A stretch of 64,000 nt of DNA, from contig CM000153.2 in NCBI GenBank assembly GCA_000004695.1, positions 4,000,001-4,064,000 of the forward strand, in the 5' to 3' direction. The position numbers and the translations under genes are program-made. Below the pieces are notes generated by a model, which saw only the letters and a program-made list of their open reading frames with translations, did no database searches and was not told the DNA's origin. Positions 1 to 64,000 of the stretch are shown here, piece by piece. This DNA comes from Dictyostelium discoideum (lineage: Eukaryota). Within the stretch, counting starts at the first letter, position 1. The number at the start of each line of letters is the position of its first letter.

Positions 1-1300
1 TGTAATCATCATCTTCCTCATCTTCATCATCGTCGACAACGAAATCATCACCTTTTTCATTACGATAACTATCGTAATCATCGTCATCATTTTCTAGATA
101 AGAGGCGGTTAGAGAACCACTTTTACCACCTCTACCTCTATTAGGTCTATAAGAGTCATCCTTTTGCTTCTTTTTCTCTCTCAATGCATCCAATAATTCT
201 TTTTCACGTTTTTCTTTCTCTTTCTCTGGATCCAATGTAGTGTGAATTGATTTGATTTTACTGACTTTTACAGTTCTCTTTGCAACATTCTCAGAGAGAC
301 GTTGATGAACTTTACTCTTAATATTGGTTGGTCTAATACTTAATCTTGAATCGATTTTACCCTCACACTCTATGAAACCATCTTGAGATGAGTAAACATA
401 GAATTGTTCATTCTGTAATGGTTGTTCCTTTATCTCCAATACTTCATTACCAATATATAGATGTGATGATCCATCTGACCATGTCACCAATCTTGTATTA
501 CTCTCTTTTGCTGGTCTACCATTTAAATCCAATCCCCATCTCCATCTAATCACTGATTCAACATTAAATTTACTCTTTTCATCACCATTCATTGCTTCTT
601 CATCTTCAAATGTTATTGGATCAAATGGTTTTGGTTGAATTCCTAAAATATTTAATAATTTTAATTTCATAATCTAAAAAAAATAAATAAAAATTAATAT
701 TTTTTTTTTTTTTTTCATTTTATATTAATATGTACAATAAATTCTTTTTTTTCTTACCTTTTGTGCTGGTAAAACATTTGAAGTTTCTATATGAGTTAAT
801 GTGATTGGGTCACGAATTAATTCAGGTTCTTCTTCTTCCTCCTCTTCACCTGCACCAGTTGCAAAATCAAGGTTTTCATTAGCATCTTCCATTGTTTCAT
901 CCTCTTCTGTTGAATGACGATTTTTATTTTTTTTACTCTTTTTTTTCTTTTTTTTATTACTATATTCTTCATCCTCTTGATCTTCTTGTTGTTCTTCTTG
1001 ATCTTGATCTTCTTTATCTTTTTTACTTTTATTTTTTTCATTATCACTATTTACATTATCATTTTCTTCAAGATCTTTATCACCAAATAAATCATCATCA
1101 TCATCATCACCATCATTGGCATCATTATTATTATCTTCATCATTTTTTGTTGTTACATTTTTATCTTGATTTTCATTTTCTTCCTCTCTATTATTATTAT
1201 TATTATTATTTTCATTGTCGTTTGTAGTCTGTTTTGAAGATTTATCAACAAATGTACCTTCTAAAATTTGTCTTTCATCCTCTTCTCCAAAATCATTCAT
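1..1300 (-). CDS. leo1: Homolog of RNA polymerase II-associated factor Leo1 (Paf1 complex), 5' two exons. The CDS runs off the window start, so the C-terminus is partial.
   Basis: Minus-strand ATG at 1300 (MNDFGEE...). Exon 1 is 758..1300, with donor GTAAGA at 757. The intron is 674..757 and ends TTTTTAG. Exon 2 is 1..673, in phase, open to the window edge. The translation PKPFDPITFEDEE...IRWRWGLDLNGRPAKESNTRLVTWSDGSSHLYIGNEVLEI...SASYLENDDD matches the conserved Leo1 core (human: PRPFDPQYYEDE...WSDGSMSLHLGNEVFDV...SASYLEPD). The acidic/poly-Lys N-terminal region is typical of Leo1. Confidence 0.75.
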
Positions 1301-1510
1301 TCTAAATTAATGTATTTTGAAAGAAAAAAAAAAAAAAAAAAAAAAAAAAAGAGTTTGTGTATGTATATATATATATATAATATATATATGAAAAAATAGT
1401 TATTGTTAATTTAAGTTTTTAAGAAAATAAAAAAAATAAAAAAAAAATTTGAAAATTGAAAAAATTGAAAAAATTAATTTTTTTTTTTTTCCAAAAATAT
1501 AAATGTTTTA

Positions 1511-1544
<34 letters not shown>

Positions 1545-1618
1545 AAATGCGAATGTGATCAATTGGAAATTTGATTTGTTTTTATTATTAATTTTTTATT
1601 TTTTATTTTTTTTTTTAT

Positions 1619-2456
1619 TTAATGATTATGGGCATTTGTGATATGAGTTGCATTATTATTATTAATATCTGAAGCAGTACGTGGTATGGTAACTTCATGA
1701 TTTTCTCTATTAACATAACTGAGATTATTATTCTCTCTATAACGTGTTGAAGTAACTGAATCAACATTGTAACCTTGATTAAGACCAATACGATGTGATT
1801 CACGATAGTATTCAGATGGAACGTGATCTTTAATATCAGGAATTGGTTCAGCCTTGTAATTGCTTCTATAATCTGCATATAAGGTAGATTTCTTCAATTC
1901 CATATGTCTTCTCCATGAAATGAATGCGGATATCATACCAACGAGCACTAATAAACCACCCAAAACTGACCCAACTATAATACCAGCCAATGTACCACCT
2001 GCAATACCATTACCTTTAGTATTCCATAGGTTTGTACCATTCATTGGATATAAACCAATATTTGATCCAGCAATATGTCCATTCTGGAATGCCTGTGCAT
2101 TTGTAGCTGAATAAGAGTTATATCCAACTATTTAAAATAAAAAAGTTAGTACTAATTTTTTTTTTTTTTTAAATTATATTTTAATTCTATAAATAATTAT
2201 TGTTTTTTTAAATTTACATACGTTTATAACTACCAGGTGTTCTTGCTAAATTTCCACTTTGAATTGTATTAATATTTGTTACAAAATCTGTTGGAACTGA
2301 TTGAGATTGTTGAAGACCAAATGTTGACCCAATATTTCTAACCCAATTATTATAAATTAAAACACTTTGGGAATTATCTAAATTAGTCTGAGCTAATGCC
2401 ATTGATGCTCCATAAAGCATACCAACTATACCAACACAAATTGCTTTTGATATCAT
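1619..2456 (-). CDS. Small type I membrane protein of unknown function, with signal peptide, Gly-rich TM helix and cytoplasmic tail
   Basis: ATG at 2456 with a signal-peptide-like N-terminus (MISKAICVGIVGMLYGASMALA). Only the splice GTAGTT(2233)...AATAG(2128) keeps the frame into the 1619..2127 ORF. The more canonical GTATGT donor at 2220 gives an immediate stop. TM segment GIAGGTLAGIIVGSVLGGLLVLVGMISAFISW is followed by a basic stop-transfer (RRH). No family recognised. Confidence 0.45.
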
Positions 2457-2587
2457 TTTGTGTTTTTTTTTTATTTTTATTTAATTATATATATTATTTT
2501 TTTATTTTATTTTATTTTATTTTATAATAATTAAATAATTCGATCTGATTAAATTTTTTTTTTTATTATTTTTATTTTTTTTTTTTT

Positions 2588-2626
<39 letters not shown>

Positions 2627-2757
2627 AATAAATAAATAAATAAATATATAAATAAATAAATATTTTTTATAAATTATAAATGTATTAAGGAAAAGAACTA
2701 AAAAAAAAAAAAAAAAAATAATTCAACTATAATAGTGTTTGAAAAATACCACAATAT

Positions 2758-2793
<36 letters not shown>

Positions 2794-3197
2794 CTAAAAA
2801 AGGTAAATAATTAAATAATTTTCAAATTATTTCTATATCAATATAAAAAAAATTAAATTGAAATTAAAATTGGGTATAAACAAAATGTTTAATATATTTT
2901 ATTTAAATTAAATTTTTAAAAAATAGTTACCACATTTCCAATTCGATTTTACTTTTCATAAAAAAAAAAAAAAAAAACATATAAAAACATAATAACACAC
3001 TTAATCAAGTTCAAAATAAAATATTTTACCAATTATTAAACCACACACCACACTTTCAATGTTTCAATAATTTGGAATATCTATTTTAATAAATTTAATT
3101 TCTTTCATATCAATAATTCTTTCTCAATATTTTATTATTTATCACCCACTTCTTTCGGAAATAGAAATTGTTGTTTGAGTAACCTTAATTTTAAAAT

Positions 3198-3237
<40 letters not shown>

Positions 3238-3427
3238 TTTTTTTTTTTTTCTTAATTATTTTTTTTTTAAAACAACATAATCGATAATAAAGATAATAAC
3301 ATAATAAAAATAAATAATAATAACCGAACCAAAAAAAAAAAAAAAAAAAAAAACTTAAAAAAAAAAATCTAATATTAATTTATTTATTTATTTATTTATT
3401 AATTTATATATTTTAAAAATAATAAAA

Positions 3428-4991
3428 ATGAGATTATTTTTATTATTAGTAACACTTTTCAGTGTTACAACTCAAATATATGCAGAATTTTCAGAAGATC
3501 AAATGACAAATATTGTATCTGCATTCAATAAACTTAGATCAACAGTTACACCAAGAAATTTAGGAGATTATAATCAAGTTTCATGGAGTGATATTCTATA
3601 TGCAAATGCATTAACTCAAACCCAAACTTGTCAACGTAATTCACTTTATTCACCAGCCGGTTCAGCAGGTTTATATGGTGAATCTTATGCATATTTCGAT
3701 AAAGATCCATCTGTAAATGATGTAAGTATCTAATTTTTAATAATATTAATTATATTTAAATTTTAAAATATTAATTATTTTTTTTTTTTTTTTTTTTTGA
3801 AAATTCTGGAAATTATTAATAAACAGGTTCAAGATAAACTATCCGCTGGAAGATTATATTATAATTATGATGATACCCAATGTACTGGAAATCATGATTG
3901 TACTCCATATTTAAATATTATTTGGAACACAACGTAAATATTTTATTTACTTTAAAATAATTTTTTTTTTTTTTTTAAAACATTTTATATTAATAATTTT
4001 TTTTTTTTTTTTTTAATTAAAAGTACACAAGTAGGATGTTCAAAAAGTGAATGTGATGGTAAAACATTAGTAGTTTGTAATTATAATCCACCAGGTAGTT
4101 TTTCAGGTATTCCACCATACACTGCAAGACAACATGCTGATTTAACAACAATGAGTTATGAAGAATGGCCAAATAAAATTGTGAATTTAAATCAAAGATT
4201 AGTTAGAAGAGATGACGATCATATTTACACTGCAAGTGTCCCAACTGATGGATCATTCGATTGGAGAGATAATGGTGTTGTTGGTTTCCCAAAGGATTCT
4301 TCGAATTGTGCCTCTGGTTGGGCTTTCACTGCTGCTGGTATTTTTGAATCAAGAAGTGCTATGAGAACTAGACATAGATATGATTATTCCGCTCAACAAC
4401 TTATAGATTGTATTAATGTTTGTATTATTATTGTTATTATTTTTATTATTTTTATTATTATAATTTACCAAACTAACAAAAATTTTATTTTAGTTCTCAA
4501 ATTTTTCAATTGGAAATTATACAAAATGTAGTAGATTCAGTGGTGAATTAAATAAAGCATTAATGTATGCCCAAGCATATGGTCTCCAAGCTACTAGTAC
4601 CTATCCATATGTTGGTGCTTCATCAATAGGTTGTTCATATAATCAATCATCAATTGCTGTTGAAGGTGGTGATGTTGAATATTCACAAGTTGGTAGAGAT
4701 TCAATCGTTGAAAAATGTAGAAAACAAGGTCCAGTTGGTGTTGGTATTTATGTTACCAATGAATTCTTATATTATGCTGGTGGTATTTTCGAATGTAACA
4801 ATACATTGATCGATAATGCAAACATTAATCACAATGTATTATTGGTTGGTTATAATGAAAAAGATAATTACTATATCATTAAAAATAATTTTGGTCGTAC
4901 TTGGGGTGAAAATGGTTTTGCTCGTATTACTGCCGATGTTAACAAAGATTGTTTAATAGCTAAAAATCCAGCTTATTCCATCCAAATTTAA
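3428..4991 (+). CDS. Secreted fusion protein: N-terminal CAP (CRISP/Antigen5/PR-1) domain plus C-terminal papain-like (C1 family) domain. The nucleophile Cys and oxyanion Gln are replaced, so it is a predicted pseudopeptidase.
   Basis: Four exons: 3428..3721 (donor GTAAGT), 3827..3933 (acceptor AACAG, donor GTAAAT, phase 2), 4024..4417 (donor GTTTGT), 4494..4991 (acceptor TTTTAG, stop TAA). Signal peptide MRLFLLLVTLFSVTTQIYA. CAP motifs: ...CTPYLNIIWNTTTQVGCSKSECDGKTLVVCNYNPPG (compare PR-1 GHYTQVVW...GC...C...CNYxPPGN). Papain-like motifs: SFDWRDNGVVGFPKDSSNCASGWAFTAAG (canonical QGxCGSCWAFS), NHNVLLVGYN (His present), YYIIKNNFGRTWGENGFARI (Asn present). The CAP C-terminus and the peptidase N-terminus lie in one uninterrupted exon (4024..4417). 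Confidence 0.7.
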
Positions 4992-5005
4992 ATTAAAATT
5001 AAAAA

Positions 5006-5006
5006 C

Positions 5007-5101
<95 letters not shown>
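5006..5101. repeat. (AAT)n microsatellite, ~32 units, intergenic
   Basis: Perfect aat repeats read directly from the sequence, followed by long poly-A tracts (5160..5230). Confidence 0.95.
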
Positions 5102-5102
<1 letters not shown>

Positions 5103-5185
5103 TTAATTAAAACTAGAAAAATAAGAAATTAATTGAACAATTTTTTTTACCACGGTAAAAAAACAGAAAGAAAAAAAACAAAAAG

Positions 5186-5235
<50 letters not shown>

Positions 5236-5482
5236 ATTAATTATTACAAATATCTTCTAAAACATAAATAAAAAAAAAAGTCAAAAAAAAAAAAAAAAAA
5301 AATTTGTTGTATTTATTTTAAAATAATAATTATCTAATGAGTCATAAATAAACAAAATAAATTTATTTTGTTTTTTTTTTTTTAGACTTTATTTTTAATT
5401 TTCATTTTTTCGTTTAAGAAAATTTTTATTTTTTTTTAATTTTATTTTCCTTTTTTTTTTTTTTTTTTTGTCGAGTTTTTAA

Positions 5483-6839
<1,357 letters not shown>

Positions 6840-7069
6840 AATAAATTTTATTAAAATATATAATTAAATTATTTTTTTTCTTTTTATTCCTTTTTTTTTT
6901 ATTTTTTTTTTTTTTTTTAATTTTAATTAAAAGCAAATAATTAATTTTTTATTTACAAATTAAAAAAAAAATAACTCAAAATAATAATAATAATAAAGAC
7001 AAAAAAAAATAAAGAAATAAAAAATAAAACTGTAATATATTAATTTTGATATAAGTGGATCAAAACAAT

Positions 7070-7272
7070 AAAGGTTGGTAGATCTTAAAAAATTGAATCA
7101 ATTCAATTTGGTGTTTTATTGAGAGAATATTACAAATTGTAAAATATGGATCGAATTTCATATCACCAAAATATGGATATATGACTGATAGTATTATTGA
7201 GTTTAAAGTTTTACTTGCTAATGGAGAAATTGTAAATTCAAATCCATTTAATAATAATAAAAACAATAAATA
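7070..7272 (+). pseudogene. Orphan fragment of an FAD-linked oxidase (FAD_binding_4/PCMH) gene, ~65 codons with no upstream exon or start
   Basis: The frame reads ...KYGSNFISPKYGYMTDSIIEFKVLLANGEIVNSNPFNNNKNNK*, matching the FAD-binding-4 motif (s.kYGl..Dnvl..evVlAdGeiv). A TAA stop lies upstream and there is no ATG. It sits in the convergent 3' intergenic space between adk and asns. Confidence 0.3.
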
Positions 7273-7480
7273 ATAATAATAATAATAAAAATAATAACAC
7301 ATTAAATACTTTTGTTATACAAATTAAGAAATTTTATTTTAAATTTTTTTTTTTTTTTTAGTTTTTTAAATATAATATAATATTCATTATTTGATATCAA
7401 TTAAAAAAAAGAAAGAAAAAGAAAGAATTAAAAAAAAGAATAAAAAAAAAATATATATGGTTTTTTTTTTTTTTTTTTTT

Positions 7481-9238
7481 TTACTCAGTTGTACTTAAAT
7501 GAACTTTTTGAGCTCTACCTGATGGATCTTGTGAGGCACCCCAAGTTGGAATCCAACGTTGAACGGTTTCCATACATTCTTTACCTGGATAGATGGCTTC
7601 AAACATTTTTCTGTAGAGGAAAGCTTCTTTGGTGGTTGGAGTATCATCTGGGAAGTAAGATTCACGTTTAGCAAACTCTTCATCGGAAACTTCATTCTCG
7701 GCATTTTCCTTTAAGCCATCAATCCAACTATAACCGACACCATCAGAGAATTGTTCTTTTTGTCTCCAAAGGACAGATGATGGAAGGTATGGTTTTTCGC
7801 CTTCTTTAGTTTCAAAAGCTTTTCTGAGGATATATTTCTCCATTCTCTTTTTACCTTGATCATCATGACAAACTTTGTGAGATGGGTCAATGTTCATGGC
7901 GACATCAAGGAAACGTTGATCAAGGAATGGTACACGAACTTCAACACCCCAAGCAGCGGTGGATTTATTAGCACGAAGACAATCAAAACTGTGGAGAGCT
8001 TTGATACGACGACAACATTCAACATGGAATTCATTGGCATCTGGAGCATTGTGGAAATAGAGGTAACCACCAAAGATTTCATCAGAACCTTCACCGGATA
8101 AAACCATTTTAACACCCATAGCTTTAATTTTTCTAGAGAGGAAATACATTGGAGTGGAAGCTCTAATGGTGGTGACATCATAGGTTTCCAAATGTTTAAT
8201 AACGTCTGGTAATGCATCAATACCTTCTTGAACTGTGAAATGATATTCATGATGAACTGTTTGAAGGTAATCGGCAACATCACGTGCAGCTTTAAGATCT
8301 GGGGCATCCTTTAAACCAATACAGAATGAATGAATTCTTGGCCACCATGCTCTTGATTTTTCATGATCTTCAACTCTTTGTTCTGCATGTCTACTAACGA
8401 TACTTGCAACCAATGATGAATCTAAACCACCTGATAATAAGACACCATATGGTACATCACTCATCATACGTGATACAACTGCTTGTTCAAATGCTTCTTT
8501 AATTGCTGGTAATACTTGTTCTTCACTCTTTAAAACTCCACTTGGTGAATCACCCATAATCCAGTTTGGTTTATAATATCTTACAAACTCTTTAGTTTTA
8601 CTTGAAAAATAGTGACCTGGTGGGAATGGTTGGAATTTATAACAATCATCTTTAATTGCTTTCATTTCTGATGAAAACCAAATTGAACCATCTTTATGCC
8701 ATCCAATATATAATGGTACTAAAAAAATAAAAAAATATATATTATTAATAATTTAATTGATTAATTGACTAATTGATTGATTGATTTGTTTTATTTACTT
8801 ACCAACACCAATTGGATCACGAGCAGCTAAAAATGAATTTGCTTTTTTGTTATAGACAACAAATGCAAAATCACCATCTAACATATGAACGAAATCATCA
8901 CCTTTATCTTCATAGAGATGTAAAATTGGTTCACAATCACTATGGGTTTTAAAGGTATGTTTACCAGTGGCAACCAAGTCTTCTCTTAATTTCTCGTGGT
9001 TATAAATTTCACCATTTACAGTGAGGGCAATAGTTTCATCTTCATTCAATAATGGTTGAGCACCGTTCTCTAAACCGACAATAGCTAAACGTTCATGGGT
9101 GAGAATTGAATCGGATGATTGATAAATACCGTTCCAATCTGGACCTCTATGTCTTAATCTTGATGATAATGAAAGAGCCTTCTTTCTTAATTTGCTAGCT
9201 TCCTCTAATGAGTTTAAAATTGCTAAAATACCACACAT
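7481..9238 (-). CDS. asns: Asparagine synthetase (glutamine-hydrolysing), class II amidotransferase
   Basis: Exon 1 is 8803..9238, starting MCGILAIL (N-terminal Cys nucleophile), donor GTAAGT at 8802, phase 1. Exon 2 is 7481..8718 (acceptor TTTTTAG at 8719-20, stop included). Motifs: [27 protein letters not shown] (PP-loop), [10 protein letters not shown], colinear with plant/animal AsnS. Confidence 0.9.
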
Positions 9239-10232
9239 TTTCTTTTTTTTTTTTCTTTTTTAATTAAATTAAATAATTACCCTATGCATATGAAAAAATT
9301 ATTTTTAGGAAATAAAAAAAAAAAATTTGATAATTAAAAAAAAAATAAAAAAAAAATAAAAATATCACAAAAAAAAAAAAATCAAAAAAAAAATCCCAAA
9401 AAAAAAAAAAAAAAGTTAATATTAATTTTTAGGAGTAAAAAAAAAGTGAGGTTATTTAAACATTTTTTGACTTTTATTTTTAACCACCTCTTTTTTTTAA
9501 AAAAAAAAAAAAAAACCAACAAATAATAATTTTTAGTATAATACTTACAATTTATATAAATTGTTTTGTTGCTTATTTTTTTTGTTGAGTGAATGAAAAA
9601 AGAAAAAAAAAAAAAAACTTATTTATATGGTGCAATTGAGTAAAAATTGATAAAAAAAATAGAAAAAAATCTTTTTTTTGATTTTTTCTTTTGATTTTTT
9701 TTTAAAATTTTCAAAAAAATGAAAAAAAAAAATGAAAAAAAATAATCTGTTAATGACGATTTTTATAAAGATATTTTTTGGTATTGGTGTTGGTATTATT
9801 CATTTGGGGAAATGGTGAAAAAAAAAAAAAAACATCGAAATTCTAATAATTTTACAAAAAAAAAAAATCTATTTTAAACTGGTGATATCATCACTTCGCT
9901 TCCAGTGTTCTTTAAAAAAAAAAAAAAAAAAAAAATATATCCTATATACCAAAGTGATCATATTATTTTTTTATTTTTTCTGAAAAATTTATAATATCTT
10001 TTTTTTTTCACTAAACCAAATAAAAATAATCATATGAATTGTCATATGAAAATTTTTAAAATGAGGGTATAATATCTTATATGTATAAATTTTTTTTTAA
10101 AATGTAAATATTATATTATATTTAAAAAAATTTTATTTAATTTTTTTTGTATTATTACCATTTTTTTCTTTTTTTTTACTTATTTTTTTTTTCTTTTTTT
10201 TTTTTTTTTTTTTTTTCTTTTAAAAAATTAAA

Positions 10233-11861
10233 TTAAATTATTAAAACTGATAAAATAGAAATTAAAATAATAGTAAATAAATTGAAAATTAATTTTGAAG
10301 TATTATTATCATTATCAGCTGGTTCTTTTCTGGCACGAACAGTGATTTTATCAACATAAACTGTTGGTTGATCTTCATTAGCTTTTAACCAAAATCCATC
10401 GAAAACTTCATCAGAGTCATCAAAAGGAACAATAATTTTAGTCCAAGTATTAGCAGCAATTGGTTTGCCATTGAGTTGTTCGACCGAATAGGTTTGTTTC
10501 ACTTCATTGGTGTGATCAGGTTTCTTATGTAATATTTGAAGATTGAGATCTTGGCTACCCATTTCACCACCATGGATCCAAAATTCCAATTGTTTGTGTA
10601 CATTTGTTTGAATACAGCCATAGCACATGAAATGTAAAGATTTCTCTTTGATGGGATTAAATTTAATCGAAAATTTTCCTTCACATGGAATTACCTCGGA
10701 GGAGTTTATAACGGGTTTTGAAGTGCTCCAATCATCGGCCCAATGGGTAATCTTATCATTGTAGATATCAAAGGTATCAGAGAATTGAAGTGGTCTACCA
10801 TTGTTTTTTGCCAATCTTTCTAAATGATTTTTATAACCTTGACCAAATGTAGTTGGATCACCTTCATAATTTTCAATGAGTGATGGGACATTACAATCAC
10901 CGACCAACCAAGACCAAGCCAAATAATGAACACCATTGTCGTCACAATATTGGAGGAAATCTTTAAGGAAATCATGTTGACAATCCTTTTGACCAGTTTC
11001 AGTAGCGATCATTGGAATTTGATCAAAAATTGGTTTAATTTCAATATCCCAACAACCTTTGGATTTACATTGATTGAATTCGTAAGCATGTAAAGAAGCG
11101 GCAATTTGTTGTGGTGATAGAGTATCTCTTGGCATGTAATCAAAGAATTTCAAAAATGAAGAAGCATATTGAATTCCACTCATCAATATGATATTGGTCG
11201 CACCAGTTGATCTAACAGCCTCGAGGAGTTGTTGCATTCCGACTGTACCGTAATCTTGATTGGTGCATTGTGTACCATCTTTCCAACATTGCCATGCATC
11301 GTCATCATTGTATGCATTGTCGTTTGGGTATGGTTCATTGTAGAGATCAAAGATAACACGTGAATTATCTTTAAAATCTCTAGCAACACTCTTCCAAAAA
11401 TCTACACTACTAATATTGTTTGGCATTGGAATTTGTGCTTTTGCTTGTAATCCATTCTTTGAACTCCAATGAAGATCCAAAATTACTGCCAAATTATGAT
11501 CACAAAGCATCTCTACATATGATTTTATTGTATCTCTATATCCATTGCCATACCATAATGCCTCATTTCCATGATTACCCAACCAACAATCTTCATTCAA
11601 TGGTACACGAATTGCATTCAATTTCCAGCTTCTAAGTAATTCAATATGTTCTGAATCACATGGTCCATCGAAAACTTGTGCATTTTGAACACACATATAT
11701 TCTGTACCAGGACGATTTACTCCTCTAAGCATTATTATTTCATCATCAGAGTTATATATTGTATTTCCTTTTATATGTAATCCATGGGTTGTTTGTTCTC
11801 TTGAATATATATTTTTAATTAAAAAACATATAAAAAATATTAAACTAAATTTTATTTTCAT
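10233..11861 (-). CDS. Glycoside hydrolase family 5 (cellulase/endoglucanase-like) with signal peptide, C-terminal beta-sandwich (CBM-like) region and hydrophobic tail (possible GPI signal)
   Basis: Single 542-codon ORF. N-terminal signal MKIKFSLIFFICFLIKNIYS. GH5 hallmarks: LRGVNRPG, ILDLHW, FDLYNEP (acid/base Glu), IATETG (nucleophile Glu), WSW. C-terminal ~170 aa extra domain, then the ...NDNNTSKLIFNLFTIILISILSVLII tail. Confidence 0.8.
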   Translation of the reverse strand: MKIKFSLIFFICFLIKNIYSREQTTHGLHIKGNTIYNSDDEIIMLRGVNRPGTEYMCVQNAQVFDGPCDSEHIELLRSWKLNAIRVPLNEDCWLGNHGNEALWYGNGYRDTIKSYVEMLCDHNLAVILDLHWSSKNGLQAKAQIPMPNNISSVDFWKSVARDFKDNSRVIFDLYNEPYPNDNAYNDDDAWQCWKDGTQCTNQDYGTVGMQQLLEAVRSTGATNIILMSGIQYASSFLKFFDYMPRDTLSPQQIAASLHAYEFNQCKSKGCWDIEIKPIFDQIPMIATETGQKDCQHDFLKDFLQYCDDNGVHYLAWSWLVGDCNVPSLIENYEGDPTTFGQGYKNHLERLAKNNGRPLQFSDTFDIYNDKITHWADDWSTSKPVINSSEVIPCEGKFSIKFNPIKEKSLHFMCYGCIQTNVHKQLEFWIHGGEMGSQDLNLQILHKKPDHTNEVKQTYSVEQLNGKPIAANTWTKIIVPFDDSDEVFDGFWLKANEDQPTVYVDKITVRARKEPADNDNNTSKLIFNLFTIILISILSVLII

Positions 11862-12367
11862 TATTTCCTAATATAAAAAAAAAAAATATATAAATAAATT
11901 TTTTTTTTTATTTTTATTTTAAAATTAATTATTATTATTATTATTATTATAAATTATTATTATTATTTATTTATTTATTAATTTATTTATTTATTAATTT
12001 AAAATTTAATGGAAAAAATAATAATTATAAAAATAAAAAAATATTAGAATTATTTTAAAGTTTTTATGTATATATAGTTTTAATTTCGAATTTTTTTATT
12101 CAATAATATTTTTTATGTTGATGGTTGATTTGGATTAAATTAATAGCAGGAATAATAAATATAAAAAAAATAAAAGATAAAAAAAAAAAATAAATTGTGT
12201 TGATAAAAAAAATAAAAAAATAATAAAAAAAAAAAATTTAATTTAAGATGGATTACAAAAATACTAAAATTGGGTAGATAAATAATAGTGTTACCAATCA
12301 GAAAAAAAGTTTTATATTCGAAGTACATTTTTTTTTTATCTTTTTATTATTATTATTATTATTATTT

Positions 12368-12406
<39 letters not shown>

Positions 12407-13913
12407 TATTTATTTATTTAAAACAACCAAAAACAATAATAGATACATGAAAAAAGGATTTAATTGAAAAAAATAGTAATAATAAACACACAATTATGAC
12501 AATGCCATTTTAATACATATTGATTAATTTTATTATTATTTTTATTATTATAAAATTTATATGCTTACTTTTTTGTTTTATTAATTATTCAATCCAATTT
12601 CTTTAAATTGAGTATAAAAATAAAATAAAAAATAAAATTAAATATTATTTTAAAAAGTACAATATGATGCGTTGTTATTACTATAATTGATTATTTTATT
12701 CTTTTAATATTTCTTAAAACAACATAGTAACAAAATATAAAATTTTAATTTGTATTTTATAAATATATATATATATATGTGTGTATGTATGTATCTAGTT
12801 TGTATAGATAAATATTTTAAAACTATATCTTGGTTTTTTTGTTTTTTTATTTATTATTTAATTTTTTTTTTTTTTTTTTTTTTTTAATAAAATTTTAAAT
12901 TTAATATTTGCTTATTTTTTAAAATATTAAAATAATAATTAAATCATTAATTTAAAAGTTTTACAAAATTTAAGGAATAAATGGGAATTAAAACATATGT
13001 TCATACAAAACAATACCAATAATTATTATTTTTTTTTTTTTTTTTGAAACACACACCCACATAAAAAGTTCAAATTACTAAAAAATACAGATATTTGTGT
13101 GGTTCATTTTTTTATTTTTTTATTTTTTTTTTTTTTTTAAATGGATTAAGGAAAATTATTTATATACCCACATTAAAAAATACATAAAAAAATTTTATAC
13201 TCTCTAATTTTAATTTTTTTTGATAATTTTTAATATTAAAAAGTGTTGTGTGCTGTTATATAAAAAATTCCACCCCACTACCAATATTTTTGATGTGTTA
13301 GTGACTTTTTACAGAATATTTGAAAGTTATTGGAAATAACCTCAACTATCCGTAATTATGTTATTATTATTATTTTAAATTTACAAATACAAATAAATTG
13401 TTTGTTATGGTATTAAAAACTGTTTTCCAAATGTATAGAAACCCCAATAAAAATTTATTTTAAAGTAAAGAATGAATGATTTTTATTCACCATTTTAAAA
13501 TTATTATTTTTTAAAATAGTAGATTTAAAATATAATAGTTACTTTCATTGTTTGAAAATATTATTATTATTTTTTTATTTTTTTTTTATTTTATTTTTTT
13601 TTAAACATAAAAACACTTTTTTTTTTTTTTTTTTCAATAATAAAAACAAATTCATAAAAACAAACCCAAAATATCTATTTTAGATTTTAAAGAATAAAAA
13701 AATAAAAAAATAATAAATGATTTGGTGGATTATAAAGTGTGTGAGTGTGTTGAAAAATGAAAATGCTTATTACAATTTTTGGTGTTAAATAAAAATGATT
13801 TACTTTTTTCGTCTTTATTTAATCATTTAGATTATAATTTATACTACAATTAAAAATATACACAAATAAAATTCTATATTTTTTAATTTTGGAAATGATT
13901 TAATCAAAATTTT

Positions 13914-13946
<33 letters not shown>

Positions 13947-14321
13947 CTACACATTTATTTAAATAAAAAAAAAATTAAAAATGAAATAAAAAATAAAACT
14001 TTTAATCATTGTAGTTTTATTTCTACAAAAATATTTAATAATTTATGATATATCATATTAATACCATTATTTTTTTTTATTAATTTATAAATTATTTTAT
14101 TTAATTACTAGTAATTTTTAATTAAATTGTAAGATAGTTTATGAGGATGTACCATCACATTTTATTTTATTATTTTTTTTTTTTTTTTTTGGCATATCGT
14201 GATATTTTTTTTTTTTGGATAAAATTTTTTGTTTACTTTTTTTTATGTTTTTTTTTCTGTTTTTTTTTTTTTTTTTTTGTGTGTTTTTTTTTAATGGTAT
14301 TACTATTAATTTAGTGTGTTA

Positions 14322-15437
14322 TTAGAATAATCTAAAATCGAAAGTATCTTGTATTTGGCTTACTGCTGTCCAAATGCATTCTTCTTGATTTCTGACGTAT
14401 TCTGATCTTAAGAATAAAAAGAAAAATAATAATGATGCAAAATCAAATAATTGAATTAAATCGACATAACTAAAGATATACATTGGACATCCACCTGTAA
14501 TTATTAATATTGTTTATTATTATTTATTATATTAGTATCAATTCTACCTGTAAACTGTAATTTTTTTTATAAAGTGTTCCTTACCTGGTAGATATTTTGC
14601 CCAAACAAAAAGTGGTAAATAATTACTTAAATTAAAAATTGCCCCTAAAATTATAAATGCTCTACTCTTTCTAGTTGGACCTTCTCTAGAGAATGCAAAT
14701 GCAATCATTAAAACTAAAACAATGATTGGAATGTGTTGTAATATAAAAAATGCTAATAATATATAATAAAATACTGTATTCTCTTTGCTATATATATATT
14801 ATGTGTTGTGTTTGTGTATTAGTTTCAATTGATTTTGTTTTTTTTTTTGTTTTTTTTATTTTTTAAAAACTTACTCTATTTCTACATAAACAAAAACTAA
14901 AAAACAAACAAAACATAACAAGAAAAATACCTCTAGCAAAGAGATATGTTTTTTAAAGGATGTAGTCCATTTTGAAGAATTTCTATTCTCTTGTTGAATT
15001 TGTTGTAAAAGTAATGGTTCATTCTCTCTGTGAGTTGCTTGTTGTTGTGATGTTGATCTGTATCTACGTTGATGATTTAAAGCCAATGTCAATGCCAATG
15101 CAGTAAATCCATGTAATGTTAAACTTGCTATAAAAAATACTTCCTCCACATGTTCTTCCCTAGTTTTATCCATTGCATATCTAATTGTATTTGATGCTCC
15201 TCTTAAACCTAATGCTAAATAATAAACGATCCATAATGTATTCGATATTGTTTGCGTTCGTATCTTTTTATTGAAAACATCGACACTGTTATATTTAAAT
15301 GCTATAATCGTTGCGAATATAAAACACGATATTGATAATGATGCAAATATTAATGAAATTGATGGATAACTAAAATATTCATTAATCCTTAAACCACTTG
15401 GGCAATCTGGAACATTAATTTGTAAAAATTCACCCAT
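14322..15437 (-). CDS. Seven-transmembrane protein of unknown function (possibly THH1/TOM1-like DUF1084 family), 3 exons
   Basis: Exon 1 is 14875..15437 (donor GTAAGT at 14874, phase 2). Exon 2 is 14585..14787 (acceptor TATAG at 14788-9, donor GTAAGG, phase 1). Exon 3 is 14322..14494 (acceptor TTACAG, stop TAA). Frames were verified to join without stops. Seven hydrophobic helices are predicted. There is no strong family signature. Confidence 0.5.
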
Positions 15438-15521
15438 TATTATTAAATATATATTTAATTTTGATTTTTTTTTTTTTTTTTTTTTTTTTTTCCCCCCCCC
15501 CTTTTTGGTTTTGGTTTCCTT

Positions 15522-15560
<39 letters not shown>

Positions 15561-16354
15561 ATATTTATTGAAACTTTTTTTTTTATTTCTATTTTCTATT
15601 CTTGTGTTTTTATTTACTATCTACAATTTCAAAACTAATTATCTTAGTTTTTATTTTTATTATTATTTTGTTTTTGTTTTTTTTTTTTTTTTTTTAGTTT
15701 TTTTTTTTTTGTTATCTATTTATTTATTTTTTTTTAAAAAAAAAAAAGGTTATAGTAATATACTATATATTATATTATTATTTTGTACATATATTATATA
15801 TTTTGAAAATAAATAAATAAATAAATAAAATAATGATATAAACTTTTTGAAAGGGTCGATGTTTGTCAAAAAAAAAAAAATATTTAAGTGGTCAAAAAAA
15901 TTTTAAAAAATAAAAAATTTTAAAAAATAAAAAAAAATAAAAAAAATAAAAAAAATAATAAAAAAAAAATCCTTTAGGTTATTGTTTGAAAAATAAAAAA
16001 ATAAAAAAAATAAAAAAATAAGAATAATCAAACTTTGATTATTAAAAATATAAGTTAAACCAAAATAAAACAAAATAAAAACAAAATGATAAAAAAAATA
16101 AAAAAAAAAAAAACGAAAAAAAAAAAAAAAAAAAAAATATAATTAAAATAAAATAAAAAAAAAAAAATTTAATAATAAAGATAATAGATTTTTTTTTTTT
16201 TTTCGGGGGAAACTTTTTTTTTTTTTCAATGAAAATGCTAAGGGAAAAAAAAAAAAAAAAAAAAACCTTTTTTTTTCCAAATTTTTCCCAATAAAAAAAA
16301 AAAAAAACCCTTCCTTTTTTTAAAGGAACCCTTCCCCACCCAACACGATTTTAA

Positions 16355-16393
<39 letters not shown>

Positions 16394-16706
16394 CATTATT
16401 TTTATTTTTTAATTACTATTTTAAATTTTTTTTAATATTTTATTTTTTTAGTTTTATTATTACTATTTTAGATTTTTTTTAATATTTTATTTTTTTTGTT
16501 TTATTAAAAATATTTTTTTTATTTTTTTTATTTTTTTTATTTTTTTTTTTTATTTTTTTTTTTTTTTTTAATTTTTTTTTTTTATTTTTTCATTTTCTTA
16601 TAAACCAACCACATTTTTGGAAAAATCAGATTTTTTTTTATTTTTTTTTATTTCTGAATATAAAAATAGTAATAATTATAATACACAATAATAATAATAA
16701 AGGAAA

Positions 16707-18260
<1,554 letters not shown>

Positions 18261-18287
18261 ATGGGATCCCAAAAAAAAAAAAAAAAG

Positions 18288-18323
<36 letters not shown>

Positions 18324-18821
18324 GTATAATGGTAATATAGGATAAATAGATAATTAAATAAAAAAAAAAAAAATAAAATAAATAAATAAATATGATCAAA
18401 AAAAAAAAAAAAAAAAAAAAAAATAACTAAATAAATATGATCAAAAAAAAAAAAAATAAATAAATATGATCAAAAAAAAAATTATCTTTGTTGGTGGTGT
18501 TTTTTTTTTTTTGTTTTTTTTTTGTTTGATTGTCCGAGAGAAAACTTAATTTAATGGTGTCTGAAGAAAAAGAAATAAAAATATTTATACATTTCTTTTT
18601 GGTATTTGGTGGTTATGTTTAAATGATATGAAAATAAGTTTTGAAAAAAAAAAAAAAAAAAAAAAGTTAAAAATGAAACTTGGCAAAGCCCGGAAAAAAT
18701 TATTTTAACCCCATTTTAAAACTGCGGGGTTGATCGGCAATATATTTTCATTTGCTGTTGTTCAACTGTGTTGGGGAAATGGTGCTGTCGTCACAAAAAC
18801 AAAAATCTTCAAAAAGTAGGT

Positions 18822-18886
<65 letters not shown>

Positions 18887-19112
18887 TTTTGACTTTTTCT
18901 GGTGGGCAATCCAACCCATAGCCTATTCAAAAAAAAAAATGGTTTTTTTTTTTTTTTTTCTTAATTTTATTTCCTTTTTTTTTTTTTTTTTTCTTTTTTT
19001 TTTTTTTTTTCCATTAATATTAAATCAAACAATTCTAATGTCATAATAATTTTATATTTATTTTTAATTATTTTATTAAAAAATAAAAAAAAAAAAAAAA
19101 AAAAAAAAAGAA

Positions 19113-19227
19113 ATGGCAAACACTCATAAATTTTTTAAACTTTTTAATATACTAGATTCATTGTCTATTGATATATTAAAAAATGCTTTTAAATCTGGAT
19201 CAAACCAGATTTATGTTGTAAGTTTGG

Positions 19228-19278
<51 letters not shown>

Positions 19279-22200
19279 AAACATGGACAAATATAGAAAA
19301 GGAACTAATATACTTTTTTTTTTTTTTTTAAAATTAAAAATAATATTAGGATAAACTATTATTTCCAATTATAGAAATTATTGATAGTATAAATAATAGT
19401 GAAGCATCAATTTCAGAGATATTTTATCAAAGAATGGTAAATGAATCAAGATTATTTGATCCAAATAAAATTAAAAAGAATAGAGAATTATTAGAATTTA
19501 TAATTAAAAAAATTGAAGATATTACAATGTTATCAAAAAATAAAAAAATTAAAATAATGGTTATTAAATTTTTTGAAAAACTTTTACACCATTGGTCAAA
19601 TTATACAATTGATCCAGATTCATCATTAGTTGGATTGGTTCCAACTGATAAATTAATGTCAAAATGTTTATTGGAAACTGAATGGTATTTAAATCAATCA
19701 AATAGTAATAATAGTAATAATAATAGTAATAGTAATAATAATAATAATAATAATTATGATTGTAATAATAGTTTAAGTAATAGTAGTAGTGGTATTAATA
19801 ATAGTAGTAGCAATAGTAATAATAGTAATAATAATAGTAGCGGCAGTAGTAGTAATAATAAAGAATATAATAATTTTTATCAAGGTTTTAAAGATAATGA
19901 TAAAGAAGAATTTGTTAAAAAGATAATTCAATTATCATCAATTGAAAATTCAAATGAATTAATGATAACAATTAGATATTTAGCATCATTGTATAGAGGT
20001 GTTTTAGAAAGAGTTAAAAAAGGTGATTTAATAATTGTAACATTTTCAACAATTTTAAAACAACCAATTAATTCAACTAATAATATTGAAATTTCATTAG
20101 CAAATCCATCAAATATTTTATTATCAAAACCTCCAAAAACAACACTTTCTCAAACTCAAGCAAAAGGTTATTTCTCAAAAACTAAAATTATACCAAATAG
20201 AATTTCATCATCAAGTAAACCAATTAAAATTATAACATTAGAAGAATATTGTAGATTAAATATAAAACCAATTGAACAATTTGAACAAGATAAAGAAATT
20301 AATAATAATAAAAATAATAATAAAAATAATGATTCAGATGATTCAGATGATTCAGATGATGGTTCAGATGATAATGATGATGGAAGTTGTATAGATAAAA
20401 ATAAAAAAGAAAAATTTAAATCACCAGATTCATCATTAAAAGTTTTAAATGTAAAACATAATGTTTTTAATAGGAGAGGTCAATTTGCAAGATATTCAGG
20501 TGAAACAGTTGGTGATTATTTAATTTGTTATTTTTCACCAGAGGAAACTGAAGGTGTTGCAGTATCATTAGAGAATATTTTGATATTAGGTAGAGAAACA
20601 ATTGATAGTATTAAATCATGTTATGCAAATCCAAATGATAAGAAAATTTTAACAGATATTCATCAACCAACTAATGATTTTGGTTATTTAATTGGTCAAA
20701 AAGTTAAAGATTATACTGTAAAACATTTAAAACAAAATGAAGACATTGATATGAATTTCATAAAAACTGAATATAAAAAATATAATAATAATAAATATAA
20801 TCCAAATAGGAACCACTATAATAACAACAACAACAACAATAATAATAATAATTTAGATGAAGATGATCAATCAACAAATTGTTTAAAATCTTTAACAAAG
20901 GTAAAGAAAATGTCAGATACAGTAAATATAATATTAAATAATTATCGTCAAAATCAACAAGCTACTGAATATTCTTCAGAATTGGCAGAGGTACCATTGG
21001 TTTATAAAAATTTAGAGAGAGAAATTAAAAAAGAGGTTGAAATATTTGAGAAATCAACAAATATTAGAAATTTCTTTATACCTTATTATGGCGAAACATT
21101 GTATAATTTTAATAGAAATACACCATTGAAAAAGGCAACTAGAAAAATTCAACAAATTAAATATGAAATTGATTTATTATTTGATAAATTGAATCAAGAG
21201 AAACTTCAATATTTAGATGGTTCTCGTAAGGCTGACATGTCAGATTGGTGGTTAAATTTACGTGATTCAAGATGTAATGAATTCTTGGATAAATTAGGAT
21301 ACAAATTAAATGCATTACCAGATAACTATATTGAACAACAACCTTCAAATATTCAAGATATAATAAAAAATTTGAAAATTATTAAAACAATTCTAAATAG
21401 TACATCTAGTGGTGGTGGTGGTGGTGGTGGTGGTGAAATTGATTCCAAAGTTGTTTCAAAATATTCACCACTTCCATTAATTAAAGAATTGACAAAAGAA
21501 ATTTATCCAAGAATTCACCAATTTAAAAATAATTGTCATTTAATAATTTGTGATGAATTTAAGTTAACTTGTTATCCTGGTAATGAATCTATGAAATTGT
21601 TTTTAAATACTTTAAAATATGAAAATAAAATTAGTAAAGAAGTTTATGATCAATATGAACTATTATTATTAGATTTAGATTATTTAACTGAAATGGAACA
21701 ATCTGAAAATACAAATAAATCTTTTCATATTGTACCTATTAGTGGTTTAGTAATTGGTTTCTTTTCAATACTAGTAAATGAATTAAAAACTGCAATTGAA
21801 CAATGGTCAACTCCAAATGATTTTATTCATTTACCAAATTCAATTTCAACAACAAATTTAATTTCTGGTTTAAATTTAAATTCGGTTGCAAATTCAAATA
21901 TACCAATACCACCACCTCTACCACCCCCACCCCCACCTCCACCACCACATATACCATTATCTCCAAATAGTGCTAGTAGTAGTAGTAATAATAGTAGTGG
22001 TAGTTTTTGGTCAACAAGTATTAAAAAACCGATATCAATACCATCAATATTTATGAATAATAGACAATTAAATAGCAATAATAATAATAATAATAATAAT
22101 AATAGTAATAATTTAAGTGGTCAATTAAATTATAATATGAATTATAGTGCAAATACTATTGGTAGAGCAATGACAAAAGATGAGAAATCAATTTTAATTA

Positions 22201-22817
22201 AAAGTATTTTATCAGAGGATTCAAGTTTTGTTGAAGAGGTTATAACTAGTTTAAAGTATGAAAGTGAATCAGAATTTCAAAAAGTATGGCTAAATGAACC
22301 AGATGGTGTTACAGGCTGGGCACCAATTCATTTCGCTTGTTTTATTGGTAATTCGGATATAATAAATCAACTTTTAGATCAACCCGGTATTGATATAAAT
22401 ATAAAGAGTAAACAACGTGGTTCCGCTCTACATTTCATAGTAAAACATCAATATACTGAAAAGAGAAAGAATGTTATAAACAAAATGATAAACAAAGGCA
22501 TAGATATCAATAACTCTACAAAGATAAGTGGTGAAACTCCACTTCATTCTTGCTCGCTTAGAGGTAATTTCGAATGGCTGCAATTCCTATTGGAAAAAGG
22601 TGCAAATGTAAATGCTGTAACTCTAAATAATGAAACCAGTTTACATTATGCCATCACTGTCAATAGAATTGATATAGTTGATTTCTTAATTAAATATGGT
22701 GCTAAAATAGATATAAAATCAAAGAAAAGAGGTACTCCAATCCAACTTGCTGCAAACTTAAATTTACCAAGAATAGTTGAATTATTGGAATATCATGCTT
22801 CAATGAAATCAAAATAA
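19113..22817 (+). CDS. Large ankyrin-repeat protein (C-terminal ANK repeats, poly-Pro stretch, poly-Asn/Ser tracts)
   Basis: Exon 1 is 19113..19217 (MANTHKFF...SNQIYV, donor GTAAGT). The intron contains A26. Exon 2 is 19350..22817 (acceptor TATTAG, phase 0). C-terminus: GWAPIHFACFIGNSDIINQLLDQPGIDINIKSKQRGSALHFIV...GETPLHSCSLRGNFEWLQFLLEKGANVNAV...SLHYAITVNRIDIVDFLIKYGAKIDIK (four or more ANK repeats). Proline run IPIPPPLPPPPPPPPPHIPL. Confidence 0.65.
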
Positions 22818-23179
22818 ATAAAATAAAAAAAACAAAATAAAAAAAATAAAAATTAGTGTTTTTATCTTTATAAAAAGTATTTTTTTTTTTTTTTTTTTTT
22901 TGTATATATACGAATCCACCCCGTCCTTATTTTTTTTTTTTTTCAATTATTTTTTTATTTTTAGACTGTTTGGGAAATTAGGTCCATGTGCTTTTTTTTT
23001 TTTTTGAAATATCAATAAAATTTTCTTAGAAGAGGATATTTTAATTAAAAAAAAAAAAAAAAAAAAAAAAATTTTTAAAATTTTTGTGAATGTTTTTTTA
23101 ATTTTTTTTTTTTTTTTTTTTATTGGCATTCATAAATTTAAAGCATACTACCAGAATAAAATAAATAAAAAAAAAGAAA

Positions 23180-24796
23180 ATGAGTGGAACCAATAGTTGG
23201 TTAAACAATAATAACAATAATAGTAATACAACATTAACAAATACAAATACTATTGGAGGTACAAATTTTGGTATAAATCAATTTGATGGTGATGATTGGG
23301 ATAATATTTTTGATGGTAATAATGGTGATGGTGATGGTGATTTAGATGGTGATAGTTATAAAAGTTATCAAAATCCATACTCTTATCGTGATTGTATAAT
23401 ATTTTTAATAGATGCATCAAAAGCAATGTTTGAACCAAATGAAAATAATGAAATCCCATTTCATAATGCAGTAAAATGTTTAATTCAAACAATTACTGAT
23501 AAAATTATTACAAGTGATAGTGATTTAATTGGTGTTTGTTTTTATAATACAGTAAGTAAATCTATATATATATATATATATATATAAATATTTAAAATTA
23601 AACAAATTATTAATCATTAATATTTATTTTAAAGAATAAAAAAAAAAATATAAATGATTTTGAAAATATATATGTATTATCAGATTTAGATATACCAGAT
23701 CCAAAGATAATATTAACATTAGAAGAAATGTTAGAGAATTCAAATTTCACTACGAATGGATTGGGTAATTGTCAAGGTGAAATGCCATTTTGTGATGCAT
23801 TATGGACATGTTCAACCATGTTTAGTAATATCAAACAATCTGGATCATCATCAGGTGAGAATTCAAATAATAATAATTTCAAAAGAATTTTCTTATTCAC
23901 AAATGAAGACAATCCGAATGCATACAATGATAGTATTAGAAATTCATCGATTCAACGTTCAAAAGATTTATCAGATTTAAATATTCAAATTGAATTATTC
24001 TCAATGAATAAATCTGTGAATGATAAATTCGATTTCTCTTTATTCTATCAACATATTCTAATATTTGCAGATGAAGAGAATTATTTAGATCCAACTCAAT
24101 TTGATGCAAGTTCCAAATTCTCTGATTTAAGATTTAAATTAAAAAGAAAAGAATTTAAAAAAAGATCATTAGGTAAATTACCATTATATATTGGTAATTT
24201 AAATAATAATAATAATAATAGCAATAGTTTAGATAGTCAAGTTATTATATCAACTCAACTTTATAATTTATTTTCACATGCTCATAAATCATCACCAACA
24301 TTATTAGATCCAAAAACAAATTTACCAGTTAAACAATTGATAAAGAATGTTTGTGCAAACACTCAAGCTACTTTATTACCATCACAAATTAAACTTTGTT
24401 ATCATTATGGTGGTGAACCTGTTATATTTACCAAAGATGAGATGCAAACAATTAAATCTATCGATAGAATTGGTTTCACTTTGTTAGGTTTTAAACCATT
24501 GGAAAACATTAAACCCTATCATTCAATCAAACATTCACAATTCATTTTCCCTGATGATCAATCAATTAAAGGTTCGGTTTTAGCATTCAATGCTTTGGTT
24601 GAACAAATGTTAAAATCTGGTAAAGCTGCAATTTGTCGTTTCACTCCACGTTCATCTTCTTCACCTCGTATGGTTGCTTTAATACCACAAGAAGAGATTT
24701 TACAATCTGAATCTGAATTTAATAATCAACAATTATTAAATTCATTATCATCACAACAACAACAACAACAATCTTCTCAACAATCTTCTTCTTCCC

Positions 24797-24858
<62 letters not shown>

Positions 24859-25992
24859 CTTCCTTCTTCATCTCAACAATCAAATAATAATAGGAAAATT
24901 CAAATTAGACCAAGAGGTATGCATGTTATTTATTTACCATTTGCAGATGATATTAGATATCCAAATAATATTGGTGTTAAAAGTGATGGATTAGAGATTA
25001 AACAAGAAAATATTGATAAAGCAAAGAATATTATTAAAATGATGAAAATTAAATTTGATGAAAAGAAATTTGTAAATCCTGGACTTCAAAAACATTATGC
25101 TTCTTTACAAGCTATTGCATTGGAAAGAGATAAAGTTGAAGAAACTGTTGATAATATTCAACCAGATAGAAAATTAATTGAAAAGGTTATTGATACCACT
25201 CAAGATTTTAGTGATGGTATATTCCCAGTTGGTTATGCTTCGACTGTTTCCTCGGCAACTTCTTCTACCTCATCCTCTTCTGCAAAACGTTTAAGAGACG
25301 GTAAAGATTTATCTACAATGGATTGGCCTGATATGGTAAAGAGTGGTGAAATCATTAAATTGACAGTAGACGATTTAAAATCATTTTTATCAAATCAAAA
25401 TATTAAACCAAGTTCAAAAGCAAAAAAAGCAGATTTAATAGATTTAATCTCAAATTTAATTTCTGGTGGTAATTTTAAACCAGATAAATTACATCTTTTG
25501 AAAAAGGATTCACCTCCTTTATCTGATAATACAATAACAACAAATGGTGGTGATGACGATGATAATAATAGACCATCTAAAAAAGTTAAATCAACTTCAA
25601 CCTCAACTACTGCCTCCAAAAATACCTCTTCTTCTTCTCCACCTCTTGTTTCTGCTGCAACAATGAATAAAAAAGCTCCTCCAAAGAAAAGTTTTTCAGT
25701 AAAAGATAAAAATAGTAGTAATAATAGTAGTGGTGGTAGTAGTAAAGCAAATGTTAATGACGAATTTGATATCGATTTTAAAAATAGTGATCAAGATGAT
25801 GATACAGATAACGAATCCGATGTAAATAATAAAGCCACCACTTCAACCACTACAATAACTACTACAACAGCAGCCCCAAAGAAAAACAACTTTGTCAATA
25901 ATGGTATGTTTGATACTAGGGAATTATGTAAATATGGTAAAAACTGCTATCGTACAAATAAACAACATCTTGATGAATATAGACATCAATAA
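23180..25992 (+). CDS. ku70: Ku70 (XRCC6) homolog of the NHEJ pathway, with vWA, Ku core, SAP domain and a C-terminal PBZ (PAR-binding) zinc finger; contains a poly-Gln insertion
   Basis: Exon 1 is 23180..23551 (donor GTAAGT). Exon 2 is 23635..25992 (acceptor TTTAAAG, phase 0). Colinear with human Ku70: DCIIFLIDASKAMFEP / NIYVLSDLDIP / RIFLFTNEDNP / ICRFTPRSSSSPRMVALIPQEE / MHVIYLPFADDIR. SAP: LKSFLSNQNIKPSSKAKKADLIDLISNLI. PBZ-like C-x2-C...H-x?-H: CKYGKNCYRTNKQHLDEYRHQ. (CAA)n polyQ at 24798..24858. Confidence 0.9.
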
Positions 25993-26031
25993 AATATTAT
26001 TAAACTTTATAAATTGCTACATATGACACTA

Positions 26032-26064
<33 letters not shown>

Positions 26065-26105
26065 CTCTTAATTTTATTTACAACTTTATTTTTTTAAAAA
26101 TACTT

Positions 26106-26533
26106 TTAATGCATTTGAACTGCAAATTGTTCTCTAATTTTCTTTTCATTCTTCTTTTTTTGTGATAATCTCTTTGCAACTTTTTTCCTATCTTGTTGTT
26201 TTTCATTTTCTTTTTGTATATTTGATTGAATAATATCTCTCTTTTTTTGTGCTGCTCTTGATTCTGATGATACAATAGTTTTCTTTCTTAACAATTTTAA
26301 ATTCTCTTCTAAAATTTTATCTTGATCCACTTTTTGTTTAATAACTTTATCTAAAATAAAATTTTAAAATTTATATAAGTAAAAAAAATAAAAATAAAAA
26401 TAATAATAATAATAGTAAAATATATATGAAAATATTTACCAAGTGGTGATTTCAATTTTTGAAATCTTTTATTTACTCTTAATTCTTCTCCATTTAAAAC
26501 TTTTAATTGTTGTTTGATTACTTTATTTGACAT
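26106..26533 (-). CDS. Small Lys-rich basic coiled-coil protein (~115 aa), probably nucleolar or ribosome-biogenesis-like; unassigned
   Basis: Exon 1 is 26440..26533 (MSNKVIKQQLKVLNGEELRVNKRFQKLKSPL, donor GTAAAT, phase 1). Exon 2 is 26106..26350 (acceptor TTTTAG, ...AAQKKRDIIQSNIQKENEKQQDRKKVAKRLSQKKKNEKKIREQFAVQMH*). Confidence 0.45.
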
Positions 26534-26601
26534 TTTATTTAATTAATAAATATATAAAAAAAAATTTCCCCAAGACAAAAATAAAAATTAAAATTTCTTT
26601 C

Positions 26602-26651
<50 letters not shown>

Positions 26652-26989
26652 TTCCAAATTAATCATATATTTTATCTTTATAATTAAATTCACAATCTTG
26701 TTGTTAATTTATAGATAATTTATCTCAAGATCTTTCAATAATTCTGAAATATATAAAAAGAATAAAAAAATAAAAAAAAATAAAAATAAAAAAATAATAA
26801 TAAAATAAAAATAAAAATTAAAGGATAATTTTGATTAATATATTACTAGCTTCAGTTTTAATTAAATAAATTAATACAAATATTTTATGTTGTTTTATTT
26901 ATTTATTTTAAATACATTAAAAATTTTATTTTATTTTATATTATTTTATTAGGTTTGGAAAAAAAAAATATAATATTTATTTAAATAAA

Positions 26990-27056
26990 TAATAAAATAA
27001 AATAAATAAAATAAAATAAAATAAAATAAAATAAAATAAAATAAAATAAAATAAAT
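26990..27056. repeat. (TAAAA)n pentanucleotide repeat, ~13 units
   Basis: aataaaataaaataaaataaaa... read directly. Confidence 0.9.
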
Positions 27057-27319
27057 TGAAAAAAAAAAAAATGAAAATGAAATTAAACAATTGAATTTTA
27101 ATTTAGAGAAAGGTATTAAGGATAAAATGGATTTTTTTTATTTTTTTAAAAAAAAACTAATAATCTTTATTTTCTTTTAAAAAGTAATTCTAAATTATGT
27201 GTTATAAATAGTTTTTAAATAATTGACTCTAATTAAATCATAGGAATTAAAAATTATAAAACTATAAAAATTGGTTAAATAAACCCAAAAAATAAAAAAA
27301 AATAAAAAAATTGTTGGTA

Positions 27320-27362
<43 letters not shown>

Positions 27363-27517
27363 AAGGTATCACAGCCCAAATTCTTTGGATTTTTTTTTTT
27401 TTTTTATAAAAGGAAAAATAAAATAAATAAAAAAATAAATAAATAAAAAAAGACCGGTCGTTTTTTTTTTTTAAAGTTTTTTTTTTTAATTTGGTTTAAA
27501 AAAAAAAACAAATTTTG

Positions 27518-27551
<34 letters not shown>

Positions 27552-28845
27552 CAAAACCAAATTTTTTCATTTTTTTTTTTTATTTTTGGGTTTCTGTTTT
27601 AAATTTTTTTATTTTTATACATTTGTTGATTTAAAAATTCACTCATATATTTATTTATTATTTAGAGAAGATACATTGTATTTTTATAAAGGCTATTAAT
27701 TGGTAGGTTTAATTTTGGTTTTCATTTTTCATATAAACATGGTTTTGGTTTTTTTTTTTTTTTTTTTTTCCTTCACAATCTTTGATTCCATCGATAAAAA
27801 AAAAATCAAATAGGTTATATTTTTTTTTCTTTGTGCCAATCTCATTCAAACCCATCAAAAATATATTAAATTTTTTTTTAAAAAAAAAAGAAAAAAAAAA
27901 ATCCTTCATGTTTGTGCTTCTGTTGGGGGTGAAGAAAATAATAATAATAATAATAATATTAATAAAAATAATAATAATAATAATAATAATAATAGTAACC
28001 AAAAAAAAAAAAATTTTGGTTGTTGGGAGGGGCTATCCGAACACATAGATTCTTCAAATCCATTTTTTTTTTTTTTTTTTTTTATTGGGAAAATTTTTGG
28101 TAAAAAAAAAAAAAAATTAAAAATAAAAATAATCACAAATATCCACACCCCCAAAAAAAAAAAAATCATAAAAACACACAAAAAGACGGTTCTTTCATTG
28201 ATAACTCCACCACACACACAAAAATAAAAAACAGTACACACAGTTGAAAAAAAAAAATATATTTTTATATTGTGAGTAGTTTGTTTTTTTGACTATAGAA
28301 ATATTGAAGAATGGTTTCATCTCATCTTTTTTGAAATATATAAACACAAAACACATTCATAATACACACACACACAACATTAACAAAAAAATAAAAATAA
28401 TAAAAAAATAAAACAACAATAATAATAAAAATAATAATAATAAAAACAAAAAATAAAATAATAAATTGTAAAAAAAAATCCAACACTAACATAAAATTTT
28501 ATTATCATTTTCCAAATTTTAGATCTTCACAATAATATATAAATATATAATTAAACCAAACCGAAAGATATACTTCCCACAAAATAAATAATAAATTGTA
28601 ATAATAGTAATATTTTTAAATATATTAATAAAAAAATAAAAATAAAATAAAAAATAAAAATAAAAATAAACATATAAAATAAAAATAAAAATAACAATTA
28701 AAAAAAAAATAATAATAATAAAATAACAAAAATAATAAAAATAATAAATAAAAAAAAATAATAATCTATACTAAAAATAATAATATAAATACATATATAA
28801 AAGAGAATAAAATAAAATAAAAATAAATATTTTTTTTTTTTTTAA

Positions 28846-28899
<54 letters not shown>

Positions 28900-28902
<3 letters not shown>

Positions 28903-30282
28903 ATAAGTAGTTTTTTAAAAAAGTCAGAAAAAGAATATACAGAAGAAGAGATTAAAATTGAATCAAGGTTATTACATAAGAATGTAAAGGAAGGAAATGT
29001 TAAACAAGTGAAGAAACTTTTAGGTAAAAAGGGTAAATTAATTATAAATACCGTCGATGATTTGGATCAATCATCATTGATGATAGCAGCAAGAAACAAT
29101 AATTTGGAAATGTTTGAATTGGTATTATCACATTATAAAATTTGTAAGGTAGATATAAATATACCAGACAAGAATGGGTATACATGTTTACATCATTTCC
29201 TCTCGATGACCGATATTGATATACGTATGATTTACATTCTATTGGAATGTGAAGATATTCATGTCAATGTGAACAATCGTGATTTGAATACACCATTTCA
29301 TTATTTCTGTCAAAAGTTTCGTGCACAAAATAATGGTCAATTAAAGGAGGTTTTCGATATACTCATTAAAAAAGGTGTGAATGTCAATGCCATCAATAAG
29401 AATGGTGAATCACCACTCCACAAAGCAATTTTCAATACTACAGTGGCTCAAGGTATGATTACATTACTCTTGGAGAATAAATCCAATGTGAATATAGTCA
29501 ATAAGAATGGTGAGTCACCACTTCACTATTGCGTTAGAATGGGTCGTGCCGATTTGGTTTCCATACTTCTTCAATATGGCGCCGATCGTAGTGCCGTCGC
29601 CAAAGATAATAAACCACTCTATCAAATTGCAATCGATGAAAACTTTACAAAGTTAGCCGATCTTCTTAGAGAGGGTGGTGATATGTCAAAGATTTCCGAT
29701 GGTGCCTCCACTGAACTTTTATCTCTTCTTCAAAATCCAACACTTCGTGAAGACTTTAGGAAGTTTTTAAGAGAAGAATTAATCTGTGAAGAGAATATAA
29801 ACTTTTATACTGACGTTGAAGCTTACAAATACTTAAAGGTTGATTACAATAGATTACTCAAAGAATTCTATAGAATATATGAAAAATACATTATCGATGA
29901 TTCACCTTGTGAAATTAATGTTCCCTACTCTATAAAGTATAATATTTTAAATTTTAAGAAAACACTACCTTCCGTTGAATTATTAAGTGGTGGTAGTAGT
30001 ATGAGTCTAGATAAAATTCATTCAAGTCAAAGTAATAATAGTATTTGTAGTAGCAATAGTAATGAAAACATTTGTAATAGTAATAATAATAGTAGTTTAA
30101 GTATTGGTAATGGTAATAATAGTGGAAGTACTTTTAGTAGTAATAATAGTTTAGGTAGTGGTATAAGTAGTGCCAATTCTTCTTTTTGTTTACCAAATAA
30201 TTCACCCTCTCCTTCTTCTATGACTGTAACTGTAACTGATACTGATAATTTAAATAATAATAATACCAATAATAACAATAAT

Positions 30283-30364
<82 letters not shown>

Positions 30365-30537
30365 GTCAACAATCATCACCCTCTTCATCAACTCCATCTT
30401 CACCAATTATTTCTGGTAATAATTTGGATGTTGAAAAACTTCAATCAATTTTTAATATTGCTCAACATCACATTTTTAATTTAATGGCAAGTGATTCTCT
30501 TGCAAAATATAAAAAAAAATCATTTTTAAATAAATAA
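28900..30537 (+). CDS. Ankyrin-repeat and RGS-domain protein; the RGS domain is interrupted by a ~160-aa Ser/Asn low-complexity insertion
   Basis: Single 545-codon ORF. ANK repeats: NGYTCLHHFL, NTPFHYFCQ, NGESPLHKAI, NGESPLHYCVRMGRADLVSILLQYGAD. RGS N-terminal helices DFRKFLREELICEENINFYTDVEAYKYL...KEFYRIYEKYIIDDSPCEINV, then poly-N from (AAT)n at 30280..30362, then RGS C-terminal helices LQSIFNIAQHHIFNLMASDSLAKYKKKSF. Confidence 0.75.
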
Positions 30538-31567
30538 TCTATGTTTTAATTTTTGTTTCTCTTTTTTTTTTTTTTTTTTTTGTTAAAGAAAAAAAAAAAA
30601 AAAAAAACACACATATATTTTAAAATAAAATCTTTTTTTTTTTTTTTTCCCTTTGTAATATTTCTTTAAAAAAAAAATAAAATAACAATAATATTGTAAA
30701 GTCCTGTAAAACTTGTGCAATATTGCAATTACAAAATAATTGACATATTTTGAAAATAATAATAATAGTAACAAATAATTTATTAATTTTTTTTAAAAAA
30801 AATTTATTTACAAATAATTCTTATAAAATAAATGTTTTGCCATCACAATATTATTAAAAAATTAAACCACTTTGTTGATCCCCTTAAATGGTATAATTAA
30901 AAAATTTTAGTATCGAAACCCAGGCAAATTGGCTCAAATATTTCGAAAGTGCAAAATTCACCATTCATTAAATTGTAAATTAAAAATCCAAATTTAAAAT
31001 CTAACAATGTGTAAATTAAATAATAAATTTTGATCAGGAATATAAATTATGTTTATAAATAAACATCAATTAATTTATTAATTTAATTAATAAAAAAATT
31101 GAAATAAGAAACAACCAACAGCATTTTCATTTTTTAAAAAAATAACTTTTATTTTATTATTTCAATAAAAAAAAAAAGTTTATATTTTTTTGTTTGATTT
31201 TATTTTTATTTTTATTTTTTATTTTTTATTTTTTTATTATTATTAATTTACTTTAAAAATATGATTAATTATTTATCTAGTTATTAATTTTTTTTTCCAT
31301 TTTTAAAATTAGTTTATTTGGCTTGAGAAAAATTAATTTTTTTTGATTACCTAAACATATTTTGTTGTGAAAATTTAATTTTTTGATTTGGTTGAGAAAA
31401 ATAAAATTGTTTTTTTTTTTTTTTTTTTTTTTTTTTTGGAACGAAAACGTTAACGAAAAAAAAAAACAATTTTTTTTTTTTCAAAATATTTGAAAACTTT
31501 TTTTATATACGAAAAATTTTCAACATTTTTTTTTTCCTTTTTCTTTTCTCCATCATACACACATACA

Positions 31568-32398
31568 ATGACTAGTGAAGTTGCATTATTTGGTAAATGG
31601 TGAGTCTCTGTCAAAATTGACACAGAATATATAGGTTGAATGTAGATTTTATCAAATATAATTCAAGTTATTTCAAAGATTGATACAACTGATGATAGAT
31701 TGGATTATAGAATGTTGATTATAGATATATGTTAGAAGAATAAACAGAAACTATGACAAATCAAACAATCCAACAACCTAAACAAAACAAAATAAATAAA
31801 AACAAATATTAATACTTAATTCTAAATAATAAAAATAAAATAATATAATATAAATAGGTCATACTCTGGCGTTACTTGTCCAGATATCTCCTTACAAGAT
31901 TACATCTGCGTTAAAAAGAATGTCTTCACTCCACATTCAGCAGGTAGATACAACAAAGTTAGATTCAGAAAGGCCCAATGCCCAATTGTTGAACGTCTTG
32001 CCAACAGTATGATGATGTTCGGTAGAAATGCTGGTAAAAAAGTCATGGCTGTCCGTATCATCGAACAAGCCTTCGAAATCATCTACCTCTTAACCGATAA
32101 GAACCCACTCCAAGTTTTAGTCGAAGCTGTCATGAACTCTGGTCCACGTGAAGATTCAACTCGTATTGGTTCAGCTGGTACTGTCAGACGTCAAGCTGTC
32201 GATGTTTCCCCAATGAGACGTGTCAACCACGCTGTTTACCTCTTAACCCAAGGTACTCGTGCTGCTGCTTTCAGAAACATCAGAACTGTTGCTGAATGTT
32301 TAGCTGATGAATTAATCAATGCCTCAAAAGGTTCACCAAATTCCTACTCAATCAAACAAAAGGATGCTTTAGAACGTACCGCCAAATCCCATCGTTAA
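31568..32398 (+). CDS. rps5: 40S ribosomal protein S5 (uS7)
   Basis: Exon 1 is 31568..31599 ([11 protein letters not shown], donor GTGAGT, phase 2). Exon 2 is 31858..32398 (acceptor AAATAG). Near-identical to human RPS5: [91 protein letters not shown]. Confidence 0.92.
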
Positions 32399-32913
32399 GC
32401 GATTCGAATATATTATATATTATTGTTTCTTTTTAAAACCCCACAAGAAATAAACTATATAAAAAAAAAGAAAATATAAATTAAAGTAAAATGTTTTTTT
32501 AAAAAGAATTAATATTTTAAAATGGTATTTTTAATTATTTAGATATTAATTCTTTTTTTTTGAAAAAAAAATTAATCTAAATAATAATTCATAAATTAAT
32601 TCCCTCAATTTTTTTTTATTTTTTTTATTTTAAATATTTAGATATTAAAATTTTAAACAAAACACACCCTGAAAATAAAAATCTAAATCTATTTTTGTTG
32701 ATATTTTAAAAATTTTTTTTTTTTTTTTTCCATTTTTAATTATTATTTATATAACTAAATTTTAACAAAATGCGAAAATAAAATTCTATATATGTTTCTG
32801 TTGTTATTTTGAAATAAATTTTATTTTGTTTTTTTATTTTTTTTTTCACTTTTTTTTTTTTTTTTCAATTTTATTTTTATTTTTCACTCACATTATTGAT
32901 AATATTAAACGAT

Positions 32914-33347
32914 ATGGATAAAGTAGCTATTGTTAAAATTGTTTTCTTTTTTTTATATATGGATTTAGAAGTTATTGTTGGAAATACTAATATATTTAAT
33001 ATATTATATAGGTTTTTAATGTTGGTAAATTAGTTGATTTTCAATGGAAATTGGGCGTTTCAATTGCTTCAAATCACTCTTCTCAATTAAATACACCATT
33101 CATTACAGTTTTTGTTAAAGTTTTAGATTCAAATAGTGAAGTAACATCACATTCTTTTGAATTAACTATACCAGAATTTAAGGTAAATGGATTATTATAA
33201 TATTTAAATTGTGTTATAAAGGTGTGTTTGTGTGTTTATTATTGTGCTAACAATTTCTTTTTTTTTTTTTTTTATCTTTTTAATTTCAATACAAAGAATT
33301 TTGCACAACAATTTAAAGATATGTCAAACATGATTGAAACCTTATAA
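32914..33347 (+). CDS. Small COMM-domain-like protein; 3' two exons are well supported, the 5' start exon is uncertain
   Basis: Exon 33012..33182 (acceptor TATATAG, VFNVGKLVDFQWKLGVSIASNHSSQLNTPFITVFVKVLDSNSEVTSHSFELTIPEFK, donor GTAAAT). Exon 33297..33347 (NFAQQFKDMSNMIETL*). Matches the COMM pattern (LxDFDWrl...P...l.l.......fEls.e.l). The putative exon 1 (ATG 32914, MDKVAIVKI) needs a non-canonical GTTTTC or GTAGCT donor. The true 5' end may lie elsewhere. Confidence 0.4.
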
Positions 33348-33737
33348 AAGAAAGGAAAGTTATTGTTATATTAGAAAAATAAAAAAAAAATAAAAAAAAA
33401 ATAAAAATAGAAATAATAGTGATATATAAATGAAATTAAAAAAATTACTCTAGGGTTGACAAAGGAGTTAATATGTTTCAATGAATAAAAAAATGGTAGA
33501 TGTGACAGTGGTTGAGTTTAATTTGGTTTTCTAATCTTTTAAAATAAATTTATTTCAAAAAAAAAAAAGTTTTTTTTTTTTTTTTAAACAAAAAACTTGT
33601 TCTTTTTTTTTTATTTTATTTGTTTTAGAAATATATTTAAGATATTATTAAAACACTCAGATGGTTTACCAAATAAAGGAGAATATCCGAGAAGTTTTTA
33701 ATTACTAAAATTAAAATTCCTTTTCAAATATTAAACC

Positions 33738-33768
<31 letters not shown>

Positions 33769-33907
33769 AAATTCTATAAATTAATTTCATTTTTTTTTTT
33801 ATCTTTAATTTTTTTATTTTTTAATTTTTTTATTTTTAGTTTATTATTTGAAAAGGAATTTTAAAATAATTTGAATGTTGATAAAATAAAAAGTTGAAAA
33901 AAAAAAA

Positions 33908-33946
<39 letters not shown>

Positions 33947-34364
33947 AATTATCAATTTTATTATTAAATAATATAGGAAAAAGAATTTATAAGTGATTAC
34001 TTTTAAAGAAAATGTAGTATCAATCTAATTGGTAGAGAAAGGAAAGATTTATCTATGCACTATATCATTTAGAAAAGTTTTTGTTCATATCAATACTATC
34101 ATATTCAAAGGAAAATAAAAAATGATTCTAATGTCAGAGAAAGGAAAGATTTATCTATGCTACGATATTACGAAAATAGATGACCATATATCATTCCCCC
34201 CTAAATTTTTCAATAAACCTAAAAAGAATTTTCAAATTAAATTATTTAATTAAAATTAAATAAAAAAAAAAAAAAAAAAAAACTTTTTTTTACAAATTAT
34301 AAAATATTACAAACTTTTTTTTTTTTTTTTTTTTTATTTTCAAATTAAAATCTATTTATTTATT

Positions 34365-36020
34365 TTAATATTTAAAAATTTGACCATACCAAGAGTTTAT
34401 AATTACATAGAGACCAGTTGTTCTCATTTGTTCAGAAGAACGATAATAGGTAGTATTGGAAAGTAAATCAGTGACAGGGATAGTTTCATTACCATTCATT
34501 GGTTCAGCATCATCCAAGATAATATTACCAGTACCTTGTTGGTCAGAGAAATTCAAAACACATAATCTACGTTCATTTTGGTATGTCCATTTGTAGGCAA
34601 CTAAATTCCAACTCTCTTGATCATTTGTGCAATTTAAATAAGTGAATTCACCATTCTTAAAGACTGGATCACTAACGATGGAGGTTAAAGTTTGATAGAA
34701 TGCCATTGCATCATCGATAGCTGGTTCAGATTGTTCACGTCTAAGATGGACGTCCAATTGGTTGGAATAACCTTGGAAATCACCCCACCAAAAGAAACGT
34801 AAACCAGGGAGTGTATAGGTGATGAGAGCGGCAGCATCAGATCTCCACCAACTACCAAAGAAATTTGCACCTCTTGGTTCATCATGATTTGAAATGAAGT
34901 GAGCAGAATGAGTTGTAAATTGTTTTGAATGACCAGAGATCCAAGCTCTGACAGCATTCATATCGCCACCATTTATGATATCATGTAACATTTTATCGTA
35001 GGTATAGTCGAAACCGACTTGTTGTAAATTCTCTTCGTATGGATGGTAAACTTCGGCCAAAAAGATAATATCTGGATACTCTTGTTTGACCATATCGATA
35101 GCAACAGTCCAAAATTCCTCAGTTGGTTGTTGGAAGCCCCATGATTGTAATTGATTTTCCCAATTTGAACCAAATAATGAATTCAATAATAGGTAAGCCA
35201 TATCACATCTAATTGCATCGGCGAATGAAGCTACGGTTAAAAGTTGTTGAATTCTTGCTTTGACACAATTTGAATTCCAATAGTTCAATTGAGCAGTATC
35301 ATACCATGAGCCACCCCAACCTGCACTACCATAGGCAATACCATTTGGAAGGTAAGTATTATTATCATATGGTGTTGGTGTACCTTGTGGTGCACGAATA
35401 TAATAGTCCATCTCTGTTGTGGTCCATTCTGCATCGACTGCAGTATGATTTGGTACAAAATCTAACATTAACAATAATCCAATGGCATTTAATTTCTTTC
35501 TTAATTCAATTAAATCTTGTTCTAACCCAATTTGTGGATTAACTGAATAGTTTGTAACTGCATATGGTGATCCAATAATATCGGCTTGTGTATATCCTGG
35601 TAAAACTTGTTCATAATGTTGTAATAATGGTCCGTTGGTTTGATCATAGTTTAATCCATATTCTCCTAATTCCCAAACTCCCATCATCCAAATCATATCA
35701 AATCCCATTGATTTAATTTTTTCAAATTCTTCAAATGGAATATCTTTTTTTTGAAAAAAAAATAAAAAAATTTATTAATATTTCTTTTTTAATAAAATGA
35801 ATAATTAAAAAAACTATATAAAATATATTTAATATATGTACATACCTGAAAGTGTATTAATTGGTGTATTATAAGTTATTGATAAATTATACATCCATGG
35901 TCTTGTTGAAACTTCATACATCATCATACCACCTGCTGGCACTGTTGATGATACTTTCTTTGTTACTAAACTTGTCATTGCAACGAGTGCAAAAATAAAA
36001 ATAATAAAATTAATTTTCAT
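34365..36020 (-). CDS. Secreted alpha-amylase (glycoside hydrolase family 13)
   Basis: Exon 1 is 35846..36020 (signal peptide MKINFIIFIFALVAMTSLV..., donor GTATGT, phase 1). Exon 2 is 34365..35743 (acceptor AAAAAG). GH13 motifs: GFDMIWMMGVWE, LLLMLDFVPNHTA (region I DxxxNH), RCDMAY (region II nucleophile Asp), FLAEVYH (region III Glu), FISNHDEPR (region IV). Confidence 0.8.
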
Positions 36021-36343
36021 TTTTTTTTTTTTTTTTTTAGTTCCTTATAAATAATGTGTACAAATAAAAAAAATATAAAAAAATTAAAAACTAAAAAAAA
36101 TAAAATAAAAAAAAAAAAATAAAAAAAACCTTCTCAACTGTGTACAGAATCAATCACTGTGAAAAAAAAAAAAAAAATAAAATAAAAATTTGGGATATTT
36201 TTTTATTAAAAAAAAAAATTTAAAATAATTAAAATTTCGTGTGAAATTTATGATTAAATGCCATTCCTATGCAATTTTATTTTATTTCGTTTTTTTTTTT
36301 TTTTTTTTTAATTTTTTATATTGAGGCAAATAATGGTTTTTTA

Positions 36344-36376
<33 letters not shown>

Positions 36377-36499
36377 CGTACAAATGTATGTATGTTTGTT
36401 TTATTTTTAGTAATGTATTTTTTTTTTTACAACTTTTTATTTTTTTTTTTTTTACAATTTTTTTTTTTTTTTTACAATTTATTTTTTTTTTTTTTTTTA

Positions 36500-36540
<41 letters not shown>

Positions 36541-36919
36541 AGTTATATAATTGAACATGTTCAATTTTTTTTTTTAATAACTTTTTTTTTTTTTCTCAAT
36601 CATTAAATAAAATTTTATTTTTAGAATTTAAATTTATTAAACCAATATTATATTATTATTTAGAAGGGAGGATGTCTCTGAATAACTATCATTTGGTATT
36701 TGTTGGAAATACACTATTTCAACAGCATGATTACTTAAATTATTAAATTTGATTGATCTTCTCTCTAATGATTTGTTTAAGTTTTTAAATAATCTAAATT
36801 GTGAGATTTGTTTCTAAATTATTTATATTTTTTATTATTTATTTTTTTTTTAAAAAAAAAAAAAAAGGTTGGAATATTAATATTAATGACATTGAAATAT
36901 TTAAAATAATGATAATAGA

Positions 36920-37141
36920 TCATACATATACAACGAATAAAATAAATATTAAAATGGTTGGACCAACGATGGCAGCCATAATAAGTGCTAAAAGTTGAGA
37001 GACTGATGGTGATCCAAATTTTGAAGATGGGTGAAGTATTCTTGCTCCATAACTACCAACAAATAAAATTACAATAATTGCTGAAGGTGATATAAGTATT
37101 TTCAAAATAACATCTAAAAAAGGTGGTGGATTATTATTCAT
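36920..37141 (-). CDS. TMEM258/Ost5-like small two-TM protein (oligosaccharyltransferase subunit family), 73 aa
   Basis: Two hydrophobic helices. The C-terminal half QLLALIMAAIVGPTILIFILFVVYV resembles human TMEM258 [27 protein letters not shown]. Size is close to the 79-aa human protein. The start ATG at 37141 overlaps the TGA of an upstream 58-codon ORF (see findings). Confidence 0.45.
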   Translation of the reverse strand: MNNNPPPFLDVILKILISPSAIIVILFVGSYGARILHPSSKFGSPSVSQLLALIMAAIVGPTILIFILFVVYV

Positions 37142-38587
37142 AAATTTAGTCTCCTTATTATATCAGAATATTCATTTTCAGTTAACACTCCTTCCATCTC
37201 ATTTGGATAAAAGGTTTTATAACTTTTGAAAACTGGTTTTCTATCCACATATTCTTCTTCATGATGAAGAAAATGTTTTTTTGGTTTAATTTTATTATTA
37301 TTTTCTAATTCCATTTTATCCTTTATCGTTAATTTTAATTATAAAATTGATTAGGAAAAAAAAAAAAAAAAAATTTTTTATATGGGTTTTCATTTTGAAA
37401 AAAAAAAAAAAAAAAAAAAAAAAACGATTTATTGGTGAGTTAAAGAGGCAAAGTGGGAAATTTTTTTTTTTTTTTTGGTTTCTTTGAGGTTTAAGTTTTA
37501 ATTTTTTTTTTTTTCCTTTATTTGTTTTTTTGTATTATTATTATTCTTTTGATATTCAAATAATAAAGAAAAAAAAAAAGAAAAAAAAAAACAATAATGT
37601 TGTTTGTTTTTTAAAAAATTGGGAATGTTAAAAAAAATCAGAGTTTTAAAAATTAATATTATTTTTTACATTTTCAATGTCATTTTTCTTTGATTATAGA
37701 TAATGTAAAACAAATTTTATATTTTATTTTATTTTTTTATTTTTTTTATTTTTTTAAAAATTTGATAAAAAAAGACAATAACATTTTATAACATCATATT
37801 TGTTTTTTGTTTTACTTAAAAATAGAACAAATTAAAAAAATCTCTTGGTTTTGTAAGGAAAAAAACACACAAAAAAAAAAAAATTATAAAATAATTATTT
37901 TTGGATATTGTGTTGTGTGTGTTTAGTGTGAGTGTGTGTGTGTTTTGAAAACATTAATGTGAACATAATAATAACCCTAACAATATATCTGTAAACTATC
38001 TTGTTTTATTTTGTTTTTTTTTTATTTTTTAATTATTTTTTTTATTATTTTTTTTTTTTTTGTGGTTAATATTATAAAATAAAAAAAAAAAATAAAAAAA
38101 TAAAGACAAGGAAAATATTTAACGAAAATACTTTCATAGGATAAATCGATCATCTAAATATATAATATCCTTTCAAACACTTTAAATTTTAAAATTAAAT
38201 AAAAACCTCATTTTTTTTTTTTTCCTCTCTATATTTTTTTTTTTTTTTTAATTATTTTTTTAAACAATTAAAATTAACAATAGATTCTATTTATTTTTAT
38301 TATAATTATTTTTATTTTTTTTCATTTTTTTATTTATTATTTAATTTATATATTTATATATTTTTTTTTTATATATAAATAAAAAAGTAGATAATCAAAT
38401 TTATACATATAAAACATATAAACACCCCCAATTTCAATTTTTTTTTTTTTCTATTATTAATTTATTTTCATATTATTTTCATATTTTTTTTATTGTTTTT
38501 TTTATAAATATAAAAAGAAATTAATAAAAAAAAAGGATATTTTTTTTAAAAATATAAAAAAAAAAAAAAAAAAAAATAATAATAATA

Positions 38588-39073
38588 ATGGAAAGTATTG
38601 GAACCGAACAAATTATAGAATATTTAAGAGATGAAGTTGTTTATAGAATTGGGCAAGAAAATTTTAATAATGGTTTAATACAGTTAGAATTTGTTGGTAA
38701 ATATTTAGTTAAATCAAAAGTTAATGAAAATTCAAAACATAGAGTAATGGTTGAGTTTAAAAGGGATGGATTAATAAAGAAATCGTTATGTACTTGTAAG
38801 GAATTTGAATTTACATCACCATGTCACCATGTAGCTGCAACTTGTTTCGAGTTAATTGATTTCATGAGAAATCATCCAAATAGATTCATAAGTAATAATA
38901 CCCTAATTCAAGAATATTCATTAACAAAATCAACCGAATTGGCAGATTTAGTAAAAGAAATTTTTATCGATAATCCAACATTACTATTCTCACCAAAAAA
39001 TTATTTTAATATTAATTTCAATAACTTTAATGGTATTGATGAAAGTAATAATAAAGTTTCAAAAAATTTATAA
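38588..39073 (+). CDS. SWIM-type zinc-finger protein (161 aa)
   Basis: Single ORF. CTCKEFEFTSPCHHVAATCF fits the SWIM CxCxnCxH signature. Confidence 0.55.
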   Translation: MESIGTEQIIEYLRDEVVYRIGQENFNNGLIQLEFVGKYLVKSKVNENSKHRVMVEFKRDGLIKKSLCTCKEFEFTSPCHHVAATCFELIDFMRNHPNRFISNNTLIQEYSLTKSTELADLVKEIFIDNPTLLFSPKNYFNINFNNFNGIDESNNKVSKNL

Positions 39074-39411
39074 TTTCATACTTAATATATATATTTATAA
39101 GAAAATCAAAAAAAGAAATATTCAATAATTATAAAAATTAAAATCACACACACACATATATATATACAACTGGTACAATAATAAATATTAAATAATATAT
39201 ATATATGTGTATATATATACAATAATGGAATTTCAAATTTAATTATATTTTAACCATTTTTGGAAATTTCCAAACAAACTAAAAATAGTTGGAAAATTTA
39301 AATTAAAATAAAAATAAAAAAAAAAAAAGATCGAGATTATTTATTTATTTTAAAAATTTAATTTATTTTATTTATTTTGTTTTTTTTATTTTTTTTTTTA
39401 ATCTTTTTAAA

Positions 39412-40360
39412 TTATTTTGGAGTTGAAACATCTTTTAATATACTTATAATTCCATTTGATTTTAAAGTTTCAAGTTCTTCTTCTTTTCTCACTAAAACAG
39501 CACCAGTAAAACCAACACTATTAATTGAAATTCCTTTTGATTGATAGGTACTACGAGGTACAATGAACATCCAATCCTTTGTCATTATAAAATTATAACT
39601 CTTTAATTTACACATATATTCTTTATCGGTTGAAACTAAATCATAATTTACAGGATTATTATCATTATCAGTATTTAATTCTAAATGATTTAATAATGAT
39701 TTATATTGTAATTCAAAATATTTTGAAAGATGATAATTATTATTACTACTATTATTATTTTCATTTTCATTTTCATTTTCATTTTCATTTTCAATAAATT
39801 CTAATTGTTCAAAAGATTTTAATTTTGATTGATCATAATATAATGCAGCAGTTTTAAATGGTAATTCATCAATTTGAAAAATTGATTCATTTGGTAAGTC
39901 TTTATATTTTAAAAATAAACTTTCAATTGGACATTTCAAATGTGGTTCATCATAATTGAATGGTGTTGTTAAAAGTTGTACATGTTTATGTGGTTGACTT
40001 GCCCCACTATTTGGTCCACAATTAAAAAAACATAACATATCACACTCTTTAATACATTTCCAACTAATAATTAATAATTAATAATAATGTTAGTGCACTA
40101 AAAATAAATAATAAAAATGAATATATAATAAATATTAAATATATACATTGCTTTAAAATCAAATTGATTTAGTGGATTTACTTGATTTTCAAAATTTTTA
40201 GTTGCAATAATTGAATGATGATTTGAAACATTATATTTATTTAACACTAAATTATGTCTATCAAACAATTGTTGTACGAATAAATCTTTATCACATGGTA
40301 AAAAGGGGTCTACAAATTTCTTTTTTATTGGTACTTCTGTTATAATTGTATTATTATTAC

Positions 40361-40433
<73 letters not shown>

Positions 40434-40767
40434 TTCATTGTTATTTATGATTTTGGTTTCTTCTATATTACTACTATTACAATTTATATTACCATCTGGT
40501 TTGGGAAAATTAAATGGTCTTTTTAAAAGTGATTTTGCAACACTAACCATAAACTATAGTTAATAAATTATATGTTAATTATTTTTATATTATTATTATT
40601 ATTTTTATTATTATTATTAGAGTGAGAGTATTACATACATTTATACCATTTTCATTCATAAATATAGGTGTTGATTCAATCTTTTCAATTGTTCCAATCT
40701 GAGTGGCTCTTTCTGAAACCTTTTTAATTTTATCAAAAAGTTGAAATGTGTTATTCGCGCTTCTCAT
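39412..40767 (-). CDS. ATP adenylyltransferase / Ap4A phosphorylase (yeast APA1/APA2 family), 3 exons
   Basis: Exon 40639..40767 (MRSANNTFQLFDKIKKV...NENGIN, donor GTATGT, phase 0). Exon 40148..40553 (acceptor CTATAG, contains poly-N from (ATT)n, HNLVLNKYNVSNHHSIIATKNFENQ, donor GTATAT, phase 2). Exon 39412..40063 (acceptor TTATTAG; ...CFFNCGPNSGASQPHKHVQLL... matches the APA GPxSGASQxHKHxQ nucleotidyl-transfer motif; ...MTKDWMFIVPRS). The first exon is supported by splice and frame compatibility only. Confidence 0.65.
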
Positions 40768-41449
40768 TTTTATGTGTATGTTTTGAAAATAAATTGAAAA
40801 AAAATAAAATAAAAAAAAAAAATAAAAAAAAATAAAAAAAAAAAAAAGTAAAAATTTTGTATAAACATTATTTGTTTTTTTTTTTTTTTTTCATAATCCT
40901 GTATAAAAAGAAAATTATTTTTTATTTCTCTCTTTCTGTTAATTCATTAATTTTTTTTTTTTTTTTACCCATTTTTATAAATATTTCTTTATGTGTTTAT
41001 TTTTTATTTATTTTTTCCATGTAATAAATAGGCTGCAAGATCCATCCATGGTTGGTTGATATCTTTGATAATCTACCAGAGGTTGAAATGCGCATTATGC
41101 TATGGCTATCCACGATGCAAACTATATCGTTTCAACCTCTGAATTCTCTAGCGGTGTACTAATCTCCAACTTTCTCTTGTTCAATTTTATCATAATTTCA
41201 CATTCTTCATTATTATCAAATACAACAACAACAACAACAACAACAACCACCACCACAAATACTAAGTCCACTTTGCATAGGTCGGGTTAAAGGTGTTGGA
41301 TTTTCAATTTTAAAATAATCATCATAGCTGAAATTGTGATTATCTTGATTATTAGATTCAAATATATTTAAAACTTACTGAATAATTTGTTTTGGTTTTA
41401 AATAAACAAATTATTAGTTTATGATTTTTTAAATGGTGTTATTATTTTA

Positions 41450-41484
<35 letters not shown>

Positions 41485-41535
41485 TTGGTCAATTATTATT
41501 TTTTATTATAATATATTATTCATAAATTAATATCC

Positions 41536-43038
<1,503 letters not shown>

Positions 43039-43529
43039 TATATGTTTATTTAATTATTATTATTATTATTATTGTTTTTTTTTTTTTTATTATTATTTTT
43101 TTTTTTAATTTGTATGGTTGTTTAAAAAATAAAAATAAAATTAAAAAAAAAAAACAAAAAAAAATAAAAAAAAAAAAAAAAAAAAAAAAAAATAAAATAA
43201 AAAAAAAAAAAAATAACACGGAGTGCCGTTGCGTGTGTAAATTAAAAATTTAAAAAAAAATAAATTAAAAAATGAAATTTAACCATTTGTTTTTAACCTT
43301 TTTTATTATTTTTTTTTTTTTTTTTTTTTTTCAAATTGTTGTGAAAAAAATAAAAAAAAAAAAAAAAAAAAAATCTTTTCTCCATACTAAAATTAGATTC
43401 CACTTAATTTAAATTCAAATCAATTCGCACTTTTTTTTTTTTTTTTACTTTTTAATCTGTTTGATGAAAATAAATTAACAAAACCATAAAAGTTTTTTTT
43501 TTTTTGGTTTTATTCCTTTTTTGAATTTT

Positions 43530-43570
<41 letters not shown>

Positions 43571-43596
43571 AATTTTAATTATTTTGTTAACCCATC

Positions 43597-43642
<46 letters not shown>

Positions 43643-43653
43643 ATCTTCTCGAA

Positions 43654-43684
<31 letters not shown>

Positions 43685-43878
43685 ATAAATTTTTCAATTA
43701 AATTATTAAAAAATAATTAATATATTTTAATAGTTTTTAATTTTTTTTTTATAAACTAATGGAATAAAAAAAAATTTTTTAAATATCTTTAAAACTAACC
43801 AACCACAATATATGTGCATTGTCCAAAAAAAAAAAAAAAAATCAAAACCAAAAATTTTGGACAACCCCATCACCTTTA

Positions 43879-43920
<42 letters not shown>

Positions 43921-43949
43921 CGGGTGTTGGGAAATATTAAATTTGTTTA

Positions 43950-45150
43950 ATAAATAAATTATTAATAAATGATGATTTCAATGAAACATTTTTTAAAAAT
44001 GATATACCTGATACTCTTGACACAATTGAATTTATTTATTTTTTCAATAAACCTTTAATAAATAAACATATCAATTATGATTATAGTTCAAATTATCATT
44101 GTATTTTAAAATCAATAACATTTGGATACCATTTCAATAAAGAAATTAATGAAAACCTATTCCAAGATCATTGACCACATTGAAATTTGGTGAATCATTT
44201 AACCAAAAATTAATACCTGGAATATTTAAATATCAATGCAAATTGATATCAATTGAATTTGGTGAAAATTTCAATAATAAAGGATTCCCATTACCATTCA
44301 ATAATCAAGTATTTCCAAACTCTTTACAAATTTTAAAATTTGCAAATAATTTTAATTCACCTTTAATTGACTTGATTATCAAGTTTACCAAATTTAACAA
44401 TTTTAAAATTTCCCAATTTTTTAGAATTACAAATTGGTTCAACCAATATATTAAATTCTATTTTCCCATCATTAAAAACAATTAATTGTAATTACAACTA
44501 TAATAATCAAGTAGAGGGTACAAATGGAGGAATAGAATGGACTACCTCAATAACATCATTAACCTTATTAACATTTAATAATAATAGTAGTATAATATTT
44601 TCATTTTTACCAAAATCATTAAAACATTTAAGTTTACCAAATTTTAATCGACCTTTTCCTACAATTGATGAAAATTCATTACCATGGAAAAATTTAGAGA
44701 GTTTAGAATTTGGAGGTGGTGGTTGTGGTGATGGTTTAAAATTTTCCACATCACATCCTTTCACACAATCTATCTCATTTCCAAATTTAAAATCATTAAA
44801 AATTAGTATTTCAAATTATAAATCATTATCAATTAATTTATTTCCAAAGTTAGAATCAATCATCTTTTTAGAATCAATATCATTTACATTATTTAATAAA
44901 CAATATGTTGATTCTGAATCATTATTTAAAATCTTACCAAACTCTTTAACATATTTAGAACTTGAATCTCTAAACCTAAATAAGCCATTAAATGATCCAA
45001 CTTTGATTTTCCCATCAAACCTCTCCACTATTTCAATAACTAATAGCCAAAAATTTAAAATATTCCATCCAAATTTACCATTACCACCCCAATTAAAAAA
45101 ATTATTATATAATAATAATATTTATAATAAATATAATAACTATCATTAAA
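43950..45150 (+). pseudogene. FNIP-repeat family gene (amoeba-specific repeat), apparently disrupted: reading frame changes around 44150 and around 44376-44420
   Basis: FNIP-like text in three successive frames. First ...FNETFFKNDIPDTLDTIEFIYFFNKPL...ITFGYHFNKEINENLFQDH*. Then KPIPRSLTTLKFGESFNQKLIPGIF...LQILKFANNFNSPLIDL (44153..44485). Then a long open frame 44376..45147 (ISSLPNLTILKFPNF...LKHLSLPNFNRPFPTIDENSLPWKNLESLEFGGGG...). There are no GT..AG AT-rich introns at the frame changes. Confidence 0.45.
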
Positions 45151-45364
45151 AAATAATAAAATAAATAAAAAACCAAATAAATAATAATAGTTTTTAAAAA
45201 AAATAACGCCATTAATTTATTTATTGTTGCAAGAAAATTTCAGAAAAATTTCTTTCCACTGCGTAGTGAATTTTTTAATTTAATTTCCCTGCACTAACTT
45301 AGTTAAAAAAAAAAAATCACTGACCCCAACTTTTTTTTTTTTTAAAAAAAAACAAAGTTTATTA

Positions 45365-45419
<55 letters not shown>

Positions 45420-45426
45420 TTTTTTA

Positions 45427-45482
<56 letters not shown>

Positions 45483-45500
45483 ATTATTATTATTATTATT
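45365..45500. repeat. (ATT)n microsatellite with interruptions, intergenic
   Basis: Read directly from the sequence. Confidence 0.9.
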
Positions 45501-45575
45501 ATTTTATTTAAAGATTTGTTTTCAAATAACTGTCAGTTAGATTTTATTTAATTTGATTTTTTATTTTTTAATTTC

Positions 45576-45613
<38 letters not shown>

Positions 45614-45721
45614 AAACAATCATTTTTTTTTTTTTCAACCACAAGATTTTTATTTTTCACTTGATATTAAAAAAGCTCATACATATTTATATCTTCCCAA
45701 ATCATAAAAACATTATTAATA

Positions 45722-47579
45722 ATGGATAATGAAAAATTGTTTTGGTCAGTTTATCATAATATATTTATTAGAAGTTTAATATTTAGTTTCATTTCAAATG
45801 GAAGATTAGAATTTAGCGACGAAACATTTTTATTTGATAAATTAAATACCAAATTTTATATTGGTAATAGAAGAAAATTTAAATACATTAAAAAACTATC
45901 ATGGTTAATTAAAAGAAAACAATACAATTTAATTAAAGATAAAATTAAAGATTTAAATAGTGGTTTATTAATAACAAAGAAATCAATTTATTATTTAATT
46001 GAACAATTCAATAATAATAATAATTATAATAATAATAATATTAAAAATAATGATGATGAAATTAAGGACCAAATTGAAATATTTGAATTATTGTGTAAAT
46101 TTAGAAAGTTAGAATTAATGTCAGTCGATGTTGATTTAATTGAAATTTCAAGTTTAGTAAATAATTTAAATTCTTTAAAGGTATTTACAAAATTTGAAAT
46201 TCCAACAACAACTGTTTCAATGGATCATGCAATCACAAAATGTAATTTAGAATCGTTAGAATATTTATTATTAAATAGAAATGAAGGGTTTTCAATTAAT
46301 TTATTAAATGATATTTTAATGAATTCTAGTATACCTAAATTAGAAAGACTTTTAAATTTTTTATTAAATAATAATAATTGTAATTGTTGTAAAATTAATA
46401 TACCAATATCAGATATACTTAAACAACAATCTAAAATTCAAAAAGTTAAAGAGAATGAAGAAATTATAGATTGTCTTGAAAGTAAATGTGAAGGATCAAT
46501 TTTTTATAAATTTTTTAAAGGAAATAAAAATTTAATAAGTTTTCAAATATTTTTAATAGTTAGAAATGAAGAAATTCAAAATAAATTAATGGATTTTGAA
46601 CAGGTTGAAATAATAACATCAGTTAATAAAATTACTACATTATTTTCTCAATATGATATAATCACTCTAACTCAACCAATAAATCGTTATTTACATTTAC
46701 ATTTTTCAAATATTAAAATCATTGAAATTATTGATAAATATTTCATTTTAAATTTTAAAAATGCAATTGCTGATAAAAAAGCAACAAATCATTATTTTCC
46801 TAATCATGATTTTGTTACTTCTATAGCTCCAGTTCAACCAAAATTAGGATTTGTAGATGGTCAAAGAATACCAAAAATTGATAATAATTTACACTATACT
46901 ACATTCAATAAATTTAATAGTTACTATAATGATTATTTTTCACCAAGACATCAATCACATATTCAAACTAATAATAGATTAAATAAAAACAATAATAGTA
47001 TTGATGATGGTGGTGATCATAAAAATAAAATTTACTCTTTGAATGAAAATTATTTTATAAGAAGAAATTCATTAGTTACATTATTTAATTTAGGTGGTGT
47101 TAAAGAGGTTTTAGAAGCAATAAAAGAAAATCCAAAATATTATGAACTAAATTTTAACATTTCTTTAAGAGAGATGACTAAAATTATTAAATATTATGAG
47201 ATTGAAATTTCAATTCAACTGTTACCAAAATTTTTAGGCCAATCTACACAATATCCTTTTAGAAATACAATTTTAAATTTATTAAATTCATCCATAAAGA
47301 ATTCTAGAACTGATCAATTTGAATTATTATTAGCATTAGCAAAAGGTACAAAACTTGATCTTTATTCATCATATTCTGTTACTTTTTCACCTGTCAAAAA
47401 CATTATTCATCAATTATTAATTTCTGTTAAAAGAGGTGATATTAAAATGTATGAATATTTATTATCACTTGTATCAAATAATATTAAAAATCTTAATAAT
47501 GATCAAGAAGAAAATAAAATTAATAATATAATTATTAATAATATTGGTCAAGATGATAATAAAAATAATAATATGGATC

Positions 47580-47659
<80 letters not shown>

Positions 47660-47860
47660 GAATTAGTACAAAAATTAAGATTTAAAATTATTTCTCAAAC
47701 TTTAAAAAATGCAACTCAAGCGAATAATATTGTTTTATGTGAATTATTATTGTCAAATGAGTTATATAATATTTATATACCAAAAGATTTCGATTACTCA
47801 TTAATGACTAGTAAATTTAGAAATATTAATTTTTATAATTATTATATAAAAAAACAATAA
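45722..47860 (+). CDS. Hypothetical protein (712 aa) with poly-Asn and a 28-residue poly-Gln tract. The N-terminal region resembles the leader of FNIP-family proteins, but there are no FNIP repeats.
   Basis: Single ORF. MDNEKLFWSVYHNIFIRSLIFSFI is similar in pattern to the start of the 48100 gene (KRVWGNIIIRNEILFHL). (CAA)n at 47578..47665. Confidence 0.55.
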
Positions 47861-48099
47861 ATAGTAATTTTATTTATTTTCCGTACAAGAAAATAAATTA
47901 AAAGGAAATTTCTGAAAAATAAGATATTTTTATATTTTCTCATGCAATTCCCAAAATACTTTTTTTTGTTTTGTTGTGGTTTTTTTTTTTTTTTTTTTCA
48001 TTTTTTATTATTTTTTATTATTTTTTTTATTTTAATTGCAAGACAACTAAATGATTTTTTATAATCAATTACACGCAACCACACATATTAATTTAAATT

Positions 48100-48447
48100 A
48101 TGGAAAAAAAATTTTTAGAATATTTAGTAAATAATAGTGAAAAGGACATAACCTTATTAGAAACACTTTTAACTTTATCTTTAAATGGTGTATACATTTC
48201 ATCAAAAACTTTAATAAATTTCATTAATGATGAAAATATTATTTCACAAAATTTAAATGAATATCAAATTGAATCATTAAATAATTTTAAAAAATATAAA
48301 TTAATAAATTATAAGGAAAATATTAAAAATGAAATAATTGAAAATAATAATAATAATAATAATCACAGTAATAATTATAAAATAAATCTCATGATTTCTT
48401 TAATAATTGAAAGAAATAATACATTTATAGGTAAAATCAATAAAATC

Positions 48448-48526
<79 letters not shown>

Positions 48527-48798
48527 TAATTGATAAAAATTATTTATTATTTAAAAGAGTTTGGGGAAATATTATAATTAGAAATGAAATTTTATTTCAT
48601 TTAAAATTATTTAATATTCATAAAAATACAGTTTTAGTAAATAATAAAAATAAACTTTACAATTATAAATACAAGAGTTATTTAAATTCAATTATAATTA
48701 GAGATGATGGTAAAAATGATATTGATTATGATAAAATTAATTTTGATTCAAAAACAGGTAAAAAAATAATAAATGATGAAGAAAATGAAGAAAATGAA

Positions 48799-48858
<60 letters not shown>

Positions 48859-50106
48859 TTTGATTATATTGATAATGAATATTATGAATTTCCAAATAAT
48901 TTAACAAAGATTGAAATTCAATTAAATACTAATAAATTGAAATTACCACAATCAATTACTAGTATTAAATTTGGTGATATTTTTAATCAATCGTTAGATG
49001 GTGGTTGGATACCAATAGGTTTGGAACATATTGAATTTGGAGAAGATTTTCAACAACCAATTAGAGTTGGACATTTACCACAATCTTTGAAATCAATAAT
49101 CTTTGATGAAGATTATAGAGGTGAGATTGAATTTGGTGCAATATCATCAAACTCTATTGAAAATGGTGTATTAATATCAAATTCAAGATCACCATTATCA
49201 TTATCACAATTTCATCATAAATTTATTTCAATGCAAAATAGAAGAACAATTGAAGGATATAGAATACCAAATTATGTAAATTCATTAGAGTTTGATGATT
49301 ACTTTAATCAAGATTTTAGAGTTGGTGATTTACCAAATAACATTTGTGTTTGTTTAAAGTTTGGATATGAATTTAATAGTATCATTGAGAGGAATACATT
49401 GCCAATGTTTTTAAAGGAACTGAAATTTGGTAGTGGGTTTAATAAAGAGATTGGTGTTGGTGTTTTACCATTAACTTTGGAATCACTTGAATTTGGTTAC
49501 TCATTCAATCAGAAACTATCATCACTTAATTTACCAAAATCTTTAAAATACTTGACATTAGGTTCATCATGGAGACAAACAGTGGATTTTAGTCAAACAA
49601 ATTTAATCTCAATCAAATTTTCAGAAAGTATTTATGCCTTAACATTAAAAGATGATATTGGTGGTGGTGGTAGCAATTCATTTCCACCAACACTAACATC
49701 TTTGACATTGGGTGTATATTCTCATCAAACTAATTCAAATTTATTTCCACAATCTTTAATTCATTTAACAATTGGTCGTACTTTAAATAATTCAACATTT
49801 GATTTATATGATACAAACATTACCACCCTAACACTTGGTAATTATTTCAGTAATCCAGTTTTACCAAAGAATTTGAAACATTTAATTATAAAATCAATTC
49901 GAAAATCTGATTTATCAAGCTCAACCCTACCTCAAACATTAGAATCAATCCATATTTTAAAAACAACTCCAAAATTATCTTTTAAAAATCTTCCTCAATC
50001 TATAAAAAATATTTATTGTAATGATTTAAATCTTTTAAATTCTGCTCCTCTCAAATTTTTTTTAAAATATTTCAATTTGTTTGATCAAAAATATGAAAGT
50101 AATTGA
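48100..50106 (+). CDS. FNIP-repeat-containing protein (668 aa)
   Basis: Single ORF. Repeated ~22-aa FNIP units: IKFGDIFNQSLDGGWIPIGLEHIEFGEDFQQPIRVGHLPQSLKSIIF, LEFDDYFNQDFRVGDLPNNI, LKFGSGFNKEIGVGVLPLTLESLEFGYSFNQKLSSLNLPKSLKYLTLG. Two coding (AAT)n poly-Asn tracts. Confidence 0.75.
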
Positions 50107-50756
50107 AATAAAAAAAAAAAAATATATGAAATCTGCAAATTAAAAATAAAATATGAAATCTGCAAATGAAAAAAAAAAAAAAAAAAAAAATTTTGTTTGC
50201 ATGTTATTTTTATTTGTTTTTTTTTTTTTATTTTTTTTTTTTTTTTTTTTTTAAATCTATAAAATTATTTTTTTATTATTATTATTAAATAATTATTATT
50301 TATATTTTAAAAAAATTATTACTAAAAAAATTATCTATTTTGGTATTAACAATTTTTTTTTTTTTTTTTTTAAATTAAAAAAGGTGAATATTATTATTTT
50401 AATAAGACTTTTTTTTTTGAACAAAAAAATGCCATTTTTCAAAAATCAATTAATGATATTTTTTTTTAAATTTTTTTTTTTTTTTTTTATTTTTTTTTTT
50501 TTTTTTTATTTTTTTTTTTGGAATTTTTGGTTTTTTTTTTTTTTTTAGTGTGTGTATTGTTATTATTTGTATATAGGTGTAAATTATTAAATAACTCAAA
50601 TAACATTTATCTTTTTATAGGTTTTATAATTTTTTTTTTTTAAAATTTTTTTAAATTTTTTTTTTTTAATATAATAGTTTGTGTGGTTAATAATCCATTC
50701 ATATTCTTTGTTTTATTATATTAAATAATTATTTTATTTTTTTTTTTTTTATTTTT

Positions 50757-50793
<37 letters not shown>

Positions 50794-50888
50794 CACTTGT
50801 ACATGACAATATTTCTTTAATTTTTTTTTTTTTTATGTTATGCGGACATACAAACATATTTTATAATAAAGTATAGCAATAAACAATA

Positions 50889-50890
<2 letters not shown>

Positions 50891-50978
<88 letters not shown>
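50891..50978. repeat. (AAT)n microsatellite, intergenic, upstream of the PIPK gene
   Basis: Read directly from the sequence. Confidence 0.9.
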
Positions 50979-50981
<3 letters not shown>

Positions 50982-51044
50982 TAAAAAAATATATATAATA
51001 TTATAATAATAAATAATTATAATAATAAATAAATAAATAAATAA

Positions 51045-55036
<3,992 letters not shown>

Positions 55037-55352
55037 AAAAAAAAAAAAAAAAAAAAAAAATTATAATTAAAAAAGTATGAAAATAAAAACCTAAATGAAG
55101 CATTAAAAAAAAAAATAAAAAATAAATACTGTTTTTTTAATCTTTTTATTATAACCTTTTTCAGAGTCACGAAAGATATTCTCTTTGTATGTACACACAA
55201 AAAAATATTTACATTGTTGGTTGTTATTTTCCCAAATTTTATAAATTTGTAAAAAAAAAAAAAAGATTAATATTTTTTTGATCATTGGGTTGTTCAACTG
55301 GATTTAGATTCAAATATAGATGAAATTGGGTTAGTTTATAATATATTTTTTA

Positions 55353-55829
55353 TTAATTAAAACATCTTTGACCAGCAGATGGATTATAACAAGTATTTCC
55401 ACATGCTTGGTAACCAAATGAACAAATTACACCACCTGGATAACATTTTTGACCTGATGATGGACTATAACAAGATCTACCACATGCCTCATAACCAAAT
55501 GAACAAATTATACCACCTGGATAACATTTTTGACCTGACGATGGACTATAACAAGAATTACCACATGCTTGATAACCAAATGAACAAATTACACCACCTG
55601 GATTACATTTTTGACCCGATGATGGACTATAGCAATTATTTCCACATGCTTCATAACCAAATGAGCAAACTACACCACCTGGATAGCATTTTTGGCCTGA
55701 TGATGGACTATAGCAGTTATTTCCACAAGCTTGATAACCAAATGAACAAACTACATCACTTGCACTTTCAACATTTTTTAAAAAAAATAAAATGCCAAAT
55801 AAAAAAAATAAAATTGAAATTAATTTCAT
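55353..55829 (-). CDS. Small secreted cysteine-rich protein built from five tandem 27-aa modules (C-x6-C-x3-C-x8-C)
   Basis: Signal peptide MKLISILFFLFGILFFLKNVESA, then 5x (V/I)(V/I)CSFGY(Q/E)ACGNxCYSPSSGQKC(Y/N)PGG. Underlying DNA is five 81-bp direct repeats (55379..55785), ~90% identical. Confidence 0.7.
   Translation of the reverse strand: MKLISILFFLFGILFFLKNVESASDVVCSFGYQACGNNCYSPSSGQKCYPGGVVCSFGYEACGNNCYSPSSGQKCNPGGVICSFGYQACGNSCYSPSSGQKCYPGGIICSFGYEACGRSCYSPSSGQKCYPGGVICSFGYQACGNTCYNPSAGQRCFN
55379..55785. repeat. 5 x 81-bp coding tandem repeat (minisatellite inside the Cys-rich gene)
   Basis: Units begin ...tggactataacaag / tggactatagcaat; the period of 81 nt was counted directly. 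Confidence 0.9.
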
Positions 55830-56330
55830 TATTAATAATTGTTATCACACTGTTTTTCAAATAAAAAAAAATTTTAATTTATACTTTTTGTTTTTTTTTA
55901 ATATGTAAAATTCAACAACTACAACAACAAAAGTTAATAATAATATTATTTATTTATGTTCATTCGTGTAAAAAATATAGTGGCTATTAATTTAATAAAT
56001 TTTAAGAAATAAAGATTTCAAGATTTTTTTAAAATTTTTTTAAATTTTTTTATCATCTGATAATTGATATTTATTTGTTTTTGATTTTTGAATTTTTAAT
56101 GTCGATTGGATTTAGTATTGTATCATTTTAATATAATTCATTTAATAATAATGAATGACCATATGAAAAAAATTATTTATATTATTATTTAGACTATTAT
56201 TTAAACTGTTTTTATCATTATTATGACTATTTTTTTCAACACTACTATTTTTATTATTTTCATTTTTAATTTCATTTTTCGGAGTCATGAGATATTTTAG
56301 ATATTTTTAAAAATAATTTTTTTATTTTTT

Positions 56331-56418
56331 TAAATATTTTCGGGAAAAAAAAAAAATATTTAATATTTTCGGGAAAAAAAAAAAAATATTTAATATTTTC
56401 GGGAAAAAAAAAAAAAAA
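56331..56418. repeat. 3 x ~30-bp tandem repeat (atattttcgggaaaaaaaaaaaaatatttaat) immediately 5' of the PLB-like gene start
   Basis: Three near-identical copies, each with a rare ttcggg core in an AT background, ending ~30 bp before ATG 56446. Confidence 0.85.
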
Positions 56419-56445
56419 TTATCACACACCCAACCACAATAAAAA

Positions 56446-58081
56446 ATGAATAAAATTATAATTTTAATTTCTTTATTTTTAAATTTTTTATTTGGTTATG
56501 TTGTTTGTTTAAATGAAAATAATCAAAAATCACAAAACTTAATAATACCAACATATTCAATTAAATTAAAATCTGATGGTGAATATTTGGTTTATTCTGG
56601 AAATGATACATTATCAATTGCACAAGCATCATATACAAATGAAATGATGTCAATTGGATGGGGTTACATTTCAATCACTACCAATCCAAAATATAATGAT
56701 TCATTACAAATTGAAGCAGCAGGTTATCTTGAAGGTTATTTATCATATGAAATGATTTGGCAAAATTGGAATAATATGATGGTTAATCAAAATGCTAATA
56801 ATTCATTTGGAAATGATATAATTAGTTGGGCAAAAGAGAATATTTTATATATGAATCAACAAATCCAATTAAATCAAAATGATCCATATTGGATAAATGT
56901 TAATTTAGTATTACAACAATTAAATGGTTTAACCAATGGATATAGTGACGCAAATCAAAATCCAGATCGTCAATTATCATTAATGGATTTTATACTTTTA
57001 AATATGAATGTTGAAATTTATGATATTATGAATTCTTTAAAGAATAATTCATCATCATTTTATCAACAACCTAATAATAATAGTTTTGATAATAATCAAC
57101 ATTGCTCAGCATTAATTAAATTAACAGATGATTTAACAGAATTATATACAGGTCATACTACATGGAGTGATTATTATCAAATGGTTAGAATGATTAAATC
57201 ATATAATTTCAGATTTTCAAAATTAGTAGCTGCAAAATCAAATACTACAATGTTTTCAGGTTATCCTGGAGTATTGATGAGTGTTGATGATTTTTATATG
57301 TTGGATTCGAAATTGGTTGTTTTGGAAACTACAAATGGAATAAAAGATAATGATAGTGAGTTATTCAAACTTATTAAACCACAATCAGTTTTAACTTGGA
57401 TTAGAATTATAGTAACCAATCGTATTGCTCATAGTGGAAAATCATGGTGTGAAATATTTGAAAAAGAAAATAGTGGTACCTATAATAATCAATGGATGAT
57501 AGTTGATTACAATAAGTTTATAAAAGGTGTTAGAGTTCAAGATGGTACACTTTACGTTTTTGAGCAATTACCAGGCTATGTTGAATATGCTGACGTAACT
57601 AATATTTTACGTACTGGTTATTGGCCAAGTTTTAATGTCCCTTACTTTGAAACAATTTCTAATATGTCTGGATTTAATTATCAATCATCATCAAGTGATA
57701 GTAGTAGTAGTAGTGGTAGTATAGCATATGAACAATATCCTCGTTCACAAATTTTTAGACGTGATTCAAATAAAGTTTATTCAATTTCAGATTTTCAAGC
57801 ATTTATGAGATATAATGATTTTCAAAATGATCCTTTGGCATATGGTGATCCAGGTAATCAAATTTCAAGTCGGTTTGATCTTATTACTCCTCAAAATAAT
57901 GCTTCCGCTGCTGGTGGTATAGATTCTAAAGTAACCTCTTTGGAACTAATTAATCAATTTTTAATGATAGCTCAATCTGGCCCAACTCATGATCAAGAAC
58001 CACCATTTTCTTGGTCTTCTGAAAACTGGAAAAATAAATATCCAACAATAGGACAACCTGATACATTTGATTTTGGTATGT

Positions 58082-58173
<92 letters not shown>

Positions 58174-58204
58174 TATAAAAAAATAATAATAATACTAATG
58201 TTTA

Positions 58205-58239
<35 letters not shown>

Positions 58240-58334
58240 AATAATAATAATAATAATAATAATAAAAAGAATGGGTAACATTTTCAACAACATCATTTGG
58301 ATCATTTCCATCAGCATCAAATGAAAAAAAGTAA
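56446..58334 (+). CDS. Phospholipase B-like protein (PLBD/LAMA family), secreted
   Basis: Signal peptide MNKIIILISLFLNFLFGYVVC. PLBD signatures: AAGYLEGYLSYEMIW, NQHCSALIKL (Cys at the conserved autocleavage site), TELYTGHTTWSDYYQMVR, WCEIFEKENSGTYNNQWMIVDY. Proposed last intron 58076..58269 (donor GTATGT after ...DTFDFG, (AAT)n-rich, acceptor AAAAG) gives the C-terminal exon 58270..58334 (EWVTFSTTSFGSFPSASNEKK*). Alternatively the poly-N run is read through (the track ORF ends at 58278). Confidence 0.7.
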
Positions 58335-58407
58335 GTAAATTATTTACTTTAATTGTTTTTTGTTTTTGGGAAAATAAAAATAAAAAATAAAAAATAAAAA
58401 ATAAAAA

Positions 58408-58438
<31 letters not shown>

Positions 58439-58829
58439 AATAAAAATAATTTTATTATTAAATTTTTAAGTTGAATTTTAATTTGAACATTATTTTTTTT
58501 TTATTTTTTTTTATTTTTTATTTTTTTTTTTTTTTAATCTACCACCATGTTTTTTTTTTTTTTTTTTTTAATTTAGTTATTAGAATAATATTTTCACTTT
58601 TTGGTTTTTTGGGAACATTTGAGTTTTTTCATTTAATTAATTTTAAATAAAATTAAAATAAAAATAAAAAACAAAATATTTATAAATAATAAAAAAAAAA
58701 AAAAATAAAAAAAAAAGAAAAAGGAAAAAAAAAAAAAAAAAACACACACCAGAAAACCATCTTTTCTTCTGATTATGTATAGATCAACATTATTTTTATC
58801 TGCATCATCACTATCACCATTATCAATAA

Positions 58830-58862
<33 letters not shown>

Positions 58863-59032
58863 TGAGATTTTGAAAATTTAGATAAGAAGAATAAAAATAG
58901 TGATCCATATAAGTATTTGGTGTGCTCACACTATTTTTTTTTTTTTTTTTTTTTTTTTTCCTTTTTGGGTTATAAATTCAATAATTTTTTTTTTTTCTAT
59001 GTATAAAAAAAAATTTTTCCAACATAACATTT

Positions 59033-59075
<43 letters not shown>

Positions 59076-59404
59076 ATAGTGTTGGGTGTGTTTTATAAAT
59101 TTGCAACATGAAACATATAAAAAATAATATTTTTCATTAATTTTTTTTTTCACATATTGTATGATATAAAATAAAGGAAAAAAAGTAAAAAAATAACACA
59201 AAAGCACACAGTAACACTTTTTTTTTTTTTTTGAGATTACAAAAATAGATGTAAAAAAAAAAAAAAGAAAAAAAAACATAAAAAAAAAAACAAAACATTG
59301 ATGTGAGTGTGTGGGTGTGGGATCCAATAATAAACATAAGTTGTGAACAAAAATAATAATAATAATAATAATATTAATATATTATTAAAAAAAAAAAAAT
59401 TAAA

Positions 59405-59437
<33 letters not shown>

Positions 59438-59759
59438 ATTTTTTTTAAAAAAAAAAAAAATTATTATTATTATTACCAAAATTAAAATTAAAATTAAAAT
59501 ATTTTAAATTTAAAAAACCAATTTTTTAAAAAAAAATATTAATTTTAATAGGGGGGGGGAGAAAAAAAGTAATAATTTTCCCCCCCCCAAATTTTTCCCC
59601 TTTTAAAATTCCCTTAAAAAATTTAATTTAAAACCTCAAAAAAAAAAAAAAAAAAAAAAATTTTAAATAGAATAAAATAAAATAAAATAAGGAATAGAAG
59701 TAATATATTAGTGTAATTCCAAAATATTACTCTACTTTTTACTCCCCTATCACTATTTT

Positions 59760-59818
<59 letters not shown>

Positions 59819-60376
59819 TAAAAATAAAAATACAATTTATTTTTAAACTATTTTTATATCTCACATATCTGTTTTTTTCCTTTTCTTAATCCTCCAACAA
59901 AAATAAAAATAAAAAATAATAATAATAATAATTTTGTTTTTTGAAATATCCATATTAATATAATTATATAGAATTTAATAAAAAAAAAAAATCATATTGT
60001 TGGTTTAATTTATTTAAGATAAAAAAAAAAAATTTTAAAAAATATTAAATTAAATATTTTTTTTCCTTTTCTATATTTTATTATTATAATACATATAATT
60101 TTATCGTTACATAAGTAAAAAAAAATAATAATAATAATAATAAAAATAATAATATTAATTTTATTATATTTATTTTTTATTTTTTATTTTTTTTTGGTAA
60201 TTATTTGAATTTTTTTTTTTTTTTTATTAGGTTTTTTTTTTTTTATAAAATTTATTATTTTTTAATAATAATAAAAAAAATAATAATAATAACACAACTA
60301 AATTATTTATTAATTAATAATTGTATAGATATAAAAGAAAAAAATTTTTTAAAAAAAAAAAAACCAATAAAAGAAA

Positions 60377-61453
60377 ATGATTGATATCTTACCAAAAGAA
60401 ATCAACTCAATTAAAGATAGAAAAAAAAAGAAAAGAGAAAGAAGAAGAATTGTTGATGTTCAAATTACTAATGGAATAAATTCAACATCAAATCTTTGCA
60501 CAAATAATCAAACAGTTTCAAGCTTTTTACCTGTAATAATTGATCAACAATTTAAATCAAATAATAATAATAATATCAATAATATTAATAATAATAGGAG
60601 CTCATTAAAAATCAATATAAATAATATAATAAATACAAAAAAAGAAGAAATAGTTGAAAGTTCAAATAATTTTGATTCTACAACAAATGTAGAAAATTGT
60701 TCTTCTTCTTCTTCATCTTCATCATCAACAACAACAATTGATGATTGTATTAATTATAATAATATTAGTAATAAAAATAATAATAAAATATATAAACAAG
60801 ATCAATTAATATTTAGAATGGAAGTAGACGGAGGTCTTAATGAAGATGATATTTATCATGGTAAAAAAATGAATAAAAATAAAAATATAGAAGAATCTAT
60901 TGAAATAGGGATGATGAATGAAGAAAATAATGAAGTTAGTTCATATGAATATATGGATATTGATAATAATAGTTGGTATAGTGGTGATCCATTTGTTTCG
61001 GAAGTTTTAAAGGATGAAAAGGAAACATTGGGATTAATTGAAAAGAAGAGATTAGAATTAGAATCTGTTGAACGTACCATTTCAACCTTAAGAGAAGCAA
61101 AAGATTCAATTTTAAAAGATATAATGATAAAAACTCAATTTTTAAAAAGTGTTCAAAGAAAAAAAGAAGATCAAATTAAAACCATAACCAATAGTTATCA
61201 TTCAATTGCAACAAAATATAATCTTTCACAAATTGAATCACGTTCATTAACATTAATCTTACCAGAAGAAGTGATGTTACATATTTTAAAATTTTTATCA
61301 CCAATTGATCTTTGTAGAGGTGTTTGTAGAGTTAGCTTAAAATGGAGATCATTGGCTTTTGATATTAGTCTTTGGAGAGATCTTTGTTTACAAAGAAGAT
61401 TACTCGATGGTTCAAATTATGGTTATTTCCCTCTAATTGATAATCAATTAACA

Positions 61454-61531
<78 letters not shown>

Positions 61532-62677
61532 TTATTATTAGAATCTGAATCATTGTCAAATTCAAATAGTTCAATTGGTTCATCATGTTCAACTTATTCC
61601 TCCACTTCTTCTTCTTCCTCAAAACCTTTATATGGCGATAATTGGTACGTTGGTGAATTTAGAAAAGATAATAATTGGAGAAAAGGTAAATATAGTACAA
61701 CTATTATTAGAGGCCATAAAGAGATTGTATGGAGTTTATTATTTGAATCCGATTCAAATACATTAATTAGTGGTAGTGAAGATATGACAGTAAAGGTTTG
61801 GGATTGTAATGGAATAGGATCAGGCGGTAACAATAACGGTATTGGTCAGTATCAAGATGATATTGAAGATAGTAAAAAACGTTGTAAGAAAACATTAACT
61901 GGTCATAAAAATGGTACCATTTGTTTAGGTAGTACTCCAACTAGATTAGTTAGTGGTAGTGCTGATGGTAGCTTAAAAATATGGGATCGTCAAGAGGGTA
62001 ATTGTTTGGAAACTATTCAAACCCATAGTTCTGTTTGGTGTTTACAAATAATGGGTAATCAATTAATTTGTGGTTGTGTTGATGGTACCATGAAAGTATT
62101 TGATCTCAATACTTCTGGTTGTGTACGTACAATGAGAGGTCATACAGCTCCAGTAAGATGTTTACAAAGTGTCAATCATAATGGTCAAGAGTTAATAGTT
62201 TCTGGCTCCTACGATAAAAGTATTAAAATTTGGGATATGAATGGTACTTGTGTAAATACAATTCGAGCTCATACCCATAAAATAAATTGTTTACAATATG
62301 AAAATGGTCAATTAGTAAGTGGTAGTCATGATAGTTTATTAAAGGTAAGTTTTTTTTTTTTTTTTATTTATTTTATTTAATAAAAATTTAGAATATTAAC
62401 ACAATTATATTTTTTTTTATATCAGATTTGGGATATGAATGGCGGTTTAATACATACATTACAAGGTCATGATAATATGATTCATTGTTTACAATTTAAA
62501 GGAAATAAACTATTAAGTGGTTCAACCGATAGTACCATAAGACTTTGGGATTTAAAAACTGGCTCACATATAAATACTATAAAGGGGCAATCCGCAGTGT
62601 GTTGCCTAAAATTTAATGATTCAAAATTAATTACTGGTTATGAAGATAGTTCAATTAAAATATTTGACTTTTCTTAA
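60377..62677 (+). CDS. F-box/WD40-repeat protein (SCF substrate adaptor, FBXW7/beta-TrCP-like architecture with a coiled-coil D-domain before the F-box)
   Basis: Exon 1 is 60377..62344 (donor GTAAGT). Exon 2 is 62426..62677 (acceptor ATATCAG). F-box: LPEEVMLHILKFLSPIDLCRGVCRVSLKWRSLAFDISLWRDLC. Seven or more WD repeats (GHKEIVWSLLF...SGSEDMTVKVWD; GHKNGTICL; SGSADGSLKIWD; GHTAPVRCL; SGSYDKSIKIWD; AHTHKINCL; GHDNMIHCLQF...STDSTIRLWD). Coding (AAT)n poly-Asn at 61450..61530. Confidence 0.85.
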
Positions 62678-62702
62678 CTTCAAAAAAAAAGAAAAAACAA
62701 AT

Positions 62703-62704
<2 letters not shown>

Positions 62705-62775
<71 letters not shown>
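62705..62775. repeat. (AAT)n microsatellite in the 3' flank of the F-box/WD gene
   Basis: Read directly from the sequence. Confidence 0.9.
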
Positions 62776-62776
<1 letters not shown>

Positions 62777-62976
62777 TAATAATAATTATAATAATATTAA
62801 ATAATTTTAAAAATTAATAAATAAAATAAATAATATTTAATTTAAAAAAAAAAAAAAAAAATTTATTAAACAAATTTATGTCAAAAGTATTTAATTAAGA
62901 TTAAATTGAAAGGAATAATTTTTTTTGTTTGATTTTTGTAATTTTATGAACTAATGAAAATATGGGTACCTAAAAA

Positions 62977-63794
62977 TTACATTCCAATTGTTACAGTTTC
63001 ATTATCTGGTAGTGGTTTCCATGTTTTATTTATTTCAGATGCTAATTTTATAAATGCTTCTTCGACACCCAAAGATTCCTTTGCACTAACCTCAATAATT
63101 GGAATGTTTTTATCATCTGCAAATTTCTAAAATAAAAATTAAAAAATTTTTAATAATTTTTTTTTTAAAATAAATTCTATAAAAAGTAAACTTTGATTTT
63201 AATAATTACTTTTGCATTATTAAAATTCACAACTCTTTTTTCATTAAGGTCGCATTTATTTGCAATAATTAAAATTGGAACATTTGGACCTGCTAACCTA
63301 TGCACTTCTTCCAACCATCTACCTACATTATCAAATGTTTTTTGATTTGCGATATCATAAAAAAGCATAATACCATCAGCACATCTATAATAGGACTGAG
63401 AAAGTGCCCTGAATTTTTCTTGGCCTGCAGTGTCGTAACATTTGAGGCTTATTTTTTTACCTTCTATTTGAATTTTTTTTGTAAAACAATCAATTATTAT
63501 AGGTGATGGTTTATGACAAACTTCAAATTGATTATTTTTAAATCTTTGTAATACTGAAGATTTACCTGTTGCTTGATCACCAATTACTTTTTTTTTTTTG
63601 TGTGTGAATAAAAAGTTGGATCTATGTTGAAAAAAAAATAATAATAATTATAAAAATATTTACATATAATAGTATATACATCACTATTGTTTAAAAAATA
63701 TCATTAATAAACTATTCAATTTTATTATCAAATAACCAATAAATAAATGAAAAAAATAAAAAAAATATATTTACTCTTTCTTTATTTTTTCCAT
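62977..63794 (-). CDS. Rab-family small GTPase (atypical: no C-terminal Cys prenylation motif in this model), 3 exons
   Basis: Exon 63775..63794 (MEKIKKE, donor GTAAAT, phase 2; weakest part). Exon 63210..63621 (acceptor CATAG; KKVIGDQATGKSSVLQRF (P-loop), DTAGQEKFRALSQSYYRCADGIMLFYDI (switch II/RabF), IIANKCDL (NKxD); donor GTAATT). Exon 62977..63126 (acceptor TTTTAG; EVSAKESLGVEEAF (SAK), ends ...TVTIGM*). Confidence 0.55.
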
Positions 63795-64000
63795 TGTGGT
63801 TGGTTCTGATACATAATTAGAAGACTTTTCTCTTGAGTGAAAACAACCCGTTTATAATAGTTTTCAATATTTTTTTAGAAAATATAAAAATAATTTAAAA
63901 AAAGAAATAGATAATAAATTAATTTCAAAAAATAAATTTTTTGAAAGTTGGAGATCTTAAAAATATTTACTCTTTATTTGTTTTTACGGCTGAAGTTGGT

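What the first reader, a model, noticed from the sequence alone, without database searches (positions are those of the whole stretch)
3428..4991. One gene fuses a CAP/PR-1 domain to a papain-like domain that has lost its catalytic Cys and oxyanion Gln
A single uninterrupted exon (4024..4417) links the C-terminal CAP signature (VCNYNPPG) to the N-terminus of a C1-peptidase fold (SFDWRDNG...). In the peptidase active-site motif, canonical QGxCGSCWAF reads SSNCASGWAF. Gln19 is replaced by Ser and Cys25 by Gly, while His (NHNV) and Asn (KNNFG) are retained. This predicts a secreted, catalytically dead pseudoprotease carrying a sterol/lipid-binding CAP module. I do not recognise CAP plus C1 as a described domain combination. 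Dead C1 domains elsewhere (TINAG, SERA, silicatein-like) act as binding or scaffold proteins.
Basis: partly seen in the sequence, partly recalled or inferred. Interest (0 to 1): 0.62.

Follow-up and report, generated by a model that had tools for sequence, protein, structure and literature searches.

The report
Prespore CAP-fused dead papain-like protein
This Dictyostelium gene (DDB_G0286055) encodes a secreted protein joining a CAP/PR-1 domain to a papain-like domain that has lost its catalytic cysteine; it is a conserved inactive paralogue within an already catalogued slime-mould CAP–protease family that includes gmsA, so it is a tidy but not a new kind of thing.

Summary
Four exons (3428-3721, 3827-3933, 4024-4417, 4494-4991) give a 430-aa protein, not 451. 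It has a signal peptide, a CAP domain (Pfam E 2e-12), a 44-aa linker and a Peptidase_C1 domain (E 1e-41). Against papain, Gln19 is Ser226 and Cys25 is Gly232, while His378 and Asn396 are kept.

The gene is D. discoideum DDB_G0286055 (UniProt Q54MB6). The same fusion, lacking the Cys, occurs in nine other sampled dictyostelid species or isolates. The CAP-to-C1 junction lies inside one exon in all eight loci mapped. dN/dS is 0.12-0.26 in both domains.

Dictyostelids have at least three CAP:C1A lineages. The other two, including gmsA (DDB_G0286015), keep an intact QGxCGSCW site. A 2023 paper already notes CAP:C1A proteins in slime moulds. The sterol-binding idea is untested, and three of the four CAP cavity residues are gone.

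Published data show the promoter is the 15th strongest SpaA ChIP-seq peak and the mRNA is about 40-fold prespore-enriched, like spore-coat genes.

Best reading: a secreted, non-catalytic binding protein of the prespore or spore-coat secretory programme. The ligand is unknown. It is a new member of a known kind, of modest interest.

The parts
2994..3175 (+). Conserved promoter block. It contains the CA-rich elements AACCACACACCACAC and TTTCAATGTTTCAATAATTTGGAATAT (3038-3082), and TATCACCCAC...GAAATTGTTG (3140-3174).
   Evidence: The core elements are largely identical in D. discoideum, D. citrinum, D. dimigraforme and D. firmibasis, within an otherwise poorly alignable, strongly A/T-rich spacer. 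The published SpaA ChIP-seq summit lies 364 bp upstream of the ATG, which is window ~3064 (PMC5923282 supplement).
3428..3721 (+). Exon 1. It encodes the start codon, the signal peptide (aa 1-19, window 3428-3484, MRLFLLLVTLFSVTTQIYA|EF) and the N-terminal part of the CAP domain.
   Evidence: Mean Kyte-Doolittle hydropathy of residues 3-14 is 2.57. The phase-0 intron after aa ~98 is conserved in all eight species mapped.
3722..3826 (+). Intron 1 (GTAAGT...AG, 105 nt, 8.6% GC)
3827..3933 (+). Exon 2, the middle of the CAP domain
3934..4023 (+). Intron 2 (GTAAAT...AG, 90 nt, 4.4% GC)
4024..4417 (+). Exon 3. One open frame carries the CAP C-terminus (to PY166, window 4120), the 44-aa linker (aa 167-210, window 4121-4252) and the start of the C1 domain (from window 4253).
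   Evidence: The equivalent junction lies inside a single exon in all eight species mapped.
4295..4327 (+). Degenerate active-site motif D225-S-S-N-C-A-S-G-W-A-F235. S226 (4298-4300) replaces the oxyanion Gln19. G232 (4316-4318) replaces the nucleophile Cys25.
   Evidence: Alignment to papain, HMMER alignments to PDB cathepsins, and orthologue alignments
4418..4493 (+). Intron 3 (GTTTGT...AG, 76 nt). It is present only in the five Dictyostelium (group 4) species mapped.
   Evidence: The GTTTGT donor is shared by D. discoideum, D. citrinum, D. dimigraforme and D. firmibasis, while D. purpureum has GTAAAT at the same exon boundary. The alternative +15 donor used in XP_637918 is absent from D. 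citrinum, D. dimigraforme and D. firmibasis.
4494..4991 (+). Exon 4, the rest of the C1 domain and the stop codon (4989-4991). It contains the retained His378 (4830-4832) and Asn396 (4884-4886), with F398 at the Trp177 position.

Best explanation
The locus is one gene, D. discoideum DDB_G0286055 on chromosome 4. It encodes a 430-aa secretory-pathway protein with a signal peptide, a PR-1-like CAP domain, a 44-residue linker and a papain-fold domain with no nucleophile.

It is the catalytically dead lineage of the dictyostelid CAP:C1A family. The other lineages, gmsA/DDB_G0286015 and DDB_G0276111, keep a complete catalytic site.

Shown here:
- The fused architecture and the loss of Gln19 and Cys25 are present in every orthologue sampled.
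- The cysteines matching papain's three disulfides are retained, and there is no I29 prodomain.
- Both domains and the linker are under purifying selection.
- The substrate-cleft residues are changed relative to the active paralogues but conserved within the dead clade.

Taken from the literature: the promoter is one of the strongest in vivo binding sites of the sporulation transcription factor SpaA, and the mRNA is about 40-fold enriched in prespore cells, like spore-coat and prespore-vesicle genes.

Inferred:
- The protein is made in prespore cells, folded and N-glycosylated in the ER, and exported with the spore-coat and matrix cargo.
- It acts without catalysis, as a binding or scaffolding protein. 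Its re-specified papain cleft, and perhaps the CAP domain, hold a protein or peptide ligand.
- A plausible sub-version is that it competes with or regulates the active CAP:C1A paralogues or other cysteine proteases.

The ligand and the exact role are unknown.
For: Single gene:
- The ORF is continuous across the CAP-C1 junction in one exon in D. discoideum, D. purpureum, D. firmibasis, D. dimigraforme, D. citrinum, P. violaceum, T. lacteum and C. fasciculata.
- Only the N-terminus has a signal peptide. The stretch after the internal Met177 is hydrophilic, with mean hydropathy -1.03.
- The gene sits next to the same PfkB gene in seven species.

Domains and dead site:
- Pfam and papain alignments support both domains and the substitutions.
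- Foldseek gives TM 0.86-0.89 to cathepsins L, S and K.
- All 15 clade sequences have S at the Gln19 position and G or A at the Cys25 position. All 24 other CAP-C1 proteins keep Q and C.

Selection and age:
- dN/dS is 0.12-0.26 for CAP, 0.21-0.32 for the linker and 0.12-0.20 for C1.
- The dead clade is monophyletic with 100% bootstrap and spans several dictyostelid genera.

Cleft: it is re-specified but conserved. P68 becomes L/I, V133 becomes G/A, A160 becomes N and S205 becomes N.

Identity: the protein is an exact match to KAM9942211.1. It is identical to AX4 XP_637918/Q54MB6 apart from one splice-donor choice.

Expression context:
- The SpaA ChIP-seq peak ranks 15th, with its summit at -364, among pspE, dcsA, pspB, psvA, cotB, cotC, wacA, aqpA and cotA (PMC5923282).
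- Prespore enrichment is log2FC 5.33, against 5.45 for cotA, 5.52 for psvA and 4.65 for cotC.
- A conserved promoter block lies under that summit.
Against: - No direct protein-level evidence was available. I had no proteomics, localisation data or knockout phenotype, so the spore-coat or prespore-vesicle destination and the binding role are inferences from co-regulation and sequence.
- The relative orientation of the two domains is not reliably predicted. The AF2 model has pTM 0.61, and pLDDT is below 50 in residues 106-130 and 158-177.
- The NJ tree of C1 domains does not resolve the dead clade as sister to the active CAP-C1 clades. A common origin of the fusion is therefore likely but not proven.
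- Retention of His378 and Asn396 leaves a formal possibility of some non-canonical chemistry.
Confidence: 0.6

Rival explanations
1. These are two adjacent genes wrongly merged: a CAP gene ending near 4150 and a separate protease-like gene starting at ATG 4151.
For: An in-frame ATG exists at 4151 (Met177).
Against: - There is no stop codon anywhere in exon 3.
- The junction is a single exon in eight species with different intron layouts.
- The linker has dN/dS of 0.21-0.32.
- A product starting at Met177 would lack a signal peptide, although the domain keeps the cysteines for three disulfides.
- Independent annotations of the sampled genomes all call the fusion.
Confidence: 0.02
2. It is a decaying pseudogene or relic: a former CAP-protease that lost its active site and now drifts.
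For: The catalytic Cys and Gln are lost, the CAP cavity histidines are lost, and the GCNGG loop is remodelled.
Against: - The reading frame is intact in all orthologues sampled, and the clade spans several dictyostelid genera.
- dN/dS is about 0.12-0.26.
- The disulfide cysteines, His and Asn are invariant.
- Transcription is strong, cell-type specific and SpaA-bound.
Confidence: 0.03
3. It is still a hydrolase that uses a different nucleophile or a different chemistry, as silicatein does with Ser at position 25, or it has moonlighting catalysis through His378/Asn396.
For: His159, Asn175 and Trp181 equivalents are invariant across the clade. Silicatein is among the close structural matches.
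Against: Position 25 is Gly or Ala, which offers no side-chain nucleophile. The oxyanion Gln is Ser in all members. G23 becomes A/S, and the substrate-backbone-binding Gly65-Gly66 loop is rebuilt with an insertion carrying three N-glycosylation sequons.
Confidence: 0.05
4. It is a sterol- or lipid-binding CAP protein in which the dead protease domain is only a passive carrier.
For: The CAP fold is recognised by Pfam, and its closest solved relatives are plant PR-1 and VAL4. CAP proteins such as Pry1 bind sterols; that point rests on established knowledge and is cited in PMC10084794.
Against: - The C1 domain evolves no faster than the CAP domain, with dN/dS of 0.12-0.20 against 0.12-0.26. Its cleft residues are clade-conserved. 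Neither fits a passive carrier.
- Three of the four CAP cavity residues are lost.
- Sterol binding cannot be tested with these tools.
Confidence: 0.15

Closest known systems
[quoted passage not shown]
   Same: The architecture is the same: signal peptide, then CAP (PF00188), then a linker, then Peptidase_C1 (PF00112), with no I29 prodomain. All occur in the same organisms. gmsA is listed with the same longest-contig length (5,576,411 bp) as the contig carrying the window protein, which suggests, but does not prove, the same chromosome.
   Different: gmsA and DDB_G0276111 keep QGxCG(S/G)C(W/Y), His and Asn, so they look catalytically competent. They have Pro/Thr-rich or otherwise unrelated, low-complexity linkers and keep the first CAP His (HNxWR). 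The window gene has S...G at the catalytic positions, a non-PT linker and FNKLR. They form separate clades: 100% bootstrap for the dead clade and 96% for the active clades. gmsA is reported as gamete- and mating-type-specific (PMC4910948), whereas this gene is prespore-specific.
Aphanomyces euteiches modular C1A:CAP papain-like proteases (PMC10084794)
   Same: They are secreted proteins combining a C1A domain with a CAP domain through a disordered linker. That paper also notes the reverse CAP:C1A order in slime moulds.
   Different: The domain order is opposite, with C1A at the N-terminus. They are catalytically active, having been recovered by activity-based probes. They come from an oomycete plant pathogen and probably arose by an independent fusion.
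Non-peptidase homologues of papain-family proteases (TINAG/TINAGL1, Plasmodium SERA5, sponge silicatein, insect cathepsin-L-like pseudoenzymes)
   Same: They share a papain fold that has lost the Cys25 nucleophile while keeping His, Asn and the disulfides, and they are extracellular binding or scaffolding proteins. This rests on established knowledge; silicatein appears among the structural matches. A beetle cathepsin-L-like copy with C25G turned up in this search (P0008).
   Different: Those proteins mostly have Cys replaced by Ser and keep Gln19. Here Cys becomes Gly/Ala and Gln becomes Ser. There is no I29 prodomain, and the N-terminal partner is a CAP domain. There is no orthology to any of them.
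Plant PR-1 / CAP superfamily (PDB 9lyt, 1cfe; SmVAL4 4p27)
   Same: These are the best solved-structure matches to residues 19-170 (E 3e-12 to 3e-10). The CAP domain ends with the canonical CNYxPPGxxxGxxPY tail.
   Different: The first His (HNxxR becomes FNKLR), the second Glu and the CAP1 His (HYTQ becomes PYLN) are lost. The domain is fused to a C1 domain rather than standing alone.

Membership tests
Peptidase family C1A (papain-like), as a homologous fold family | Significant match to Peptidase_C1 (PF00112) over the full domain, and a papain fold | tested here: met
   143.5 bits against a cut-off of 20.7, covering profile positions 4-219 of 220. Foldseek gives TM 0.86-0.89 to cathepsins L, S and K.
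Peptidase family C1A, as an active peptidase | Catalytic Cys25 nucleophile | tested here: not met
   Gly232 aligns with papain Cys25. All clade members have G or A here.
Peptidase family C1A, as an active peptidase | Oxyanion-hole Gln19 | tested here: not met
   Ser226 occupies this position, and Ser is invariant in the clade.
Peptidase family C1A, as an active peptidase | His159 and Asn175 | tested here: met
   His378 and Asn396 are invariant.
Peptidase family C1A | Three conserved disulfides (22-63, 56-95, 153-200) | tested here: met
   C229, C263, C277, C312, C366 and C418 align to the papain cysteines. The disulfide bonds themselves were not observed.
Peptidase family C1A (cathepsin-L-like zymogens) | N-terminal I29 inhibitor prodomain (ERFNIN/GNFD) | tested here: not met
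   There is no PF08246 hit. Profile-profile comparison of the clade's linker against I29 prodomains gives E 0.6 and probability 0.1%. Only a weak pairwise resemblance exists, LTTMSYEEW against FTDMTFEEF.
CAP superfamily (PF00188) | Significant match to the CAP profile across the domain | tested here: met
   48.2 bits against a cut-off of 21.1, covering profile positions 2-117 of 117. PDB PR-1 matches at E 2.8e-12.
CAP superfamily | CAP cavity tetrad (His, Glu, Glu, His) | tested here: not met
   Only Glu85 (YGES) is kept. The HNxxR His is Phe33, the second Glu aligns to Ala/Gly, and the CAP1 His is Pro125 (alignment to PR-1; clade alignment).
CAP superfamily | Sterol or lipid binding | not testable with these tools
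   Requires binding assays.
Dictyostelid CAP:C1A family (gmsA family) | Signal peptide, then CAP, then linker, then C1, in that order, without a prodomain | tested here: met
   In total 39 CAP-C1 proteins were recovered, and all those that carry a species name are dictyostelid.
Dictyostelid CAP:C1A family (gmsA family) | Orthology to gmsA itself | tested here: not met
   It falls in a separate clade with 100% bootstrap, while gmsA groups with the active clades. Identity to gmsA is 24%.
Prespore / spore-coat gene battery (SpaA regulon) | SpaA bound at the promoter and prespore-enriched mRNA | tested here: met
   This rests on published data, not my own experiment. The ChIP peak ranks 15th, was confirmed by ChIP-qPCR, and prespore log2FC is 5.33 (PMC5923282).
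Prespore / spore-coat gene battery | Protein present in prespore vesicles or the spore coat | not testable with these tools
   No proteomic or localisation data were found in the searchable library.

The most novel reading that the evidence does not exclude
The dead CAP:C1A protein is an ancient, neofunctionalised pseudoprotease of the sporulation programme. Its re-specified cleft binds a defined protein or peptide partner in the prespore vesicle or spore coat. In that role it antagonises or chaperones the active CAP:C1A paralogues or other spore cysteine proteases. That would make it a protease-derived regulator of spore-coat assembly or germination, found across the dictyostelids sampled.
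Probability: 0.12. Interest if true: 0.5.

Novelty: new member of a known kind. Interest (0 to 1): 0.3.

Why it matters
The gene gives a clean natural experiment within one organism. The same CAP:C1A chassis exists in active forms (gmsA, DDB_G0276111) and in a form that has stayed dead across several dictyostelid genera, and Dictyostelium genetics is tractable. Because the dead copy is among the most strongly SpaA-bound, prespore-specific genes, it is a concrete and untested candidate component of spore-coat or prespore-vesicle biology.

It does not open a new class of system. Papain-family pseudoenzymes are well known, and the domain combination is already catalogued.

The practical outcomes are three:
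- A corrected gene model: 430 aa with the donor at 4417/4418, not the 435-aa RefSeq form.
- A family context for an 'uncharacterised' gene.
- A link between gmsA and a wider CAP-protease family.

Tried and rejected
1. Propeptide remnant. Pairwise HMMER alignments to procathepsins L and K extend back to residue ~174 (LTTMSYEEW against FTDMTFEEF). That suggested the linker is a vestige of the I29 prodomain. Profile-profile comparison of the clade's linker against I29 prodomains was not significant (E 0.6), and the motif is not conserved in P. violaceum, T. lacteum or C. fasciculata. I dropped the idea.

2. Common origin of the fusion. An NJ tree of C1 domains recovers the dead clade (100%) and the active CAP-C1 clades (96%), but it does not join them with support. 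CAP-domain similarity favours a common origin. This remains unresolved.

3. Locating gmsA relative to the window. The exact-sequence look-up for P0220 failed.

4. Paralogues in the window. tblastn of the protein against the window found none.

5. AlphaFold database fold search. The library was unavailable, so I used the PDB Foldseek search instead.

6. Interdomain geometry. The AF2 model is not confident enough (pTM 0.61, linker pLDDT below 50), so I made no claim that the linker occupies the cleft.

7. Literature. Searches for Q54MB6 and for Dictyostelium pseudoproteases found nothing relevant.

8. dN/dS against D. purpureum. The values are high (0.37-0.80), but I set them aside because synonymous sites are probably saturated and strongly AT-biased.
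Full report
**1. What is in the sequence**

The region is strongly A/T-rich and typical of Dictyostelium. Exons have 29-35% GC, and the three short GT..AG introns have 4-10% GC. Splicing 3428-3721, 3827-3933, 4024-4417 and 4494-4991 gives a 1293-nt CDS and a 430-aa protein.

The protein starts with a hydrophobic signal peptide, MRLFLLLVTLFSVTTQIYA|EF. Mean hydropathy of residues 3-14 is 2.57. Pfam finds CAP (PF00188) at residues 31-154 with E 2.3e-12. It finds Peptidase_C1 (PF00112) at residues 211-427 with E 1.3e-41.

Exon 3 is a single open frame that runs from the CAP C-terminus (VVCNYNPPGSFSGIPPY166), through a 44-residue linker, into the C1 N-terminus (SFDWRD). The protein has 13 cysteines and six N-glycosylation sequons. 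Three sequons lie in an insertion next to the cleft, at N265, N268 and N273.

**2. The catalytic site**

BLASTP against mature papain aligns the sites as follows.

| Papain residue | Window protein |
|---|---|
| Gln19 | Ser226 |
| Cys25 | Gly232 |
| His159 | His378 |
| Asn175 | Asn396 |
| Trp177 | Phe398 |

HMMER alignments to solved cathepsins agree. The top PDB hit, 2o6x, reads NCGSGWAF at the same place, and this shared string probably helps it rank first. From my own knowledge, it is an engineered Cys-to-Gly procathepsin L1.

The six cysteines that form papain's three disulfides are present. An AlphaFold2 model (mean pLDDT 74.9) has a C1 domain that superposes on cathepsins L, S and K and on silicatein at TM 0.86-0.89.

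**3. Identity**

The protein is an exact match to D. discoideum KAM9942211.1. It is identical to the AX4 reference protein DDB_G0286055 / XP_637918 / UniProt Q54MB6, apart from a 5-residue insertion (VCIII). That insertion comes from a donor 15 nt further downstream.

The GTTTGT donor at 4418 is shared by D. discoideum, D. citrinum, D. dimigraforme and D. firmibasis. D. purpureum has GTAAAT at the same exon boundary. The +15 donor is absent from D. citrinum, D. dimigraforme and D. firmibasis, so the 430-aa model is preferable.

A published ChIP summit at chr4:4,003,063 is annotated as -364 from this gene's ATG. That places the window at about chr4:4,000,000-4,063,999.

**4. One gene, conserved**

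Orthologues with the same CAP-C1 fusion were found in these species:
- D. citrinum
- D. dimigraforme
- D. firmibasis
- D. purpureum
- Polysphondylium violaceum
- Tieghemostelium lacteum
- Cavenderia fasciculata (DFA_01006)
- D. cf. discoideum isolates
- one EukProt dictyostelid-like sequence

I rebuilt the exon structure at eight loci with a spliced-alignment script. In every one, the CAP-to-C1 junction lies inside a single exon. In P. violaceum residues 136-432 are one exon, and in T. lacteum residues 103-412 are one exon. The phase-0 intron after residue ~98 is shared by all eight.

The gene is followed by the same PfkB (adenosine kinase-like) gene in seven species. Nei-Gojobori dN/dS against the three closest species is shown below.

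| Region | dN/dS |
|---|---|
| CAP domain | 0.12-0.26 |
| Linker | 0.21-0.32 |
| C1 domain | 0.12-0.20 |

A product starting at the internal Met177 would have no signal peptide. These results exclude both the 'two genes' reading and the 'decaying pseudogene' reading.

**5. The family it belongs to**

An exhaustive HMM search and two word-indexed searches recovered 39 proteins with the CAP-then-C1 order. Those that carry a species name are all dictyostelid, including Synstelium, Heterostelium and Acytostelium. The rest are unnamed EukProt, transcriptome and metagenome sequences.

D. discoideum has at least three:
- DDB_G0286055 (this gene)
- DDB_G0276111
- DDB_G0286015, which UniRef names 'Gamete and mating-type specific protein A' (gmsA)

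Pfam confirms CAP at 31-157 and C1 at 243-444 in gmsA. Every protein outside the DDB_G0286055 clade keeps Q..C(G)(S/G)C(W/Y), His and Asn. All 15 sequences inside the clade have S at the Gln position and G or A at the Cys position.

An NJ tree of C1 domains gives 100% bootstrap for the dead clade and 96% for the active CAP-C1 clades. It does not resolve how the two are related.

The CAP domains of the active dictyostelid proteins are the best non-orthologous single-domain matches to this CAP domain, at 38-58 bits. This favours, but does not prove, a single fusion event.

The active lineages have unrelated linkers that are Pro/Thr-rich in most of them, and they keep the first CAP histidine (HNxWR). 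The dead lineage has a different linker and FNKLR.

**6. Prior description**

- Both Pfam domains are precomputed for these proteins in public collections.
- gmsA is a named gene studied by knockout (PMC4910948).
- PMC10084794 describes active C1A:CAP modular proteases in Aphanomyces. It states that only amoebozoan slime moulds (Planoprotostelium, D. purpureum, P. pallidum) carry the reverse CAP:C1A order.

I found no paper in the searchable library that describes the dead lineage as such.

**7. The CAP domain**

Its closest solved relatives are plant PR-1 proteins and SmVAL4. The CAP2 motif and the canonical C-terminal tail are intact.

Alignment to PR-1 shows that three of the four cavity residues are lost: His becomes Phe33, the second Glu is lost, and His becomes Pro125. 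Only Glu85 remains. The 'sterol/lipid-binding module' label is therefore an untested assumption.

**8. The cleft**

I mapped papain subsite residues across six diverse members of the dead clade and 15 active CAP-C1 proteins. The dead clade shows systematic, clade-conserved replacements.

| Papain site | Dead clade |
|---|---|
| G23 | A/S |
| P68 | L/I (6/6) |
| V133 | G/A |
| A160 | N (5/6) |
| S205 | N (6/6) |
| H159, N175, W181 | invariant |

The Gly65-Gly66 loop is rebuilt with an insertion. This pattern looks like a re-specified groove kept by selection rather than random decay. It gives modest support to a ligand-binding role.

**9. Biological context from the literature**

In PMC5923282, DDB_G0286055 was one of five promoters named in the ChIP-qPCR validation of SpaA targets, together with psvA, cotC, pspE and sigF.

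In the ChIP-seq table its peak ranks 15th of all protein-coding peaks. The neighbouring entries are pspE, dcsA, gnt11, pspB, psvA, cotB, galE, pgtB, cotC, wacA, aqpA and cotA.

Its prespore enrichment is log2FC 5.33, in the same range as cotA (5.45), psvA (5.52) and cotC (4.65). The ChIP summit corresponds to window ~3064. It falls within a promoter block (window ~2994-3175) with CA-rich elements that are largely identical in four Dictyostelium species.

**10. Mechanism: shown and inferred**

Shown:
- It is a single secreted-type ORF.
- The papain fold has no nucleophile and no oxyanion Gln.
- The disulfide cysteines are retained.
- There is no prodomain.
- It is under purifying selection and is conserved across several dictyostelid genera.
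- Transcription is prespore-specific and SpaA-bound (from the literature).

Inferred:
- The protein travels with the prespore-vesicle and spore-coat cargo.
- It acts as a non-catalytic binding or scaffold protein.
- It may compete with or regulate active CAP:C1A paralogues or other cysteine proteases.

The ligand is unknown. I put about 0.95 on the structural statement and about 0.5 on the functional one.

**11. Verdict**

The 'dead secreted pseudoprotease fused to CAP' part stands. The claimed novelty of the domain combination and the lipid-binding label do not.

It is a new (undescribed) member of two known kinds: papain-family pseudoenzymes and the slime-mould CAP:C1A family. Interest is modest at 0.3. 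Its value lies in a corrected gene model, a family context that links it to gmsA, and a specific, testable candidate for spore-coat biology.

Noticed in passing
window 2994-3175 (core 3038-3082 and 3140-3174): A promoter block whose CA-rich core elements (AACCACACACCACAC; TATCACCCAC) and an adjacent TTTCAATGTTTCAATAATTTGGAATAT box are largely identical in four Dictyostelium species. The published SpaA ChIP-seq summit (-364) falls inside it. It is a candidate SpaA/prespore cis-element.
   Followed up: partly
window 4418-4432: The AX4 RefSeq/UniProt model (XP_637918/Q54MB6, 435 aa) uses a donor 15 nt downstream, which adds 'VCIII'. That GT is absent in D. citrinum, D. dimigraforme and D. firmibasis, while GTTTGT at 4418 is conserved in them. 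The reference model is probably wrong by one splice donor.
   Followed up: yes
window 5007-5102: A perfect (AAT)32 microsatellite begins 16 nt after the stop codon. It is followed by a 76-nt A-rich tract (86% A; 5157-5232).
   Followed up: no
window 5559-6839 (+): A PfkB-family (adenosine kinase-like) gene lies immediately downstream. This adjacency is conserved in D. purpureum, D. firmibasis, D. dimigraforme, D. citrinum, P. violaceum and T. lacteum, but not in C. fasciculata.
   Followed up: partly
window 23728-25992 (+): A large ORF with Ku70/80 N-terminal, beta-barrel and C-terminal arm domains, plus a HeH/LEM motif and a C-terminal PBZ zinc finger. It is a Ku subunit carrying a poly(ADP-ribose)-binding module.
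   Followed up: no
window 10233-11861 (-), 7481-8665 (-), 28900-30537 (+), 34365-35708 (-): Other neighbours by Pfam are a GH5 cellulase, an asparagine synthase, an ankyrin-repeat + RGS protein and an alpha-amylase-family protein. No tRNA genes were found in the window.
   Followed up: no
protein P0008 (Diorhabda sublineata, 632 aa): A beetle protein made of two tandem procathepsin-L units. The first unit also has Cys25 replaced by Gly (QGTCTSGWAF), while the second is intact (QGICGSCWAF). This is an independent case of the same substitution.
   Followed up: no
proteins P0009 and P0076 (T. lacteum KYQ90541.1): CAP-CAP-C1 variants with two CAP domains and an intact active site exist in dictyostelids. 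P0067 is a 2254-aa metagenomic protein with ten CAP-like repeats.
   Followed up: no
window 4066-4120 (residues 152-166): The CAP domain ends with CNYNPPGSFSGIPPY. This matches the plant PR-1 C-terminal 'CNYx.PxGNxxxxxPY' (CAPE-precursor) pattern except for N to S. C152, P165 and Y166 are invariant and P156, G158 and G162 nearly so across all dictyostelid CAP-C1 proteins aligned. From my own knowledge, plant PR-1 is cut at this motif by a papain-like protease. Whether that is relevant here is unknown.
   Followed up: no

Follow-up and report, generated by a model that had tools for sequence, protein, structure and literature searches.

The window analysed here, a stretch of 64,000 nucleotides, is part of chromosome 4 of D. 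discoideum AX4 (its ORF at 10236-11861 is identical to DDB_G0286061). At 55353..55829 on its minus strand it carries an intronless ORF of 158 codons plus a stop, which encodes a putatively secreted cysteine-repeat protein of 158 amino acids. One neighbour of this gene is a PIP5K-type kinase gene, which ends upstream near 55010, and the other is the divergently oriented gene for phospholipase B-like protein C (plbC; Q54M94), which begins at 56446. An AATAAA hexamer on the stop codon (55349..55354, minus strand) may function as a polyadenylation signal. Both neighbours have low-complexity regions. The PIP5K-type gene (52059-55010 and 51045-51977, plus strand) contains long poly-Asn, poly-Ser, poly-Thr and poly-Gln tracts, and the end of its ORF seems to continue into an intron or into 3' sequence. 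The plbC ORF (56446-58278) ends in a tail of poly-Asn and poly-Phe that is probably intron, since the annotated plbC protein has 565 amino acids.

A second ORF overlaps the repeat gene on the plus strand (55379..55864). The GC content at third codon positions is 8% in the minus-strand sense frame versus 52% in this antisense ORF, and the differences among modules, paralogs and orthologs fall mostly at third positions of the minus frame. On these observations the plus-strand ORF is an antisense shadow. They agree with the sequence-only reading of this DNA, which had assigned coding to the minus strand and had considered it unlikely that the minus-strand ORF was an artefact of the opposite frame.

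Orthologs of 158 amino acids, with the same flanking neighbours as in the window, are found in three further assemblies. The ortholog in an AX4-like assembly is identical to the window gene, while those in D. cf. discoideum and in another D. discoideum strain differ at 17 nucleotides (16 of the 17 synonymous, one nonsynonymous) and at 15 nucleotides (10 of the 15 synonymous), respectively. The same product is annotated as a gene in assembly GCA_054883475.1. An exact match to the 158-aa protein came from a single genome assembly and from no Logan contig (an index that also lacks AX4 plbC), and the sequence is absent from a collection of 15 billion proteins in which the called 131-aa paralogs described below are equally absent. 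Against the four-module paralogs, the window gene has dN/dS values of 0.22-0.40. Taken with the codon bias, the mostly synonymous strain differences and the conserved promoter, these values indicate that the ORF looks like a real gene under selective constraint.

A TATA-like box, GTATAAATTAAAA, with an oligo-dT run after it (55872..55884, minus strand) lies ~45 bp upstream of the ATG, an arrangement that is kept in orthologs and paralogs and that we take to be a Dictyostelium core promoter. Further upstream, alignment of orthologs and paralogs delimits a block of ~80 bp that contains TTTACACGAATGAAC (55943..56024, minus strand) and is a candidate shared cis-regulatory element. This block is near-invariant in three orthologs and three paralogs, one of which is only 43% identical in protein sequence. 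We therefore take the TATA/oligo-T element and the ~80-bp block to be a family-specific promoter. The suggestion that the repeat gene shares a divergent promoter region with the PLB-like gene thus stands as a description of the geometry only; the repeat gene has a promoter region of its own, ~225 bp long, which is homologous to the promoter of its paralogs.

Several other features lie in this intergenic region. A (TTG)n microsatellite within the promoter (55913-55930) differs in length by strain, being longer than in the window in the D. cf. discoideum ortholog and much longer in the other D. discoideum strain. Directly upstream of the plbC start codon, a 30-bp unit, AATATTTTCGGGAAAAAAAAAAAAATATTT, occurs three times (56333-56420). 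All three copies are also present in the AX4-like assembly, and the 14-base core of the unit does not occur in the plbC loci of D. citrinum, D. cf. discoideum or the other D. discoideum strain. A 48-aa Asn-rich ORF (56142-56288, minus strand) lies within the discoideum-specific 1.3-kb segment described below, and its region has weak similarity to sequences upstream of the paralogs (13522-13681 and 10659-10745 of L001, the D. cf. discoideum locus that holds them). It is probably non-coding and was probably co-duplicated with the repeat gene.

Modular architecture and gene history

The protein consists of a leader, MKLISILFFLFGILFFLKNVES, the tripeptide ASD and five modules, and contains nothing else, as had been noticed from the sequence alone. 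The leader (residues 1-22; 55764..55829, minus strand) is a predicted signal peptide on the basis of its hydrophobic N-terminus, with a putative cleavage site at its end, and it is kept in the paralogs at L001 14291, 15021 and 17947. The protein is thus presumably secreted. Modules 1 to 4 occupy residues 26-52 (55674..55754), 53-79 (55593..55673), 80-106 (55512..55592) and 107-133 (55431..55511), and the C-terminal module 5, truncated to 25 amino acids, occupies residues 134-158 (55356..55430), all on the minus strand. Every 27-aa module has the pattern C-x6-C-x3-C-x8-C, with the next Cys after six residues. At the DNA level the modules form an 81-bp tandem array of 4.9 copies (55361..55759; TRF score 564, 87% matches). 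The five-module architecture is confirmed to lie far beyond chance.

Pairwise DNA identity is 83-93% within modules 1-4 and 74-81% between these and module 5, so that the earlier figure of ~90% was slightly generous. Amino-acid identity between modules ranges from 62 to 93%, and synonymous divergence from 0.12 to 0.56. The ~136 residues of the mature protein include 20 Cys, 19 aromatic residues and 23 Gly, with a pI of ~8 and a net charge of +3.

Comparison with other genomes indicates that the repeat gene is a member of a lineage-specific Dictyostelium gene family with three to five modules. In D. cf. discoideum, a cluster of paralogs at L001 is interspersed with cofilin and copine genes. Two of its genes encode 131-aa proteins with four modules each, which are 86-88% identical to the window protein over four modules; the rest of the cluster comprises a four-module gene whose model is faulty, a gene of 104 aa whose three modules are divergent, and a fragment (12602-12697). 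The named paralogs are KAM9986010.1 and KAM9986013.1, and more distant relatives are AX4 DDB_G0269420 and PPL_04718 of Heterostelium album. The Dictyostelium paralogs share with the window gene the leader peptide, the module and the ~80-bp upstream block; they differ in having three or four modules rather than five, in lying at another locus and in being annotated as hypothetical proteins only. The deposited N-terminus of KAM9986010.1 (L001 10001-10687) is odd (MSRMLTIYHS...) and lacks the family signal peptide, and the continuous ORF at L001 10268-10687 likewise lacks a leader. The gene model may be wrong, or this copy may be decaying.

Homology between the window gene and its paralogs is strong over 55301-56053 and weak up to ~56279, which takes in ~225 bp upstream and ~50 bp downstream of the coding sequence. 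Within the array, modules 1 and 2 of the window pair with the first modules of paralogs A and B (module 1 being nearest to these), module 3 pairs with the third modules of B and A (1/75 and 3/75 nucleotide differences, respectively), and module 5 pairs with the terminal, fourth module of B (5/75). Window module 3 is separated from the third module of B by 1/75 nucleotides versus 10/75 from window module 1. Modules that are nearer to the paralog modules at the same position than to their own neighbours imply that the array is older than the gene duplications. Module 4 is the sole exception. It is nearest to the third modules of A and B (both 5/75) and to window module 3 (6/75), and the closest paralogs have only four modules; it is probably a later internal duplicate of module 3. 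The earlier proposal of recent expansion or concerted evolution is therefore right only in part: a single module looks like a later duplicate, and the array has neither expanded recently as a whole nor evolved strongly in concert.

The single difference in 75 nucleotides between module 3 (55512-55592) and its counterpart in paralog B (L001 18184-18264), which lies in a different genome, is far below the gene-wide dS of ~0.24. This near-identity may reflect gene conversion between dispersed paralogs. No variation in module copy number was seen: the count of the 81-bp unit among strains that had been proposed earlier was run on assemblies, and gave five modules in all three strains, each an independent genome.

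The repeat gene is carried on a 1.3-kb segment (55139..56437), delimited by a blastn comparison of 54000-57500 with the D. citrinum locus. In D. citrinum, the spacer between the PIP5K-type gene and plbC measures 176 bp in place of the 1.3 kb in the window, and tblastn detected no module. The genomes examined from the D. discoideum group carry the segment. As an outgroup comparison, the best PLB match in D. firmibasis lies at a locus that is not syntenic with the PIP5K-plbC interval. The distribution across these genomes makes an insertion in the discoideum lineage likely, rather than a deletion in D. citrinum.

Relationship of the module to PF10645/CBM52

The only recurrent Pfam match for the window protein and its relatives is PF10645 (Carb_bind), which corresponds to CAZy family CBM52 and was defined on the C-terminal β-1,3-glucan-binding region of S. 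pombe Eng1. The window protein itself scores 18.7 bits (E 0.002), below the gathering cut-off of 25 bits, and at E<=10 the only other Pfam match is a chance-level one to conotoxin. Scores among relatives are 24.4 bits for a paralog (P0001), 38.7 for P0039, 43 for P0069 and 160.8 for P0057. A word-indexed protein search with the single window sequence returned three matches only. A search of 1.84 billion proteins with a three-module profile seeded on the Dictyostelium proteins returned 250 cluster representatives at E<=1e-3; the stricter limit of E<=1e-10 was passed by 104. Many of the 250 are mostly metagenomic proteins of ~100-160 amino acids with a signal-like leader and three modules, several of which look bacterial. 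Dictyostelids are represented by AX4 DDB_G0269420 and Heterostelium PPL_04718, and the tardigrade Hypsibius by long multi-module proteins, one of which is a fusion with an astacin protease. A protein from a chytrid has six Carb_bind matches and scores 160.8 bits. Among 98 profile matches scanned, 35 are PF10645-positive at E<1e-3 (best 8.5e-48), and one of these (P0107) is a fusion of Carb_bind with GH16.

This placement is further supported by profile comparison. A two-module profile built from Dictyostelium sequences only aligns by hhalign with the PF10645-positive profile at 98.4% probability (E 5.9e-15); all eight Cys and the CG and CY.P motifs are matched, and the Dictyostelium sequences have one additional residue in the last loop. 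Against the PF10645-positive profile the window protein attains 88.1 bits, whereas 500 shuffles with fixed Cys positions reach at most 14.3 bits, which indicates that the similarity extends beyond the cysteine framework. The PF10645 model has 49 positions and runs from the second Cys of one unit to the fourth Cys of the next. The PF10645-positive two-unit stretches that were compared have a last loop of x7, against x8 in the window protein. Across the superfamily the spacing x6/x3/x7 is commonest (206 modules), and x6/x3/x8 occurs in 70 modules from 35 of the 107 proteins examined. On the strength of these profile matches, the window module is a divergent, uncharacterised form of the PF10645/CBM52 repeat and not, as had been supposed before any search, a novel disulfide-rich mini-domain. 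Its score below the cut-off and its longer last loop mean that its ligand specificity could differ.

PF10645/CBM52 proteins have tandem four-Cys units of ~25-27 amino acids, C-x6-C-(G)x3-C-Y-x-P...C, with a Gly after the second Cys and a Tyr after the third as in the window protein. The latter differs in its x8 last loop, PS(S/A)GQ(K/R)C, in consisting of five units only and in its amoebozoan host. Binding of β-1,3-glucan by the C-terminal module of S. pombe Eng1 is stated in a paper that cites the original work for it (PMC7388972, citing Martin-Cuadrado 2008). Eng1 also has a GH81 domain; no glycoside hydrolase domain is found in the window ORF, which holds only the leader and modules. Such an appended domain is not obligatory for CBM52, as GBP of M. 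oryzae stands alone: this secreted protein has CBM52 as well as a signal peptide, binds β-1,3-glucan and is found in the cell wall (bioRxiv 10.1101/2025.07.03.663104). The window protein resembles GBP in combining a signal peptide with repeat modules and in having no catalytic domain.

Bacterial three-module secreted proteins (such as MFM9879616.1 from a Burkholderiaceae MAG) have the same layout as the window protein, with a leader, tandem modules and nothing more. The x8 last loop, PSxG(Q/E)xC, is common to both, and identity over three modules is 43-44%, but the bacterial proteins mostly have a C-x7-C middle loop where the window has C-x3-C, and they stop at three modules. The Burkholderiaceae MAG homolog (L002 8001-10075) lies directly upstream of a GT2/chitin-synthase-like gene and a TPR protein gene, and this pairing recurs on three metagenome contigs with an identical protein. 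At two other bacterial loci the GT2 neighbour is not repeated, the genes there being an MFS transporter in one case and unknown genes in the other. We therefore rejected the bacterial gene neighbourhood as functional evidence.

AlphaFold2 predicts a confident β-hairpin structure both for three modules (pLDDT 93.0, pTM 0.71) and for the full-length protein (pLDDT 94.8, pTM 0.73), the latter with locus-derived sequences left out of the alignment. Structure prediction and profile comparison of the modules, both suggested in the sequence-only reading, thus gave a confident model and the hhalign match to PF10645. In the model, the leader forms a helix (residues 3-20), and each module comprises a tight hairpin (QAC-GN-NCY), a one-turn helix (PSS) and a strand, KCY. 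This last strand pairs over a PGG turn with the first strand, V(V/I)C, of the next module. A hairpin that bridges modules in this way suggests one continuous interlocked structure rather than beads on a string. The disulfide pairing within the window protein is presumed.

Other cysteine-rich families were compared and set aside. Galaxin-like repeats (PF24748; ~30-aa repeats with di-Cys, at least 28 bits) are defined by di-Cys motifs (PMC2726143); the window protein has no CC and no match to this family at E<=10. Granulin, with its 12-Cys motif, four CC pairs and stacked β-hairpins (zebrafish AaE, PDB 6cku), was rejected, as the window protein does not have this motif. There is no Pfam match at E<=10 to Dicty_CTDC (EcmA/EcmB), EGF-like or CREMP/SP75 models, a threshold at which HMMER filters may hide very weak matches, and none to hevein/CBM18, defensins or knottins. 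The earlier reading had found the cysteine spacing to be unlike the patterns that it knew for EGF, hevein, granulin and defensin. PDB profile searches with two profiles gave nothing meaningful (the best match was a spider double-knot toxin at E ~3), and a fold search of the PDB that included Foldseek found no match for the window protein.

Possible roles of the repeat protein

We consider it about an even chance (roughly 0.5) that the window protein is a stand-alone, multivalent polysaccharide-binding protein of a wall or matrix. This reading draws on the PF10645 homology, the fungal precedent of a stand-alone protein, the GH16 fusion, the composition rich in aromatic residues and Gly, and the hairpin model. 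The product would be a secreted protein of ~14 kDa, a rigid, disulfide-stapled chain of β-hairpins made of five CBM52-like modules. Export would follow removal of the signal peptide and oxidative folding in the ER, and the conserved aromatic residues of the modules (F5, Y7, Y15 and Y24) together with the Gly turns could dock along glucan chains, so that a fibrillar polysaccharide would become coated or cross-linked by the protein. As ligands, the cellulose-based sheath, stalk and spore wall of Dictyostelium are candidates, as are the β-glucan walls of prey or neighbouring microbes. The ligand, like the time and place at which the window gene would be expressed, is putative.

Carbohydrate binding in PF10645/CBM52 is known for two fungal proteins only, and many family members, such as the tardigrade astacin fusions and the small bacterial proteins, have no carbohydrate context, which argues against a carbohydrate role. 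We know of no β-1,3-glucan in Dictyostelium walls. Literature searches found nothing on DDB_G0269420, and searches for PF10645 and for secreted cysteine-rich repeat proteins of Dictyostelium found nothing on this repeat family. Of the roles mooted earlier, an adhesive or matrix function is compatible with polysaccharide binding; an antimicrobial one is less likely for a mature protein with the modest basicity given above.

A purely structural protein of the matrix or wall, which would serve as a rigid spacer or as a cross-linker, perhaps by way of disulfides between molecules, and would lack specific glycan recognition, is a rather unlikely alternative. Comparable cases would be the Dictyostelium spore-coat proteins, avian CREMP, the DPY modules of DUMPY and the coral galaxins. 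CREMP, SP75, DUMPY DPY and galaxins are, like the window protein, extracellular or predicted to be so and built from many short four-Cys β-hairpin modules, and tandem two-disulfide modules are typical of structural proteins (PMC12723725; PMC2726143). The repeats-only architecture, the predicted rigid and elongated shape, and weak Galaxin_repeat matches in some superfamily members also fit such a role. However, 14 kDa would be a very low mass for a framework protein, the cysteine spacing is unlike the Cx4Cx5Cx8C of CREMP/SP75-type modules (PMC12723725), and the di-Cys motifs of galaxins are absent. The even number of Cys (20) means that no free thiol is expected, and the strongest homology is to a carbohydrate-binding family.

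The strong purifying, not diversifying, selection between strains (one nonsynonymous difference in 17) argues against a role in defence or predation, in which the protein would bind microbial surfaces to agglutinate, tag or kill, or would inhibit enzymes, within a family that expands under biotic pressure. The protein is also only weakly basic (pI ~8, net +3) and not obviously amphipathic, and known toxin and defensin families match at chance level only. Such an effector is therefore unlikely, even though the multigene family with three, four or five modules, its tandem paralogs and the lineage-specific insertion would suit it, as would the wide occurrence of homologs as small secreted bacterial proteins and the fact that β-1,3-glucan, the CBM52 ligand, is a polymer of fungal walls.

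We also entertain, as a speculative idea of still lower probability, that the family members are secreted pattern-recognition lectins, recently mobile and expanding, that recognise foreign glucans (yeast or fungal β-1,3-glucan, or bacterial exopolysaccharide) rather than the cellulose of Dictyostelium itself. The module would then be common to them and to soil bacteria such as Burkholderiaceae, perhaps through exchange, and the family would represent a structurally unsolved, carbohydrate-binding β-hairpin-chain fold that bacteria, fungi, amoebae and tardigrades have in common. A precursor comparable to progranulin, from which proteolysis would free modules as cell-cell signals in growth or development, appears very improbable. 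We give least weight to a non-functional gene, a recently inserted, unexpressed and decaying duplicate: the gene is missing at the D. citrinum locus, no transcript evidence was found and one paralog region looks fragmentary (L001 12602-12697), but the ORF is intact and of the same length in four genomes, strain differences are nearly all synonymous, codon bias is strong and the promoter is conserved.

For annotation, these results imply that the PF10645 threshold misses a large subfamily with the x8 loop. The superfamily is of modest interest for its breadth (bacteria, a chytrid, a tardigrade and dictyostelids) combined with the lack of a solved structure, as is the window gene for its clean module-level history and its presence/absence polymorphism relative to D. 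citrinum. If polysaccharide binding is the correct reading, Dictyostelium would possess multivalent CBM52-like proteins that stand alone and form a small family, and a fungal β-glucan-binding module would be extended to amoebae and, via the profile matches, to many bacteria and to tardigrades. The window protein, at 14 kDa, would offer a compact candidate for the first structure and ligand definition of the family. For the biology of Dictyostelium, it is one more candidate for a constituent of the cellulose-based matrix or for a part in prey recognition.
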